From assembly GCA_963823335.1 (NCBI GenBank), contig CAWGLD010000004.1, positions 96,001-160,000 of the forward strand: DNA of 64,000 nucleotides, in the 5' to 3' direction. The position numbers and the translations under genes were made by a program. The notes under the pieces are model-generated. The model saw nothing but the letters and a program-made list of their open reading frames with translations. It did no database searches and was not told the DNA's origin. Origin of the DNA: an uncultured delta proteobacterium. Its GTDB lineage: Bacteria; Desulfobacterota; Desulfobacteria; Desulfobacterales; B30-G6. Numbering within the stretch: position 1 is the stretch's first letter; each line of letters begins with the position of its first letter. Below are positions 1 to 64,000 of the stretch, in pieces.

Positions 1-271
1 AGGGCCTGCAGACGGCAGGGTATTCAGCGACATCACTTGAAATAACATGATTGGGCACCAGGGCCTTCATGGCCTCGAACCAGAACAAAGATATCTGGGT
101 CAGGATAATGCCCTTCCCCGGAACCGGATCGTTCATGATGACATCGAATGCGGAAATCCTGTCTGTTGCCACCATCAACAAGGCATCATCCAGGTCATAT
201 ACATCACGCACCTTACCCCTTTTCAACAGTTTCAAATCTTTAAAGTCTGTTTCCAGAACATGTTGACGCAT
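1..271 (-). CDS. purC: Phosphoribosylaminoimidazole-succinocarboxamide (SAICAR) synthase, 5' part; runs off the window edge
   Basis: Not in the ORF track. Manual translation from ATG at 271 gives [27 protein letters not shown]...[19 protein letters not shown], containing the PurC GKVRD and TDRISAFD motifs. Confidence 0.93.
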
Positions 272-294
272 GATCACAATACCTTTCAATTCAA

Positions 295-645
295 TTATTT
301 TTTGAACACGTCAATGAATTTAAGCAGAATCATCCGTTCCTTATCATTGATCTTTGAAAACTGGATACCCGCCTCATAAGTATCTTTGGCTCTTTCTTTC
401 AGGAAAATGATCTGCCCTTCAATATTGACGAGTTCTTCTTCGATGCCGATGGTTATCGAAATACCTGTCTGGGGATCAATGCGTTTGTAGGTTTCGAGCA
501 ACATGCCGGATTCCGACACATTGAGTGTTCTGCCCATACCCTGATGACATGGCTCACCGTCTTCACCCATACAGACATAACTCAGAAGGTTCGTCGATTC
601 TACCCGTATAGATTTACGTTTATCGCTGTCATTCATCCTGTCCAC
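295..645 (-). CDS. PilZ-domain protein (putative c-di-GMP receptor)
   Basis: KRKSIR (RxxxR) and NVSESG (D/NxSxxG) motifs; 116 aa. Confidence 0.85.
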
Positions 646-669
646 CTGTCGTTGGGATGATTCTGTCCA

Positions 670-1839
670 TTAGCTCATCAATTCTTTCTGCCGATTGTTC
701 AGTACCTTTGTTAAGAAATGAGTGCATGTCGCGATATTATCAATAAAATTCTTGAAGGAGGTGGAAATGTTGTCGTATTCCTGTTGGATGATATCCGGGT
801 TAAGTGTCTGAATTTTCAGGTCTTTTGAGGCCAGCACAGAGGCAAATTCAGGTTCATGACCAAGATCTAAAAATGGTATATAACCAAAAAAATCATCACG
901 TTCCAGATGCGCTAAAGGCACAAAACCATCATCGGTTTTCTGAACCAGCGATGCTTTGCCGTGTTGAACACGGAACAAGCGTCTCTCATCGTCGCCCTGC
1001 TCGATTACCTTCTGGCGATACTTCAGATAGTCATCAAGATCTATCTGTTTCGTTGAATACTCCACCACTCGATCGGTGACATGACGCAATCTCCTGTCCA
1101 GGCTCATGACAAATGCCTTGAACTCGTATGACATCTTAGAATATTCCTGGGCAAGCCGTTGTGAGTCGAGAACACCCAGTTGAACATCTCCCACGGCCTT
1201 GGCGGAATACATCCGCGAATGATTTCGCACCAGGAAAGACGATATACTGCCGACAAAGGAGCCGTTTCCGATCTGACAAAGTGTCAAAGGTCCTGAATCG
1301 GTCTCCCTGATGATATCAATGACACCCTCGAGAACCACCCATACCCAGTTGCCGTGTCTACCCTCTTGCAGTATGGTATCACCGTCATGAAACTCTTCTT
1401 CATCGACAACATACATATAATCGATCAAAGGGCCCCAAATAATCGGAAGCGCTGCACCGAAATCAGAATACTTGGCTGTTCGAGTGTCCACGGAGACCGG
1501 CCCCAGTCTTTCGGTGTGACCTTCGTCCAGCATCTTCAGACCATCCAAAATGATCCCCATGCGTCCTTTGGTGATGACCCTTTCACTCGTTACACGCGTC
1601 GTTGTAAACTCAAATTCACCATCGGTCCAGCCAAACAGCGAGTAAAGCGCATCCAGTCCCGAAAGCATGCCGCAAGAAGCATTGATTGGATTCCCGTTGT
1701 CAAAATAAATAATGCCGGGTTCGGGCGCATATGGGCTTATGATCCGTAATATACCTGAACTACCGTTCCCGCCCAGAAGCTGCATGAGATCGCCGAGGTT
1801 TAGAAATTTGATGTTTCCCTTTAGTTTCTCTTCTTTCAT
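670..1839 (-). CDS. DUF4388 plus tandem cyclic-nucleotide-binding domain protein
   Basis: N-terminal LKGNIKFLNLGDLMQLL..SGILRI..G.IYF.NG..W..GEFEF is DUF4388-like; two cNMP-like repeats follow (GDTILQEG..VVLEGVIDI; VIEQGD..LFRVQHGKA). Confidence 0.75.
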   Translation of the reverse strand: MKEEKLKGNIKFLNLGDLMQLLGGNGSSGILRIISPYAPEPGIIYFDNGNPINASCGMLSGLDALYSLFGWTDGEFEFTTTRVTSERVITKGRMGIILDGLKMLDEGHTERLGPVSVDTRTAKYSDFGAALPIIWGPLIDYMYVVDEEEFHDGDTILQEGRHGNWVWVVLEGVIDIIRETDSGPLTLCQIGNGSFVGSISSFLVRNHSRMYSAKAVGDVQLGVLDSQRLAQEYSKMSYEFKAFVMSLDRRLRHVTDRVVEYSTKQIDLDDYLKYRQKVIEQGDDERRLFRVQHGKASLVQKTDDGFVPLAHLERDDFFGYIPFLDLGHEPEFASVLASKDLKIQTLNPDIIQQEYDNISTSFKNFIDNIATCTHFLTKVLNNRQKELMS

Positions 1840-1846
1840 CGAATAC

Positions 1847-2461
1847 CTACTGTGCCCATTTTAATTCTTTTTGCAAAGCTTTTAACGTCATCTGAATGCA
1901 TTCTTTCAGCGTATCTCCGACTCCGGTGCCCTTGGTGGCGCTACCCGGAAATGCGGGGACCTTTAACTGGCGATTGAGGTCTTTCTCCATTTGCTCTATC
2001 GACATCAAGGGAATGCCTTCATCCGCCAGATCTCTTTTATTGTATTGAAGCACCAGCGGTATTTTGAAGATATTCAGGCCGTACTCCTTTAAATTCTTCT
2101 GCAGGTCTTTGAGAGACAGCATATTTTTTTCTCGTCTGACCTCAAGGGAATCGGCCACGAAAACAATACCATCAACACCCCTGAGAACCAGTTTACGGGT
2201 CGCAGTGTATTGCACCTGCCCTGGTACTGTATACAGCTGCACCTTGATATCACACCCCCTGATCTTGCCAAAACCCATGGGAAGAAAATCAAAAAAGAGC
2301 GTTCGGTCACCTTCTGTGTTAATGGAAACCATCTCACCGGTTATCTGTTTCGAATACTTTTTGAATACATATTCCAGATTCGTGGTTTTGCCACCACGGC
2401 CCGGGCCATAATAGACAATCTTGCATTCGATTTCTCTTTTTTTCAGGTTAAATATGGCCAT
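1847..2461 (-). CDS. mglA: MglA-family small GTPase
   Basis: KIVYYGPGRGGKTTNL, RTLFFDF, LYTVPGQV and NKRDL are MglA signature motifs; start MAIFNLKK is preferred over 2476. Confidence 0.88.
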   Translation of the reverse strand: MAIFNLKKREIECKIVYYGPGRGGKTTNLEYVFKKYSKQITGEMVSINTEGDRTLFFDFLPMGFGKIRGCDIKVQLYTVPGQVQYTATRKLVLRGVDGIVFVADSLEVRREKNMLSLKDLQKNLKEYGLNIFKIPLVLQYNKRDLADEGIPLMSIEQMEKDLNRQLKVPAFPGSATKGTGVGDTLKECIQMTLKALQKELKWAQ

Positions 2462-2577
2462 ATGGTACGACTCCAAATGAAGAAATAAAATCGCATAACG
2501 ATTTTATACAACGCGACAGGAATTTAGTTGAATTTTTTTTATACCACAATCAACTGTTGCCCAAAAGCCCTTTCTTA

Positions 2578-3495
2578 CTATTTGCTCGTGATCTTTATAT
2601 CAAGACAAAAATCTCCCTGTTTGGGACCGGATTTAATTTCTGATTTAGCGGCTACAGTACCGGACCCGCTGAACATGGCTATGGGGGAAAAAAACTGAAG
2701 ATCTGCTAATGCATCACCATCTTGAATGTGTTCAATGGTTTTAGCATTATTCTTGGAAATAATCAGACTGAGCATATTACCCGATTGAAAGTTTACGTCA
2801 AATTCAACAACCTTGCCTTTTGCAGGTCCCTCATTAAAATAGACGCCGATAGAGCTTATATCGATAAATTCTTCTTCCTCAGGCTCCTGGAGCGTTTCCT
2901 CCTTAATCATCAGCGAAGTGAGATCTCTCTGGATGCCCTTGCTTTTCAGTATCTCCACAAGAAAGAGACGAATTTTCTCCAACTGGCCTGGAGAGAACGG
3001 CCCGTTTAAGGCCCATTCTTCATATTGATCCGCAGCAGCATTCTCAGAATTGAGTTGGATGTGGCACCGCAATACATTCTTAGCGGCCACAACCCGATGT
3101 GATTCTTTGTCGATCAGTTTCTTGAATTCGATCAATGCCCGCTCAAACTGCCCGAATTTTGCAAGGGCGATTGCCCCTTCCAGAATCGCTTCTTCTTTAC
3201 TGTCCGTCTTTGAAAATGAGAACAGATTCTTGATAAGATCCTGGGCTTTTTCCGAAAGCTCAGGTGACGATGGCCCTTTTTCAACCCGTTGGGTATCTGA
3301 ATCCAGCAGTCGGATCTTGTTGGCGATGCCTGTAAGGACCTTCTCTTTGTTCTGAATTCTGTCGTGCTCTCGAACCCGTTGCCCGGCTTCGGTATATTTA
3401 CCTCTCGCTTCGTCAAGCAGGCCATGTTTTTTATAAAGGTCGGCCTCCTGAAGCAGCCTCTTGATGGATTCCTTAAATCCCATTATTTCCCTCAT
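2578..3495 (-). CDS. TPR-like hypothetical protein
   Basis: Helical repeats (EADLYKKHGLLDEARGKY; AIALAKFGQFERALIEF) and a beta-rich C-terminal domain. Confidence 0.55.
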   Translation of the reverse strand: MREIMGFKESIKRLLQEADLYKKHGLLDEARGKYTEAGQRVREHDRIQNKEKVLTGIANKIRLLDSDTQRVEKGPSSPELSEKAQDLIKNLFSFSKTDSKEEAILEGAIALAKFGQFERALIEFKKLIDKESHRVVAAKNVLRCHIQLNSENAAADQYEEWALNGPFSPGQLEKIRLFLVEILKSKGIQRDLTSLMIKEETLQEPEEEEFIDISSIGVYFNEGPAKGKVVEFDVNFQSGNMLSLIISKNNAKTIEHIQDGDALADLQFFSPIAMFSGSGTVAAKSEIKSGPKQGDFCLDIKITSK

Positions 3496-3520
3496 TATCG
3501 TATACGTCGCTCAACGATTA

Positions 3521-3596
3521 TTGAAGAACCTCGCAGCATGCGTAGCACTGCCGAACGGCAGAACCTACGGGGAATGCACTCGCCGTTGCGGTTCAA
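3521..3596. repeat. Short palindromic (REP/MITE-like) element TTGAAGAACC..CGCAGCA..CTACGGGGAATGC.CTCGC..CGGTTCAA
   Basis: A longer relative lies at 43275-43393, and a related GC hairpin element at 25150-25254. Confidence 0.7.
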
Positions 3597-3821
3597 ACGC
3601 GATCCAGTCGCTCTAAATCGAAAGGTGCTACAGCCCTTGGCTGCTTAACCCACCCATTTCATAGCATGACTGATTTTATATCTTTCTAACCCGCAATCTA
3701 GCTCTTTATCCTGTTTTCATATAAAATGTCAATAATTGAACTACATATAAATGTATTGACATCGATATCGAGTGTGCTAAAAAATTAAATTTCGCGACAA
3801 ATTTATGAAATGTGACATGAC

Positions 3822-5029
<1,208 letters not shown>

Positions 5030-5036
5030 ACAACAA

Positions 5037-5190
5037 ATGAACATCGAACGTCCAACGTCCAACATCGAATTTTGAATGGGTAAGAATGAAGAAACAGACT
5101 TATTCTTTAGATAGAAAAACCGCTCGATTTTTCGACATTGTCTTTATTCTTTTCATTCGACGTTCGATGTTCGATGTTCGATGTTCATCT
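5037..5190 (+). mobile_element. Family A (heptamer-arm) cassette, internally deleted copy A1
   Basis: Left arm ATGAACATCGAACGTCCAACGTCCAACATCGAATTTTGAATG; right arm TTCATTCGACGTTCGATGTTCGATGTTCGATGTTCATCT; the interior resembles the 5' end of the gene at 20948. Confidence 0.85.
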
Positions 5191-7026
5191 TTATTTTCCC
5201 AATCCCTTTTTCAATGCCTGAGCTAACTTGCGATTCATCCCGGGCAGGGCTGCCAGAACGTCCAAATCCGCCGCTCCCACCGACTCGACACTCCCGAAAT
5301 ATTTCAGCAACAGCGCTTTTTTCTTTGGACCCACACCATGAATATCATCCAGCGCCGAATGCATGGCCTGCTTGCCGCGTAGTTTTCTATGATACTGAAT
5401 AGCAAAGCGGTGCGCCTCATCCCTGACTTTTTGCAATAAAAGAAGACCATCCAGATCCCTCCCAAACGATACTGGATTGGCCCTTCCCCTCTGGTAGATC
5501 TTGTCCCTGACTTCGCCTTTTTTTTCATCTCTCTTTGCAATACCAACAATCTCGAAACGCTCGATCAGCCCCAGTCTATTGATGATATCACCTGCAATGT
5601 TCAGCTGTCCTTTGCCGCCATCAACCACCAGAAGATCGGGCGCAGGGTCGCGTTTCTGGGTCTTGCCGTATCGCCGTCCCAATACCTCAGCCATTGCTGC
5701 GTAATCATCGTGCATTTTGGCTGTGGTAAGACGGTATGTGCGATAAGCCGTTCTTTTCGGTCGTCCGTTTTCAAATACCACCATACCGGAGACCGATGCC
5801 CGGCCGAATATATGGGAGTTGTCGAAGCACTCTATTCTTCTTGGCAGACGCTCCATCTTCAGACGTTTTTTGAGTCGCATCAATAACGCCATATCGGCGG
5901 CGTTGGATGCCAATGATTCCCGCAATCCATTTTCCGCATTTTCCATGGCCATCAAAAGGAGACCTTTTTTCTCTCCTCTCCGAGGATGGTGAACCTTAAC
6001 CTTGCCCCCCCTGGACTCTTTCAGTATGCCTTCGATAATTTCTGCATCTTCAAGATAATGGGATACGAGAATTTCCGGTGGGATCATGTATGCCTGTTCA
6101 TAAAACTGACGCAAAAATCCGGCAAGAATACCCTCTTCCGTAGCCAGAACCTTTTCAAAAACAAATTGACGTTTCCCCAAGAGAAAACCACCTCGGACAT
6201 ACAACATGGCTATCATGGCATGGTCTGAAGATGTCACCAGTGCAATGACATCCCGATCCCTCAAGTCGGTGCATACTGAAAGCTGCTTTTCAAGGGTCTT
6301 TTCAAGGGCAAAGAGTTTATCTCGCAATTCTGCGGCTTTTTCATATTGCTCCAATTCCGCCTGTAGATTCATCTCTTTCTTTATTTTCATGATCAGGTCT
6401 GGTGTTCGTCCATTCAGAAACAAAACGACTTCCTGTATCAAGGCACCATAAGTTTTTTTGTCGACATCCATACAACAGGGAGCAAGGCATCGTCGCATCT
6501 GATAGTGCAGGCAGGGTCTTGTTCTCTGGCTGAATTCCCTGTCCGAGCACTTGCGAAGCTTGAAGGTCCGGTTCACAATTTTAAGGGATTGCCTCACCGC
6601 CCCTGCCGATGTAAAAGGGCCGAAATAAAGGGTTCCGTCTTTTCTGATTTTCCGGACGATGGATATTTTTGGGTACGAATGGCGTGTGTTTATACGCAGG
6701 CAAGGATAGCGCTTATCGTCTTTCAGAATAACATTATATCTGGGTCTGTATTTCTTGATCAGATTTGACTCGAGGATCAGGGCTTCCTTTTCAGATCCGA
6801 CAAGAATAATATCGAAAGCAGCCACCCTGCTCACCAGAACGCTTATCTTGGAATCCGTATGTTTTGATTTTGAAAAATAGGATGCCAGTCGCTTCTTCAG
6901 CTGCGCCGCTTTCCCCACGTATATAATCTTACCCTCAATGTCCTTCAGCAGGTAGACACCCGGTCCTGAAGGTGTTCTTGAAAATTGTTTTTGTATGTCT
7001 GAAATAGCTGATAGCTCAGAGGTCAT
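5191..7026 (-). CDS. uvrC: Excinuclease ABC subunit C
   Basis: GIY-YIG domain (PGVYL..IIYVGKA), RIECFDNSH, DGGKGQL, RDEAHRFA and C-terminal HhH. Confidence 0.97.
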   Translation of the reverse strand: MTSELSAISDIQKQFSRTPSGPGVYLLKDIEGKIIYVGKAAQLKKRLASYFSKSKHTDSKISVLVSRVAAFDIILVGSEKEALILESNLIKKYRPRYNVILKDDKRYPCLRINTRHSYPKISIVRKIRKDGTLYFGPFTSAGAVRQSLKIVNRTFKLRKCSDREFSQRTRPCLHYQMRRCLAPCCMDVDKKTYGALIQEVVLFLNGRTPDLIMKIKKEMNLQAELEQYEKAAELRDKLFALEKTLEKQLSVCTDLRDRDVIALVTSSDHAMIAMLYVRGGFLLGKRQFVFEKVLATEEGILAGFLRQFYEQAYMIPPEILVSHYLEDAEIIEGILKESRGGKVKVHHPRRGEKKGLLLMAMENAENGLRESLASNAADMALLMRLKKRLKMERLPRRIECFDNSHIFGRASVSGMVVFENGRPKRTAYRTYRLTTAKMHDDYAAMAEVLGRRYGKTQKRDPAPDLLVVDGGKGQLNIAGDIINRLGLIERFEIVGIAKRDEKKGEVRDKIYQRGRANPVSFGRDLDGLLLLQKVRDEAHRFAIQYHRKLRGKQAMHSALDDIHGVGPKKKALLLKYFGSVESVGAADLDVLAALPGMNRKLAQALKKGLGK

Positions 7027-7034
7027 AGCTTACT

Positions 7035-9029
7035 TTATAACTCAAACAACATGGCTTTTTTCAATTCTGCAATCTGGTCACGGAGGATCGCGGCCCTTTC
7101 AAATGCGAGTTCCTTTGCGGCCGCTTTCATTTCCGCTTCCATCTGCTTTAGGGCTGTTTCGAGACTCACTTCGCTGTCATAGCCCTGTAGGCGCTCTGAC
7201 ACCTTGTCCAAATCGAGATAGTCTGCATCAGCTCCGGTTGAAAACGAACCAGCGATCTCTTTTTGAATTGATTTGGGGGTAATTCCGTGAGTGTCGTTAT
7301 AGGTTTTCTGAATCGTGCGTCTTCTGTTTGTCTCGTCAATCGCCCTCTGCATGGAATCCGTTATGACATCGGCGTACATGATGACACATCCGCTGAGATT
7401 TCGAGCGGCACGACCACATGTCTGTATCAAAGATCGCGTAGAACGTAGAAATCCTTCCTTGTCAGCATCGAGAATGGCAACCAGGGATACTTCGGGGATG
7501 TCCAGGCCTTCACGGAGAAGGTTGATACCGACCAGAACATCAAACCTGCCCATGCGAAGATCCCTGATAATATCCATCCGCTCCAGCGTGTTGATATCCG
7601 CATGCAGGTATCTGACCTTCACTTCAAGGTCAGAATAGTATTCGGTTAAATCCTCGGCCATCCGTTTGGTCAGCGTGGTGACAAGTACCCTTTCCTTCTT
7701 TTGACTACGCCCGCGAATCTCCATGAGCAGGTTATCTACCTGGTTTTTGGCACTTCGAACGACAATTTCAGGATCCAGCAACCCGGTTGGGCGAACAATC
7801 TGTTCGGCGATTGCGTGGGACCCTTTTTCCAATTCATATTCAGCAGGTGTCGCCGACACATAGACAGCCTGCTTTATTTTTGAGACGGTCTCCTCAAATT
7901 TCAGCGGCCGGTTGTCAAGTGCGGAAGGAAGACGGAAACCGTATTCCACCAGCGTCATTTTTCGGGATCGGTCCCCTTTGTACATGGCCCGCAGCTGTGG
8001 AACGGCAATATGACTTTCATCGATGAACAGGAGGTAGTCCTCCGGAAAGTAATCTAGAAGTGTGGGCGGAGGGTCCCCCACCGACCGACCGGTAAAATGA
8101 CGGGAATAATTTTCAATCCCATTGCAGTACCCGATTTCCTGGATCATCTCCATATCAAACTGGGTCCTTTCTTCGATCCGTTGTTCCTCGATGTATTTTT
8201 TCGTCTCCCTGAAGCTTTGTACACGCTCCTTCAGCTCTTGCTGAATCGTCTGGACCGCTCTTCGTCTTTTCCTGGCCTGCATGACGTAGTGGCTAGCAGG
8301 GAAAATGGCGGTTCGCCGAATTCTTCGGTGGACAGTTCCTTTCAGGGCATCGATTTCTGAGATGGATTCAATCTGGTCTCCAAAAAAGTCGATGCGTACG
8401 GCAAGGCTTTCTTCATAGGCGGGAAACACCTCCAGGCGGTCTCCGCGAACTCTGAAAACTCCCCGATGAAAATCCATGTCATTTCTTTCGTACTGCATGG
8501 CAACGAGTCGGGCCAGAACGGTATCCCGACCAATCTCCAGACCTTCTTCGATTTCGACCTTCATGGACAGGTATTCCTCAGGTTCTCCCAGCCCAAAAAT
8601 ACAGGAAACACTGGCCACCACGATGACATCCTGACGCGTCAAAACCGATCGGGTAGCGGAATGCCGCATTTTATCGATCATCTCATTGATGGAGGAATCT
8701 TTTTGGATATAGGTGTCACTGGAGGGAATGTAAGCTTCCGGCTGGTAGTAATCGTAATAAGAAACAAAGTACTCGACAGCATTTTCCGGGAAAAGCGAAT
8801 GAAACTCATTGTAGAGCTGGGCAGCCAGTGTCTTGTTGGGAGCAAGCACCAGTGTAGGCTTGCCCACGATAGCAATCGTATGCGCCATGGTAAATGTTTT
8901 TCCGGAACCGGTCACACCCAACAGAACCTGATGCTGTTCACCACGCATCAAGTTTCCACTCAAGGTTTTTATGGCATCCGGCTGGTCACCCGTTGGTGTG
9001 AAGTCAGAAACTAGTTTGAAAGGGGGCAT
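7035..9029 (-). CDS. uvrB: Excinuclease ABC subunit B
   Basis: [22 protein letters not shown] and [10 protein letters not shown] motifs; C-terminal UVR domain. Confidence 0.98.
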
Positions 9030-9064
9030 GGGCTCAATTAGGATCTTACTATGATGAATTTATA

Positions 9065-9221
9065 AAAGATGAACATCGAACATTGAACATCGAACGTCCA
9101 ATGCTGAATGCAAAGAAAAGTTCAATATTGAATAATTAAGCAGTTTTTCCAAGACATACACCTGTTTCTTCATTTACCCCATTCAAAATTCGATGTTGGA
9201 CGTTCGATGTTCGACGTTCAT
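9065..9221 (-). mobile_element. Family A cassette, deleted copy A2; its ATG overlaps the cysS stop codon
   Basis: The minus strand reads ..GAC AAA TGA ACGTCGAACATCGAACGTCCAACATCGAATTTTGAATG..ATGAAGAAACAGGTGTATG; the opposite arm is at 9065-9109. Confidence 0.85.
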
Positions 9222-10666
9222 TTGTCAATTTCCCAGTGAGTCCCATCCGGACGGTCCTTGAGAACAATATTCATGGATGCCAGCTGTTCTCTGATCTGAT
9301 CGGCCCTTTGCCAGTTTTTCTCCTGTCTTGCAACCTCACGGTCAGCGATCAATGTTTCAATTAATTTTGCGTCGATTGTTTCCTGTGCCAGAACAGATTC
9401 ACGTTGAACATTGAAGTAGACATCCGGCGTATCGCCACCGATGCCCAGCACAGCCCCCATCCGCAGTATTTCCAATCTGATGGCGAACAGCGATAACAAC
9501 ACATCCCGGGTATTCATGCTGGTTTCATGCTCATCCATGATACGGTTGGCATGCCTTACGGCATTGAAGATGACGGCGATACCGTTGGCGGTATTGAAAT
9601 CATCATCCATAGCTCGACAAAAATCCTTCCAGAATGGCATGACTGCCGGTGTCGTAGAAGGCTTCTTCACCCCGGCGAGAGTCTCATCTATTCGAAGAAG
9701 CAGGGCATAAATCCGGTCCAGAGCAGTTCGTGACGCCTCCATGGAATCCTGGTTGAAATCAATAGGCTTTCGATACTGTTTCGAGAGCAGAAAAAGCCTG
9801 ATGGACTCTGGGTGGTAATGCTGAATGACATCTTTTATCATCCGGAAATTGCCCAGAGACTTGGACATTTTTTCCTTGTCTATATTCACAAACCCGTTAT
9901 GGATCCAGTATCGAACAAAATCACGTCCATGTACCGCCTCTGACTGGGCAATTTCATTTTCATGATGAGGGAATATCAGATCTCTGCCACCTCCATGAAT
10001 ATCGAAGGTTTCGCCCAGGTATTTGGCACTCATGGCCGAGCATTCGATGTGCCAACCCGGTCGCCCCTTCCCCCATGGGCTGTCCCATGACGGTTCACCC
10101 TCTTTTGCAGATTTCCAGAGAATAAAATCGAAGGGATTACCCTTGCGGGGGTCTACTTCCACGCGGGCCCCCGGATCCATGTCTTCCAGATGACGATTCG
10201 ATAATTTGCCATAGGCATCAAAGGTTTCAACAGCAAAAAAAACATCCCCATCGACCACGTAGGCAACCTTCTTTGCTATCAGCTTTTCGACGAGTTGAAT
10301 CACATCGTCAATATGCTCCGTTACCCTCGGCTCAAAACTGGCTCTTTCCACCTTCAGGGCATCCATGTCCCGGTAGAATTCCTCGATATATTTATCAGCC
10401 AGCGCTTTCGGATCCATACCGCTTTCTGCTGCACGACGTATGATCTTGTCGTCGATGTCGGTAAAATTTCTCACGTAGACAACGTCATAACCCTTGGTTT
10501 TCAAATATCGGGAGATCACGTCGAATACAACCACGGACCGGGCATGCCCAATGTGGCAGGAGTCATAAACCGTTGGTCCACAAACGTACATGAGCACCTT
10601 TTCAGGCTCAATGGTTTGGAACAATTCTTTCTTCTGGGTTAAGGTGTTATAGATGGAAATGGGCAT
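9218..10666 (-). CDS. cysS: Cysteine--tRNA ligase
   Basis: MYVCGPTVYD, HIGH, GRPGWHIECSAM and KMSKS motifs. Confidence 0.97.
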   Translation of the reverse strand: MPISIYNTLTQKKELFQTIEPEKVLMYVCGPTVYDSCHIGHARSVVVFDVISRYLKTKGYDVVYVRNFTDIDDKIIRRAAESGMDPKALADKYIEEFYRDMDALKVERASFEPRVTEHIDDVIQLVEKLIAKKVAYVVDGDVFFAVETFDAYGKLSNRHLEDMDPGARVEVDPRKGNPFDFILWKSAKEGEPSWDSPWGKGRPGWHIECSAMSAKYLGETFDIHGGGRDLIFPHHENEIAQSEAVHGRDFVRYWIHNGFVNIDKEKMSKSLGNFRMIKDVIQHYHPESIRLFLLSKQYRKPIDFNQDSMEASRTALDRIYALLLRIDETLAGVKKPSTTPAVMPFWKDFCRAMDDDFNTANGIAVIFNAVRHANRIMDEHETSMNTRDVLLSLFAIRLEILRMGAVLGIGGDTPDVYFNVQRESVLAQETIDAKLIETLIADREVARQEKNWQRADQIREQLASMNIVLKDRPDGTHWEIDK

Positions 10667-10744
10667 ATGTGTTATCTTTCTAAATAGTTATTTGTGATAC
10701 CATTATAAGTGCTTATCAACTTCTTGGGTGACTATTCTGAGTCA

Positions 10745-10900
10745 GGGTTTGAGGGGTGGAGGGGTGCGGCTTGCAGGATAATAGACAATAAACTGTATAT
10801 TACTAAACACCTAATAGTCTGCTGTCTACTACTTGTTGTCCGGGTATACCCTCCAACCCATCAAACCTCCAACCCTCCAACCCTTCAATCCTCCAACCCT
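10745..10900. repeat. Inverted octamer arms (GGGTTGGA / TCCAACCC family) overlapping the ispF 3' end
   Basis: GGGTTTGAGGGGTGGAGGGG at 10745 and ACCCTCCAACCCATCAAACCTCCAACCCTCCAACCCTTCAATCCTCCAACCCT at 10848-10900. Confidence 0.65.
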
Positions 10901-11385
10901 TCCTTAAGCAGTGCCACACACATGGCACCAATCCCTTCGCCTTTTCCAAAACAACCAAGTCCCTCATGTGTCGTGGCCTTAACATGCATACATGTGGCCG
11001 GAACCTCTAATGCATCGGCCATGTTCGACTGCATCTCATCCAAATAGGGTGCGAGCCTTGGTGACTCCGCTATGATAACGGCATCGGCATTCATAAGTGA
11101 AAAACCGTTCTTTTCCAAAAGACGCCCGGTCTTTCTCAACAAGTGAAGACTGGACACGTCTTTGTACTGCGGGTCTGTATCGGGAAAGAGCCGGCCGATA
11201 TCTCCCAAATGTGCGGCTCCCAGCAATGCATCGATCACCGCATGAATCAGCACATCCGCATCTGAATGCCCCAGCAACCCTTTTCCATAGGGTATATCGA
11301 CACCACCCAGTACCAGTTTTCTTCCCTGGGTCAATTGATGTACATCATAACCCATGCCGATTTTTATCACAGATAAAATCCTCAC
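10885..11385 (-). CDS. ispF: 2-C-methyl-D-erythritol 2,4-cyclodiphosphate synthase
   Basis: IGMGYDVH, GHSDADV, GDIG and KATT motifs. Confidence 0.95.
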   Translation of the reverse strand: MRILSVIKIGMGYDVHQLTQGRKLVLGGVDIPYGKGLLGHSDADVLIHAVIDALLGAAHLGDIGRLFPDTDPQYKDVSSLHLLRKTGRLLEKNGFSLMNADAVIIAESPRLAPYLDEMQSNMADALEVPATCMHVKATTHEGLGCFGKGEGIGAMCVALLKEGLED

Positions 11386-12290
11386 TACTTAATTCCCGTA
11401 ATATTGAAAATTTTTACAGGCTGGTATTTTCCTTTTGCATTAATAGGATTGAGTGCATCCATCGTAAATAACGCGTGGACTTCCTTGAGGGTATTTTCCG
11501 ATATGATGATCTGCCCAGCTTTTGCGGCGGAACAAATTCTTGAAGCTGTGTTTACCGTATCTCCAATAACAGAATAATTCATGGTTTGGGTTGAACCGAT
11601 ATAGCCGGCTACCAGACTCCCGGTGTTGATCCCGATGCCGATTTTGATTTCCTTCTGACCTCTTGCCCTCAAAGAAGTGTTGAAATTCACGAGTTCTCTT
11701 TGAATATCGATGGCTGCAAAGCATGCTCTGGCGGCATCGTCTTCATGGGTCACCGGGGCACCCCATATGACCATCATGGCATCACCGATAAACTTGTCGA
11801 CCGTGCCCTCATGCCGGAAGACGATATCCACGATTATTTCGTAGTGTTCGTTCAGTATTTGCAGTACTTCTGCAGCAGGGATATCTTCGCTCATGGCTGT
11901 AAAATCGCGTATATCGACAAACATCACGGTGGCTGTACGATTTTCGCCACCCTTTTCAACGGTCAGGCTGCCGGAAACAACCATCTCGGCCAGATCCGGA
12001 GAGAGTAAGCGCTGAAATCTCTCCCGGGTAGCTATCTCCTTGAGGCTCCGCTCTTCGGCTTTCTTTCTCTGATTGATGGTAAATTGCGCATGGGACCCGA
12101 AAATGACGAACAGGCAGATAACGATCAGACGCGGCCAGATATCATCAGCTCCGGCACCAAAAAGAATACTGCCGAAACTGTATCCGTATGACCCAAACAA
12201 CGACAGGATGGTATCCAGGATCCAGTATACGCCGGCGATACCCAAGCCGATCAGAACCATTTTATCTGTCAATCCGACGCGCATTTTCAT
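11385..12290 (-). CDS. Membrane-anchored class III adenylate/guanylate cyclase
   Basis: Two TM segments followed by VMFVDIRDFT, DKFIGDAMM and VIGDTVNTASRI. Confidence 0.9.
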   Translation of the reverse strand: MKMRVGLTDKMVLIGLGIAGVYWILDTILSLFGSYGYSFGSILFGAGADDIWPRLIVICLFVIFGSHAQFTINQRKKAEERSLKEIATRERFQRLLSPDLAEMVVSGSLTVEKGGENRTATVMFVDIRDFTAMSEDIPAAEVLQILNEHYEIIVDIVFRHEGTVDKFIGDAMMVIWGAPVTHEDDAARACFAAIDIQRELVNFNTSLRARGQKEIKIGIGINTGSLVAGYIGSTQTMNYSVIGDTVNTASRICSAAKAGQIIISENTLKEVHALFTMDALNPINAKGKYQPVKIFNITGIK

Positions 12291-12516
12291 GCTTTCTCCA
12301 AATTTCGTAAAATGAATTTTTCATTTAAAGCAGATCTTATTTCTTTTTTCAAGCATGTTGCACCTTCTGCTTGTATGTGTTTTATTTCTTGACAAATACA
12401 CCTATTTATGAGAAATATACTTTGTATATATTTATAGATAAAAGTTGTATATGTATATACCACCAAATGACAATTGCATATAAAGTCATAAAATATCTTC
12501 ACAACGGAGACCCCCC

Positions 12517-14400
12517 TTGGCCACGAAAGACGAAATTTCCTCCACAGAAAAGCTGCTGGGTCTGATTCGCCAAAAGGAAAACAGGGTGGAACCCCCCGCG
12601 GAACCGGAACCTTCAAAAAAAAAGCAGCAGCCGACGCAGCCGACAATGCTTTCAACTGTCGTTCCCATGAGAAAAAAAACCAGCGTCGGTATCGATATCG
12701 GCTACCATGAACTCAAACTGGCCATGGTCAACCAGATATCTGACAAGCGTTACGAATTGATCGACTTTATCAGTATCCCCTATGAAGACGATATCACATC
12801 CAGCAGTTCGAAGTTTCCTCAATTCTTACGCGATACCTTAAATGATTTCTGTGGCAAACATAGAAAAGCTGCTTTGTGGAATGCCATATCGTCAGCCAAA
12901 GTCGAAACCCGAAATCTCAAAATCCCCAAAGTCTCCAAAAAACAGATTGACAATGCAACGTATTGGACCTTGAAAAAAGATTTGTCTTTCAATGAAGACG
13001 AAATGGTTTTCGACTACGAAGTTCTCGGCGATGTCGTTGAGGACGGCATCAATAAAATTGAAGTAATGGCCTACATCGCTCCCCGGCAGGATATCACCCA
13101 GCAGAAAAATCTATTTGAAAAGATCGGTTTTCCCCTGACAGGTATCTCCATAGTTCCTTTTGCACTTCAGAATCTGTTTCGAACCGAGGTGGTTGACACC
13201 CTTGGAAAAGATATCTGCAGCCTGTTCATCGGAAGAGACTGGTCAAGAATCGTTATTTATTCCAACGGAAATCTCATCCTTTCAAGAGGTATCAAAGCCG
13301 GAATCCGTAGTATGATCGAAGCTGTTGCCCAAGAAATCAGCAAAAGCAAAATGGACATAGCCCAGCAATCGATTCAACCTTCCGAAAGCAGCATTTTCGG
13401 TATCGAAGAAGAGAGTTACATTCTGGACCTCGACGAAGCCCGGAAGATCTTCTTTGATCACATCACCAATGCTGAGCCGATTCGGCTTGAGGAAACCGGT
13501 CATGTCCTCAGAGAGCACGATGTATTCGGCATGATTCAACCGGCGCTGGAGCGTCTTGTCAAACAGGTTGAGAGAACCTTGTCACATTATTATCTCCACT
13601 TTAACAAAGAACGTGTAAGCAAGGTCTATGTGTCCGGCCAGATGAGTGTCTACGAACGACTGTTCGTATTCATGAAAGAACAGCTCGACATTCCCATCGA
13701 TACCATGAATCCCTTTTCGATGAAATTAAACTATTTGGGCATTGCCACCATACCCGAAACCCTGTCAGAGAAAGAAGCTTTTGCTCCAGCCATTGGCATG
13801 GCTCTTTCCAATAATTCCCTGACATCAAATTTCATCTACACCTATAAAGACAAGCAACGATACGATAACGCACGCAAGGTTAACAGGGGCATATTCGCCA
13901 GTATTCTTGTTTTTCTGGCCATATGTTTCGGGCTGTTTCTGTGGGGTAACAACCTGATCGATCAGAAAAAATTGCAACTGGCAAAACTTCAGACAGAGGT
14001 TGAAAGTTTCAAACCCCTGGTCAATAAAAACCTCATCATCAATCTGGCAACAAAAACCCAGAATAAGCGTAAGGCCATCAAACAACTCGGGGAAAAATAT
14101 AAGGGCATAGCAATAATAAGTGAGATATCATCCATTACCCCATCCGAAATAAGGTTGCTCAGCATATCAGCCAATATGGGTCAAAAAAAACAACAAGATG
14201 GTCAACCACCCAGGCAACAGCTTGAGATGGAGGGGGTCGTCCTTGGTGACCGTCTTACATTTGAATCAATTCTGGCCGGATATATCGTCAAGCTGAAGGA
14301 TTCGCCCATGTTTGGGACACCCAGCATTGAAAACAAGTCATTTAAATATCTCGACCACCAAGAAGTGTTGCTTTTTTCAGCTAAACTTGACCTGGTTTGA
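12517..14400 (+). CDS. Type IV pilus PilM-PilN-like fusion protein
   Basis: Actin-like start VGIDIG, late FAPAIGMAL..NF, then a TM helix, a coiled coil and a PilN-like domain; first gene of the pilus cluster. Confidence 0.75.
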   Translation: MATKDEISSTEKLLGLIRQKENRVEPPAEPEPSKKKQQPTQPTMLSTVVPMRKKTSVGIDIGYHELKLAMVNQISDKRYELIDFISIPYEDDITSSSSKFPQFLRDTLNDFCGKHRKAALWNAISSAKVETRNLKIPKVSKKQIDNATYWTLKKDLSFNEDEMVFDYEVLGDVVEDGINKIEVMAYIAPRQDITQQKNLFEKIGFPLTGISIVPFALQNLFRTEVVDTLGKDICSLFIGRDWSRIVIYSNGNLILSRGIKAGIRSMIEAVAQEISKSKMDIAQQSIQPSESSIFGIEEESYILDLDEARKIFFDHITNAEPIRLEETGHVLREHDVFGMIQPALERLVKQVERTLSHYYLHFNKERVSKVYVSGQMSVYERLFVFMKEQLDIPIDTMNPFSMKLNYLGIATIPETLSEKEAFAPAIGMALSNNSLTSNFIYTYKDKQRYDNARKVNRGIFASILVFLAICFGLFLWGNNLIDQKKLQLAKLQTEVESFKPLVNKNLIINLATKTQNKRKAIKQLGEKYKGIAIISEISSITPSEIRLLSISANMGQKKQQDGQPPRQQLEMEGVVLGDRLTFESILAGYIVKLKDSPMFGTPSIENKSFKYLDHQEVLLFSAKLDLV

Positions 14401-14409
14401 AACGGCCGT

Positions 14410-14985
14410 TTGGGCATGAAAGCAGGGTCGACAAACAAGATAATGGAAACATCAATGGCTATCAGTAAGCTGCCGACGAAAAATGTCATGGTCATCATTC
14501 TGTTCGGTGGGGGAATCATTTTTTTTGTGCTCCTGTCTATCTTTCCCAACTATATTGCCTACAGCAACATTGAAAATGAAATCAATATGCTGAAAAGCCA
14601 GATCGAAGAGCAGAAAATCCTTTCCCCTATTTTTTCAGATTTGTCTAAGAAGGCGAGCTTTCAAGATCCGGAAAGCCTTCCTTTTCCTAAAAAAGAAAAA
14701 TTATCTAAAAACGAGACCAGTAATATATCAGGCATCATTCAAGACATTATTCTGCTGAACGACTTTAAGCTCAACAGTATCTTAACCGATGTCGGTGGCT
14801 TGATGGATGGGTCTGGGATACTCAAAATAAATATTGAAATTTCTGGAGATTTCATGAATCTTCGGAACTTGATACTTCAACTCGGGACCCTGCCCTATCT
14901 TGAGCACATTGAAAACATACGTATAGACAACACTACTGACAGACAACTGATCCTGTTGAAGCTCTGGGTCGCTCAAGAGGCATAA
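14410..14985 (+). CDS. PilO-like pilus assembly protein
   Basis: N-terminal TM, coiled coil and INIEISGDF..L..L motif; positioned after pilM/N. Start uncertain. Confidence 0.65.
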   Translation: MGMKAGSTNKIMETSMAISKLPTKNVMVIILFGGGIIFFVLLSIFPNYIAYSNIENEINMLKSQIEEQKILSPIFSDLSKKASFQDPESLPFPKKEKLSKNETSNISGIIQDIILLNDFKLNSILTDVGGLMDGSGILKINIEISGDFMNLRNLILQLGTLPYLEHIENIRIDNTTDRQLILLKLWVAQEA

Positions 14986-15081
14986 AATTGTTTCATGCAT
15001 TTGTGAAAGGCAAACAGCTGCTGCTTGTATTTAAAACAAGATACTGTCTTCTTGACCCCTTGGATTTTCGGACCCTGAATT

Positions 15082-15603
15082 ATGGCGAATAGAGAAAAAA
15101 TTATTCTTCTGGTGATGATCATCGTTATCGCTTATGGCGGCTACACCTACTTTTCAAACCCCGGCGCCAAGACCATCATCGATAATTCGAAACAAAATCT
15201 TTCGGAATTGAAAGATTTCGTCATAGGTGCCGCTACAAATCTTTCCAATGAAACCATATCAGCCGCCGACAGATATATCATCGATCAGGCTGAAAAAGTA
15301 TGGCCACAGGATCCTTTCCTGCAGGTCGGGACACGTCTCACATCCGAACCGTTTAAAGCCAGTGCCGAGGTCACGGTTCAAACGGTTCAAATATCCTACA
15401 CAGGATTTCTACAGACATCCGATGCGCTCATCGCCATCATCAATGGGACCGAGTATGAAACCGGCGATCAACTGAAGGAGACAGGCTATTATGTTAAAAA
15501 GATATTGCCGGCCAAGATAGTCCTGGGGATTGAAAACAATCCCGACACCATTACCCTTCCATTGGATGAACCCGTTAACATGTCATTGGAAGAAAAGGAA
15601 TAA
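15082..15603 (+). CDS. PilP/GspC-like pilus assembly protein
   Basis: TM anchor, DPF motif and YTG..AIING..Y..GD; lies just before the secretin. Confidence 0.55.
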   Translation: MANREKIILLVMIIVIAYGGYTYFSNPGAKTIIDNSKQNLSELKDFVIGAATNLSNETISAADRYIIDQAEKVWPQDPFLQVGTRLTSEPFKASAEVTVQTVQISYTGFLQTSDALIAIINGTEYETGDQLKETGYYVKKILPAKIVLGIENNPDTITLPLDEPVNMSLEEKE

Positions 15604-15612
15604 GCGTTCAAA

Positions 15613-17196
15613 ATGAAAAGACAAATTACATATTCGTTTATCGTTCGATGGATGCTTTCTGTCATTTTCCTGATTTCTTTATTTTCCGGCTGTGCGCATA
15701 AACAGGAGGAAACAGAGGCTGATCAGTTTTTCAAACAATGGAAAACGACTGCTGAAAAATCCAAAGGCTTTTCTCCTCAGTCACGAAAACGCACCATCAA
15801 ACTGCCACCGCGTGTTCTGACCGTCCAAGAAGCTGAAAAAGAGAAATCAGACAAGGAAAAACCGCTTCCAACCAAGAAAATTACCATGCGTATGCATCAA
15901 ACCGATGTGAGCGTACTTCTGAGAGCTTTGACGCGCGCAGTCGGTATAAATCTGATTGTCAACGAAAACGTAAAAGGCACCGTCAACATCGATATCAAAG
16001 ATGCTTCCTGGGATCAGGTTTTTCTGAGTATCCTCAATACCCAGGGTCTCTCTTATGCCTGGGATGGGGACATCATTCGTATCGTGACCCCGGACGATAT
16101 AAACAGAAATCTGGAACGCCTGACAACCGATCAGAAAATCAAGGCCCAGGAAAAAGACATGGAACTGGTGGAACCACTGATTACCCAGGTCATTGAGGTT
16201 GAGTTTTCCGATGCCAACAAACTCAAAGAAAGTCTTTCCGTGTTCCTGTCAGGAAACAAGGAAGGTAAGCCCATCGGATCCGTCATGGTGGATGAACACA
16301 CCAATTCTCTTATCATTCAAGCTATTTATAGCGATCTCGAAAGAATGGTTCCGTTGATTGTGGAACTTGACAAACCGACGCCGCAAATACTGATTGAGGC
16401 ACATATTGTCCAGGCCACCAAAGATGCATCCATGGAACTCGGTATTCAGTGGGGCGGTCTCTATAACAACGGGGATGTCTGGGTCACACCGGGAGCGAAT
16501 TCGACCGGTGTTCTCGGTAACCCCCTCTCAAATGGGGGTATCAATCCCACCTCCGGCAACGTCGCCAATTCGGGCGGCATCATCAATCCATTTGAAGGAG
16601 CCACAGGTCTGACGCTTGGTTTTGCCCTCGAGGATATCGGTAACGGTATTCTGTCGGCCCAGCTGTCCGCGATGCAACGTGAAGGAAAGGTCAACATTCT
16701 TTCAAGCCCTTCCATTACAACACTTGACAACCAGAAGGCCATTATCGAAAGCGGGAAGGAAGTCCCCTATCAAACCGTAGAGAACGATGAAGTCAAAATT
16801 GAATACAAAAAGGCCGTACTGAGCCTTGAGGTAACCCCGCATGTCATCGGAGGCAATACCCTAAAACTCAATATCAATACCAGAAAGGACGAACTCGATT
16901 TTGTCAACTCCGTGGGAGGGAACCCCGCCATCAGGACCAAGAGTGCCGTCACCAATGTGCTTCTTTTCGATGGGCAGACCACCGTTATCGGTGGTCTGAG
17001 CGAGGAAAATTCCGACAATACAGACAAAGGGGTGCCGTGGCTCAAAGACATACCGATTTTAGGTTATCTCTTTGCGGGGAAAAGATCCATCGACAGCCTC
17101 GATGAGGTACTGATTTTTATTACGCCCCATATCCTGGGTGAGCAGTTTGTTGACGAAGTGGATGATTCGTCAGCTGAAAGCACGCCCGACTCCTGA
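15613..17196 (+). CDS. pilQ: Type IV pilus secretin (lipoprotein signal)
   Basis: LFSGC lipobox, DEHTNSLII, QILIEAHIV, ILSSPSITTLDNQKA, VPWLKDIPILGYLF and LIFITPHI. Confidence 0.9.
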   Translation: MKRQITYSFIVRWMLSVIFLISLFSGCAHKQEETEADQFFKQWKTTAEKSKGFSPQSRKRTIKLPPRVLTVQEAEKEKSDKEKPLPTKKITMRMHQTDVSVLLRALTRAVGINLIVNENVKGTVNIDIKDASWDQVFLSILNTQGLSYAWDGDIIRIVTPDDINRNLERLTTDQKIKAQEKDMELVEPLITQVIEVEFSDANKLKESLSVFLSGNKEGKPIGSVMVDEHTNSLIIQAIYSDLERMVPLIVELDKPTPQILIEAHIVQATKDASMELGIQWGGLYNNGDVWVTPGANSTGVLGNPLSNGGINPTSGNVANSGGIINPFEGATGLTLGFALEDIGNGILSAQLSAMQREGKVNILSSPSITTLDNQKAIIESGKEVPYQTVENDEVKIEYKKAVLSLEVTPHVIGGNTLKLNINTRKDELDFVNSVGGNPAIRTKSAVTNVLLFDGQTTVIGGLSEENSDNTDKGVPWLKDIPILGYLFAGKRSIDSLDEVLIFITPHILGEQFVDEVDDSSAESTPDS

Positions 17197-17203
17197 TAAG
17201 AAC

Positions 17204-18877
17204 ATGGACTACTTCAGTATTCTGAATTTAAATAAAGAACCTTTTTCCAATTCTCCGGACCCAGATTACTTTTTCAACTCCCAGCAGCATGTCAGCTGCC
17301 TACAGAAACTGGAATTGTCCTTGCGGCTCAGACGGGGGTTGAATGTGGTTATCGGGGAAGTCGGGACCGGGAAAACGACCCTCTGCCGCCAGCTTCTGCG
17401 ACGGTTTTCCGATGACAGTGAAATCGAGTCACATCTAATCCTAGATCCCCATTTCAGCACGCCCCATGAGTTTCTGCTGGCCGTGACGGAAATGCTCACC
17501 CATGAAAAACACGCCGAAAATATCGATGACTACAAACTGAAAGAACACATCAAAAACACCCTTTTCACCAAAGGCGTCGATGAAAACAAAACCGTTATTC
17601 TCATCATCGATGAAGGCCAGAAAATTCCGATCTTTTGTCTCGAATTACTGAGAGAGTTTCTCAATTTTGAAACAAACGATTATAAATTGCTTCAGATCGC
17701 AATTTTTGCCCAGAGAGAATTTGACAATACTCTCAAAAAACATGCCAATTTCGCTGACCGGATAAATCTCTACCACCTGCTGAAGCCGATGAATTTCAGC
17801 GATACACGCGCCATGATCCAGTATCGTCTGAACCAGTCGAGCGCTGCGGCAAAACGACTTGCCCTGTTCACCTACCCTGCCCTGTGGGCTATTTACCGAG
17901 CCACGAATGGCTATCCGCGTAAAATTGTCAACATCTGCCACCGCAGCATTCTGACGATGATCATTCAGAATAAAAGCAAAGCCAACTGGTTTTTGGTTCA
18001 ATCGTGCATACGAAGGGTCTTTTCTTCCGGGAAAAAACGATCATGGCAATTTGCAGCCATTCTCATTATTGTTCTCCTCGGTACCATCTTCACCATCCCT
18101 AGATGGCTTCCAAATCAGACCACAACACCCTTTTTAAAAGAAACCGAAGCTTCCAGAGAAACCGATACCGTGTCCATGAACCCCGGGCCGGCAGCCCCAC
18201 CCTTGACAAACGTTGGCTCGGATACCATCGTAACTTCCAATGCCAATGCGACTCCGCAAACAGATGTACCCGTCATGCCGGACACGTCAAACCTGTCAGG
18301 AGACGTCCCTGAAACCCCGGATAGAGCCCAGCTGCAGGCTTCTGTCACCAGCGTTTCAGATGTGACACCTCCTGAAATACACGAAGTCCCCGGAGTACTG
18401 GGACAAATTAAAGTCAAGCGGCATGAGACCCTCGGTGGACTCATCCAGACAATTTACGGGGCTTTCCACAAGACCCATCTCCAGTCTGTCCTCCGGATCA
18501 ACCCGCACATAAAAAACCCGGACACCATCAGCATAGGTGAAGTGATCCTTTTCCCGGCCATTGCTTCCCATGTGGAAGAGCCGCCATTGAAACGATGGTG
18601 GGTTCAAATTGCCCAGGAGGATACCCTGGAAGCCGTTTTCATGTTTTTACGCCAGCACACCACCGTCGCTCTTTCCGCACGTCTGGTCCCACATTGGAAC
18701 CGTTCTTCAGGACTTCAATTTTCAGTGCTTCTTAGCCAGCCTTTTTTTGATGAGGCTTCAGCTGTCAACAAGCTTGAACATCTTCTTTCAAGCAGCGGTA
18801 CAAAAGCAGGGATCGTTTCCGATTGGGACTCACACACTGTTTTTTATGCAAATCCTTATCAAAACACGAACACGTAA
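17204..18877 (+). CDS. ExeA/MshM-like AAA ATPase with TM and LysM/SPOR-like C-terminus
   Basis: PFSNSPDP, GEVGTGKT, LIIDEGQ and GYPRKIVNIC; LysM-like ETL..IYG..INPHIKNPDTI. Confidence 0.8.
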   Translation: MDYFSILNLNKEPFSNSPDPDYFFNSQQHVSCLQKLELSLRLRRGLNVVIGEVGTGKTTLCRQLLRRFSDDSEIESHLILDPHFSTPHEFLLAVTEMLTHEKHAENIDDYKLKEHIKNTLFTKGVDENKTVILIIDEGQKIPIFCLELLREFLNFETNDYKLLQIAIFAQREFDNTLKKHANFADRINLYHLLKPMNFSDTRAMIQYRLNQSSAAAKRLALFTYPALWAIYRATNGYPRKIVNICHRSILTMIIQNKSKANWFLVQSCIRRVFSSGKKRSWQFAAILIIVLLGTIFTIPRWLPNQTTTPFLKETEASRETDTVSMNPGPAAPPLTNVGSDTIVTSNANATPQTDVPVMPDTSNLSGDVPETPDRAQLQASVTSVSDVTPPEIHEVPGVLGQIKVKRHETLGGLIQTIYGAFHKTHLQSVLRINPHIKNPDTISIGEVILFPAIASHVEEPPLKRWWVQIAQEDTLEAVFMFLRQHTTVALSARLVPHWNRSSGLQFSVLLSQPFFDEASAVNKLEHLLSSSGTKAGIVSDWDSHTVFYANPYQNTNT

Positions 18878-18882
18878 AAGAA

Positions 18883-19162
18883 GGATTCAAGGATTCCAGG
18901 GGTCCAGGGTTCGAGTGAGATGAAGTGAGGCATCAGCTAAATGCTTAAAAATTGTAAAGAGTTAAAAGTTGTGGATTGGAAACACAGACGATGATATCCG
19001 GTGTTTTGGATTATATGAACAAGAAAAAGCTTCAGGGATTAAGAGAGGAGCTTGGGGATGTAGAGAGAATGCTAAAAGCGATGATCAAATCCCTGGAAAA
19101 CAAACACTTCAATCCTTGAATCCTGGACTCCTTGAACCCTTTCTCCCAACTTGTTGGGAGAA
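18883..19162 (+). mobile_element. Family B (octamer-arm) cassette B1 carrying a deleted four-helix-bundle gene
   Basis: Left arm GGATTCAAGGATTCCAGGGGTCCAGGGTTCGAGTG; right arm CACTTCAATCCTTGAATCCTGGACTCCTTGAACCCT followed by hairpin TTCTCCCAACTTGTTGGGAGAA. Confidence 0.8.
18941..19119 (+). pseudogene. Four-helix-bundle (23S-IVS-protein/S23-like) gene remnant
   Basis: MLKNCKELKV joined out of frame to LETQTMISGVLDYMNKKKLQGLREELGDVERMLKAMIKSLENKHFNP*; the middle of the gene is absent. Confidence 0.75.
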
Positions 19163-19193
19163 GAACTAAAGAATAAAACAAGCGAGATAAACT

Positions 19194-20906
19194 GTGAAAA
19201 CAAAAAAGAAGTTTGGAGAAATGCTCATGGAGGCCGGGTTGCTGAGCGAAGATCAGCTAAAACAGGCCATCATCGACCATAAACGAACGAACATGAAACT
19301 GGGACAGTATCTTGTTCGTGAGGGAATTGTCAGCGGATCTCAGGTGGTCGATATAATATCAAAACAGCTGAAAATAAAAAAATACAACCCTGACGACTAT
19401 CCCGTCGATATCGAGCTCTCCAAAGTAATACCCCTGGAACTTGCCCAGAAATTCCAGGCCGCGCCATTAAGAAAGAGCAAATTCCTCCTGACCCTCGCAA
19501 TGACCGATCCCATGGATATTACCGCACTCGATTCCATCGAAGTTTACACCAATACGGAAGTTGAAGCGGTTATCTCAACATACCAGGAGCTCAACCACTT
19601 GATCGGCAGCCTGTATGGCACCTACTCCGGCATCGATGGTGTTCTTGAAGGCATGCAGGATATGCAGATTGAAAGAGATGACGATGAAGACACGTCACGG
19701 GCGGCCATCGAAGATATCGAGGTCAGCTCCCTGCAGGACATGGCCGAAGAAGCGCCGGTTATACGTCTCGTCAACTCGATTCTTTCCCAGGCAGTCAGGG
19801 AGGGCGCCAGTGATGTCCATATCAGCCCGGAAAAAGATTATGTCCAGGTGAGGTTTCGGGTTGACGGCAAACTTCATGAACTGCCGGCGCCACCCAAGAC
19901 CATGATATTACTTATCATATCAAGACTGAAGATTCTCTCCAACATGGACATCTCGGTTTCGAGAATTCCCCAGGATGGACGTTTCACCATCAAAATGGAT
20001 GAAAAGGAAATCAACATCCGATCGTCCACCATCCCCACTATTTATGGGGAAAATATGGTCTTGCGACTTCTTGACACAAGCGGCGGGGTGCACTCTCTTG
20101 AAGAACTGGGAATGTCCATGGCTGATATTCGCAAACTTGAACCCATGATCCACAAACCCTATGGCATGATTTTGAGCACCGGACCCACGGGTAGCGGCAA
20201 GAGTACGACACTTTATTCAATCCTCAAAAGGATCAATCAGCCCGATATCAATATTATCACCATAGAAGACCCGGTTGAATACCGTATCAACAAGATCAGA
20301 CAGATCCAGCTCAACCGAAAAGCCGGGATGACTTTCGCAAGCGGACTGCGTTCCATCATGCGGCAGGATCCTGACGTCATCATGGTCGGCGAAATCCGGG
20401 ATCCTGAAACTGCCTCGATTGCCGTTCAGTCAGCTCTTACCGGCCACCGGGTGCTGAGCACGGTTCATACAAACGATGCCGCCGGTGCCATTACGCGCTT
20501 TATTGACATGGGCATCGAACCTTTTCTGGTTTCTTCGGTAATGCTTGTATCCATCGCACAACGCCTCGTCAGGAAAGTTTGCCCTTACTGTAAGAAACCC
20601 CACACCCCGCCGGCCTTGGCACTGGAATACTGGGGTCTCAACCACGCAGAAAATCCAAATTTCATGCAAGGCAATGGATGTTTTAACTGTATGGACAAAG
20701 GGTATAAGGGAAGAATCGGTGTATATGAAATCCTTATAATCGATGAAATGGTCCAGGATATGATTCTCAAAAGAAATTCATCTCAGGAAATAGCCCGTGC
20801 AGCTATTCAGGCAGGGACATTGAAAACACTCAGGGATGACGCCGCAAAAAAGATTCTCCAGGGTATTACGACCATTGAAGAAGCTGCATCAGCGGTGATC
20901 GTATAG
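19194..20906 (+). CDS. pilB: Type IV pilus assembly ATPase (PilB/GspE family)
   Basis: MshEN-like start KFGEMLMEAGLLSEDQL, ASDVHI, GPTGSGKS, EDPVE, MRQDPDVIMVGEIRD and a tetracysteine motif. Confidence 0.93.
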   Translation: MKTKKKFGEMLMEAGLLSEDQLKQAIIDHKRTNMKLGQYLVREGIVSGSQVVDIISKQLKIKKYNPDDYPVDIELSKVIPLELAQKFQAAPLRKSKFLLTLAMTDPMDITALDSIEVYTNTEVEAVISTYQELNHLIGSLYGTYSGIDGVLEGMQDMQIERDDDEDTSRAAIEDIEVSSLQDMAEEAPVIRLVNSILSQAVREGASDVHISPEKDYVQVRFRVDGKLHELPAPPKTMILLIISRLKILSNMDISVSRIPQDGRFTIKMDEKEINIRSSTIPTIYGENMVLRLLDTSGGVHSLEELGMSMADIRKLEPMIHKPYGMILSTGPTGSGKSTTLYSILKRINQPDINIITIEDPVEYRINKIRQIQLNRKAGMTFASGLRSIMRQDPDVIMVGEIRDPETASIAVQSALTGHRVLSTVHTNDAAGAITRFIDMGIEPFLVSSVMLVSIAQRLVRKVCPYCKKPHTPPALALEYWGLNHAENPNFMQGNGCFNCMDKGYKGRIGVYEILIIDEMVQDMILKRNSSQEIARAAIQAGTLKTLRDDAAKKILQGITTIEEAASAVIV

Positions 20907-20912
20907 AAACTA

Positions 20913-21390
20913 ATGAACATCGAACATCGAACGTCCAACATCGAATTTTGAATAAAAAGATAAAGAAACAGGCGTATGATCTGGAAGAAAGGTTGCTCGA
21001 GTATTCGGTGAGAATCGTAAAACTCGTTGAACAACTTCCAAATACCAAGGCAGGCAGTCATATTGCGGGGCAATTGTTAAGATCTGGAACTTCACCATAC
21101 CCAAATCATGGTGAAGCTCAGGCAGCGGAATCCCCGAAAGACTTTATCCATAAATTACGTATTTCATTAAAGGAACTCAGGGAAACCCAGCGATGGTTAA
21201 AATTAATACAGCGAGTACCACTAATTAAAAAGCCTGAACTATTGAAGGATATTATCGAGGAAACTGAAGAATTAATTAAGATTTTCGTCGCGAGCATTAA
21301 AACTGCGGAAAAGAGAAAGAGATAATTCATTATTGTTTGTTTTTCATTCGACATTGGACGTTCGATGTTCGATGTTGGACGTTCATCTTT
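20913..21390 (+). mobile_element. Family A cassette, full-length copy A3: inverted heptamer arms enclosing a four-helix-bundle gene
   Basis: Left arm 20913-20951, gene 20948-21325, right arm 21343-21390; sits between pilB and pilC. Confidence 0.85.
20948..21325 (+). CDS. Four helix bundle protein (TIGR02436 / 23S rRNA IVS protein / bAvd-like family)
   Basis: YDLEERL..IVKLVEQLP..QLLRSGTS..NHGEAQAAESPKDFIHKLRISLKELRETQRWL..ETEELIKIF is the family pattern; 125 aa. Confidence 0.9.
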   Translation: MNKKIKKQAYDLEERLLEYSVRIVKLVEQLPNTKAGSHIAGQLLRSGTSPYPNHGEAQAAESPKDFIHKLRISLKELRETQRWLKLIQRVPLIKKPELLKDIIEETEELIKIFVASIKTAEKRKR

Positions 21391-21423
21391 AAATAACCAA
21401 GAAAACCCAACAAACAGGTTATT

Positions 21424-22647
21424 ATGCCGACATATTCATACCAGGCCATTAACGAATCCGGTTCCACTGTCACCGGTGAGGTCGAAGCCGAATCCACGGA
21501 CATGGCCAACAACATTCTTTCCGCCAGGGGGTACCTGCCATCACGGGTGGTTGAAAAGGGTCAGATAGTACCCAGTGATTTTAGCAAACAGCTCAGAGAA
21601 CGCTTCACATTCATCAAACCGCCTGAACTGATACTCTTTACCAAACAGTTCAAGACACTTATTAAAGCGGGTATACCCATCTTGAAAATTTTTAAGGTCA
21701 TTGAAAATCAGACCGAAAACATTGTCTTAAAAGATATGGTCCTGTCTATTTCGCAGGATGTACAGCAAGGGTCCAGTCTTCATGACGCGTTCCGGAAACA
21801 CCCCAAGGCCTTTTCGCCTCTTTACTGCAGCATGTTGCGCGCTGGGGAAGCCAGCGGGGCATTGCCGGAGATACTGGAACGTCTGATTTATATCCTCGAA
21901 CATGAGCACAAGATAAAGTCCGAGATTCGGGCAGCGCTTTCTTATCCCATCATCGTTATTTCCTTTTTAGGCATCGCTTTTTTTGTTCTCCTGACCTTTG
22001 TCATTCCTAAATTTGTCACGATTTTCGAAAGATCGAGTGTCGCACTCCCGCTGCCGACACAGATCTGCATGCTGATGTACCAGGTTCTTGCCAATTACTG
22101 GCTGATAATGCTCGTTGGTCTCATTGGCGGCATCGTATTTCTGAACTACTATTTAAAAACCGAACAGGGGCTTTTGGCCAAAGACACCTTACTGATGCGT
22201 CTTCCTCTCTTAGGACCACTTTTTGCAAAAGCCGCCATGGCAAGGTTTGCGAGTATTTTCTCTATCCTGCAGGCCAGTGGTGTTCCCGTCCTCGACTGCA
22301 TTCGCATTTTAACGGAAACCATTGGGAATCAGGCTATTTCAAAAGAATTCGCCCTTGTAACAGAACGTCTTGAGGAAGGGCGTGGACTGGCGGAGCCATT
22401 GAAATCCGCTAAGTATTTTCCGCCGATTGTCATCAATATGATCGCCATCGGAGAAGAATCGGACAACCTCGAAGACATGCTCAACGAAATTGCGTTGCAT
22501 TACGATTCTGAACTCGAATATGCCATGAAAAAACTGTCCGAGGCCCTCGGACCTTTATTGACACTCGGGCTGGCAGTTGTGGTCGGTTTTTTTGCCCTCG
22601 CGATCTATCTGCCCATGTGGGATATGACCAAGATGAGCGGATTATAA
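21424..22647 (+). CDS. pilC: Type IV pilus platform protein (PilC/GspF family)
   Basis: MPTYSYQA, FTKQFKTLIKAGIP, AGEASG, ALSYP and IYLPMW. Confidence 0.92.
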   Translation: MPTYSYQAINESGSTVTGEVEAESTDMANNILSARGYLPSRVVEKGQIVPSDFSKQLRERFTFIKPPELILFTKQFKTLIKAGIPILKIFKVIENQTENIVLKDMVLSISQDVQQGSSLHDAFRKHPKAFSPLYCSMLRAGEASGALPEILERLIYILEHEHKIKSEIRAALSYPIIVISFLGIAFFVLLTFVIPKFVTIFERSSVALPLPTQICMLMYQVLANYWLIMLVGLIGGIVFLNYYLKTEQGLLAKDTLLMRLPLLGPLFAKAAMARFASIFSILQASGVPVLDCIRILTETIGNQAISKEFALVTERLEEGRGLAEPLKSAKYFPPIVINMIAIGEESDNLEDMLNEIALHYDSELEYAMKKLSEALGPLLTLGLAVVVGFFALAIYLPMWDMTKMSGL

Positions 22648-22652
22648 AATCT

Positions 22653-22949
22653 CTCCGCGATTTTATTTGGCGCGATGTTGTCGCTTATAAATGCACGATA
22701 TAAATTCCTACTTTTAAAATCCTGAGAAACCAGACATACTATGAATATTTCAGATGGTTTCAGAGATCGAATATAGTTTATACCGCTTGTCATAATACTG
22801 TTCCGAAAATAGGATGGCGGCATAAGGGGTTGTAGCAGAAAAAAGGTCCTCAATCGGAACGTTTTTCTGACAACCCCTATATAACTATATGTAATCATTA
22901 TTATGCAATAAAAACTAGCGACGCAGTCGCGTCAAATAAAATTGCGGAG
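22653..22949. repeat. About 300 bp segment bounded by ~33 bp inverted repeats
   Basis: CTCCGCGATTTTATTTGGCGCGATGTTGTCGCT and AGCGACGCAGTCGCGTCAAATAAAATTGCGGAG; solo copies of the motif occur elsewhere in the window. Confidence 0.65.
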
Positions 22950-22956
22950 CAATTTT

Positions 22957-24273
22957 ATGAAGGATATCCGATTCAACATCAGTCTGTACGTCATTATTCC
23001 CGTTATCATCGCGGGTATCTCCATATTGGCTACCATCGCCTCCTTCAACATCACCACCTACTATTTCAAACGCGGTTTTGACCCCACATGGCCGGTGGCT
23101 TTCTGGGGTAGCATCATGATCATCGTAACAGCTGTTTTTGGTGTTTTAATCGTCAAGTTCATCATCGATCCCATGAAACGATTCGCACGAAACACCGAAA
23201 ATTTAGGCGTACTCGGACGAATGCCCAAAACAGACAAACCGGATGACATGGAACGATTTTCACAACTTTTCGACCAGGTCACCGATATTTTGGGTCAAGT
23301 GGAGGCCCGGGAGCTATTCCCGAATATCGTGGGCCAGAGTAAAGTCATGCGGGGGGTCTTGAAACAGATTCTCCAGGTTGCCAAGACGGATTCCACTGTC
23401 CTCATTCTCGGTGAGACCGGCACCGGAAAAGAGTTGATTGCCCAAAGTATTCATCAGCACAGCAAGCGAAGGGAAAAGGATTTCATTGCCCTCAACTGTG
23501 CCGCCATCCCTGAAAATTTGCTTGAAAGCGAATTGTTCGGCCATGAAAAAGGCGCCTTCACCGGAGCTTCTTCCCGAAAACTCGGCAAATTTGAAATTGC
23601 CCACAACAGCACCCTTTTCATGGACGAAATCGGCGACATGCCCATGGAAACCCAGACAAAGGTATTGCGGGCGATCCAGGAAAATCAATTTGGTCGCGTG
23701 GGGGGTGTCAAAACCATCAAGGTCAACGTTCGTTTTATTACCGCCACGCATCAAGATCTGACATCCCTGGTCAAGCAGGGGAAATTCCGTCAGGACCTCT
23801 ATTACCGGCTGAATGTTTTTGCCATCCATCTGCCCCCTTTGCGTGAAAGACGGGAAGATATTCCGCTGCTTGTCGACAGTTTTCTGGGGAAACAGAATAA
23901 ACAATTTAACGTAACATCGGAAACCATGCAGCTTCTAACCGCCTATGACTGGCCTGGAAATGTACGTGAACTTGAAAATGCCATCGAAGCTGCAACCATC
24001 ATTACTGAAGACGTCATCCAACCCAAACACCTGCCGTCATCTATTACCAACACGTTTGGCAAATCCATAGCAAATAAAATAGACACGCTTCCTAAAATGA
24101 ATCTGGATAATCGTATCCATGAGCTTGAAAAAGGGATGATCATCGATGCATTGACCACGACAGGTGGCATCCAGAAGAAGGCAGCCTTTCTTTTAGGCAT
24201 CAAGGAACGCAGTTTATGGCATCGGATCAAAAAGTATGATATTGATGCGAGCTCTTTCAAACAACAAATGTAG
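22957..24273 (+). CDS. Membrane-anchored sigma54-dependent transcriptional activator (two TM + AAA+ + Fis HTH)
   Basis: Two hydrophobic helices, GETGTGKE, ESELFGHEKGAFTGA, WPGNVRELEN and a C-terminal HTH; no REC domain. GGAG RBS favours ATG 22957. Confidence 0.88.
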   Translation: MKDIRFNISLYVIIPVIIAGISILATIASFNITTYYFKRGFDPTWPVAFWGSIMIIVTAVFGVLIVKFIIDPMKRFARNTENLGVLGRMPKTDKPDDMERFSQLFDQVTDILGQVEARELFPNIVGQSKVMRGVLKQILQVAKTDSTVLILGETGTGKELIAQSIHQHSKRREKDFIALNCAAIPENLLESELFGHEKGAFTGASSRKLGKFEIAHNSTLFMDEIGDMPMETQTKVLRAIQENQFGRVGGVKTIKVNVRFITATHQDLTSLVKQGKFRQDLYYRLNVFAIHLPPLRERREDIPLLVDSFLGKQNKQFNVTSETMQLLTAYDWPGNVRELENAIEAATIITEDVIQPKHLPSSITNTFGKSIANKIDTLPKMNLDNRIHELEKGMIIDALTTTGGIQKKAAFLLGIKERSLWHRIKKYDIDASSFKQQM

Positions 24274-24596
24274 TATTTCAACTACAATATTTGGTGCTTT
24301 ACAATTATATTAACTATTTCAGCATGTTTAGATTCGTTGTTGCAATAATTATTTTAGATATTTTACTAACCTCGAGTTGTTTCACTTGACAGACACGTAA
24401 AAAACTCTAAATTTTTACCATACCTGTAACGCCAGGTATCCAGAACCTATAGTAAACATAGGTTTTTTTCGTTCACAAAGATGATATCTTTAGGGCTTGT
24501 TGACATCTTTTTACAAGGGTATATCAATGATTTATTCATGTTTTGTTCCTTCTTTTTTTGTCGATAGTGATAATCTTTTTACTTAATTCACAAATC

Positions 24597-24612
24597 TGGC
24601 ATTTTATGTGCA
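24597..24612 (+). promoter_or_regulatory. sigma54 (-24/-12) promoter of the major pilin gene
   Basis: TGGCATTTTATGTGCA matches GG-N10-GC; it ends 86 bp before the pilin ATG and lies directly downstream of a sigma54 activator gene. Confidence 0.7.
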
Positions 24613-24698
24613 CTAACTTTCATCAGATATATTGCCACCTAAGCAAATTTAATGTTTGATACGGTTTTGAAATTGGAATTCATCACAAGGAGAATCAA

Positions 24699-25115
24699 AT
24701 GCAGGCAAAAACAGTTAAAATGAGGCAGCAGAAAAAAAAGGAAGAAGGTTTCACGCTTGTGGAGGTCATTGCTGTATTGGTCATACTTGGCATTCTGGCA
24801 GCAGTTGCCATTCCTAAATTTTTTGACATGCAGGACACCGCCAGGCAAAAGGCCATTTTGGGCGCCGTCGGCGAACTGAATGGACAAGTTGCGCTTGCTT
24901 TTGCACAAAATGCATTGAATGGCGGAGTCGCCGGTAATTATTCTGGCTATACAGGTGACATAGGTCCCGAGTTCGTTCTCACCGGCCAGGCTGCAGATGC
25001 ACCGGGCACAGGCACGATCGCTTTTGCCACCCCCCCTGGTGTTCACATTTATACGCTTACGTGGGCAGCCGGTGATACTGAATCGCCGGGGTACTTTTCG
25101 GTAACTTTCCCTTAA
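24699..25115 (+). CDS. Major type IV pilin (PilA/MshA-like)
   Basis: Prepilin motif GFTLVEVIAVLVILGILAAVAIPKF; strong AAGGAG RBS; has its own promoter. Confidence 0.88.
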   Translation: MQAKTVKMRQQKKKEEGFTLVEVIAVLVILGILAAVAIPKFFDMQDTARQKAILGAVGELNGQVALAFAQNALNGGVAGNYSGYTGDIGPEFVLTGQAADAPGTGTIAFATPPGVHIYTLTWAAGDTESPGYFSVTFP

Positions 25116-25149
25116 TGATTTAGTCTGGCCGTGATCTGGACGCACTTAT

Positions 25150-25254
25150 TTAACGGAATGAATCCCCCCGCGGCATGCCGCGGGGTATCGTTCAACTGAT
25201 TCTGCCGATTCCAGCGCAGGAAGCTGCGGGGTATCAGACCCTGAAAGAGATTAA
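25150..25254. repeat. REP-like element with perfect 20 bp palindrome
   Basis: CCCCGCGGCATGCCGCGGGG at 25166-25185, a second unit GCGCAGGAAGCTGCGGGGTATC, and TTAA at both ends. Confidence 0.65.
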
Positions 25255-25370
25255 CTTACTCAAGATTCCACTATCTCGACAAAGATCGAATTCTCATTCC
25301 TGTCGTCTTTGCCAACATGGCAATTTTTGTATCCTGTTCGATGTGTCAATACCTTTAACCTGAAAACATA

Positions 25371-25898
25371 GTGCCCCGTATGTCAATAGTACCTGATTGC
25401 AAAAATGAAAATGGCTTTTCCCTTGTCGAAATCATAGCTGCTCTGGTCATTGTCGTCATCATCAGCACAGTTGTTATCAGCCGGTCCGGTTCTTTTACAA
25501 CCGACCTGGTTTCCCAGACAGAGATCCTAAAAGTCCATCTTCGTCACGCCCAGTCTCTTGGGATGATCGGATCAGATCCAAGTGCTGTTTATGGTATAAA
25601 ATGCGACACCAATTTTTATTGGATGTTCAAAGGCATCGATCCGGACCTTAATATCCTTATGCTCACCGATGATCAGCGATACAACACCAACAATGACGGC
25701 AAACTCGATTTAACCCCAAAAAAAATAGCCATAGGAACCGCTTTCACTGTAATTTTTGACCAGCGGGGGATTCCCTACCGTTCCTATACAAATGAAACCG
25801 ACAACGACCCATATTCTGAAGATCTCTTGATTGACGTAACAAAGGCAGGCGATGTCGAGACCATCACCGTAACACTGCACACGGGGTTTATACCTTGA
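25371..25898 (+). CDS. Minor pilin / pseudopilin
   Basis: GFSLVEIIAALVIV prepilin motif. Confidence 0.82.
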   Translation: MPRMSIVPDCKNENGFSLVEIIAALVIVVIISTVVISRSGSFTTDLVSQTEILKVHLRHAQSLGMIGSDPSAVYGIKCDTNFYWMFKGIDPDLNILMLTDDQRYNTNNDGKLDLTPKKIAIGTAFTVIFDQRGIPYRSYTNETDNDPYSEDLLIDVTKAGDVETITVTLHTGFIP

Positions 25899-26305
25899 TG
25901 AACAGATTCAAAATGCCTTCCATTTTCAAATCCCAGAAAGGATTTACCCTCCTGGAGATCATTGCCACCCTGATCCTGGTTGGTATTTCTGCGGCGGTTA
26001 TGTATCCCGTTATGCGAACAAACCTGATCCGAAGTGCCGAACCCGTAAACCGTTTAAATGATCATCAGCTTCTTATTCAGGAGATGGACAAATGGACCGG
26101 CATTTATCGGGATGAAATTAAAAATAACTCCCTGGACATCGTCAATTTCAAATCAAATGTTGATTCAAATGCCAATTATCTGGACAGTACATCCTATATC
26201 AACAGCTTCAACGGCGGTGCCTATGCCACTCAGGGAACCAATAAGATATTGCGTGTCACTCTGATAAACAACGACCAGACACTGGTAGCCTTGTTTGCAG
26301 AATGA
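25895..26305 (+). CDS. Minor pilin / pseudopilin
   Basis: GFTLLEIIATLILVG prepilin motif. Confidence 0.82.
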   Translation: MMNRFKMPSIFKSQKGFTLLEIIATLILVGISAAVMYPVMRTNLIRSAEPVNRLNDHQLLIQEMDKWTGIYRDEIKNNSLDIVNFKSNVDSNANYLDSTSYINSFNGGAYATQGTNKILRVTLINNDQTLVALFAE

Positions 26306-26365
26306 CATCGCCCAGCGACGTCATCAAACGCGATCTCGTCGCTTTTTTAAACGAAAGTTTTACAC

Positions 26366-26956
26366 ATGAACAATCACACGACAATAAACAATAGAAGCCA
26401 TCTCAACAATGGTTTCAGCTTGGTAGAACTGATAGTAAGCCTGACCCTTGCGGGAATTCTGGCGCTGGCGCTCATGACCATCGTGGTCACCGCTCTCAAT
26501 GGGTTTTCACTTTCAAGAGACGCTGCCGGCGTCACCCAGAAAGCCAATCTGGCTCTCTCCCGTATCCGGATTGAGCTCTTGAATGCCACGGACATCACCA
26601 CTGCCGAAGCAAACAGAATCATTTACGAAACCGCTCAAGGCACCTATGAAATCCTGAAAACAGGTAACATCATCACCCTGGAAAAAACAGACGCCGCATC
26701 ACCTATAGCGGCCAGAACCCTGGTGGACAATATCCTGGCAGACTACGGAACAGACAATTTTCTTGCTTACCAAAAACGGAATGCCTCGACATGGACACCT
26801 TCTGACGACATCTCGGAGCTGTATGCCATCACGTTGATGCTCAGATTTACAAACTACCCCCGTTCCATAGAGACCATGGTCAACCCACGCAACAACCAGG
26901 TAAGGAATGCACCATTGCTCGTTATGGCAACTGTTTTTCAAACAGAGCGTTTATAA
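26366..26956 (+). CDS. Minor pilin / pseudopilin
   Basis: GFSLVELIVSLTLAG prepilin motif. Confidence 0.82.
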   Translation: MNNHTTINNRSHLNNGFSLVELIVSLTLAGILALALMTIVVTALNGFSLSRDAAGVTQKANLALSRIRIELLNATDITTAEANRIIYETAQGTYEILKTGNIITLEKTDAASPIAARTLVDNILADYGTDNFLAYQKRNASTWTPSDDISELYAITLMLRFTNYPRSIETMVNPRNNQVRNAPLLVMATVFQTERL

Positions 26957-27049
26957 CCGCTGTCGGATAGGTGTAGATGCCGTTAGCCTTTTTTTGTTTT
27001 AGTTCTTTAACTGCAAAATTGTGTATTTAATGGCAAAAAAATAAGAACA

Positions 27050-27142
27050 ATCACGAAAACACGCACGAATTATCCGTACAGGATAAATCTGAAAAACACG
27101 AAAGTTTTCATGGTCTTTTTCGTGGTTTCGTGCTTTCGTGAT
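27050..27142. repeat. Inverted CACGAAA / TTTCGTG tandem arms (gene-less cassette)
   Basis: ATCACGAAAACACGCACGAA..AACACGAAAG facing TTTCGTGGTTTCGTGCTTTCGTGAT. Confidence 0.6.
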
Positions 27143-27213
27143 AAAAGATCTTTTTCTTTTCCGGTTTATCCGGGACGGGTTTTAGGTGTTACGTTTTAGC
27201 TAGGTCACAAGGT

Positions 27214-29982
27214 ATGAACCTAATTCAAAATTCAACATTAAACATTAAAAATTGCCCCTCTCCACTGGCCAATGCATCTGGCGCTGTTCTGCTGACAGTG
27301 GTGATTATTATCATTATCGTCGGCATGGCGGGTGTTGCCATGTATTCCTTGACCAGCACATCCACTTTTACCCAGTTGTACGCCCAGAATGCAACCAGAG
27401 CCTATTATCTGGCTGAATCCGGTTTCAGGGTGGTTGCCAGCGAATACAATAATGCCGATGATGACGAGAAATTGGATGTTCTGGGAAATCTGCATGGGAC
27501 AACCCTCAGCCTGCCGGGCAATACCGGGCAATTCGATATGAGGCTTTACCCGTACTGGTTTTATGTCAGCAGCGCCTACACAGCCAACAGCACCAGCATC
27601 AATGTTAAAATACCGGGTGGCACACCTTTGAGAAACCCGGCCGATACCGGCTCCCCCAGGGTATCGCTTCCCAACAGCGGTTACCTGAAACTGCAGAGCA
27701 AAAGCCAGTTGGCTGCCATATCCTCGGTGTCTCCCGGTTCTCCTGCAGATGGCGCTACGATTACCTTCGGTATCAATCCAGGATTCCCCTATGACATTCA
27801 GACCGATGAGGAGCTTTTTCTGGTCTATACGGACAATAACACCACCAGCCAACCAGCGGTTCCCCAAGATGGCAGCATCGATTTCCCAGGCACCAATCCG
27901 GTTGCCCAGTTACTGCCGGCCCAGAACGGTTCCTTCAGGGTATACAACGAAGACAACGATAAAATGGACTATACCTATTTGGAAAAATTTCCACCGGCTG
28001 TCGATCCCGGGAACCCCCCAACCACCATTACACTGAGCGGCATCCAGCACCAGAACGACGGCGACCCATCCGTGTTCCCGTTTACCATCGACAACACCTC
28101 CGAAATATACTTTGGCCGGAACCTGGCTGTCTTTTCCACCTCCACCTTCGGAACCGGTACCATGGCTGCCAGAAAGACCGTGGGCAATTATACCGATGTG
28201 GGGCTGGATGGCGGTTTTTTCAAGGATAAAGACACCATTTCTTTTGAGAAGGAGATTGGCGATTTCACGCCTACCATGAGCGATCCGGGACCGGGATATC
28301 CTGACCCCATTGAAATCGACACCACCAATAAAACCATTAAACTGGGCGGCAATCTCATCGATGAATACGGTTCTGTCTGGTACAAGGGCTATACGGACAT
28401 CGCCGACTGTATTCAGGGCAACTGCCTTTTGGGCCGGGGTTTTCGGGCTTATTTCGAGTTTACATTTGACAACACGGACAATTCCATCGCCAGCACGGAT
28501 TTCGGCGACGGGTTCACCTTTTCTCTTGTCAGCGGTGCCAATTACACCAATGGTGATACCGGTTTAGGTGGCGAGTACATGGGATATGCCGGCCCAGGTC
28601 TTTCCAGCAACGGACTGCAGCCGCCCAAACTGGCAGTCGAGATCGATACCTACCCGAATACAGGTGCCGGCAGTGTGTGCAACGACAGTACTGATAGTCG
28701 GCGCGACGATGAGCCTGTGGCCAACCACACCGCCCTGGTTTACTGGGGTGAAGAAAGCGTCGGTTCTATTGATGCTCAGGGCGGATACATTCGTATCGGA
28801 TCCGCATCACCTTCCGTTGGGGAGCCCGAGGACTGGAGCTCCTCCCAAGGAACCATCAGCTTCTGGTTCAAACGCGATACCATTTTCTACGGTGACGGAA
28901 ATACGAGCGGTGACAGGCTGTGGGGACAGGACGCCAACATGGAAACCCGTTTTTCCGGCACAACAGGCTCAAATTTTTTTCTCGACTGGGGTACTGGTGG
29001 TGAAGGTTCAATCAATGCAATCAACCCGTTTACCGGGGCTGGCACATGGTACTTTATTGCCATCACATGGGATGATGCAACGGATCAATTGAAAGTTTAT
29101 TCCGGCAATCAAACCACCGTCTCACTTCTTGCGGAAAATCTGGCCTGGACAGGAGATATGAACGCCCTTGGAATAATTACTGAAAATCTTTTCCTGAACT
29201 CCAGCGGTGGCAACAGTTCGAAAAATTTTGCTGCCGATGGTAACGGCTCAGACCTGCGTTACTACAATGTCGCCAGGAGTCTGTCCGATATAGAAAGCGA
29301 TTACAAGGTGCGGCGGACCGGCAGTGAAGCCGGCCTGCAGGCCTATTTCCCCTTGCAGGCGGATCTGTTGGATGCCGGCCCCACCGGCATAGCAGACTCC
29401 TCGACCATAGGGAACACGGACTGGTCCACAGACACCATCGCCGCTTTCGATTGTGGAACGGTATTAGCAGTGAAAAGAGCAACGTATGACGACAACCGCC
29501 ATGGCGCCGGCGGCAGCCCCACCACCACCACTCCTCAGAACTCCCTGAACAGCAATAGCGGCAACGGCTATGACGGGTACCACCAGGTCACGGGTTCCAG
29601 TCCCAACTGGCTTGAAGATGGATCGCCGCACAGACTCCGCATGGAACTGATACGACCTCTCATTCTGGCGGCCGACGGCGACATCGACGCGTTCTATGAT
29701 TACCAGGTAAAAATCTGGATCGACTGCGCCACCTGTTCGGCAGCTGAGCTAGCCCAGTTCAAGGACGTACGGGCGGATTTTTCGGCCAGTCTTCCACAGA
29801 TCGAAAAAACCATTAATAGAGGAAACTCCCTGAAAATCGACCCTGCTGATCATCTCGACTTGTTACGTGTCCTGTTCGGATTTACCCAGGGTACCGGCGG
29901 TGCGACACAGAACATTACCCTTCGCAACCTCGAACTTTATTTTCTGAAGGAATACCCGGTGTCCTACCCGGCTGCATGGTAA
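27214..29982 (+). CDS. Large PilX/GspK-like pilus protein with lectin-like and LamG-like domains (putative adhesin)
   Basis: GAVLLTVVIIIIIVG..RAYYLAESG (no E5, PilX-type); GDGFTFSL..LAVEIDTY (L-type lectin-like); GTISFWFK..WYFIAITWD..DLRYYN (LamG-like). Confidence 0.7.
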   Translation: MNLIQNSTLNIKNCPSPLANASGAVLLTVVIIIIIVGMAGVAMYSLTSTSTFTQLYAQNATRAYYLAESGFRVVASEYNNADDDEKLDVLGNLHGTTLSLPGNTGQFDMRLYPYWFYVSSAYTANSTSINVKIPGGTPLRNPADTGSPRVSLPNSGYLKLQSKSQLAAISSVSPGSPADGATITFGINPGFPYDIQTDEELFLVYTDNNTTSQPAVPQDGSIDFPGTNPVAQLLPAQNGSFRVYNEDNDKMDYTYLEKFPPAVDPGNPPTTITLSGIQHQNDGDPSVFPFTIDNTSEIYFGRNLAVFSTSTFGTGTMAARKTVGNYTDVGLDGGFFKDKDTISFEKEIGDFTPTMSDPGPGYPDPIEIDTTNKTIKLGGNLIDEYGSVWYKGYTDIADCIQGNCLLGRGFRAYFEFTFDNTDNSIASTDFGDGFTFSLVSGANYTNGDTGLGGEYMGYAGPGLSSNGLQPPKLAVEIDTYPNTGAGSVCNDSTDSRRDDEPVANHTALVYWGEESVGSIDAQGGYIRIGSASPSVGEPEDWSSSQGTISFWFKRDTIFYGDGNTSGDRLWGQDANMETRFSGTTGSNFFLDWGTGGEGSINAINPFTGAGTWYFIAITWDDATDQLKVYSGNQTTVSLLAENLAWTGDMNALGIITENLFLNSSGGNSSKNFAADGNGSDLRYYNVARSLSDIESDYKVRRTGSEAGLQAYFPLQADLLDAGPTGIADSSTIGNTDWSTDTIAAFDCGTVLAVKRATYDDNRHGAGGSPTTTTPQNSLNSNSGNGYDGYHQVTGSSPNWLEDGSPHRLRMELIRPLILAADGDIDAFYDYQVKIWIDCATCSAAELAQFKDVRADFSASLPQIEKTINRGNSLKIDPADHLDLLRVLFGFTQGTGGATQNITLRNLELYFLKEYPVSYPAAW

Positions 29983-30190
29983 TCGAATCGCAAGGCGATT
30001 CGATCTGTCGCGGCTTCGCCGCTCTTACTGGGTGTAGTCCCATTTTATTGTTGGCATCTATTATTGCCGCATTCATGACCAGGCCGGCTCCTCATTTTTT
30101 CCTTTCTTGATTTTTCCACAGAATCAGCTTAAAAGACCGGCAGTGATTTGATCGCGTGACGAATGCAGGTTGTCCTGGTTTATTAAAGAG

Positions 30191-31012
30191 ATGAACATCG
30201 AGCATCGAACGTCCAACATCGAATTTTGAATGGGAAAAGATGAAGAAATGGGCCAATGATCTTTAATAAAGTCCGCTTGACTATTCGTCGGTATTGTTTT
30301 TTTCTTTTCATTCGATGTTGGACGTTGAATGTTCGATGTTGGACGTTCATCTTTTAAATCTTTACTTTGGCATAAATGCAGTTTGTACTTGATATGCCAA
30401 TAGATACGATCGATTTTTTGTAAAACGTCATTGTTTTATCGCTTGGGAACCAATGAACGTCGAACATCGAACGCTCAACATCGAATTTTGAATGGGTATA
30501 AATGAAGAAACAGGTGTATGTTGAATGGGAAAAGATGAAGAAATGGGCCAATGATCTTTAATAAAGTCCGCTTGACTATTCGTCGGTATTGTTTTTTTCT
30601 TTTCATTCGATGTTCATCTTTTAAACCTTTTTTGATTCATCATTGGACGTTCGATGTTCGATGTTCGATGTTCATCTTTTAAATATTTACTACGGCATAA
30701 ATACTGTTTGTACTTGATATGCCAATAGATACGATGGATTTCTTGTAAAATGTTAATTGTTTTAAAGCCGGGGAACCAATGAACATCCAACATCGAACGT
30801 CCAACATCGAATTTTGAATTTAAAAGATGAAGAAACAAGTATATGATTTCCTGTCATTCCCGTGTGTTTGCTCCTTAGCAGGAATGGGACGAGAGTCCAG
30901 TGGACACTATATATGCACGGCTTACCCGAATTTTTTAAGAAGTTGCTAACTTCAGCATTAAATATTTCTTTTCATTCGACGTTGGATGTTCGATGTTGGA
31001 CGTTCATCTTTT
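30191..31012 (+). mobile_element. Tandem array of three deleted family A cassettes (A4 30191-30355, A5 30453-30680, A6 30779-31012) separated by a duplicated ~97 bp linker
   Basis: Three left arms and four right-arm ends; linkers 30356-30452 and 30681-30778 share GGCATAAAT..TTTGTACTTGATATGCCAATAGATACGAT..GGGAACCA. Confidence 0.85.
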
Positions 31013-31041
31013 AAAAAGTTCTGTAAAGGAATTTAATTAAA

Positions 31042-33219
31042 TTGAACATAAATACCATTCTGAAAAAATACAAAACTTCTGAAAGAAAAACACTCTCAGA
31101 ACACGAATCCAAACAGATACTGCAGGCCTATGGTATCCCTGTTGTCCGGGAGACCGTCGCTACAACAAAAGAAAACGCAGTGGCGGCAGCCCTGGAAATC
31201 GGCTTCCCCATCGTTTTGAAGGGACTGGGTGCCCGGTTGACCCACAAGACCGAGCGCGGTCTGGTGCATACGCACCTGAAAACCAAAACCGAGGTTCGAT
31301 CAGCCGCCGAGAACATACAGCAAAAGGCCGGGAGTGATCTGGAAGGCTTTCTTGTCCAGCCCCAGATCCAGGGGAAAAGGGAGTGGATCGCGGGTCTTTC
31401 CCATGACGATCAGTTCGGACCGGTCATCATGTTCGGTGCCGGCGGCATTTTAACCGAAGCCATCTCGGATGTGACCTTCCGCCTTGCGCCTTTGTCACCT
31501 GAGGACGCCCAGGCGATGATCCATGAAATCAAATCATCTGCCTTACTCGACAATTTCCGGGGCGAGGCAAAAATTGACAAAATACAGCTCGTTAAAGTTC
31601 TCACAGGTTTGAGTAAACTTGTCCAAGATCATCCTGAAATTGTCGAGGTGGATATCAACCCCCTCATCGCGACTCCCAGCGGGGATTTAATGGCCGTCGA
31701 TGCGCTGGTGGTTGTGGGTACCAAACACCAAACAGCCGCCTCACCTCCCAGCACCTTCCAACCGGAGTCTCTGATGCCCTTCTTTTATCCCAAATCCATT
31801 GCCTTTATCGGTGCCTCTGCCACCATGGGCAAGTGGGGCCACATGCTGGTGGCAAACACCAAAAGCGGCGGCTATGCGGGAAAGATATACCTTGTCAATC
31901 CAAAAGGGGGGAAAATTGTGGGCCAAGAGGCCTATCGATCCCTTTCCGATATTCACGACCCGGTCGACCTTGCCATCGTCACCATACCGGCCGAACATGT
32001 GATAAGCCTGATTCCGCAGCTACAGGCAAAAGGCATCCATCACATGCTTCTGATAACCTCAGGATTCTCCGAAACCGACAACGCCGGAAAAAAACGCGAA
32101 AAAGAACTGGTCGCATCGGCGCGGCAGGCCGGAATCCAGATACTGGGTCCCAACACCATGGGTATCTGCAATCCCCACGTGGCTCTCAACTGCACCAGCC
32201 TGCCCGTACAACCGAGACCGGGATCCACCGCTCTTGTATCCCAATCCGGGAACATGGGCACCCAGTTCCTGGCCTTTGCAGAACATCAGGGCATCGGTAT
32301 CCGTGGTTTTTGTGGGTCCGGCAATGAAGCCATGACCACCATCGAAGACTTTCTGGAAGTTTTTGAAGCGGATGAGCTCACAAAAACCGTCATGCTCTAT
32401 ATCGAAAGTGTCAAAAATGGCCGTCGCTTTTACGAGACCGCCAGGCGTCTGGGGAAAATAAAACCGATTATTCTGATGAAAGGCGGACAAACTCAAGCCG
32501 GCATCAAGGCGGCAGCCAGCCATACCGGAGCGTTGAGTACCGATGCCAGAATTTTCAATTCGGTTTGCAGGCAGGCAGGCATTGTCAAGGTGGAACAGTC
32601 CATGGATCTGCTCGATCTGGCTGCGGCCTTCTCTTCCCTGCCGCTGCCCAAAGGCAATCGTGCCGGTATCATGACCCTTGGGGGCGGCTGGGGTGTGGTC
32701 ACCGCCGATCTGTGTAACGAATACCATATAGACGTTCCAGACCTGTCCCCCGGTCTGATCGAGCAGATCGACAAGTGGCTGCCCCCTTTCTGGAGCCGAT
32801 CAAACCCCATCGATCTCGTTGGAGAACACAACGACACCCTGCCGCTGACAATTATCGAAGAACTCTTAAAATGGGACGGCTGTGATGCCGTTATCAATCT
32901 CGGTATCATGGGTCGCAAACATCTGGCCGGACTCTATGTCGATGCTGTCAAGCGTTCTGACCCCATGTACGAGCCCTCATTTTTAGACAGCATTAAAGAA
33001 ACACTAGCGGCATTTGAAAAAAGATATGTCGAAGAAATCGCCAGACTCATGGAGATCTACCAGAAACCCGTTATCGGCGTCTCCCTCTTGACAGATGCCC
33101 TGGATCGTACCACGTATTTGGTTGAAAACTGCCCATACAAAGGTGTTTTCTACACAACCCCGGAGCGCGCCGTTAAAACGCTGGCTAAAATGGTGCAATA
33201 CAGTAAGTATAAAACGTAG
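31042..33219 (+). CDS. ADP-forming acetate/acyl-CoA ligase, ATP-grasp domain N-terminal (beta-alpha fusion)
   Basis: LSEHESKQILQAYGIP, HKTERG and EVDINPL, then the CoA-binding part (IAFIGAS, GPNTMG, SQSG, AAASHTGAL, NPIDL). Confidence 0.88.
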   Translation: MNINTILKKYKTSERKTLSEHESKQILQAYGIPVVRETVATTKENAVAAALEIGFPIVLKGLGARLTHKTERGLVHTHLKTKTEVRSAAENIQQKAGSDLEGFLVQPQIQGKREWIAGLSHDDQFGPVIMFGAGGILTEAISDVTFRLAPLSPEDAQAMIHEIKSSALLDNFRGEAKIDKIQLVKVLTGLSKLVQDHPEIVEVDINPLIATPSGDLMAVDALVVVGTKHQTAASPPSTFQPESLMPFFYPKSIAFIGASATMGKWGHMLVANTKSGGYAGKIYLVNPKGGKIVGQEAYRSLSDIHDPVDLAIVTIPAEHVISLIPQLQAKGIHHMLLITSGFSETDNAGKKREKELVASARQAGIQILGPNTMGICNPHVALNCTSLPVQPRPGSTALVSQSGNMGTQFLAFAEHQGIGIRGFCGSGNEAMTTIEDFLEVFEADELTKTVMLYIESVKNGRRFYETARRLGKIKPIILMKGGQTQAGIKAAASHTGALSTDARIFNSVCRQAGIVKVEQSMDLLDLAAAFSSLPLPKGNRAGIMTLGGGWGVVTADLCNEYHIDVPDLSPGLIEQIDKWLPPFWSRSNPIDLVGEHNDTLPLTIIEELLKWDGCDAVINLGIMGRKHLAGLYVDAVKRSDPMYEPSFLDSIKETLAAFEKRYVEEIARLMEIYQKPVIGVSLLTDALDRTTYLVENCPYKGVFYTTPERAVKTLAKMVQYSKYKT

Positions 33220-33393
33220 GGTCCGAGGGTTCAAGGGTGATACAAGGGTTCGAGGGTAGCTGACGGCTATCGGCGGAGAGCAGCATCCCAGCCTCCGGGC
33301 GTTCCAGCATGCAAAGATGCAAGGACAAGCTATAAACCAGCGGCTATAGACTGTTAGCCGCCTACAGCCTAACAGTCTATCAGTCTAACAGCC
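33220..33393. repeat. Patchwork of short tandem-repeat arm fragments
   Basis: GGTCCGAGGGTTCAAGGG..GGGTTCGAGGG directly after the stop codon, then CAGCATCCCAGCCT..CCAGCAT and CCTACAGCCTAACAGTCTATCAGTCTAACAGCCT. Confidence 0.6.
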
Positions 33394-33471
33394 TCCCGTT
33401 AGGCAAAGCCTGTGGGATTAAATAGAGCGGCAAGACCGCGCTTCATAAAATTGCGGAGTGATTTTATTATT

Positions 33472-33639
33472 ATGTACAATAAATATCTCAAAACATTCGA
33501 CTTCGAAGTCGGTCATCTCATTAAAAGTCCCTGCAAGAACTGCAGGCATTATTATATCTTCCCTCGATGCATCGCTGAATGCACACTTCTGGATAAAATA
33601 CAGGATGTGTTGTCGACGGTGGTATCCAGTACACGATAA
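33472..33639 (+). CDS. Small Cys-rich hypothetical protein
   Basis: MYNKYLKTFDFEVGHLIKSPCKNC..FPRCIAEC..; CxxC and CxxxC motifs; GGAG upstream. Confidence 0.55.
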   Translation: MYNKYLKTFDFEVGHLIKSPCKNCRHYYIFPRCIAECTLLDKIQDVLSTVVSSTR

Positions 33640-33651
33640 ACAGGTTTAAAA

Positions 33652-33980
33652 ATGATGAACGTCGAACATCGAACGCTCAACATCGAATTTTGAATGGAGA
33701 GATGAAAAAACAGATGCGGGACTCGGGTTTAACTATTTCTTTTTATTCGACGTTGGACGTTGGATGTTCGATGTTGGACGTTCATCTTTAAGATCTTTTT
33801 AAACCCAAATCGGATACCTGCAAGAAAGCTTTATTCAATTGGCATAAATGATACTCCGATAGAAGTTTAAAAATGATGAACGTCGAACATCGAACGCTCA
33901 ACATCGAATTTTGAATGGAAAGATGAAAAAACAGATGCGGGACTCGGGTTTAACTATTTCTTTTTATTCGACGTTCATCT
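33652..33980 (+). mobile_element. Tandem pair of deleted family A cassettes (A7 33652-33789, A8 33873-33980)
   Basis: Near-identical left arms and interiors; the 83 bp linker also occurs at 43231-43427. Confidence 0.85.
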
Positions 33981-34061
33981 CAAGAAAACTTACTACAGCA
34001 AAAATCCTGGCTACTGCTCAGAGCTTACCCTCCGAACCTCCAACCCTACAAACCCCCGACC

Positions 34062-35444
34062 CTATCTCTTCCCCAATTTCGCCACCGTTTCAATATGATA
34101 TGTATGCGGAAACATATCCACCGGTTGTACTTCCAGCAAGTCATAGGATTCCCCTAAAAGGCCGACATCCCTTGCCAGCGAGGCCGGATTGCAGGAAACA
34201 TAGACAATCCTGGCCGGTGCCAGCCTGAGAACCTGTTGGATTACGTCCTTGTGCATACCGGCCCTGGGGGGGTCGATCACCACTACCTGTGGTTTTTCAG
34301 CGAGCTGGGGAAGTTTATCCTTGATGTCTCCCTGGACAAACCGACAATTGGATACATGGTTGATCCGACAATTTCTTTCGGCATCCCTCACTGCAGATTC
34401 GACCTGTTCAATACCGACAATCTGTTTTGCCGAATCCGCCAGATAAATGGCAATCGTGCCGGTGCCACTGTATAAATCAAGAACCGTTTCATGCCCCTGC
34501 AGTTCCGCATACTGCCTGGTCTTTTCATAGAGAGTTTGTGCACCCACGCTGTTTGTTTGAAAGAAGGAGTTCGCAGAGATAATATATTCGAAAGACCCGA
34601 TCCTTTCTTTGAAAAAAGGATCACCAGCCAGCAGGACTTCCGACTCTCCGATGGCCACGCTCGATTTCCGGCCGGTAATATTATTGATAACCGAGACGAC
34701 ATCGGAATATCGTTCCATCAGTTGGTGTGCCAGGGGTTTCAATACCCTGGTATTCTCGTAACTGGTGACGATGTTGACCATCCAGTGGCCATAGAAGGCT
34801 GAATTTCTGAGCATGACAAAACGCCAGAACCCCTCATGGCTTCTCAGTCCGTATGGCGGCAGTTCAGAACGCCTGATGGCCTGTCTGATAAATGCCAGAA
34901 TATCGTTCCCCAGGTTTGGATGCAGCAGACAGACTTCTGTATCGATCACTTTGTTAAACGTCCCCGGAACATGGAGCCCCAGAGCAAAGGTTCGATCCAG
35001 ATCATCTCTATCCATCTCGTTCGGCAGTACCCATCGCCTGTCCGAACACGAAAATTCCATTTTATTTCTGTACCCCAGCACTTGCTTAGATGGGATTGTC
35101 TTATGGACCAAAACCGTCTCGATCCGGCCTATGTGCGCCAGCGCTTCTGCCACATGCTGCCGTTTGTAGACAAGTTGTTTTTCATAATCCAGGAATTGCC
35201 ATTTGCAGCCACCGCAGTGACCACTGTAAGGACAGGCAGGATCGACTCTGTCCGGAGAAGGTGTCAACAGATCGATGATCCTTGCTTCAGCATAATTCTT
35301 CTTTTTACGGGTAATCTGGGCCAGAACCACATCACCGGGCACTGCCTTTTCCACAAACACGGCAAACCCATCCGGTTTTGCGAGTCCCCTTCCACCAAAC
35401 GCGATGTGGGATATTTCCAGGGTAATTTGCTGGCCTTTTTTCAT
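34062..35444 (-). CDS. rlmD: 23S rRNA (uracil-C5)-methyltransferase
   Basis: TRAM domain, CPYSGHCGGCKWQ, SFFQTN, DPPRAG, YVSCNP and DMFPHTYHIE; start MKKGQQ at 35444. Confidence 0.93.
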   Translation of the reverse strand: MKKGQQITLEISHIAFGGRGLAKPDGFAVFVEKAVPGDVVLAQITRKKKNYAEARIIDLLTPSPDRVDPACPYSGHCGGCKWQFLDYEKQLVYKRQHVAEALAHIGRIETVLVHKTIPSKQVLGYRNKMEFSCSDRRWVLPNEMDRDDLDRTFALGLHVPGTFNKVIDTEVCLLHPNLGNDILAFIRQAIRRSELPPYGLRSHEGFWRFVMLRNSAFYGHWMVNIVTSYENTRVLKPLAHQLMERYSDVVSVINNITGRKSSVAIGESEVLLAGDPFFKERIGSFEYIISANSFFQTNSVGAQTLYEKTRQYAELQGHETVLDLYSGTGTIAIYLADSAKQIVGIEQVESAVRDAERNCRINHVSNCRFVQGDIKDKLPQLAEKPQVVVIDPPRAGMHKDVIQQVLRLAPARIVYVSCNPASLARDVGLLGESYDLLEVQPVDMFPHTYHIETVAKLGKR

Positions 35445-35660
35445 AATTTTTTTCCAAATTTTTTTTTGGCGCGGCTTCGCTGCTTTAAGCCTTGCGCTAA
35501 AGCAAAAATTTCGTAATACCCTGCTTGTCCTGACGGAGCGCAATAAAAGTCCCGTTCAAGATCAAAGATCCCGATTTATGGGGCATTGCAGGGCATTACG
35601 AAAAGTTAGTCTTCTCAATATAAGCGACAAGGTCGCGTCAGATAAAATTGTGACACAAAT

Positions 35661-36224
35661 TTATTTATTGAGCAATTTGCTGACGGCCTGGCCTCGCCAC
35701 TTTCCTCTTCCCGAAGGTGTAGGAATATTATCCATATCCAGTTGGCGGGCGATTTTGTCATAGCTGAAGCCCTGTGCTCGCATATCCCTTATCATGTCTA
35801 ACGGTGTCGTTTCTACCAGGGCCGGGTCCTCATCCATGTTTTCCAAAACCGCAATGTTGGTTTGTCTTTCTGCCGTTTCATCCAGCAGGTCGGCAGGGTC
35901 GCTTTCTTCGCTTCCGGTTCCAGTCAGTTTTTTTAAATACAGGGCGATGGCTTCCATGGCTTTGGCCTTGCGCTTTTCGATTTCCAGAAAGTCTTTTTTG
36001 TCCGCAACCATCGTTTCAAGCAACGTCTTTACCGGTGGCAACAGTTTTGCTATGGTTACATACGCATTTTCCGCTATGTTGCCTTTGGTGTAATTGCCCC
36101 GTTTTCTTTTGTCCATACTGTTGTGCCTGTCACCGGGCCGATAAGGCATGTTGTCATTCCCTTTTCTGGTACGATCATAGCGCTTGTCTTTCCCGGTCCG
36201 AAGACTGTGGAGAAAGTCGTTCAT
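35661..36224 (-). CDS. Hypothetical protein with C-terminal recombinase-like DNA-binding motif
   Basis: GFSYDKIARQLD..IPTPSGRGKW..AVSKLL; no catalytic serine-recombinase domain. Confidence 0.55.
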   Translation of the reverse strand: MNDFLHSLRTGKDKRYDRTRKGNDNMPYRPGDRHNSMDKRKRGNYTKGNIAENAYVTIAKLLPPVKTLLETMVADKKDFLEIEKRKAKAMEAIALYLKKLTGTGSEESDPADLLDETAERQTNIAVLENMDEDPALVETTPLDMIRDMRAQGFSYDKIARQLDMDNIPTPSGRGKWRGQAVSKLLNK

Positions 36225-37487
36225 AAAATACCCCCATTTTTTGGTTCAAATACTTGGATAAAGACTCCAGTCAAATATCCCGACTTGCGGGAATTAGAAA
36301 CAATTACCACATGCGGATTGAATCACAATACTTTCATTTCGAAACAAGAACAGCACAAAACCGGCAACGTCTAACCTAAGTTGAGCGATTGTCAAAGCCT
36401 GCCCCGTCGAAGTACGGGGTTGCCGTAGCTACAAGGAAGATGCCGTTCCGCTAAAGTGAACGATGCGGTATGGTATCTGACGGCGTAAATAGCGGTAAGA
36501 TCGGCAATCCCTACGGGTTTCAAATTTTAAGAATTGAAATAAATCAAATCCTTTGAAATTATGTCTAACTCCCATCTTCTAAAAATTTGAACAGCTCATC
36601 TTAGGTCTAAGTAGAATCTCTATTGATGTGATCTGAATTGAAGACCTTCACAATAAACAGCAGAAGTTCTTCGACCGTAGGGAAGGATACCATTGTTGAC
36701 GCAGACCATCACATAGCGGAAACGCTTTGTCAACCAAAAATAAAATCGTTTCACGATTTTATATGACGCGACTGTCGTCGCTCTTAAACACACGTACAAT
36801 AGCAAAATGAACTAGGGATTTCCATTTATCGCGTCTTGTTTATTGGTGGCTGTCTGAACCGAAACAGCGAGTGCATTCCCCGTAACTTTCTGCGGGGAAT
36901 GTGCGATCTCTTCAAACCAGCGTTTATGATAGGAGACCGCATAGTCAGCAGGGACTTTTTCCCGTAAACATGGAAAGAAAAGCGGGCCTTTGCCCCTTGG
37001 CAATGCCTGCCATGTAAATGTGGACCAAGAGGCCGGCAAATACGACGCTCCCGCCCGTATTATAAATCCGGGATAACCGCCTTCATGCAAACCGCTGCAT
37101 CATCCTGGTTCCTGCCGTCATGCTGAGAATCTTTTTTAACAACCACTCGATATCGACCATAGCTGAAAAGGTCAGCATTTCTTTGATAAAAGGCAGGGTA
37201 GTACGTTTTAAGGGATAATCCTGAACAAACAATTGCCTTCCAAGCATGACCAGCAAACCAAGCCCGGTCATGCCGACAAGGGCCTTGAGCAGTGGTCCCA
37301 CTCCATTTCGCCACAATTGAATGGGCATTGGCGCTTCCGTCTTAACCGTCCAGTCCATCGGCCCTGTCTGGTGGATATAGTACAGTACCGGGTCCATGTC
37401 CGTCTCTTGATTGATCACACGAAGCATTTTTTAGGCTTTCAACAGTTTTGCCACACGACTGAGGGGGTCATTCAGGTTTCCGAATGT

Positions 37488-38489
37488 TTAGGATGCTTTC
37501 TCCCCTTCCTCCACTGCTGCATCTTCTTTTCCGGGCAATACCATCTCGTCAAAAGCATTAATCACCTGGTCCGCCTGCCATTTTGGAACAAGAAACGGAT
37601 CGTCGTTCTGTGAAGAGATGGCCGGAAATTCAGAGGCGTCTTTTTCGAGTGACTCGAATATTTGCAAGGTATATTCTTGGGCGCCTTTGAACGTGATCGT
37701 GGCGATGGGATCCGTGAAATCGGCTTTTTGCCTGTCGTAGACAAACGCACGACACTTCAACGAGGAAAAGTCGTCAATCAGTTTGGTAATCTTGTTCTCT
37801 TTTACAATTTCACCGGCAGCATTCCTCCAAACGGAATTGGCGGATTTCATCTCCGGTACGTCACCATCGGCCGGTGTTTCGCTGGCGACCGGCAAAGGTG
37901 GGGTCTTGGAAAAAATAGCCCGCACATCCATTTTCGATACCTGAACCTGTTCGATCTGACCTGTCTCAAAAGACATGACGGTTTTATCCCTGAACATGTC
38001 TGCATTCCCTTGTATCCTGTTTCGAAAACCCTCTTGGGCTTGATATACCCGATGATCACCGACCAGCTTTACAAAGGTGTGGCGGTGGCTCGAAGCAGCT
38101 TTACCCACGTCAAATTCCCGTACCAGTTTATCTCCTTCCCATGCCTTGACTGTGATCGCATGCTCCGGGTCCAGGTCATAGCGCCCATAATTTTTTGATT
38201 CGGATATCAAGGTCGTCAAGGTCAGGTTCGCAACCATATCGGTTACCCGTTTGATATTGGTTTCGTCACCAGGATAGGCCTCTTCATCGATCGTCCATCC
38301 CCCTGCTTTTCTGATAAAAACGATAGAACCTTCCGAAGAATCCAAGGTCAGTTTTGATATCTTTGAAGGCAAAATTGGTTTTAGATCCGGCAGTTCATAA
38401 AGACTGCGATCACTCTTGTTGAAAATCAGATACAGTGACAATACAGCAATAACGATACCGAGAATGATGGCTTCTTTTCGCATTTTCAT
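37488..38489 (-). CDS. DUF4340-type protein associated with Gld-like ABC system
   Basis: N-terminal TM, YDLDP..VGK..FVK and FRDK motifs; follows the GldG-like gene. The ORF-track N-terminal extension is repeat-derived. Confidence 0.7.
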   Translation of the reverse strand: MKMRKEAIILGIVIAVLSLYLIFNKSDRSLYELPDLKPILPSKISKLTLDSSEGSIVFIRKAGGWTIDEEAYPGDETNIKRVTDMVANLTLTTLISESKNYGRYDLDPEHAITVKAWEGDKLVREFDVGKAASSHRHTFVKLVGDHRVYQAQEGFRNRIQGNADMFRDKTVMSFETGQIEQVQVSKMDVRAIFSKTPPLPVASETPADGDVPEMKSANSVWRNAAGEIVKENKITKLIDDFSSLKCRAFVYDRQKADFTDPIATITFKGAQEYTLQIFESLEKDASEFPAISSQNDDPFLVPKWQADQVINAFDEMVLPGKEDAAVEEGEKAS

Positions 38490-38564
38490 TTCTAGATCTT
38501 CTCCACAGCGGTAATATTTTTTTAAATAAGGTTCTTCTCCCAATTGGGAGAAAGAGGATATTTT

Positions 38565-38825
38565 AAAAGATGAACGTCCAACTTCCAACATCGAACGTCC
38601 GGTGATGAGTCAACTACCACCCGTGAAACGGGTGGTTTGTTTTTGCCCCAAAATGGGGGAAAACAAAGGAGACGGCACGTCTCCGTAAGTTCAGGTTCGG
38701 AACCGCGTGCCAAGCACGCGGTTTGTAGAACAATCAAAAAAAATACTAACCCCCAGGTCTCACGCCTGTTTCTTCACCTTTTTCATTCAAAATTCGATGT
38801 TGGACGTTCGATGTTCGACGTTCAT
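38565..38825 (-). mobile_element. Family A cassette A9, interrupted by a 124 bp insert and flanked by family B ends
   Basis: Left arm 38825-38787 and right arm 38600-38565; B arm at 38857-38883 and B hairpin at 38535-38552. Confidence 0.8.
38609..38732. mobile_element. Miniature IS200/IS605-like element (two terminal hairpins, no gene)
   Basis: GTCAACTACCACCCGTGAAACGGGTGGT at one end and AACCGCGTGCCAAGCACGCGGTT at the other; no target duplication. Confidence 0.55.
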
Positions 38826-38883
38826 TTTTTTTACTATTCGAGGTTCGATGTTCATTCCCCGGACCCCTGGAACCCTCGAACCC

Positions 38884-41091
38884 CTATTTACTGAACTTAT
38901 CCTGAATGGTCTTTTTCCGACGTGTCCGTCTGGCCCAGACCGCCAACCCGAAAAACACAACCACAACCGGTAGACCGACAATATTGAATGCTTTGACGGC
39001 TGTTTTGGTGAAAGCACCTGTTTCGTCCAGCGGTGTAAAGCGCTGCTGTTTGCTCCGCAAGCGGGCCACATCTTCCTGCTGGTTCAGGTAATCCAAAATG
39101 TTCATCACGAAGATATCGTTGACACCCCGGCCCTCCCTGTCCAGGAGATTGTCTTTGATCATGTCGCTGGACGCCAGGATGAATATCTTTCCGGGCTTGC
39201 CCTTTTCGATGATTTCACCCTCTCTTTGGATCATTTCCGTGGTATCCGCCGCTTTTTGCGGTTCTGTCCCGGTGAGGTCTTCATCTTTTCCCGACGGGTT
39301 GGCCGGTTCTTCCTGCTGGGGTCTTTCAGGCGCCGGCCTTCCCGCAAAATAGCTGGGAAATTCTCCCTCAAGCATGTATGCCAGATCAAATTTTTTCCTC
39401 TCAATATCCGGATCCGGGAGTTTAATGAAGTTGGGATTGAGATTGATATCCTCTTTCATCTCCCAGGCACGCGCTGAAGATTGAAACAGCAGCGTGGCTT
39501 TCAGGTTATGGGTCCTGATCTTTTCCAAATCGATGCTGATGGGTGAAACTTTCAGCGCGATAAGCGCTTTGATATTCTGCATATAGCCAGGTTGATTGTT
39601 GATATTGGCATTCTTGATCAGCGGTGCAAAATAAATCGGCCTTTCACCACCGCCCATTTCGCGTGGCATCGGTTGCTTGAAACATTCCTCGTCATTGACA
39701 ATCGAGGGGTGCACTTCGATCCCGTAATGAAACAGGAGCTTTTCAAGACCTGATTGCATGGGAACGAAATCAGAATTCGCTCCCGGCATCTGGAAACCGG
39801 TGTTGGCCGAGGGAACCTCACGCAGGCTGTCCATAAAGATTGCCAGGCTTTTTCCTTTCATCAAAAACTGATCGATCTGGAAAAGGTCGTAATCTGAAAA
39901 TTTTTCCTTGGGTCCGGGTATAACCAGACAGTTGACAGTGTCCGGCAAGGAGCCTTCTTTTAATGCCACCTCTTTCAACGAATAATTCTGGCTCGCCAGC
40001 GAGTTAAAGTTTGCAGCCTGCTCCGCTGGCGGCCCGAATTGACTCGCCTGGGGTGGCGAAACAATGGCAAGACTGTCAAAATCCGTCAGAACACCCAGAT
40101 TCTGATTGATATCGATGAGCGATTCCATATTGGCAGCGATGACTTCTTCCATCTGTTCAAGCCCGGCCAGTTGGTACTGCGTTCCGAAAATGGGAACATT
40201 TATGACCTGCATCAGCGGGGAGGTGATCGTCTTTTTACCGTAGGCCATCACGAGACCGATGGCACCCTGGCCGGCAGGTATCTTTCCATTGTCAAGCTCC
40301 GGCCAACTCAGGCTCAATATCCGCAACTTCTCCAGATCATCATTGAGGTCGGGATCCAGAGTGGGATCCTTGTGCTCGAAGACCAGCTTATCATAGCTGT
40401 TGATATTGATCCGGCCAACCATCTCCTCCAATTGCTGGGGCAAATTTTTCAAGTCCTCGAGTTTCATGAGAGGAGCCACATCCATGAGGGACGAAGACAT
40501 GAAGAGGTCAACGTGGATTTTGTCCTCCAAGGCCAGCAGGGCGCTGACTTTGTTGTTGAGCTTCCGCATGGCCATGGTCAGCTTGTATTCGAGTCCATCC
40601 GTGGTGGTTATGGTTGGAATACGCTCAATCTGGTCGCCATGAATCATCGCCAGGCCCATATATGCCTTTTGAAAGGTGACTTCATCTTTTTCGATGGCCT
40701 GTATCTGAATCGGATGGATTCCAAGATTGGTAGCCAAAGCCTGGTTCTGGGTTGTTTCATTGTTTAAATCGCCCTGGTCCGGGCTGACATCATAAAAGCG
40801 ATAGTTGAAATTTTTATTGGCCGAAGCAGCGTACTCCGACAACAGATCCTGAAGGTAGCGCTCGGTACTGTTGTGGGGCGCCGGAAGGTTCCTGGAGAAA
40901 AACACATTGATGGTGAGCGGTTCCTTGAGCGTCGACACAACCGTTTTGCTGACATCTGAAATGGAATAGAGTTTTCCTGCAGTCAGGTCCATTCTTTTAA
41001 AAAAAGTCAATCCCGCCGTATTCAACAGCACCACAACAACAGCATAGGTGATAAATTTGTAATATTTTGACGACTTATGCACTGGTTTCAT
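38884..41091 (-). CDS. GldG-like ABC transporter auxiliary protein
   Basis: RMDLTAGKLYSIS..L.EPLTINVFFS, DLFQIDQFLMKG and MNILDYL; C-terminal TM. Confidence 0.82.
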   Translation of the reverse strand: MKPVHKSSKYYKFITYAVVVVLLNTAGLTFFKRMDLTAGKLYSISDVSKTVVSTLKEPLTINVFFSRNLPAPHNSTERYLQDLLSEYAASANKNFNYRFYDVSPDQGDLNNETTQNQALATNLGIHPIQIQAIEKDEVTFQKAYMGLAMIHGDQIERIPTITTTDGLEYKLTMAMRKLNNKVSALLALEDKIHVDLFMSSSLMDVAPLMKLEDLKNLPQQLEEMVGRININSYDKLVFEHKDPTLDPDLNDDLEKLRILSLSWPELDNGKIPAGQGAIGLVMAYGKKTITSPLMQVINVPIFGTQYQLAGLEQMEEVIAANMESLIDINQNLGVLTDFDSLAIVSPPQASQFGPPAEQAANFNSLASQNYSLKEVALKEGSLPDTVNCLVIPGPKEKFSDYDLFQIDQFLMKGKSLAIFMDSLREVPSANTGFQMPGANSDFVPMQSGLEKLLFHYGIEVHPSIVNDEECFKQPMPREMGGGERPIYFAPLIKNANINNQPGYMQNIKALIALKVSPISIDLEKIRTHNLKATLLFQSSARAWEMKEDINLNPNFIKLPDPDIERKKFDLAYMLEGEFPSYFAGRPAPERPQQEEPANPSGKDEDLTGTEPQKAADTTEMIQREGEIIEKGKPGKIFILASSDMIKDNLLDREGRGVNDIFVMNILDYLNQQEDVARLRSKQQRFTPLDETGAFTKTAVKAFNIVGLPVVVVFFGLAVWARRTRRKKTIQDKFSK

Positions 41092-41196
41092 ACATATCTC
41101 CTAGGAATAAATTCGTTTTACGAATTTATCTGTTTCTTCATCTTTTTAACCATTCGACAACAGAAATTGGGCCAAAAGACATTTTTTAGATGACTT

Positions 41197-41901
41197 CTAA
41201 CACCTTTCTTCAATAGATAGATGCGTCCCATAAAGTCCTATAAAAATTACACTCACGAAATAAAACAGATCTCTTGTGTCGATAATACCCTTTGAAATAT
41301 TGGCAAAGTGCGTATCGGCAGCCAGATAACCAAAGAAGCCCAAGAGTGCTTCAGGCATAAAAAACAGCATCTTGCTCAACATTGTCAGACCGAAGCAGAT
41401 GGCCAGGCCGATAATGAAAGCAATGATCTGATTGCGTGTCAGGGATGATGCAAACAACCCCACGCTGCAATAAGATCCTGCCAGAAAAAATGCCCCTATA
41501 TACCCGCCGAAAACTGGCCCCCAATCCAGCTCTCCCATAAAGGAAATGCTCAAGGGGTATGAAATTGTCGGCAGAAGCATCATGGCCATGAATATCGTTC
41601 CTGCCAGAAATTTGCCGAGCACGACCTGGCGAATGGTTACCGGCATGGTCAGCAAGAGCTCATATGATCCTACATTGAGCTCTTCCGAAAACAGCCTCAT
41701 GGTGACCGCCGGCGCCACAAAGGAAAAAATGATCGGCATCATGGTAAAAAAATTGCGCATGCTGGCCAGATCAAAAAGGAAAAAAGTCGAAAAGAAAAAC
41801 CATCCCGTGACCACGAGAAAAATAGAAATAACGATATAGGCGATGGGGGATAGAAAATATGCATAGAATTCTTTTTTGAATATTTGCACGACCTGCTTCA
41901 T
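41197..41901 (-). CDS. GldF-like ABC-2 permease
   Basis: KKEFYAYFLSPIAY, TMRLFSEE..G..ELLLT.P, GKF and SSLTRNQI. Confidence 0.85.
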   Translation of the reverse strand: MKQVVQIFKKEFYAYFLSPIAYIVISIFLVVTGWFFFSTFFLFDLASMRNFFTMMPIIFSFVAPAVTMRLFSEELNVGSYELLLTMPVTIRQVVLGKFLAGTIFMAMMLLPTISYPLSISFMGELDWGPVFGGYIGAFFLAGSYCSVGLFASSLTRNQIIAFIIGLAICFGLTMLSKMLFFMPEALLGFFGYLAADTHFANISKGIIDTRDLFYFVSVIFIGLYGTHLSIEERC

Positions 41902-41902
41902 T

Positions 41903-42838
41903 TTAGCTCTCCAGTGTAATCTGTCTGAATATGGATTCCAGGGTTTGTGTTTCCATGGTCAATTCGGTCAAAATCCAGTCGGTCTCCCTGATTGCCAGAT
42001 AGACCGAACTCCTGATGTCCGTTCCTTTTTCATAACTCAGTTTTATTGAAAGGGCATTTTCAGGGGCATCCGTCATATCGACCTGCTGGACCCCGTCGAC
42101 ATTCCCCAGCAGCTTCCGGGCAGTCTCCGGATCTGCGTTGCGTATGGATAACTTGAGATGTTTTTTTTGTCCGCCGGCAAGCTTTAGATTCTCTGTTCGA
42201 TCATCGGCGGCGATCTTTCCTTTGTGAATAATCACCACACGATCACAGGTCGCCTCAGCTTCGCTCAGTATGTGGGTAGACAGGATAACGGTCTTTTCTT
42301 TTCCGATTTGTCGAATGATGTCACGAATCTCGACAATCTGGTTCGGGTCCAGCCCGGAAGTGGGCTCATCCAGAACCAGGATTTCCGGATCGTCCATCAT
42401 GGCATGTGCCAGCCCCACGCGTTGTTTGTATCCCTTGGAAAGCTCTCCGATAGGTTTGTGCATCATGCTGTCCAAGCCGCAGAGGTCGGATAAATACCTG
42501 ATCCGTGTTAGAACCTTGTCCGTGCCGATCCCCCGGATACCAGCCACATATTGCAGATAATCGTATGCCAGCATGTCCTTGTAGAGAGGGGCTGACTCAG
42601 GCAGGTAGCCCATCAGTTTTTTAATACCCAGGGCATCCGATGCAACCGAGAGCTCTTTGACCTGGATTGTACCCTCAGTGGGCTTCAGGAAACCGGTCAA
42701 CATGCGCAGAAAGGTGGTCTTCCCGGCACCGTTGGGGCCCAGTATTCCCAACACCTCCCCCCTGTGCACATCCAGATTGAAGTTATCGACAGCACAGAAG
42801 TCATGGTAATACTTGGTCAGATTTTCAACATGAATCAT
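41903..42838 (-). CDS. GldA-like ABC ATP-binding protein
   Basis: GPNGAGKTT, LSKGYKQRVG and LDEPTSGLDP; start MIHVENL at 42838 follows a GGGGGA RBS. Confidence 0.9.
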   Translation of the reverse strand: MIHVENLTKYYHDFCAVDNFNLDVHRGEVLGILGPNGAGKTTFLRMLTGFLKPTEGTIQVKELSVASDALGIKKLMGYLPESAPLYKDMLAYDYLQYVAGIRGIGTDKVLTRIRYLSDLCGLDSMMHKPIGELSKGYKQRVGLAHAMMDDPEILVLDEPTSGLDPNQIVEIRDIIRQIGKEKTVILSTHILSEAEATCDRVVIIHKGKIAADDRTENLKLAGGQKKHLKLSIRNADPETARKLLGNVDGVQQVDMTDAPENALSIKLSYEKGTDIRSSVYLAIRETDWILTELTMETQTLESIFRQITLES

Positions 42839-42994
42839 ACAGGTCCCCCCTATTTGAATTGGAACAAATCCAAAATTCGGATTTTGTGTTTTGTCTTTCG
42901 TGTTTCGTGTTTGGTGTTTCGCTTTTTGGCGAAATGAAAATTTGAATATGTATAGGACGGGAGGACAATAATCAATATTTTTTTGAGATAAAAG

Positions 42995-43475
42995 ATGAAC
43001 ATCGAACATCGAACGCTCAACATCGAATTTTGAATGGAAAAGATGAAGTAACAGAATCCCGACTTCCGACCTCTGACTTCTGACCTCCGACGCTGAATTA
43101 TGAATGGAAAGATGAAGAAACAGGTGCGTGCCTTTCAATCCCGCGTGTCTGCCCTTTCGCAGAAAGGGGTTAACTGTTTCTTTTCATTCGACGTTGGAAG
43201 TTCGATGTTCGATGTTGGACGTTCATCTTTAAAATCTTTTTAAACCCAAATCGAATACCTGCAAGAAAACTTTATTGAAGAACCGCGCAGCAAGCTACGA
43301 GGAATCTTCGACCGTAAGGAATTCTGTCTAATCTAGATTCGCTCGCTAACCCCGCAGCAAGCTACGGGGAATGCGCTCGCTTTTTCGGTTCAATTGGCAT
43401 AAATGCCACTCCGATAGAAGTTTCAAAATGATGAACATCGAATTATGAATGGAAAGATGAAGAAACAGGTGTATG
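42995..43475 (+). mobile_element. Family A cassette A10 (42995-43230), linker with nested REP-like insert, and partial copy A11 (43428-43475)
   Basis: Arms as in the other copies; A10 contains a different heptamer run CCGACTTCCGACCTCTGACTTCTGACCTCCGAC at about 43059-43091. Confidence 0.82.
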
Positions 43476-43483
43476 CGTGCGTG

Positions 43484-44116
43484 TCAATACGTGAACGGGT
43501 TGTTCCTGATTTCGTCTGCGACGGTTGAATTGGGCGTCGGTCCATAATCATGACCCGGCCATACAATGGTGTCAGCGGGTAATGTATAGATCTTTTCCTT
43601 GATCGATCGCAGCAGCTGAGCGGATGATCCTCCTGGAAGATCGGTACGGCCCACGGCCTCGACAAACAAGCTGTCACCTGTAAACACATGGCCTTCGGCA
43701 TACAGACAGATGCCGCCCGGTGTATGCCCTGGCGTATGGATTGTTTTCAGGCTGGAAGCGCCGATGGTGATGACGTCATTGTCCTGGAGGAGAATATCCG
43801 GAGCTGGCGAGGACTTGCCGCCCAGAACGCGTGAAAACGCGCTGTTCATGATTTTGTTCAAACGTTTGGCGTCGACGGCGTGAATCAGGAGCTTTGCACC
43901 TGTTGCGGCAATAACTGCTTTATTCCCGGCAGTATGGTCAGAGTGGCAGTGGGTATTGATCACATGGGTAATCGTAAAGCCCTTCTCCCCTGCAATCCTG
44001 AGAATCCTGGGGGTGTCGAAGGCCGGATCGATAAGTGCGCAGGTCTTTGTATTCTCGTCTCCAACCAGGTAACAGAACGTGTCCATCCTCGAGAGCTTGA
44101 GCTGCTTGACAATCAT
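43484..44116 (-). CDS. MBL-fold metallo-hydrolase (glyoxalase II-like)
   Basis: THCHSDH, HTPGHTPG, FTGDSLF and PGHDYG. Confidence 0.9.
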   Translation of the reverse strand: MIVKQLKLSRMDTFCYLVGDENTKTCALIDPAFDTPRILRIAGEKGFTITHVINTHCHSDHTAGNKAVIAATGAKLLIHAVDAKRLNKIMNSAFSRVLGGKSSPAPDILLQDNDVITIGASSLKTIHTPGHTPGGICLYAEGHVFTGDSLFVEAVGRTDLPGGSSAQLLRSIKEKIYTLPADTIVWPGHDYGPTPNSTVADEIRNNPFTY

Positions 44117-46545
44117 GAGCTGGTTCCCTTTCCGACTTTTACAACGACAGGGTTGGTGTCACGCTTGAGCATTATCTCGCGATCAAGATATTTTTTCAGC
44201 TTCTTCTGTACCTTGCCGTAAATTGTCCCGTCAGGATAATTCCCGGCCGCGTCAGGTTCACCCACTGGGGTCCCTGTCAAGATCTGGATCCCTTCCTCGA
44301 TGGTGGCCACCTGATAGATGTGGAAATTACCCTCTTCCACGGCATCGACGACTTCCTTTTTCAACATGAGGTTTTTCACGTTGACAACCGGTATCAGGAC
44401 GCCCTGGTGGCCGGTGAGCCCTTTGGTTTTACAAACATCAAAAAAGCCTTCAATTTTCTGGTTTACGCCGCCGATGGCCTGAACCTTTCCCTTTTGATTG
44501 ACGGAACCCGTTACAGCGATTCCCTGATCGATCGGGCAGCCCGAAAGACTGGACAGAATGGCATACAGTTCGGTGGATGAAGCGCTGTCTCCATCCACTT
44601 CGTTATAATTCTGTTCAAATGTCAAACTGATGGAAAGATTCAGGGGTTGATTCTGGGCAAATGTTCGACCCAGATACCCGGAAAGTGTCAGCACCCCTTT
44701 ATCGTGCGCGCTTCCACTCAAATTTGCCTCCCGTTCAATATTGACGAGTCCTTTTTTGCCCATAAACGTTTCAACCGTAATACGGGATGGACGACCGAAT
44801 GAAATGTCTCCAATCTGGTGCACAGCCAAGCCGTTCACCTGCCCGGTAACAGCTCCGGCCACATCGATGAGAACGGTCCCATCGCTGTAGGATTCATGGA
44901 TCTTTTCCTCGTAAAGGTTATATCGAAATCGGTGCTCGTTGAATGCTTTAATGACATGTGTTTCGGAAACAAGTATGGCATTTTCTTTGCGTGCCCAGTA
45001 ATCGGCTTCCTTAACGATGCCGACAATTGCACCAAATCTCAGGGACAGCTTGTTTTTGTTGGAGGTATATTTTTCACCGAATTCCACCAGTGCTGCAACA
45101 CCATTCGGAGAAAACGGGAGCAGTGTTTCCACCTCACAAACCCTGGCAACAAACTGTGCATATTGCTGAATGCTCTTATCCGTCCGTTCGACTTCGTAAT
45201 CGAAATCGGCCCTGACCTTAAAGATTTTGTTGAACTTGGAATCATAGTTCTGAAGTGCCTGAAACGGCTCATACCCTCCGAGCAGAAGGACTTTCACATC
45301 GGTCGGAATCGACTGAGGACGTAGCGAAGACACCACAATACCTTGGCCGCCGGGCATGTCCTCAATAAAAATACGTTTGCTGCGCAATGCTCTTTTCAAT
45401 GACTCCCACACGACCGGATACATCAGCAACGATTCGATTTCCATGATAAGGAAACCGCCGTCAGCCTGAAGGAAGGAACCCGCCTTTACCATGGTGAAGT
45501 CGGTTGTCATGCCCCCCATATGCGGTTTTTTTTCGATATGACCAAAGACATTCTGATAGGTCGGGTTGGGCTCGAAAATAACGGGTGCGCCGAGAGTACC
45601 TTTACGGTCCACAAGCACATTGACTTTGTATTGCTGAAACGAAGGCGCAGTTTCAGGGAAGAAAACCGGCTGTGTCCTTTCAACCGGTTCCCGGCTCGGA
45701 AGAAAGTCACTGGCATTTTCCACTATATTCTCACGGGCCTCTTCAAGATAGGTTTTTATTTCCGGGCAGTCATCATAGGTTTCCATGATAAATTCCATCT
45801 GTTCACTGACCACCGACAACGCTATCTCGGTCATCAGCGCTTCAACGGCTTTTCCCTGCTCTTGTCGGATCTTGCTGACGTCCCTGAGGGCTGTTTCAAT
45901 TTCGCCCTGGAATGACTGCACCGTGGCTTCTATCTGTTCCTGTTCTTTCTTTGAAAGTTTCAGGAACGCCTCCTGAGTCAAGGGTTGACCATCCTTTAAG
46001 GGAATGGTTTGAAACCTTGCATCCGTTTTTTTGATCGCTACATTTTTTTCCTTTGCGCTTTGATCCAGCTTTAAAAAAAGTTCGGTCTCCTGTTTTTGGT
46101 AGCTGTCCTGGACGGTGCCGATTTTTTTCTGATAGGACGTGTCCTCAAATGTCTTGGGCAATTTGATCTTCAAGCTCTGGACCAGTCTATCCATCTGTCG
46201 GCTGAGAATCGATCCTTTGCCGGCGGGAACCATTAATGGTTTTGGATGATAGGGGTCCTGAAAGTTGTTCACCATACAACAGTCCTGCGGTGTCGGCAGG
46301 GTTCGGGCGTGTTTGCGAGTGATATCGGTGGTGATCGTTGACTTTCCGGTTCCCTCTATTCCGGTGACAAAAATGTTATACTCGGGATTTTTCATATTGA
46401 GTCCAAACTCGATGGCCTGGACAGCACGCTTCTGACCGATGACCTCATCCAGTGGTTCAATCTCTGCCGTACTTTTGAACTCGAATAGTTTCGGGTCGCA
46501 AAAATAGCGCAAATCAGATGATTTCAGTTCATGAGCTTTTTTCAT
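44113..46545 (-). CDS. Lon-like ATP-dependent protease (AAA + S16 domain)
   Basis: IGQKRA, GIEGTGKS, VNGLAV, FEQNY..VDGDSAS and GGVNQKIEGF (Ser-Lys dyad). Confidence 0.88.
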   Translation of the reverse strand: MKKAHELKSSDLRYFCDPKLFEFKSTAEIEPLDEVIGQKRAVQAIEFGLNMKNPEYNIFVTGIEGTGKSTITTDITRKHARTLPTPQDCCMVNNFQDPYHPKPLMVPAGKGSILSRQMDRLVQSLKIKLPKTFEDTSYQKKIGTVQDSYQKQETELFLKLDQSAKEKNVAIKKTDARFQTIPLKDGQPLTQEAFLKLSKKEQEQIEATVQSFQGEIETALRDVSKIRQEQGKAVEALMTEIALSVVSEQMEFIMETYDDCPEIKTYLEEARENIVENASDFLPSREPVERTQPVFFPETAPSFQQYKVNVLVDRKGTLGAPVIFEPNPTYQNVFGHIEKKPHMGGMTTDFTMVKAGSFLQADGGFLIMEIESLLMYPVVWESLKRALRSKRIFIEDMPGGQGIVVSSLRPQSIPTDVKVLLLGGYEPFQALQNYDSKFNKIFKVRADFDYEVERTDKSIQQYAQFVARVCEVETLLPFSPNGVAALVEFGEKYTSNKNKLSLRFGAIVGIVKEADYWARKENAILVSETHVIKAFNEHRFRYNLYEEKIHESYSDGTVLIDVAGAVTGQVNGLAVHQIGDISFGRPSRITVETFMGKKGLVNIEREANLSGSAHDKGVLTLSGYLGRTFAQNQPLNLSISLTFEQNYNEVDGDSASSTELYAILSSLSGCPIDQGIAVTGSVNQKGKVQAIGGVNQKIEGFFDVCKTKGLTGHQGVLIPVVNVKNLMLKKEVVDAVEEGNFHIYQVATIEEGIQILTGTPVGEPDAAGNYPDGTIYGKVQKKLKKYLDREIMLKRDTNPVVVKVGKGTSS

Positions 46546-46812
46546 TTTTCATCCCTTCCTCCCTGTTTTTGCTTCAATTTGGGAGAGGCCATTGCAGATC
46601 CAATATGTAGATACCCGGGTCCAAAGAGCCTGGCACTGATTAAACCCTGAAGGGTTTTTAGGATCATGTTCGTTTGTAACAAATTCTAAATTCGAATATC
46701 GAAATACCACAATAAATCCAAATATCAAAACTTCTTTTTTATTGCTCCGCAGGTCTACTACGAATAAAGCCGTTAATATTTAGACACGATCAGTTGTAAA
46801 CATTTAAGATTT

Positions 46813-47050
46813 TTCTCTCAATTAGGAGAAAGGGTTCAAGGAGTCCAGGATTCAAGGGTTCAAGTGTTTGTTTTCCAGGGATTTGATCAACGTTTTTAGC
46901 ACGTTATCTAAATCCTCGATCTTTTCTCTTAATTCTTGAAGTCCTTATAAATATCCAAACAAAGTTTATACAATTTTTACTTAACGTTTAACTCTTCATA
47001 ATTTCTAAACACTCCACTCGAACCCTGGACCCCTTGAATCCTTGAACCCT
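46813..47050 (-). mobile_element. Family B cassette B2 with deleted four-helix-bundle remnant (46852-47012)
   Basis: Arms match B1; minus-strand remnant VFRNYEELNVK*KLYKLCLDIYK / GLQELREKIEDLDNVLKTLIKSLENKHLNP*. Confidence 0.8.
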
Positions 47051-47156
47051 TCATTTTAATCAACTCTTTTGGAGAAGATCTACCTTTAATAATAGAGTTT
47101 TCAAACACAATTTATGTCTAAACAATTATGGTCTTATTAGTAAATAGGAATGCTGC

Positions 47157-47918
47157 TCAGCCGGCGATGCCGCCACCATCCACGACCAGTGCCGTGCCGG
47201 TCACGAAAGAGGAATCGTCCGAGGCCAGATACAGCACCGCCTCAGCGATCTCCTCGACAGTGCCGATGCGACCGAGAGGCCGGTCGGCGGCTTCGGCGGC
47301 GTAGGCTTCCCAGGACATGCCGCGCTTGGCCGCATCGGCGGGAAGCATGGGGGTCTGCACATCGCCGGGGCATATGCAGTTCACGCGAATCCCGTCGGGG
47401 CCGTGATCGATCGCCATGGCCTTGGCCATCACCACCAGCCCCCCCTTGGCAGCGCAGTACGCCGCTGCCTTGTGACCTCCCTGGATCCCCCAGCCGGAGC
47501 TGGTGTGGATAATCGAGCCGCTGCCGCGCGCGATCATCGACGGCAGAACGTATTTCGACATTAAGAAGGCGCCTTTGAGGCTGGTGTCGATGGTCTCGTC
47601 CCACTCCTCCTGGGTGCATTCCGGCACGGTTTTCGGATGGAATACCCCGGCGTTGTTGAACAGCACGTCGATCTTGCCGAAGCGCTCGAGGGTCTGTTCG
47701 ACCGCCTGGCGGCAGGCGTCGGCAAAGCGCACATCGGAGCGGATAAAAAGTGCCTCGACGCCATGCGCGGCGATGGCCTGGACCACCTGCTCCCCTCGCC
47801 CGGCATCGCGCCCGGTGATAGCGACCGCCGCCCCCTCGCGTGCGAAACGCACGGCGGTGGCACTGCCGATTCCCGAGGTTCCTCCGGTTATGAGGGCTAC
47901 CTTTCCTTTCAGTTTCAT
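47157..47918 (-). CDS. SDR family oxidoreductase
   Basis: TGGTSGIG, NNAG and YCAAK; start MKLKGK at 47918. Confidence 0.92.
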   Translation of the reverse strand: MKLKGKVALITGGTSGIGSATAVRFAREGAAVAITGRDAGRGEQVVQAIAAHGVEALFIRSDVRFADACRQAVEQTLERFGKIDVLFNNAGVFHPKTVPECTQEEWDETIDTSLKGAFLMSKYVLPSMIARGSGSIIHTSSGWGIQGGHKAAAYCAAKGGLVVMAKAMAIDHGPDGIRVNCICPGDVQTPMLPADAAKRGMSWEAYAAEAADRPLGRIGTVEEIAEAVLYLASDDSSFVTGTALVVDGGGIAG

Positions 47919-47979
47919 ATCCCTACCCTTTCCATATCGGTCCAGGGGACCAAAGTACCGCGGCCCGCCCCCTGGCAGG

Positions 47980-48744
47980 TTACGTGTGTACCCACTGGCT
48001 GCAGAGGCCCCCGGTGGTTTCGGCACCGTCCATGACATAGACGTGGCCGGTGGCAAACGCGGCGTCCTCGGAGGCCAGGTACGCGAACAGCGCGGCGATC
48101 TCCTCGGGTTTCGCGTGCCGGCCCATCGGGATCTTCCGGTTCACCGCGTCCAGCATCGAATCCGTGTACTCGGCGCGCTGCATCGGGGTTAGCACGTACC
48201 CGGGAGAAATCGCATTCACGCGGACCACGGGGGCCAGCTCCAGCGCCATGGCCATCGTCAAGGCGATCACGCCGCCCTTGCTTGCGCTGTAGTCGGCGTA
48301 GTGCGGGTACCCGGTGGAACCGGCCGTGGAGGCGGTGTTGAGAATCACGCCGGAGCCCTTTTCCATCATGTGCCGTGCGGCGGTCTGTGCCACGTAGAAG
48401 ACCCCCTTGAGGTTGACGCCCAGCACCTGGTCCCACTCGTCCGGCGTGATATCCAGGAAATCGTGGCGGATGCTGATACCGGCGTTGTTGATCAGCACAT
48501 CGACCGATCCCATGCGATCGATAGCCTCGGCAAGTGCCGTCTGTACCTGTTCCAGGTTCGATACGTCTGCGTCGATCACCCCGGTCAACGCCGGAAGCTC
48601 TTGGGCCACCCGGGCCCGTGCCTCGGCACTGCGATCGAGGATGCAAACGGCGCAGCCCTCCTCCAGAAAGCGCGCCGCAGTGGCCTGCCCTATACCACTG
48701 GCGCCGCCGGTCACCAGCACATTCTTGCCGTTCAAACCGCGCAT
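47980..48744 (-). CDS. SDR family oxidoreductase
   Basis: TGGASGIG, NNAG and YSASK. Confidence 0.92.
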   Translation of the reverse strand: MRGLNGKNVLVTGGASGIGQATAARFLEEGCAVCILDRSAEARARVAQELPALTGVIDADVSNLEQVQTALAEAIDRMGSVDVLINNAGISIRHDFLDITPDEWDQVLGVNLKGVFYVAQTAARHMMEKGSGVILNTASTAGSTGYPHYADYSASKGGVIALTMAMALELAPVVRVNAISPGYVLTPMQRAEYTDSMLDAVNRKIPMGRHAKPEEIAALFAYLASEDAAFATGHVYVMDGAETTGGLCSQWVHT

Positions 48745-48864
48745 AAGTCACCTCCCGTCACTCGATTTCTTCGTGTTCTCATTTTTCACCTATACAATAG
48801 GGGACGTTTGAGGCAGACCGTTCACAATTGAAGATCCGACCCCAATTACGCCGCTTATAATGTG

Positions 48865-49119
48865 TCAAGAATGAAGACCTGACTCCGTTGGCTTCACATG
48901 CCCCATTTTCCGGGCAAATTTACATTTGGGAAAGTTCGAACATCCCAAGAAATTCTGTCCGGCATACTGCCCTTTTTTTGCAACCCTTTCGATTAATTCG
49001 GCTCCGCATTTTGGACAAACCGGTGTTATCGTTACGGCAGTCGATTTGTCTGTCGCCTCAGCAATTTGTTTTTCTCTTGCTTCCTGTATGGCTTCCGGCG
49101 GGTCTGAATCTTTTTCCAA
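48865..49119 (-). pseudogene. Isolated topoisomerase-type C4 zinc ribbon; probably the C-terminal remnant of a larger gene
   Basis: CPKCGAEL..FLGCSNFPKC; no convincing start or N-terminal domain. Confidence 0.55.
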
Positions 49120-49300
49120 ACGGGCGCCAACGTTAATATTGAAAGAAGAAGAAAGCGTTCCCTTATTCCGCCTGTTGTGGTTATTTTCTCACATCGGTAA
49201 AATTATAGGAATCTGATATCTACCGGTTTGTTGGAGATAGTACAGATTTCGGATAGTATAATTTTCATGTGATATCAAAACGATATAAAAAAAATAGGGA

Positions 49301-50434
49301 CTACACTTGATCGCGCCATATCTCAAGCAGTGTTAAATCATCATTTACCTTAGCATTTCCGCGCCATATTTTGATTTCATCCAAAAGTCCCTTTCCCCTC
49401 GGCGATCCTTTATTCTCTTTAATATATCGAATCAATCGATTATTACCGAATAGCTCTTTATTTTCATTTTCTGCTTCGATAACGCCATCTGTGAAAAGAA
49501 GAACGGATTCTCCAGGAGATAGCATAATCTCTTGTTTTTCAAAAAGAACATTCGGCATTACGCCCAATGAAATTCCATTCAACTGAGGCAGGTTTCCAAT
49601 ACCGTCGTCAACGATCCACAAAGGCTGCAAATGACCGCCCAATGCTAATTGCATTTTTCCACTGACAGGCCAATATTTCACAAGAACAATTGTTGCAAAA
49701 AACCCTTCTTCGGATATCAGGCTGTACAGACTGTTATTAATGGATTCAAGGAGTTTACCAATTTCGATTTGAGTTTGGGCTTCACTACGGATTTTAGTTG
49801 ATAATGCAGCCATAATCAAAGCAGCAGGAACACCTTTATCTGAAACATCAGCTACATACGCCAGCAAGCTTCCATCATGCATTGGAATTACATCGTATAA
49901 ATCGCCGCCAACATATGTCGCAGGAACAGATACTGCCCAAATATGTCCCCCTGCTTCAAGTTCTGGAATTTCTGGCCAGAACAAAGATTGAATTTTGGTA
50001 GCAGTCTTAAGCTGTATTTTAAGCTGAGACGACTGCTCAATTACTGTGTCATGTAACAATTTAATCCGTAGCATCGACTTAACTCGAGCGACAAGTGCAG
50101 CGTGATCTACTGGCTTAGTTAAGTATTCATCACCACCTGCTTCAAGCCCAGCGACGACATCTTTTGAGTCCGATTTTGCGGTAACCAAGATGATCGGCAT
50201 AAAAGGCAAGGAAGGGTCTCCTTTAAGACGTCGACAAACCTCTAAACCATCTAATTTGGGCATCATAATGTCCAGCAGAATCAAATCGGGATGCTTTTCT
50301 CTAGCCATAGCCAGACCCAGTTGACCATCTGTCGCAGTGATAATATCATAATCATTTGCTAAAAGGCGCATTTGCAATATTTCTACATTCGCGGGACTAT
50401 CATCAACAATGAGGATCAGTGGTGGTTCTCTCAT
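49301..50434 (-). CDS. Response regulator with PP2C/SpoIIE phosphatase output (RsbU-like)
   Basis: REC domain (ILIVDD, DIMMP, KP) plus GGDLYD, ADVSDKG, FTDGV and DDLT. Confidence 0.9.
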   Translation of the reverse strand: MREPPLILIVDDSPANVEILQMRLLANDYDIITATDGQLGLAMAREKHPDLILLDIMMPKLDGLEVCRRLKGDPSLPFMPIILVTAKSDSKDVVAGLEAGGDEYLTKPVDHAALVARVKSMLRIKLLHDTVIEQSSQLKIQLKTATKIQSLFWPEIPELEAGGHIWAVSVPATYVGGDLYDVIPMHDGSLLAYVADVSDKGVPAALIMAALSTKIRSEAQTQIEIGKLLESINNSLYSLISEEGFFATIVLVKYWPVSGKMQLALGGHLQPLWIVDDGIGNLPQLNGISLGVMPNVLFEKQEIMLSPGESVLLFTDGVIEAENENKELFGNNRLIRYIKENKGSPRGKGLLDEIKIWRGNAKVNDDLTLLEIWRDQV

Positions 50435-50453
50435 GTGTACCCTTTACTAAGGT

Positions 50454-50819
50454 CTATTGTAAAATATCACGGATTTTAATTAAGAGTGCTCGCGGACTAA
50501 ATGGTTTCGACACATATGCGTCGCAACCAGCCTCAAATGCCTTAACATCATCCCCGCTAAGGGCATATGAAGTGACTGCAATAATCGGAATTGAACTAAG
50601 AGCAGGCATGGCTTTGATCCTCCGTGTAGCTTCATATCCATCAAAGTCTGGTAATTGAATATCCATTAGAATTAGATCAGGGTGATGGGTCTCGGCTGCA
50701 CGAACCCCCTCCTCACCGGTGACCGCCTCTACTATTTCATAATCAGCGCTTGTAAGAAGATCTCGCATAATACGCCGATTATCCTCTTGGTCTTCGATAA
50801 CTAATATGAGCTTACTCAT
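50454..50819 (-). CDS. Single-domain response regulator (DivK-like)
   Basis: ILVIED, LMDIQLP, AVTSYA and KP. Confidence 0.9.
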   Translation of the reverse strand: MSKLILVIEDQEDNRRIMRDLLTSADYEIVEAVTGEEGVRAAETHHPDLILMDIQLPDFDGYEATRRIKAMPALSSIPIIAVTSYALSGDDVKAFEAGCDAYVSKPFSPRALLIKIRDILQ

Positions 50820-50820
50820 T

Positions 50821-52869
50821 TTACTTCATTTGCCTTTCGACTCGAATCGGCAACATAAACCAAAACCGAGAGCCTTCACCGAGAGCGGACTCCACTCCTA
50901 TCTGCCCCCCGTGCATTTCAACGATTTTTTTTGAGATGGAAAGTCCGAGACCAGTTCCACCTTTTACTCGAGTGCTGGATCCGTCAGCCTGTTGAAATTC
51001 TTCGAATATCTTTTCCTGGTTAACTTCAGAAAGCCCGATCCCTGTGTCAGTTACAGAGATCAAAAAAGATCCATTGAAAAGAGCTACTTCCACTTTAACT
51101 TCTCCTTGTTCGGTAAATTTAATTGCATTCCCGAGAAGGTTAAGTATCACTTGGGCTATGCGTTGTTCATCTCCCTTGCCTTTTTCGAGACTCTTTGGGA
51201 CTATAACCTTCAAATCAAGGTTCTTTTCCACCGCTAACGCCTCAACGGATGTGATGGCAGTCTGAATTGTATCCTGAATCGAATAGTCGTTTAAAGAAAG
51301 TGTAAGCCTGCCAGCTTCAATTTTGGAAAGATCGAGTACATCATTAATCAAGCTAAGGAGATGGCGCCCATTTTTTTCCACGCGTTCAAGGACCTCTCGA
51401 ATTTTTTCTGGGACCTCACCGTAAATGTTATCTATAATCAATTCCGAATAACCAAGAATGGCATTCAAAGGTGTTCTAAGTTCGTGGCTCATGTTGGCAA
51501 GAAACTCGGATTTATGTTTGTTGGCAATCTCAAGCTCTCGTCCCTTATGTTCGATTTCGCGGAAAAGTCGAGCATTATGAATAGCTACAACTGATTGGGC
51601 TGCAAATGTTTGAAGCATTTCAACAACCGGGGGTGGAAACTCACCTGACGTCTTTCTTCGGACGACCAAGCCTCCAATGATTCGGTTTTCGCGTAGCAAT
51701 GGAAAGGCAAGCAAGGCTCGGTAGCCTGCTTCTTGAACGGACTGAAGAAGAGGGTAATCTGGTACATTTGAAAGATCCGGAATTTGATCCGGTGCCCGAT
51801 TTTTAGCAGCTTGGCCGATTACTGTTTTGTCTCCCACTTGGAGTCTATACTCTCGCAATGTGTCGATGAACTCTTCATTCAGGCCGTAGTTTATCCGTGG
51901 TATAAAGATTTGCTCTGTTTCGTCAAATTCGTAAATCGTTCCGGCATCTGTCTTTGAAAGCAGTACCGCATGGCGAACAATGCTTGTCAACACCTTCTCA
52001 ATATCGAGAGTGGAACTAACCGCCTGGCTTACTTCCCCTAAAGCTTTCAATTCTTCTACTGATCGAGCAAGTTCTTTGGTACGCAATTCAACTTTTTCTT
52101 CTAAAGAGCGGCTGTAACCCTCTATTTTTATCTTGCTCTCACTCAGTTCTGTAAATAACTTCTTGATGGCATGCCGCATATCATCAAGATGCTGGGCCAG
52201 AGTCCCAATCTCGTCATTGCTGCTTTTGTCCACAAATGTTTCTAAATCTCCTTGTGCAATCAGAGCCGCTGATGCTTGTAATTTCTGCAATGGCGCAGAG
52301 ATATAACGTCTTGTGATGAAGATAGAAGTGAGCCAAATTGCGGTTATAATGAGGATTAATAAGGCAATCGTACCGTAAATTTGAAAAATCGCCTGCCTTT
52401 TTACTTCCTCACGCGACATTACGATTAAGATCTTGCTGATGATGTTTTTCTTATAGTAGATATCGGATGATTTGGCTATCAGGTCAGAATTTTGAACCAA
52501 AATCGGAGAGAACTCTGAATCAATATTTTTGTGTTGAAAACTGTGACGTTTTCGCTCAGTGATAATTTTGTTTTCCCAAGATATTTTTAAATAAACCATT
52601 GAGTCATCTAGAAACAATGCCTCGACAAAATCATTTACGACAATGTAGTTCAAATTCCACAGTGGTATAGGGAGACTATTCTCCGCAAACAAGATTGCGT
52701 TATCTAGTCGCTTTTGCATCACTGACTCAATTTTATTGACGTCATACATTATGACGATTACAGTAAATGCGATTAATAATAGGGCGATGATACTGATTAA
52801 GGTGTAGCTGAAACGGCGACTGATACTGCTGGCCTTAGAAGAGCTTGTAGATGAGAAGGGGTTCTGCAT
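50821..52869 (-). CDS. Membrane histidine kinase with HAMP and GAF domains
   Basis: Two TM, HAMP (DEIGTLA), GAF, MSHELRTPL, NLLGNAIKF and GGTGLGL. Confidence 0.92.
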   Translation of the reverse strand: MQNPFSSTSSSKASSISRRFSYTLISIIALLLIAFTVIVIMYDVNKIESVMQKRLDNAILFAENSLPIPLWNLNYIVVNDFVEALFLDDSMVYLKISWENKIITERKRHSFQHKNIDSEFSPILVQNSDLIAKSSDIYYKKNIISKILIVMSREEVKRQAIFQIYGTIALLILIITAIWLTSIFITRRYISAPLQKLQASAALIAQGDLETFVDKSSNDEIGTLAQHLDDMRHAIKKLFTELSESKIKIEGYSRSLEEKVELRTKELARSVEELKALGEVSQAVSSTLDIEKVLTSIVRHAVLLSKTDAGTIYEFDETEQIFIPRINYGLNEEFIDTLREYRLQVGDKTVIGQAAKNRAPDQIPDLSNVPDYPLLQSVQEAGYRALLAFPLLRENRIIGGLVVRRKTSGEFPPPVVEMLQTFAAQSVVAIHNARLFREIEHKGRELEIANKHKSEFLANMSHELRTPLNAILGYSELIIDNIYGEVPEKIREVLERVEKNGRHLLSLINDVLDLSKIEAGRLTLSLNDYSIQDTIQTAITSVEALAVEKNLDLKVIVPKSLEKGKGDEQRIAQVILNLLGNAIKFTEQGEVKVEVALFNGSFLISVTDTGIGLSEVNQEKIFEEFQQADGSSTRVKGGTGLGLSISKKIVEMHGGQIGVESALGEGSRFWFMLPIRVERQMK

Positions 52870-52941
52870 GGACCTTATCCTCTATAGGGTAGAATATCAG
52901 CCATTTTTTAGTGGAATCTTTTTAAAAATGGTAATCATGTC

Positions 52942-53706
52942 CTAATTATTTATCTCTGGGAATGGATCATCGTCTAATCTTTTATTCCAATTTTTACGAA
53001 TCTGCAGAATAGTGCCATCAGATGACAAGGCATCAAAAGCATCCTTCCACCTTTTGACTATTAAATCTGAAGTCTTTTTTGAAAAAGCGATCATAAGATC
53101 AATTTCACGCAGATGATAGACCTCATGAAACTCAGTGTGATCAACACCAGCTAATTCACAGACCGTTCTCATGCCTGGTATTTTATAGGCCCATAGGTCT
53201 ATTCGTCCGAGCGCAAGCTTTTTTGCATTTAACTGTTCATCTGAAACAGGATCAAGATTTGTAAATCCATAGGATTCTAATAATCGCCCACGCGTATCAT
53301 CTCGCAGTGTCCCTATTTGTTTTACCTTTTTAGCATCTTCTATTGTATTAATCGTGATACCTGAGCCTTTTTTTGCGACGAGAATATCTCTTTTCGTTGC
53401 CAACGGTCCAACCCATTTGAATTTATCATGGCGTTCCTTGCTATACGTCATCCCAAACAATATTACATTTTTATTTTCCAGAGCCATTTTGTAAGCTCTT
53501 GACCATGGATAAACTTGTATTGGCTCCAAAGATCCTACCTTTTTCTGAATCTCTTTCACAATCTCCACAGAAGGACCAACTAGCACACCATTTTCTACAT
53601 AATTTAATGGTGGCAAATTTTCTGTTAAAATAGTGAGCTCTTCGCAATAGATAGATTGGCTTCCAAGTAGAACGATTGCCACAAGAATAAAAAAAGCTTT
53701 TTTCAT
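52942..53706 (-). CDS. Periplasmic solute-binding protein, family 3
   Basis: Signal peptide, TENLPPLNY, PWSRA, FKWVGP and GRIDLW. Confidence 0.8.
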   Translation of the reverse strand: MKKAFFILVAIVLLGSQSIYCEELTILTENLPPLNYVENGVLVGPSVEIVKEIQKKVGSLEPIQVYPWSRAYKMALENKNVILFGMTYSKERHDKFKWVGPLATKRDILVAKKGSGITINTIEDAKKVKQIGTLRDDTRGRLLESYGFTNLDPVSDEQLNAKKLALGRIDLWAYKIPGMRTVCELAGVDHTEFHEVYHLREIDLMIAFSKKTSDLIVKRWKDAFDALSSDGTILQIRKNWNKRLDDDPFPEINN

Positions 53707-54328
53707 AACACCCCCCTGTAAAATTTACTATTTACAGCCAATAATATCGCCCCGTCTACTTGTGGATATTTATTCTTTGGAAATAATGAACAGCTTAATT
53801 ACTTGTGTATAAATGGATGATGATCTTTTTTGATAGATAAGACCAGATGAGAAGGAGCTCAGATTGAGAACAGTTTATGCGATTCAGTACGAGATCAAAT
53901 GTAATTTTAGAGTGTTATAAGATTAATACATGACATGGGGGAACGGGTCAAGGATTTGCTGTTTCCAAGATGATTGATTGGGATATCTTGTCCGAAAACC
54001 AAATATCGCTGAACCTTTGATTGATGGAGACAAGTCCAGTTATCAAGTTCAACGGAAATATTGCCGATACCATTCGGTCATCCCCACGGTACCATGGGAA
54101 CCACTATTAATTCAAGATTCGGTCGGTTGTGATTATTTTCGCACACCGGTAATTTTTAGGGTGCCTGATATTTACCGTTTTGTTGGAGCAACCGTGTTCG
54201 GAGTCAAGTCCTAATTTTGCTGCCAAAGCTTTTGATCCCGAAGCATCGCGTTTGTGACTATCAGCAATTTACGCATGTCAAAAGAGTTAGAAACGATGCC
54301 TGTGTTGTTGTAACATCCCGCAAAAATT

Positions 54329-55225
54329 CTAATTAATATACACAGTCCCTTTTTTAAGACCCCTGCCATATTTGATCTGTGGATTCTCTTTCAATAATGG
54401 TCGATCAGCTTGTATCGGTATGCCTTCAATGTTTGGGTTACATTTGAGCATGTACTGGAAAGCATTGTAAACTGATTGTTTCTCCTCTTTTATACCATTG
54501 TGTAAAAACCCATCAAAAAGACACTTTACAAAGGGCCACTCATCCTGTTTCCATCTTAATGTTTTTATGGTTTGATGAATAGCTAAATCAGCTTGGCTGA
54601 TAATCACTGTGTTATCAAGTTTCAGCGCAATATCTGTGAATTGCCCAGAAAAACACTGGTTCAAGATCACAACAATTTGCTTGGCCTTAATTCTTGCCAA
54701 TCTCTCCTGAAATTCAAGACGACTTAGGGCACCATCTGGAAATATCATAACTCCTGTAGTTCCAACGCATTTAGATTTATCAAATTCAGGCACATGTTCT
54801 ATATTTGGTAATGTTTCATATTTTTTAAACACTAAATCAATATTGCCATGTCCAGATCTAAATATTACAAGCGAATCAGTTGAATCTATCATATTCTCAA
54901 GGCGGTTTAATTCGTCTAAAAATATTTTTTTTGTAGCATTCCTTTCAACAATGGAGTGGTTTGACTTTTTGCCGCCATAGAATAAAATTTTAATATTTTC
55001 TTCGCAATAACCCAATTTTATAAGGGTATTAGAAACATATACAATATTTTTGAAGAAAGAATCGTAATTATCCAATTCTGTAACCCCCCCACCAACCAAC
55101 AAGGCATACTTTTGGGATTCGTTATTTTTATGTTTTACTGTGGGATTAAACGAATAGACGGATACTGTTGAAATGATACTGATCAGCAGCATTAAAAGGA
55201 CAGCTTTGTTGACTGAATTGATCAT
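54329..55225 (-). CDS. Secreted clan CD (C13/caspase-like) peptidase
   Basis: Signal peptide, KYALLVGG, VIFRSGHG and VILNQCFSG (His-Cys dyad). Confidence 0.65.
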   Translation of the reverse strand: MINSVNKAVLLMLLISIISTVSVYSFNPTVKHKNNESQKYALLVGGGVTELDNYDSFFKNIVYVSNTLIKLGYCEENIKILFYGGKKSNHSIVERNATKKIFLDELNRLENMIDSTDSLVIFRSGHGNIDLVFKKYETLPNIEHVPEFDKSKCVGTTGVMIFPDGALSRLEFQERLARIKAKQIVVILNQCFSGQFTDIALKLDNTVIISQADLAIHQTIKTLRWKQDEWPFVKCLFDGFLHNGIKEEKQSVYNAFQYMLKCNPNIEGIPIQADRPLLKENPQIKYGRGLKKGTVYIN

Positions 55226-55364
55226 AGTTATCAGTAATCCATATGTGACGTTGGTACTGACAGGTATAGTATGAGATTAGATCAGGTATATTTAATTGAA
55301 CCAGATTGAGGTCAGATGTGATTTAAGCGTGTAATAAAAACAATACATATTTGGTTAGGATATG

Positions 55365-55673
55365 TCAAGGATTAGCTATCTTAAAGGATGGTTCTTGGGG
55401 ATAACGAGAAATTGACTCGGCGTTGGCTCTCACCAGGTATTCACGACACCCGAAAATCGTTGATCCTTGACCCTCGAAATCTTCATGCGTGAGGCCAGTA
55501 TCTTCGATGGTTGCGGCGAAGACCTCAGGTGGCCGGGGCGCAAAAGGTGGGCAGTCAATCTGGATAGACAGACGTGCTGGATCTCCCCATGTCTGATAGC
55601 GCACTTGGTCCTCTGGGCAAACTGGCTGCCTCCCCTCCTCATCAGCTGGAACCATATTATAACCCCCTCTCAT
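55365..55673 (-). CDS. Hypothetical protein
   Basis: GC-richer ORF within AT-rich flanks; no recognised motif. Confidence 0.3.
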   Translation of the reverse strand: MRGGYNMVPADEEGRQPVCPEDQVRYQTWGDPARLSIQIDCPPFAPRPPEVFAATIEDTGLTHEDFEGQGSTIFGCREYLVRANAESISRYPQEPSFKIANP

Positions 55674-55769
55674 AGTTAATGTATAACTTTAGATATTATT
55701 CATATATTACTGATTATATTATTGAGCCTGCATGACACTGACAGGCTTATCAGATAGGCTTGTAACAGG

Positions 55770-56114
55770 TTATATTGATGGTGTTGCGCCCCCTGTCAAC
55801 CCATTCAGCAGGTTTACAGCATTACGTTTGTGATCAGAACTCAGATGGGAATACCGCAGGGTCATGGTCATGGTTTTATGGCCCAGCAACTCCTGGACAT
55901 CCTTCAGCGATCCACCCCGCATGATAACCTGTGATGAAAAAGTATGCCTGAGGTCGTGGAAACGAAAATCCTGGAGGCCTGACCTCACCACAGCGGCCTT
56001 GAACCCTTTTTTGATATTACCCAAGGGCTTGTCATTGAACGTGAAAACATATTCAGACGTCAAGTGCTGCTCTTTCCGAATCGTTCGAAATACAATACAC
56101 CAATGTTTCGACAT
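55770..56114 (-). pseudogene. Tyrosine recombinase/integrase C-terminal fragment
   Basis: FHDLRHTF, QELLGHK and LRY catalytic motifs; the N-terminal two thirds are missing. Confidence 0.85.
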
Positions 56115-56214
56115 TACAGTAAGAGATTAAACCAAACACTATTTGTCTAATTTATAACGTAATATTATATTGTTATGTTCATTTTAATATGTTTTATTTT
56201 TTTAAAATTCTATA

Positions 56215-56243
56215 TTGACATGTGCATGTATGTGCATTAATGT
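56215..56243 (+). promoter_or_regulatory. sigma70-like promoter with overlapping candidate ArsR operator
   Basis: TTGACA-17 bp-TAATGT; GTGCA-N6-TGCAT lies between the boxes and is repeated as ATGCA-N6-TGCAT at 56625-56640 before arsM. Confidence 0.55.
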
Positions 56244-56603
56244 ATGTTTATGAAATTGATAACCGCCCCACAAAAAAGAGTTGCCGCAGAAGACCTGATC
56301 AACGCATTCGATTCGAAATTCTTCAAAACGATGAGCGAGCCAGTTCGAATGCAGATCATGAAGTTTTTATTGCTGAACGGACGGTCTGACATAGCAACCA
56401 TTGCCGACAACATGCCCCAGGATCGGTCCGTGATTTCCAGGCATTTAAATCTGATGTCCGAAGTGGGTATTTTAAAGTGTGAAAAAGAAACCCGGCATGT
56501 ATTCTACGAAATCGATGGAAATGTCTTTCTTGACAAATTAGAAAGCATGACTCAACAGATTCGAAAATGCATGCCTCTCTGTTGTCCCGACTGTTTGAAA
56601 TGA
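56244..56603 (+). CDS. arsR: ArsR/SmtB family repressor with C-terminal cysteines
   Basis: FFKTMSEPVR, SVISRHL..M..VG and C-terminal CMPLCCPDC; adjacent to arsM. Confidence 0.8.
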   Translation: MFMKLITAPQKRVAAEDLINAFDSKFFKTMSEPVRMQIMKFLLLNGRSDIATIADNMPQDRSVISRHLNLMSEVGILKCEKETRHVFYEIDGNVFLDKLESMTQQIRKCMPLCCPDCLK

Positions 56604-56662
56604 AGTGTTTTTTTGTCTAAATTTATGCATATGGGTGCATATAAACACAAAAGGAGCAAAGA

Positions 56663-57538
56663 ATGGCATCACAGAGTAAGAGTGAGGTAAGACGGAATGT
56701 AAGAGCATACTACGGCAAAATAGCCGAGTCCGCAAAACTGAATCCGGTTGGATTTCAATATTCATCCTGTTGCGACCCCTCATCCAGTAATGTGGATACT
56801 GTGGAATCTGGATCGTGCTGCGCTGGCAACAAGGATTTCCCCGCAAAAGAGATATCAAGGGCACTGGGATACTCCAAAAAGGATATGAATCATGTTCCCA
56901 AAGGATCGAACATGGGTCTTGGCTGTGGTAACCCCAAGGCCATTGCGGCATTAAAATTCGGGGAGGCTGTATTGGATCTGGGAAGCGGCGGTGGATTCGA
57001 CTGCTTCCTGGCTTCACGGGAAGTCGGAGAAACCGGGAAAGTGATCGGCGTGGACATGACACCTGACATGCTGGAAAAGGCAAGGCAAAACATAGTGAAG
57101 TCCGGTGTGACCAATGTAGAGTTCAGGCTGGGTGAGATCGAACATCTGCCTGTAGCAAACGCCAGCATCGATGTCATCATGTCCAATTGCGTCATCAACC
57201 TGTCACCTGATAAGCAACAGGTATTCGACGACGCCTTCAGGGTACTGAAACCGGGTGGTAGGTTGGCCATCTCGGATGTCGTCGCTAAAACCCAACTACC
57301 AGAGTCTTTGAAATGCAGTGTGACGATGATCTCATCCTGTATCGGTGGAGCGGAAACCATCGAGAATCTGTCGACAATGTTGAGAAAATCCGGATTTAAA
57401 GATGTGCGCATTCGACCGGTTGATGAAAGCGTTGAATTCATACGCACATGGGTCCCAGGTCGGAATATTGAGGATTATGTAATATCAGCAACGATAGAGG
57501 CGATAAAACCTGCTGAAGGAGAAAATGAAAATGAATAA
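56663..57538 (+). CDS. arsM: Arsenite S-adenosylmethionine methyltransferase
   Basis: GLGCGNP, VLDLGSGGGFDC, GVDMT, SNCVINL and SCIGGA. Confidence 0.9.
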   Translation: MASQSKSEVRRNVRAYYGKIAESAKLNPVGFQYSSCCDPSSSNVDTVESGSCCAGNKDFPAKEISRALGYSKKDMNHVPKGSNMGLGCGNPKAIAALKFGEAVLDLGSGGGFDCFLASREVGETGKVIGVDMTPDMLEKARQNIVKSGVTNVEFRLGEIEHLPVANASIDVIMSNCVINLSPDKQQVFDDAFRVLKPGGRLAISDVVAKTQLPESLKCSVTMISSCIGGAETIENLSTMLRKSGFKDVRIRPVDESVEFIRTWVPGRNIEDYVISATIEAIKPAEGENENE

Positions 57539-57989
57539 AAGCATGCGAACACCTGATGAGGTCGTCACCCGAATGATAGAATTATCCGAAAAACAATACA
57601 ACTGCAGCCAGATCATCATGGCCCTTTTTTTGGAGCAGGAGAAAGAGGAAAATCCAGATCTTATGCGAGCGATGGCAGGTCTTGGCAATGGCTGCGGTTT
57701 TTTTATGGAAACCTGTGGTATCATGACAGGAGGGGCTAGTGTAATGGCCTTCTACGGCGGGAAAGGGGCAGATAACGAGATCGAGTCCGATCATTTGCTG
57801 CCGATGCTTGAAGACCTGGGCGACTGGTTCCGCAGAAAAACTGCGAAAAAATGCAATGGTACACGCTGCAAGGATATCGCAGGTGATTTGGTTGGGACGC
57901 CCGAAGTAAAGCAAATTTGCGGTGGATTGATATTTCAGGGTTATATCAAAATCAATGAAATCCTGACCACCTACAATGTAAACCGGTGA
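57525..57989 (+). CDS. C-GCAxxG-C-C family putative redox protein
   Basis: YNCSQ, GLGNG..TCGIMTGG, TRC and ICG cysteine pattern. Confidence 0.8.
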   Translation: MKMNKSMRTPDEVVTRMIELSEKQYNCSQIIMALFLEQEKEENPDLMRAMAGLGNGCGFFMETCGIMTGGASVMAFYGGKGADNEIESDHLLPMLEDLGDWFRRKTAKKCNGTRCKDIAGDLVGTPEVKQICGGLIFQGYIKINEILTTYNVNR

Positions 57990-58017
57990 ACACCGGATAT
58001 CGCTGACGGATTAAACC

Positions 58018-58755
58018 ATGCCCAAAGTAACATTCCGCTTTTATGAGGAATTAAATGATTTTCTTCCAATGTATAGAAGAAAAACTGATTTTGAAGCAAT
58101 GTTTAAAGGAAAAAGGTCAATAAAAGATATGATAGAATCTCTTGGCGTTCCCCATACAGAAGTTGACCTTATATTGGTGGATGGAGAATCAGTAGATTTT
58201 AATTATATTCTCCAAGATAAAGACCGCGTAAGCGTATATCCTGTTTTTGAATCTTTCAATATTACCAATGTTACTCATCTTAGAAAGATCCCTCTTCGCA
58301 GGAATAAATTTATAGCCGATATCAACCTTGGGAATATCGTTAAATACATGCGAGCCCTGGGACTTGATCTATTTTACGATTCCTCGTTCTCCACTCGTGA
58401 AATAATTGAAATATCCAAAAGAGAAAACAGGATAATCCTGACGAAAGACAGCAAGCTCCTTAAATTCAAAGATGTAAGCCATGGAATTTATATACATCCT
58501 GGTACAACGATAGAACAGATAAGACGAATCCTCAATTACCTGGATATTAAAGATGACATCAAGCCTTTTTCAAGATGTCTTCAATGCAATACCCTTTTAG
58601 ATGTTGTACCAAAAAATAAAATCTTAGATAAAATCCCTCCAATGACAAAAGAGTTCTGCGATAAATATGTTCAATGCGGATCCTGTGATAAAATTTATTG
58701 GGAAGGAACTCATTTTATAAATATGAAAAAGGTTTTAAAACAAATACTCGCTTAA
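58018..58755 (+). CDS. Mut7-C RNase domain protein with ubiquitin-like N-terminus
   Basis: FRFYEELNDFLP, ESLGVPHTEV, FIADINLG, SRCLQCN and CGSCDKIYWEGTH. Confidence 0.88.
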   Translation: MPKVTFRFYEELNDFLPMYRRKTDFEAMFKGKRSIKDMIESLGVPHTEVDLILVDGESVDFNYILQDKDRVSVYPVFESFNITNVTHLRKIPLRRNKFIADINLGNIVKYMRALGLDLFYDSSFSTREIIEISKRENRIILTKDSKLLKFKDVSHGIYIHPGTTIEQIRRILNYLDIKDDIKPFSRCLQCNTLLDVVPKNKILDKIPPMTKEFCDKYVQCGSCDKIYWEGTHFINMKKVLKQILA

Positions 58756-58988
58756 TCTTTTTCAAATTTCTGTTATTAGACTATTTCTTCATTAAACTTA
58801 TATGTTATGCTAATGCCGGTTTTATCAGAAATCGGATTTTTTGCGTTTTGTGACCCACTCGTGCCCAACAGGATTTGGAGGGTGTCATGGCCGGCGCCCA
58901 GATACAAACCGTCAATTTGATCGAAGCGTTAGAGCAAAGTGCCAAGCGACATGGACTAACTGCTCGTTCCACAAGAAAGGATCCCAAT

Positions 58989-60014
58989 ATGCCGATACCT
59001 GGAAAGCTGCTTACCACCGCCATGGCTGTCATGCCTCACATCGATGTGGATCAAGCACTCGATGCCGCCCTCTCTCTAGATATACCCTTCTGGCCGCAGC
59101 TGCCGAATTACAACTATTATGAAGACATGTACGTTCAGGCCTCAGAACATTTTCCTGGCATCCTGCTGGATTTAGAAAAGCGAACCCTGAGGTTTTCGTT
59201 GGATAAATTTATCGAAGAATTTGAAGAATCCCAAGCCCGTTTCGATGATCCGTCCTATTTTGACATCAGCCCGACATTCTCTGCCGTATATCATCGGTTT
59301 TTAGAACTCGATCTATCAAACAGGACTGCAATTAGAGGACAATTGGAAGGACCCATCAGTTTTGGGTTCAACATTCTCGACCAGAATGAACGGCCAATTC
59401 TATTTGATGATACGATTCGCCCGTTCATGTTTGAATTCATGACCAAACGCATTAACGTACAATTAAAACGCCTAAAAAAGCGAAATGCTAATGCATTTAT
59501 GTTTGTTGATGAACCGGGCCTGCAGTTTCTGTTTTCAGCCATGTCGGGTTATGATGATCGAAAGGCCAAAAAGGACATGGATGATTTTTTTGCCATGATC
59601 GATCGTCCACGTGGTGTCCATCTATGTGGAAACCCTGACTGGGACTTTTTGCTGAACACGGATCTGGACGTGCTTTCCTTGGATGTGTTCACCAATGGAG
59701 AAATCTTTGCTTCCTATGGGGACAGCATCCTGCGCTATCTGAAACGGGGTGGTGTTCTGGTGTGGGGTATCGTGCCAACCGGCTTTGAAGACTTCTCAAC
59801 CGCGAACATAAGTGCACTGGGAAAGCAGCTTGAATACATATGGGATCACCTAGCCCGAAAAGGCATCGATTTGGACATGCTACTGCACCAAAGCCTGTTG
59901 TCGCCGGCAACCTGCTGTCTGGTCAACCCGGACAAGGAGAAAACGGTAGAAAAGGCGTTTGCCATGATCAATGAGCTTTCACAGTTTTTAAGAAAGAAGT
60001 TTGGATTCGCCTGA
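58989..60014 (+). CDS. Single-barrel MetE-like (core methionine synthase-like) protein
   Basis: PFWPQLP, QLEGPISF, FVDEPGL, GVHLCGN, WGIVPT and SPATCCL; start MPIPG at 58989. Confidence 0.6.
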   Translation: MPIPGKLLTTAMAVMPHIDVDQALDAALSLDIPFWPQLPNYNYYEDMYVQASEHFPGILLDLEKRTLRFSLDKFIEEFEESQARFDDPSYFDISPTFSAVYHRFLELDLSNRTAIRGQLEGPISFGFNILDQNERPILFDDTIRPFMFEFMTKRINVQLKRLKKRNANAFMFVDEPGLQFLFSAMSGYDDRKAKKDMDDFFAMIDRPRGVHLCGNPDWDFLLNTDLDVLSLDVFTNGEIFASYGDSILRYLKRGGVLVWGIVPTGFEDFSTANISALGKQLEYIWDHLARKGIDLDMLLHQSLLSPATCCLVNPDKEKTVEKAFAMINELSQFLRKKFGFA

Positions 60015-60549
60015 AACAGTAATTGACTTGATCAACATCCATTATTCCAAATCGTATCAACCGATTTGCGAATCATGTGGTTTCCTACCTCAATCGTATT
60101 TTGTCCAGTGAAGAAGCATGCAAATGCAAATATCAATGTAGCAAGGATACGAGTTTATAAAGACGTCATCAAATTCAGGGATTATGAGAAATTCGAGGTT
60201 TTATGATTTAACTTAATATTCTGTTTTCATTCTTGTAAATGATCTAATCAACAGTCGGATAGTGTCTTTCAGTGGCGTTGATTACCATATCTTGCATTGA
60301 TAGGGACCTCCGTGGTACGCTGGGCATAACCAAATGGTATCGGCAATAATTTGGTTGGGCTTGATAACTGGGCATCTCTCCATCTATCACCACTTGACCA
60401 ATAATCCTATAATTTGTTTAACAAAAAAGTAAAGATGGTGTAAAAGGTTTTGTGGAGAAAGCGCTTAAGTGAAATAATTTAGCTTTTACATATTGCAATA
60501 TCTTTCCAATTTAGAAACACTGTGATTTAGCAATGAAAGGAGGAGAAAG

Positions 60550-61005
60550 ATGTTTAAAGAATTTAAAGAATTTGCGATGAAGGGGAATGTTGTTGATATG
60601 GCGGTCGGTATTATTATTGGTGCCGCTTTCGGTAGCATTATCAAATCACTGGTTGCCGATGTGATCATGCCGCCCATTGGTTTGTTACTTGGCAATGTGG
60701 ATTTTTCAAATCTTTTTCTGGTTATCAAACAGGCCTCTGTTGACGGAACATTTGCCACTGTTGCAGAAGCCCAGAAAGCTGGAGCCGTCACCATTAATTA
60801 TGGAATGTTTATCAATACCCTAATTAGCTTTTTAATTGTCTCTTTTGCTATTTTTATTGTCATTAAGAATTTAAACGCATTAAAAAGAAAAGAAGAGACT
60901 CCGCCAGCAGAACCCAAAACCAAGGAATGCCCTCACTGTTTTTCAGAAATTCCAATTAAGGCAACTCGATGTGGCTTTTGTACCTCAGAGTTACAGGCAA
61001 CTTAA
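60550..61005 (+). CDS. mscL: Large-conductance mechanosensitive channel with C-terminal zinc ribbon
   Basis: [23 protein letters not shown] and YGMFIN; tail CPHC..CGFC. Confidence 0.93.
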
Positions 61006-61518
61006 GAATTGAAAGTTTTATTGACCGTATGAAAGCTGGAAAAGGGGGCGTAAGGCAGGGTTTCTTAGCATCTCTGACTTTTAATTTTAGCTGCGGATAC
61101 CTGCATCAGGGTGAAGCTTGCGCGCGCATTCAGGACAAAGACCATGGGTGAACTCTACCCCTGCACGATTCCTAAGATAATCTGCAGTTTCTTCCCAATA
61201 ATTTTCATCGTTACGTATTTTTTTACAGCCAAAAGTTCACGATAGGACCATGGACGGATTTATAATTCCCTGCTACTAACTGTGCGATGCCTCCTACGTT
61301 CACACATATTCTATGTAAAATAGTTCACATTGTGAATGTATTTCCTTAATTTCAGGCCTGTTTTAACACCACTATAAATTATATATCATGCTGTTATAAT
61401 AGAGTTTTTATGCTTATAATAAATGCCACGAAACTTGCATGATTTATGCATGTACTAATATGCTGAGTTCTGCGAACTCCATTGACTTTAATTTCAGGGT
61501 ATTCTAACGTGGTAACTT

Positions 61519-61707
61519 ATGGATGCCCTGGCAATCATAATTGTCTTATCATTAGTTGGACTTTTTCTTGTTATATTATTTTATAAGCGAAAAGTACTTT
61601 TCCGTGATATAAATATAAAGCGTTCAGAAAGAGATCGACGTAGAAGTTTTATTGCTTCAAAAAATCGCATGCGGAGGTCTGGTAAAGATCGCAGACAAAA
61701 GGGTTAA
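61519..61707 (+). CDS. Small membrane protein with DRR repeats
   Basis: N-terminal TM, then RSERDRR and RRSGKDRR. Confidence 0.5.
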   Translation: MDALAIIIVLSLVGLFLVILFYKRKVLFRDINIKRSERDRRRSFIASKNRMRRSGKDRRQKG

Positions 61708-61812
61708 CAATCTTGAAGTTCTATAGCGCACTGCTTCAAGATTGTGCTTCTACGAAAAATCAGCCCAAAGCCTAAGTTATAATAAACCCTAATTGTTATT
61801 TAGAGGTCTCGA

Positions 61813-62097
61813 ATGGTTGAAATGCGGAGCGGCAAAGATCGCAGGGTCAATAAAGATAGGAGAAAAGGAGGTATTTCTTCATACAGTGGCCCAGAAAATA
61901 GAGGCACAAGATACCGTAGGAGTGACAAAGATAGAAGAGAAATAAATAAAGATTCATTTACGAAAAGAACTTTGTCACTTAGCAATGAAGGTAGGCGCGC
62001 TGGAATTGATCAGCGTGTATTTTCATATGCTATTCATTTACCAGAAAGAAGAATAACGAAGGACCGAAGAGCTTGCATAGATAGACGCACCTCTTAA
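61813..62097 (+). CDS. Small Arg-rich protein with (E/D)RR repeats
   Basis: RSGKDRR..DRR..RRSDKDRR..ERRITKDRR..DRR; GAGG RBS. Confidence 0.55.
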   Translation: MVEMRSGKDRRVNKDRRKGGISSYSGPENRGTRYRRSDKDRREINKDSFTKRTLSLSNEGRRAGIDQRVFSYAIHLPERRITKDRRACIDRRTS

Positions 62098-62131
62098 GAA
62101 TAGTTACGTACAAAAAATATTTATAAAGTGT

Positions 62132-62160
62132 AAGCAGGGTCAATTTGGCCCTGCTTTTTT
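62132..62160 (+). terminator. Rho-independent terminator
   Basis: AAGCAGGGTC-AATTT-GGCCCTGCTT stem followed by a T run, between convergent genes. Confidence 0.7.
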
Positions 62161-62313
62161 ATTATCTCCCGAAGAGGTATGGACTTATAACGATCTTTTG
62201 GTTTCTCCAACAAAACGCAGGCCATATTAGATGTCATATATAATCCCTTGCGGACTCAAAAAACCGCTGCTATCGGAACGTTATTATGACAAATGCTCAA
62301 ATTTTATAAATCT

Positions 62314-63147
62314 TCAAGAAACGATTGTTACGGGCTTTTTTACGACCGTCAAGATCATTTTAAACCGCTTGACAGCGGTAACCGCATGGGGAACATTGGC
62401 CGGCATCACCACCACCTGGCCTGTACCAACGGTCATCTTTTTCCCGTCAATATTTACCATTGCCTCCCCATCGAGCACCTGCACCATCGCGTCTCCGGGC
62501 GCCGTATGGGTACTAACTCCTTCACCCTTATCGAAGGCGAAAAGGGTCAGACTGAGTGCCGGGTTCTGGGCAAAGGTCCTGCTGACAACCCGGCCTTCCT
62601 CGTATTCCACCAATTCAGCCAACTGCTGTGGTTCCGAAAACGGTATATTCTTTATAAATAATTGTTTGTCCATTTTATCTCCCTTGGGTTTATTGTAACC
62701 GGCCTCTTCCAACCATTTCCTGATTTCGTGATTTGACGGGTTTCTACCCGTGCACAGTACCCTTCCATTGATTACCAGAGCAGGAGTTCCCTTAACCCGG
62801 TATTTCGAAATCCGCTCAGCTTCCCGGACATGTTCAAGGTCAGCCGCCAGTCCCATTGTCGCCAGCGTCTCCATGACCGTGTTTTCAAGGCCGTCACAGA
62901 TAGCACAGCCAGCGCCCAAAACTTTTATAACAAGACCTTCAGCTTCTTCATCCTCAACAGCATGGCCGAGAAACCTACTGAATTCCCGGACAAAAGCCCG
63001 GCCGTAATCTTCCCTGACATTTTCGGGAATATAATTTTTCTTCGCCAATCGCTCTATAAGCATACGGGAAAGGGCGGCATCCGTCTGATCCGCATAACCC
63101 CTGGCCATCTCTTCGAAGGTGCCCTTAAGGCCCACAATGCCGATCAT
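62314..63147 (-). CDS. Small thioredoxin-like protein fused in frame to a cupin
   Basis: IKVLGAGCAIC..TPALVING, then MDKQ..LTLFAFDKGEGVSTHTAPGDA..MPANVPHAV. Confidence 0.75.
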   Translation of the reverse strand: MIGIVGLKGTFEEMARGYADQTDAALSRMLIERLAKKNYIPENVREDYGRAFVREFSRFLGHAVEDEEAEGLVIKVLGAGCAICDGLENTVMETLATMGLAADLEHVREAERISKYRVKGTPALVINGRVLCTGRNPSNHEIRKWLEEAGYNKPKGDKMDKQLFIKNIPFSEPQQLAELVEYEEGRVVSRTFAQNPALSLTLFAFDKGEGVSTHTAPGDAMVQVLDGEAMVNIDGKKMTVGTGQVVVMPANVPHAVTAVKRFKMILTVVKKPVTIVS

Positions 63148-63208
63148 ATGTTTGCCGATCTTTATCTGTTTTACATCTTGTGTGGTCAGCCTACTGGAAA
63201 GGCGGGTT

Positions 63209-63862
63209 CTATCTTCCTATGAGCTTATCTTTCTTCAATTGACCCATAACTGCTTTGATCAATTGATTAAAAATGGTGTCTGCCGATGTCTCATCAACAG
63301 ATGCCGAGGACGCAGACCACATCAGTTTCTCGCTGGCCGTATCGTAAATAGTTGTCCTCAGCCGGACAAATTGGCGCGTTACAGTCCGAATTGGGTTTCT
63401 ATCCGCTTCTCGAAAAACAAAGACACTGTAAGACCCCATGTCTCTGTAGCTACGGTTGGGTCCGGCATCCGCTTTTTGCCCATCCAAGTCTTTCTGCTCT
63501 TCTCCCATACGAACCAGGTGGGTGAACAATACAGCTCCTAAATGATTATTGGCGGCAGTTTCTTTGATGATCTCCTTGTGGTCCATTATATTCTCTGTGG
63601 TCAGTTTTCTGCTCTCCGGCATAATTTTGTATGCGCAGACAGCGTTGACACCTTTCTTTTGGAAGGCGTCGACAAATAGATCTTCAAAATGCTGACGGAC
63701 ATCGTCATGCTTTGCGACACCGAGCACCATGATACTGTCTATGGATCTATCTTTAAACGTGTCATTTTTCCGGACGTTTGTTAAGGAGGTCGATGGGGCG
63801 CAGGCTGCCAAAAGCAGTATTGTGAGTGCTATAAATATTTTTACAAATACCTTTCTGTTCAT
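63209..63862 (-). CDS. Putative lipoprotein
   Basis: MNRKVFVKIFIALTILLLAAC lipobox; GGAG RBS before ATG 63862. Confidence 0.7.
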   Translation of the reverse strand: MNRKVFVKIFIALTILLLAACAPSTSLTNVRKNDTFKDRSIDSIMVLGVAKHDDVRQHFEDLFVDAFQKKGVNAVCAYKIMPESRKLTTENIMDHKEIIKETAANNHLGAVLFTHLVRMGEEQKDLDGQKADAGPNRSYRDMGSYSVFVFREADRNPIRTVTRQFVRLRTTIYDTASEKLMWSASSASVDETSADTIFNQLIKAVMGQLKKDKLIGR

Positions 63863-64000
63863 AAAAAAGCTCCTATATCCCAAACTGAGCGGTTTTGTGT
63901 TTGAACAACAAAAAGCCTTGTCGGCGAGAGGCAAAAAGCGAAGAGACCTTGTTATCGGACGCGATAGTTCATCTCTAATCAACAACGCATATTATTTTTA

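Follow-up and report, generated by a model that had tools for sequence, protein, structure and literature searches.

The two octamer-flanked loci found in the window, i.e. the whole 64,000-nt stretch of DNA analysed here, are dead, internally deleted copies of one element family, referred to as family B. The best overall explanation for family B is a non-autonomous transposon, and it probably represents a mobile insertion cassette with miniature (MITE-like) derivatives. A sequence-only reading of the window had described octamer-armed family B as a second, parallel cassette family, and this view is upheld, the other being the heptamer-armed family A (20913-21386). The features are collected in Table 1.

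Table 1. Position of cassette, arm and gene-remnant features in the window.
Feature	Position	Strand	Remarks
Family-B element, copy 1	18875..19167	+	internal deletion; without outer 5' end
Copy 1, 5' arm	18881..18917	+	four tandem AGGRTTCN octamers, then AGTG
Copy 1, N-terminal gene remnant (MLKNCKELKV)	18942..18971	+	frame lost downstream
Copy 1, C-terminal gene remnant	18976..19119	+	stop codon inside 3' arm
Copy 1, 3' arm	19105..19141	+	complement of octamer array
Copy 1, outer 3' end	19141..19167	+	ISL3-type terminal inverted repeat, folds as 10-bp hairpin
Family-A cassette	20913..21386	+	arms 20913-20946 and 21346-21386 (heptamer GAACATC); intact PF05635 gene 20948-21325
Lone octamer arm	33219..33255	+	directly after stop codon of ORF 31042-33219 (+)
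Lone octamer arm	38858..38883	-	directly after stop codon of ORF 38884-41091 (-)
Family-B element, copy 2	46808..47081	-	both outer ends kept, 3' end degenerate
Copy 2, 3' arm	46830..46866	-	
Copy 2, C-terminal gene remnant	46855..46944	-	16/29 identical to intact-protein residues 95-123
Copy 2, N-terminal gene remnant (VFRNYEELNV)	46983..47012	-	
Copy 2, 5' arm	47015..47051	-	

Family-B copies in the window and the intact element

Copy 1 is located between an AAA_22 (ExeA-like) gene and a pilB-type T2SSE gene, in a region that includes genes for a secretin, the AAA_22 (ExeA-like) ATPase, T2SSE (pilB-type) and T2SSF (pilC-type) proteins, and the TAA stop codon of the gene immediately upstream (18875-18877) falls within the linker of the element. 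The proposal that octamer arms enclose an internally deleted gene in the ExeA-like/pilB spacer was borne out, as the arms and both the N- and C-terminal gene remnants could be located. The 37-nt inverted arms of copy 1 (18881-18917 and 19105-19141) show 78% complementarity. Its translated C-terminal remnant (18976-19116) is identical to residues 77-123 of the intact family-B protein at 31/47 positions (BLASTP E value 4e-21), and this 47-aa fragment by itself matched no Pfam family.

Copy 2 lies in an intergenic spacer on the minus strand and is built like copy 1, again with four tandem AGGRTTCN octamers per arm. Its inverted arms, when taken over 46 nt (46821-46866 and 47015-47060), likewise have 78% complementarity, its outer 5' end was found at 47056-47081, and its C-terminal remnant also matched the intact family-B protein (BLASTP E value 9e-10), such that the remnants of both copies belong to the family, as had been suggested. 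Aligned with each other, the copies have 81% column identity and distinct internal gaps, in agreement with the earlier description of a second copy with a different deletion, and the first ten codons of the gene are retained in both. The extent given previously for copy 2 (46813-47050) was too short, the whole element covering 46808-47081. A hairpin had also been described at the end of both copies; this holds for copy 1, where it is a perfect 10-bp hairpin (19141-19150/19153-19162), and the corresponding structure in copy 2 is degenerate. The 8-bp sequences that flank copy 2, ACATTTAA (46800-46807) and ACCTTTAA (47082-47089), match at 7/8 positions.

The octamer-pair pattern occurs 19 times in the window, as compared with a mean of 0.25 and a maximum of 3 in 100 shuffled sequences. 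Sixteen of the 19 matches are of the GGRTTC type and fall at six places, namely the four arms of the two copies and the two lone arms, each of which adjoins the end of a long ORF as reported in the sequence-only reading. The other three, at 10866-10899, are of the GGGTTGGA type.

An intact family-B gene, the search for which had been proposed as a check in the sequence-only reading, is present elsewhere in the genome (C2:127754-128125). It encodes 123 aa and scores 135.3 bits against PF05635 (gathering cut-off 33.8), and it is the single ORF of a 489-bp element (C2:127685-128173) that contains no transposase and is the sole intact copy in the genome. A second full-length copy of the gene carries a TAG codon. 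A search of the whole genome with PF05635 gave 22 matches, and neither of the window remnants, which are below the cut-off alone, was among them. The full element consists, in order, of an outer inverted end (~22 bp, ISL3 type), a linker, the 5' arm, the gene, the 3' arm and the other outer end. The 5' arm is made of four tandem AGGRTTCN octamers, and the stop codon of the gene is within the complementary 3' arm.

As judged by its sequence, the family-B protein is a predicted four-helix-bundle protein of PF05635 (‘23S rRNA intervening-sequence protein’). The nearest solved structure is 2gsc (XCC0516), which matches residues 5-117 with an E value of 7e-25, and 2rld is also related (E value 2.4e-4). 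In a comparison with an 86%-identical homologue encoded by a Desulfosarcina MAG, a dN/dS of 0.185 was obtained, which places the protein under purifying selection.

Copy number, outer ends and insertion history

Family B is mobile, and its deleted forms have themselves been propagated. A total of 127 octamer arrays were identified in the genome. Among them are 33 pairs that converge at a distance of no more than 700 bp, and for 61 arrays no partner is present within this distance. Twenty-seven of the 33 pairs were aligned, and the remaining six (C1:184029, C1:325848, C1:1543876, C4:106744, C5:174153 and C6:140489), which have other units or are very short, were omitted. Outer ends, arms and gene remnants are common to all 27 aligned elements, giving at least 26 decayed copies in addition to the intact one. 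The outer ends form an inverted repeat, in which the 5' end can be aligned with the reverse-complemented 3' end for ~22 nt.

Target duplication was assessed using the 20 elements with both ends within 800 bp. The 8-bp flanks are identical in 6/20 elements and match at 7 or more of the 8 positions in 9/20. Perfect flank matches were not seen at lengths of 5-7 or 9-12 bp, and numbered 3, 1 and 1 at lengths of 2, 3 and 4 bp, respectively. The mean flank match was 5.7 positions versus 3.58 when flanks were re-paired (largest value 4.7 in 2000 re-pairings), and the duplicated words are A/T-rich and different from copy to copy. Deletion forms recur at dispersed sites: the form represented by copy 1 has four copies that are 89-96% alike, that of copy 2 has two copies (89%), a 359-bp form has three (97.5-98.9%), and a 136-bp form, measured from arm to arm, has three (94-95%). 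The most extreme derivatives, of 54-79 bp, include little beyond the two ends.

Ends of this kind are also found in a second PF05635 family of the genome, which is 693 bp in length and has arms of the hexamer GGGATC. Its five near-identical copies all have perfect 8-bp duplications (5/5). The hexamer-family protein is only 25% identical to that of family B, and the occurrence of two unrelated PF05635 lineages in shells with near-identical ends points to repeated capture.

The outer ends could be assigned to a type by comparison with an insertion sequence of the ISL3 family in a genome of the same order (G024, L125:259-1611), which is 1353 bp long and has a gene for a 426-aa transposase (PF01610, 234.7 bits). 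Over the first 24 nt of its end, this insertion sequence is identical to the 3' end of three hexamer-family copies out of five, and a fourth agrees at 23/24. For the family-B ends, agreement with the ISL3 end is limited to 16-18 of 23 positions. On this sequence resemblance, the ends of the families are of ISL3 type; ISL3 elements duplicate 8 bp of the target. PF01610 was matched in 6 of 30 related genomes, and the nine other genomes of the same genus yielded only a fragment, in G002. No PF01610 match was obtained in the genome under study (G000; assembly 93.9% complete, 11 contigs), and a search of it with the rve family also found no match.

Other potential mobilisers were considered and set aside. 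The IS256-, IS1595- and DDE_Tnp_1-type elements of the genome have unrelated ends, and pairs of motifs resembling the terminal inverted repeats that lie 0.7-6 kb apart, as expected of an autonomous partner, enclose ordinary genes rather than transposases.

The spread of the copies is explained by the outer transposon ends together with the target duplications, neither of which had been noticed in the sequence-only reading. An ISL3-family transposase, for which the insertion sequence of the relative is the model, would be supplied in trans to move the element, and the element would land in A/T-rich intergenic 8-mers that are duplicated in the process. The interior is then lost by deletion between or near the arms, a decay that is visible in the copies themselves, and the deleted forms are propagated in turn.

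The history of copy 1 was followed at the ExeA-like/pilB junction in six close congeners in which the flanking genes are 85-88% identical, three more being too diverged. The site is empty in G007, G004 and G001. What remains is the linker and 3' end alone in G005, the 3' arm and end alone in G002, and the 5' arm and first gene codons alone in G003. As G000, G005, G002 and G003 have in common either the missing outer 5' end or the site itself, copy 1 represents an old insertion that was inherited. It has eroded independently in each lineage. Among the matches listed, beyond which there are 188 more rows, no fewer than 11 of 30 other genomes contain pieces matching the element.

The family-A cassette is located between the pilB-type and pilC-type genes and is without ISL3-type outer ends. 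Its protein scores 56 bits against PF05635 (cut-off 33.8). The spacer that includes cassette A is 517 nt long in G000 and 522 nt in G005, and the corresponding spacers of G007, G004, G002, G003, G001 and G009 are 117-212 nt long and contain gene-less hairpins built of other words. On either side of cassette A, remains of arms of the GGGTTCGTT type can still be recognised in both G005 and G000; hence, the cassette seems to have landed inside an older hairpin. In the RNA-library data (four runs, all contigs), where depth peaks at the arms represent repeats from many organisms and joints or contig ends are no sign of RNA processing, contig X8 has the pilB and pilC genes joined by 82 other letters in place of a 507-nt stretch. 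As the differences in this contig amount to 2 letters over 277 nt and 5 letters over 339 nt, it derives from a very close strain lacking cassette A.

Arms, repeat words and the encoded protein

In the predicted minimum-energy RNA fold, the arms pair to close the element with the gene in the loop, and each outer end forms its own hairpin. The fold of the intact element has a z-score of -4.2, and that of copy 1 has a z-score of -6.3. Arm pairing was counted in 25 of the 27 aligned elements, as two rows were dropped for a missing unit, and 86.6% of positions pair in register as compared with 85.4% when the arms are slid by one unit. The modelled stem appears to be real but imperfect, and tolerant of register shifts. 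Because pairing is possible in several registers, arms made of tandem words would tolerate slippage. Four mismatches between the arms are conserved in 18-22 of the 25 copies and are never compensated, and conservation of the sequence of each arm in its own right fits this at least as well as selection for pairing.

By analogy with the 23S rRNA intervening sequences, which have complementary ends, include an S23p ORF and are excised by RNase III (PMC4990558), an intervening-sequence-like role is the most likely one for the family-B arms, with word binding by the protein as a live rival. The arms would pair in the transcript, closing the gene into a long imperfect stem of the type cut by RNase III in rRNA intervening sequences. 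Such a stem may allow operon transcripts to be freed of the insert or to tolerate it, so that the cassette could reside within operons with little burden on the host.

The distribution of the inner module (arms plus gene) was examined in a scan with four family-B-like proteins, which returned 80 loci from many phyla and is biased towards relatives of family B. A flanking inverted repeat scoring above all 20 shuffles was detected in 66/80 loci. Under a stricter test that also requires tandem periodicity, 47/87 rows (79 loci plus 8 genes of the genome itself) passed, 36 with heptamer, 10 with octamer and 1 with nonamer units. Most arms have 4-5 units. GG is present in only 27/47 units and in none of family A, and a G-quadruplex role for the arms was rejected as not general.

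The same octamers are present in the closest relatives, for which the protein identities are 86% (a Desulfosarcina MAG), 76% (an uncultured deltaproteobacterium) and 72% (a Desulfobacterales MAG). Both ISL3-type ends are present at the Desulfosarcina locus, and the 3' ISL3-type end is kept at the Desulfobacterales locus (L026) and at a further deltaproteobacterial locus (L038). Arms that are not accompanied by ISL3 ends occur in other relatives, including one from the Nitrospirae (68%), and transposon ends are absent from family A and from most of the foreign loci. This distribution suggests that arms plus gene form an older and far more widespread unit, which in this lineage rides inside an ISL3-type shell.

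The relationship between repeat word and protein was assessed at two levels. Within the genome, eight PF05635 lineages each have their own unit. Across loci, a protein tree was built by a quick method for the 47 loci that passed, and was weakly resolved, as only 3/44 inner branches are starred. In this tree, family B is united with its three octamer relatives (SH-aLRT 89), a starred clade is made up of three octamer loci from Flavobacterium, and near-identical words are shared in several heptamer clades. The octamer label requires 4 changes on this tree, whereas 300 shuffles of the labels required 9.3 on average and at least 6 in every case, such that the repeat unit does track with clade as foreseen. 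The cyclic unit distance is also correlated with protein distance (Mantel Spearman 0.156, reached by 1/2000 permutations). Mean unit distance is 0.09 for the 8 pairs with a protein distance below 0.3, 0.40 for 71 pairs at 0.3-0.45, 0.45 for 587 pairs at 0.45-0.55, 0.47 for 308 pairs at 0.55-0.65 and 0.49 for 107 pairs above 0.65, where random words give 0.50. As the rows are kin and were chosen for having arms, these figures are descriptive and do not amount to proof. The link between word and protein is strong only among close relatives, and fades to random beyond ~50% protein divergence.

The sequence-only reading had taken such a correlation to imply co-evolution of protein and repeat. The correlation itself stands; mutual adaptation does not follow from it, given that arms and gene are one physically linked unit and shared descent of that unit suffices for the association of word and clade. 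The consensus unit is unchanged with respect to the 76% homologue, where dS is saturated, and together with the purifying selection on the protein this indicates that the arms are not neutral DNA. Each protein lineage has its specific word mainly through joint inheritance of arms and gene, with the arms also under constraint.

A stronger interpretation is true co-evolution, in which an oligomer of the protein binds the words of its own arms, in DNA or RNA, and the two are under mutual selection. We regard this as unlikely overall, although several observations are in its favour. These include the existence of one unit per protein lineage, the conservation of that unit where silent sites are saturated, and the retention by each arm of its own sequence, uncompensated mismatches included. 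Additionally, the dinucleotide AG is found in the 5' arm words of 40/47 loci, as compared with a mean of 27.9 and a maximum of 38 in shuffled letters (0/2000 shuffles reached 40), 4-5 units is the usual length of an arm, each of the closest solved relatives, 2gsc and 2rld, was deposited with five chains, and the Xanthomonas protein is a homopentamer according to the Coxiella paper (PMC4990558). However, co-variation is expected from linkage alone and is lost at the larger protein distances, large numbers of lone arms and of copies without the gene have persisted with no protein in cis, and the loci on the weakly resolved tree are kin and not independent.

A more specific version of this idea is that the protein may read its own arms in a sequence-specific manner, recognising in each 7-8-nt word a shared AG core and a lineage-specific part, with one word per subunit of a ring-shaped oligomer. 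Through such recognition, the cassette would be able to maintain itself or to become inserted, with existing hairpin loops and IS-derived shells as examples of its targets. This proposal is speculative and quite improbable at present. If true, the family would constitute a natural, diversifying code of protein-word recognition across bacterial phyla.

The arrays might instead be subterminal transposase binding sites that extend the transposon ends, with the gene as mere cargo. Many transposons carry subterminal repeats, and the family-B arms are inverted and directly inside the ISL3-type ends. However, arrays of this type do not follow the ends of the genuine ISL3 element of G024, arms of the same kind are found in phyla and at loci without ISL3 ends, family A included, and the hexamer family combines near-identical ISL3-type ends with quite different arm words. 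This explanation is thus considered very improbable. Similarly little credence can be given to the arrays being free-standing simple-sequence or G-quadruplex repeats that lie beside gene fragments by chance, for even though the four G-tract units per arm, convergent pairs and post-stop placement match the GGGAATC repeats described in PMC4692102, and 61 arrays in the genome have no near partner, all 27 aligned pairs (27/27) enclose homologous gene remnants and share outer ends, units without G-tracts (GAACATC) build the same architecture, and lone arms can be explained as stranded halves, the formation of which can be observed in G002 and G003 at the ExeA-like/pilB site.

Comparison with known systems

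As a non-autonomous transposon, family B resembles IS-derived mobile insertion cassettes and MITEs in having terminal inverted repeats that match those of a real IS, an 8-bp A/T-rich target duplication, no internal transposase and internally deleted forms that are propagated. It differs from MITEs in that the cargo is an intervening-sequence-type gene inside a second pair of inverted arms of its own, and in that the cognate transposase is absent from the assembly.

The protein belongs to a fold family related to that of bAvd, the accessory protein of diversity-generating retroelements, but is below the threshold for PF22296 (26.5 bits, cut-off 40). Unlike such a retroelement, the 489-bp element includes no reverse transcriptase and no template or variable repeat.

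The octamer arrays have counterparts in the GGGAATC heptamers of Xanthomonas and the GGGGAYT STRR-type repeats of Nostoc that are described by Rehm et al. 2015 (PMC4692102). These are also tandem G-rich short words with a preference for four units, and they frequently occur as convergent pairs, in intergenic regions and near stop codons. In family B, the unit is 8 nt and the arrays are the arms of a gene cassette. The study of Rehm et al. (PMC4692102) reports no association with mobile elements and has 0 occurrences of S23p or four-helix-bundle genes. Moreover, in the literature covered, which excludes subscription journals, no paper was found that links S23p/PF05635 genes to MITEs, insertion-sequence ends or heptamer/octamer arms.

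The questions of how rRNA intervening sequences spread with their S23p gene and of what function the protein has date back to the early 1990s. Here, a gene of the S23p type is carried on elements with clear marks of mobility, be it cut-and-paste or copy-and-paste, namely ISL3-type ends, 8-bp target duplications, empty sites in close relatives and propagated deletion forms. The tandem-word arms of these elements also resemble the unexplained heptamer and octamer repeats of Xanthomonas and cyanobacteria. Family B provides concrete material for the study of mobility, RNA processing and possible word-specific binding and, for annotation purposes, a large part of the intergenic repeat content of this Desulfobacterales-type genome can be recognised as the wreckage of one element class.

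The closest parallel is with the ORF-containing intervening sequences of Coxiella burnetii and Leptospira. As set out in the Coxiella paper (PMC4990558), these, like family B, have a PF05635/S23p gene in the loop of a stem formed by complementary ends, a total length of ~430-490 nt and a gene that tends to decay, and a mobile origin has long been suspected for them. In that paper, transposition and a requirement of the ORF for mobility are listed only as hypotheses (PMC4990558). The intervening sequences have a near-perfect 28-bp stem (PMC4990558), whereas the arms of family B are tandem octamers with conserved mismatches. Furthermore, family B lies between protein genes and not inside a 23S rRNA helix, and its stem, which is a predicted one, is enclosed by a further, outer set of transposon ends. 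These are bordered by 8-bp duplications of the target, and the family numbers dozens of copies.

Reduced elements and nested inserts

The smallest members of the family in the uncultured bacterium's own genome (G000) are elements of 54-79 bp, reduced almost entirely to their pair of ISL3-type ends and an arm unit that has collapsed. In four of the five copies of the hexamer family, the PF05635 elements with GGGATC arms, the stretch from the gene to the 3' arm contains another, nested small element, ~136 nt long and bearing GC-rich hairpins, and related inserts are present in two G000 copies of family B (C1:792993 and C7:11623), the transposase-less elements with octamer arms. Arms were also sought in the flanks of two adjacent PF05635 genes on contig C4, and none were detectable there.

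Coordinates of hairpins, arm arrays and PF05635-related features
Feature	Location	Description
Gene-less hairpin	window 10744-10900	157 bp; arms of GGGTTGGA-type octamers
Hairpin	window 33256-33395	directly behind lone octamer arm; GCTGACG/GCTATCG-type words and complements
Heptamer arrays	window 38797-38857	family-A type, GATGTTC orientation; immediately adjoining lone octamer arm
pilB-type/pilC-type spacer	window 20907-21423	compared with congener loci L113-L120
Hexamer-family copies with nested element	G000 C2:13116, C4:31300, C4:218509, C4:342130	
Minimal elements	G000 C1:934799-934869, C1:239889-239967, C7:386305-386358	54-79 bp
PF05635 gene pair	G000 C4:64095-64838	adjacent, diverged

Composition of the arm words

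On the sense strand of the gene, AG was found within the 5' arm words at 40 of 47 PF05635 loci (L023-L102 from other genomes, and the own genome), all of which passed a strict test for periodic inverted arms and are kin, not independent rows. When letters were shuffled within units, a mean of 27.9 and at most 38 loci contained AG, and 40 was reached in none of 2000 shuffles. The words are also poor in C, with CC at a single one of the 47 loci, and arms mostly comprise 4-5 units. Given the kinship of the loci, these patterns are a lead only.

Lone arms and the pilB-type/pilC-type spacer

The word type of the 157-bp gene-less hairpin also flanks the PF05635 gene at C7:178049, the closest to that of family B (62% identical), and a core similar to the hairpin behind the lone octamer arm lies within a 157-bp ISL3-ended element at C1:325817. 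The heptamer arrays and the adjoining octamer arm form a mosaic of putatively stranded arms.

Between the pilB-type and pilC-type genes, the word-armed hairpin differs in almost every congener. Cassette A, an intact PF05635 gene between heptamer arms, occupies the spacer in G000 and G005, and six other congeners have hairpins that lack a gene and are built of TTTTAAG-, GTTCTTTG/GGGTTCGTT- or GGCTGTTA-type words. Cassette A is bordered by remnants of older arms; cassettes appear to land in pre-existing hairpins.

Follow-up and report, generated by a model that had tools for sequence, protein, structure and literature searches.

Inverted tandem-repeat arms around a four-helix-bundle gene between pilB and pilC and around its relatives in many phyla

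Genes of the four-helix-bundle (4HB) family were discovered in rRNA intervening sequences (IVSs), and the family has stayed functionless in the record since then. To our knowledge, the 4HB proteins have no known catalytic role. The available text of PMC4990558 describes the IVS of the Coxiella 23S rRNA as encoding S23p within a 28-bp terminal stem, with three tandem GACAGAT heptamers ahead of the S23p ORF, and reports that RNase III cuts this IVS at the first repeat. The same text describes Xanthomonas S23p as a homopentamer and cites Ralph and McClelland (1993) for the proposal of a mobile element that is helped to move by its ORF (PMC4990558). The 4HB family is homologous to Avd of diversity-generating retroelements (PMC10053308).

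Of the long simple repeats, those of heptanucleotides are the commonest in most genomes (PMC4679880). Xanthomonas carries 70-75 convergent pairs of GGGAATC heptamers with no known role (Rehm et al. 2015, PMC4692102), and supplement file 2 of that paper places one GGGAATC repeat over the start of XCC0516, a 4HB protein of solved structure whose family the paper leaves unnamed.

The original prediction considered a 4HB gene enclosed by inverted tandem-heptamer arms to be an undescribed architecture. For rRNA this did not hold, as the Coxiella IVS combines a protein of this family with a terminal stem and tandem heptamers (PMC4990558). For the non-ribosomal form, a link between this gene family and flanking tandem inverted repeats outside rRNA was not found in full-text searches of a literature that covers few subscription journals.

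The cassette between pilB and pilC

The analysed window is a stretch of 64,000 nt (contig C4:96001-160000) from an assembly of 4.37 Mb in 11 contigs, 93.9% complete. The cassette consists of the following features.

20913..20946, + strand: left arm, about five tandem TC(G/C)AAC(A/G) heptamers, beginning with ATGAAC (sequence and array search)
20948..21325, + strand: 4HB protein gene, 125 aa from TTG (HMM matches and paralogue profile)
21345..21390, + strand: right arm, the reverse complement of the left arm plus one extra unit, finishing with GTTCAT (sequence and fold)

The ORF passed the curated cut-offs of PF05635 (E 5e-15, 56 bits against a cut-off of 33.8) and TIGR02436 (E 7e-26, 90.6 bits against 24), the two models by which its family had been predicted. 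It begins at a TTG five codons upstream of the expected position because the ATG of its relatives reads ATA in the window copy. A profile built from ten paralogues of the same genome matched PDB 2GSC (XCC0516; E 1.5e-31) and also 2RLD; both structures were deposited with five chains each. Three 4HB paralogues queried in PADLOC gave zero matches.

The upstream neighbour is a pilB-like T2SSE ATPase (19194-20906) and the downstream neighbour a pilC-like T2SSF protein (21424-22647), in agreement with the predicted setting. Promoter-like sites at the cassette did not rise above chance level, and Rfam families gave zero matches between 18500 and 22000 of the window at E up to 1.

The best stretch of pairing between the arms covered 31 nt at 94% complementarity, which bore out the claim that the arms bracketing the ORF are reverse complements of each other. 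Two consecutive heptamers, with one mismatch allowed, were observed 45 times in the window against 0.38 expected, and none of 100 shuffles reached 45. The original prediction had also proposed that the arms could loop the gene out as an RNA stem. The predicted RNA fold agrees: MFE and centroid structures alike show the ORF closed off by the paired arms (z -4.1), and none of 100 shuffles equalled it. Terminal inverted repeats forming a long predicted stem around an S23p-type ORF are thus shared with the rRNA IVSs; a location in a 23S or 16S rRNA helix is not, as the site lies between the T2SSE and T2SSF genes.

Arm packaging of 4HB genes within the genome and across phyla

A search of the genome with the family model yielded 24 4HB matches. 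An inverted pair of short arrays encloses 19 of these, and arms were recognised by eye at two more (C7:178061 and C5:488615). The remaining three are one fragment and a tandem pair of genes without arms. The arm unit is specific to each paralogue lineage; other lineages use an octamer of the GGATTCAAG type, the hexamer ATCGGG, or heptamers such as CGTGAGA, GTGTAAG and TTGGTGG. Two loci of the octamer family lie in the window.

18880..19160, + strand: sister cassette with octamer arms of the GGATTCAAG type, retaining both coding ends (first and last codons) of another 4HB paralogue
46821..47060, no strand assigned: gene-less inverted pair of the octamer family

Arrays with a period of 6-9 numbered 711 genome-wide, versus 35 in shuffles. 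Among 224 neighbouring array pairs, 103 were inverted versus 23 direct. The unit cluster of an array adjoining a 4HB gene is shared by 293 of the 711 arrays, and several large unit clusters have no 4HB gene resident in the genome.

We surveyed the family more widely using an alignment of five paralogues as the query and one genome per species. At least 596 relatives were confirmed, and the best 80 loci were taken for flank analysis; these are relatives of the octamer-family paralogues rather than of the window's own divergent clade. The 80 loci came from Bacteroidota, Planctomycetota, Acidobacteriota, Chloroflexota, Firmicutes, candidate-phyla bacteria, Rickettsiales and others. Flanks were long enough in 76 loci. 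They were scored as inverted when at least 17 of 21 positions were reverse-complementary, and displaced positions served as controls. Inverted flanks were found at 61 of the 76 family loci versus 0 of 264 controls, and tandem arrays at both sides at 55 of 76 versus 1 of 264. The enrichment of inverted tandem arms around family members elsewhere, which the original prediction had put forward as a check, is therefore present. Fifteen of the 76 loci were indistinguishable from the controls in score, and at a few the arrays are direct instead of inverted. Arm packaging is a near-universal property of the 4HB family across phyla, and arm sequences are particular to each protein lineage.

The period was 7 on both sides in 45 of 54 surveyed loci and 8 on both sides in seven. 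The median spacing between arm and gene match was 20 nt before the gene and 14 nt after it. Matches to rRNA were absent from all 20 surveyed loci checked. The arms were dispersed to different extents: the pattern of a Planctomycete cassette occurred 83 times in its genome and 0 times in four other genomes, an Acidobacteriota genome had about four loci, and a Ruminococcus genome had the cassette alone.

Cassettes sit sense-oriented within operons or directly after genes. Judged from crude stop-to-stop ORFs, both neighbours were co-directional with the 4HB gene in 46 of 66 loci and both opposite in four. The gene-less copies of the window's family (TCGAACA family) follow the same orientation in their own genome, the upstream neighbour being co-directional in 21 of 28, with one copy only between divergent genes. 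The arms themselves are asymmetric. On the coding strand, G exceeded C in the upstream arm at 37 of 44 loci and C exceeded G at five; the window's family, whose upstream arm is C-rich, falls on the minority side. A constraint on the transcribed strand fits these orientation and arm biases better than a symmetric DNA end does.

Gene-less copies, orthologous sites and the probable movement of cassettes

When the full element was used as a BLAST query against its own genome, 148 matches at 48 loci were obtained, and the sole full-length copy was that of the window. The remaining copies and fragments in the window are listed below.

5037..5188, + strand: gene-less copy between an mdh/ldh-like gene and uvrC, start codon region retained
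9068..9221, - strand: gene-less copy in the uvrB/cysS spacer
30191..30350, + strand: gene-less copy
30453..30675, + strand: gene-less copy enclosing a second, arm-collapsed copy
30779..31007, + strand: gene-less copy
33652..33785, + strand: gene-less copy
33873..33985 (end approximate), + strand: partial copy, right arm collapsed
38565..38829, - strand: gene-less copy with unrelated hairpins within, adjoining a small TIR-type palindrome
41127..41157, - strand: left-interior fragment (start-codon region) without arms
42995..43232, + strand: gene-less copy with a different heptamer array nested within
43428..43475, + strand: left-end fragment, arm collapsed

Most of the predicted copies, at 5037, 9065, 30191, 30453, 30779, 33652, 38565 and 42995, proved to be arm pairs, including those in the predicted mdh-uvrC and cysS-uvrB settings. 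The predicted copies at 33873 and 43428 exist only as partial copies with an arm collapsed or missing. The predicted fragment at 41130 was recovered as a minus-strand piece of the left interior that has no arms.

Similarity between the gene-less copies and the full copy runs from the left arm to at most 60 nt inside the gene, and resumes about 35 nt ahead of the right arm, spanning the stop codon. The copy at C4:79245-79372 retains the final ~70 nt of the gene, and that at C6:185085-185167 an internal stretch of it at 75% identity. The junction motif composed of arm end, spacer and ATGAAGAAACAG occurs 29 times genome-wide, including the full copy. The short copies keep both the start- and the stop-codon regions and are therefore deletion derivatives of the full cassette, as originally predicted. 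Inverted arrays left gene-less by internal deletion are more numerous than intact copies. Many of the short copies contain other small repeats nested within them, and many copies show additional conserved sequence beyond the arms. The order of unit variants within the arms is common to the 48 loci. With terminal inverted repeats and many scattered short copies at these loci, the family resembles miniature inverted-repeat elements (MITEs).

The pilB-pilC junction differs among the congeners. G005 has a cassette of the same type, with a protein identical at 111 of 122 positions, and in G008 the spacer is 27 nt long. Gene-less inverted arrays of three other unit types occupy the junction in G004 and G002, in G007, G003 and G009, and in G001. 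Remnants of the G004-type arms persist outside the TCGAACA cassette in G000 and G005. Sequencing runs gave a further state of the site; all four runs were used as contigs, which show presence only. A 700-nt contig from run X10, an RNA library, has 82 other letters in place of a 507-nt stretch with the cassette, and its flanks differ from the locus by 7 letters in ~616 positions (~99% identical). Contigs from DNA runs that are identical to the locus carry the cassette. Among the congeners and the X10 contig, the alternative states of pilB-pilC are replacements, and a simple insertion was not found. The octamer remnant at 18880-19160 is cleanly absent from G004 and G007, and 32 nt of it are left in G005.

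Cassettes with TCGAACA arms and proteins 68-91% identical were found at other loci in G024, G014 (two), G013, G008 and G025, and the arm sequence and the order of unit variants are conserved in them. Among 31 relatives, which are non-independent samples, the arm pattern was present in 22 and the cognate gene in 10. All 10 relatives with at most one arm match had no cognate gene. This gene was also absent from 11 of the 21 relatives with five or more arm matches, including the well-assembled G004 and G007; arrays therefore persist in the absence of the protein. In sediment metagenomes, the contig depth summed over the arm pattern ran to thousands; other organisms contribute to this depth, which should not be read as a copy number.

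A Flavobacterium junction searched in 61 genomes contained a full cassette in 10 and a spacer of 30-200 nt in most others; match coordinates left 8 nt or less in seven genomes. We inspected 16 of these junctions and found 10 full cassettes, two empty sites, three gene-less inverted arrays and one other palindrome. The empty junctions are an A-run of 8-9 nt. Protein clades coincide with arm families, with 73-90% identity within clades and 39-58% between clades, and the host flanks of these cassettes are 74-79% identical at the DNA level. The position of cassettes thus differs between related genomes, some of whose orthologous sites are empty. Empty sites in relatives, which the original prediction had named as a check, exist in G008, the X10 contig, G004/G007 and Flavobacterium.

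These comparisons bear on whether anything moves at all. The arrays might be regulatory stems of the host, with a part in intercistronic processing, stability or termination, and slippage might reshape them where they stand, around a gene that is an old resident. Most congeners do have arrays at the same junctions with units that differ between species, the arrays of G023 have grown into long perfect runs, and the last codons of the upstream gene are sometimes similar to the arm units. However, evolution in place is hard to reconcile with one arm sequence in the same unit-variant order at 48 loci of one genome, with the same arms flanking 68-91% identical proteins at different loci in six other genomes, or with the target duplications around five identical copies of another family (see below). 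The clean empty sites of the octamer remnant in G004/G007 and of Flavobacterium, and the divergence of the Flavobacterium proteins between clades (39-58% identity) versus that of the flanking genes (74-79%, DNA), also argue against it. We consider this explanation very unlikely.

The junctions also suggest how a mobile cassette might enter. It could be targeted to the apex of a hairpin or to an older arm pair, or be copied by gene conversion into gene-less copies through arm homology. In rRNA, intervening sequences replace the tetraloops of helices 9, 25 and 45 (available text of PMC4990558). At pilB-pilC, what is left of an older arm pair, still present in G004 and G002, brackets the TCGAACA cassette, copies are nested inside copies, and the same junction can be occupied by different families. 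Against entry of this kind, the empty Flavobacterium site consists of an A-run of 8-9 nt with no hairpin, and we judge such entry improbable.

Two arm families travel inside shells. In the hexamer-armed family, five of five copies, which are identical, have outer terminal inverted repeats (TIRs) and perfect 8-bp AT-rich duplications. The TIRs of these shells are ~15-24 nt long, and the shell-repeat motif occurs 224 times in the genome. Among the 40 nearest TIR pairs listed, 13 had duplications matching at 8 of 8 positions, and nine of those 13 contain a 4HB match. The perfect duplications belong to the hexamer and octamer arm families. The shells and duplications imply that these two families ride on a transposase acting in trans.

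For the TCGAACA family the picture is different. An alignment of six copies with flanks revealed no target duplication, and the shell repeat was not found around the copies. Across four syntenic 64-kb regions with 26 inverted pairs, one clean presence/absence was found among alignable flanks, and it concerned the octamer family. The original prediction that gene and arms form a dispersing unit was supported by the many loci and genomes in which they occur, but no target duplication accompanied it in this family. We infer movement of the TCGAACA family from these many loci in many genomes, a comparison of sequences in which no clean filled/empty junction was seen.

The ends of ISL3 elements start similarly to the shell repeats, and ISL3 yields 8-bp duplications. 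As a source of the shell repeats ISL3 was rejected: neither an ISL3 nor an IS66 transposase was found in the 93.9%-complete assembly, and the one IS256-type element of the genome has inverted repeats of its own that are unlike both the shell repeats and the arms. None of the long TIR pairs had a duplication. Matches to Y1_Tnp (Y1-type transposase) numbered eight in the genome.

The copies could be ordinary miniature transposable elements, whose arms or outer ends are IS ends, whose transposase lies elsewhere or was left unassembled, and in which the 4HB gene is a passenger. The shells with their perfect duplications, the conserved sequence extending outside the arms in many TCGAACA copies and the arms that remain in genomes without the cognate gene are what such elements would leave, and IS copies are often unassembled, here in an assembly that is 93.9% complete. 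However, the TCGAACA family has neither target duplication nor shell repeat, and a transposase-bearing parent IS with matching ends, as expected for MITEs, was not found in this assembly; the concern that the arms might be the ends of a known IS was not borne out, as no matching IS end was found. A passenger role would also leave unexplained that family genes from unrelated phyla have inverted tandem arms of their own at 61 of 76 loci, and that the sense orientation is favoured by 46 to 4. For these reasons we hold this account to be unlikely, if less so than the two preceding ones.

Avd, itself a pentamer with the four-helix-bundle fold, binds both nucleic acid and a partner enzyme. Together with a reverse transcriptase, an Avd-like protein might copy the stem-bounded RNA into DNA, and the homology of the 4HB family to Avd (PMC10053308), the co-orientation of the cassette with host transcription and the strand asymmetry of the arms relative to the gene are in keeping with such a retro-mobile cassette. 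Against it, the assembly contains only two reverse transcriptases, both of which are group II intron maturases by type and lie on other contigs than the 4HB genes or far from them. The chance that the cassettes move by this route seems to us slight. A reading as a diversity-generating retroelement was set aside, as no reverse transcriptase lies nearby.

Proposed mechanism and comparison with known systems

The reading that we prefer, and consider probable, is that the cassette is a non-ribosomal selfish element of the intervening-sequence type, transcribed with its operon and folded into a long stem. Its unit would be a promoter-less 4HB gene flanked on either side by about 4-7 tandem heptamers, the two arrays being inverted relative to each other. 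Read-through from the host operon would transcribe the cassette, and the arms may then pair as an RNA stem of 30-45 bp. RNase III might cut this stem as it does in rRNA intervening sequences, which would free a small mRNA and make the insertion tolerable. The presumably pentameric, Avd-like protein could recognise its own repeats, at roughly one protomer per unit, and this recognition may stabilise or spread the cassette.

A bolder extension, which we put forward as a conjecture more doubtful than probable, is that the 4HB pentamer and the heptamer arrays cognate to it make up a self-sufficient mobile system that has no transposase of its own, in which the protein recognises its repeats and recruits host enzymes for insertion at operon junctions or hairpin tips. 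Decayed cassettes would then be the main source of the prokaryotic excess of heptanucleotide repeats, including the Xanthomonas GGGAATC pairs and perhaps the heptamer repeats of cyanobacteria.

The family is very common, with at least 596 confirmed relatives among species genomes and 24 matches in this genome. If packaging is its defining trait, the rRNA IVS becomes one special landing site of a wider selfish cassette. The 4HB family would acquire a testable role, the recognition of its own repeats, and a class of unexplained intergenic heptamer repeats would acquire an origin. Cassettes of this kind break assemblies and reshape operon junctions.

Among known systems, the rRNA IVSs with an S23p ORF (Coxiella, Leptospira and others) share most with the cassette as far as the consulted sources describe them. 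Both have the same protein family and a long terminal stem around the ORF. The tandem heptamers at the 5' side of the Coxiella IVS (GACAGAT x3, PMC4990558) resemble the cassette arrays, and sense orientation in the host transcript and a sporadic distribution are common to both. Unlike the rRNA IVSs, the cassette lies between protein-coding genes (rRNA matches at 0 of 20 surveyed loci), has dozens of gene-less derivatives per genome, occurs as several cognate arm/protein families together in one genome and, in some families, sits inside shells with target duplications.

The Xanthomonas GGGAATC pairs, as presented in PMC4692102, are like the cassette arrays intergenic, inverted, present in tens per genome, transcribed and variable between close species. 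That paper treats the heptamers as quadruplex-forming simple repeats, and 'S23' occurs 0 times in its text and six supplement files as available. The arrays described here, unlike those repeats, were traced to cassettes through the gene ends that they retain.

MITEs and REPINs are short, dispersed, intergenic inverted-repeat derivatives of a longer coding element, as are the gene-less copies, and terminal inverted repeats with 8-bp duplications likewise occur in two of the arm families. Unlike in these elements, the sole protein encoded by the cassette is a 4HB protein without a known catalytic role, the arms are tandem arrays instead of unique ends, and the sense-orientation bias is strong; unlike MITEs, the TCGAACA family yielded no duplication. 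The cassette differs from Avd of diversity-generating retroelements in having no adjacent reverse transcriptase, and its flanking inverted tandem arrays are foreign to those retroelements. The cassette is best regarded as a form of the intervening sequence that lives outside rRNA, has repeat arms matched to its protein, leaves many decayed copies and uses certain junctions as hot spots.

Start codon and gene-less arrays in the window

At 20960-20962, the full copy in the window has ATA; an ATG start codon stands there in the cassette of the related genome G005 and in most gene-less copies. Because of this replacement, the first start in the full copy is a TTG five codons upstream. The window also contains further arrays, inverted or single, composed of other units:

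10700-10905, array of another unit type
33280-33400, array of another unit type
42874-42930, array of another unit type

Their units are of the GAGGGTG/CCCTCCAA, TAGGCTG, and TTTCGTG types, for none of which was a resident family gene found in the own assembly. The junctions that carry these arrays in the window hold other families in congeners.

Array expansion and the Flavobacterium junction

Perfect long runs of TCCAACA or TCGAACA were located at many contig ends of the related genome G023, which has 831 matches to the arm pattern and no cognate gene. Heptamer arrays can undergo microsatellite-like expansion, and assemblies can be broken by them.

At the Flavobacterium junction, the arm units of four loci (L119, L121, L125, and L126) are similar in sequence to the codons that end the host gene lying upstream (GAGAAATTAG versus GAGAATT and GAGATTT). 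This likeness could reflect a target preference or growth of the array into the flank. In one species (L127), the junction is occupied by a 178-nt palindrome of another kind, which has G/C-rich ends and lacks heptamers, indicating that inserts of more than one type are drawn to this site.

Small elements and nested hairpin repeats

The own genome also carries a family of small elements bounded by GGCTCTTCTCC-type terminal inverted repeats, examples of which are:

C2:12833-13524
C4:31203-31895
C2:127685-128173
window 38530-38560

The terminal repeat motif had 224 matches in this genome, and perfect 8-bp AT-rich duplications were present at 13 of the 40 repeat pairs listed. Some elements are bare 31-nt palindromes, and others enclose an entire cassette of arms and gene. 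A search of the own assembly gave no matching transposase.

A REP-like hairpin repeat of the GCGAGCGC...CCCCGTAGC type (approximately 40-115 nt) is nested within other repeats and lies in many of the short copies, for example at:

window 43290-43400
C1:28860-28940

Four copies of the hexamer family (ATCGGG arms) contain it in their downstream part, and a TTTGAA duplication was seen once at a nested repeat. Y1-type transposases, with eight matches in the own genome, might mobilise this repeat.

Arm-less gene pair beside a nuclease gene

Outside the window lies the following stretch:

G000:C4:64008-65538, two arm-less four-helix-bundle genes in tandem (L031 and L116) and a nuclease gene

A gene for a 220-aa ERCC4 and helix-hairpin-helix nuclease (ERCC4, E 1.9e-25) comes directly after this tandem pair and overlaps it; the members of the pair are the only family genes without arms. 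Such a structure-specific ERCC4-type nuclease could act in trans on hairpins.
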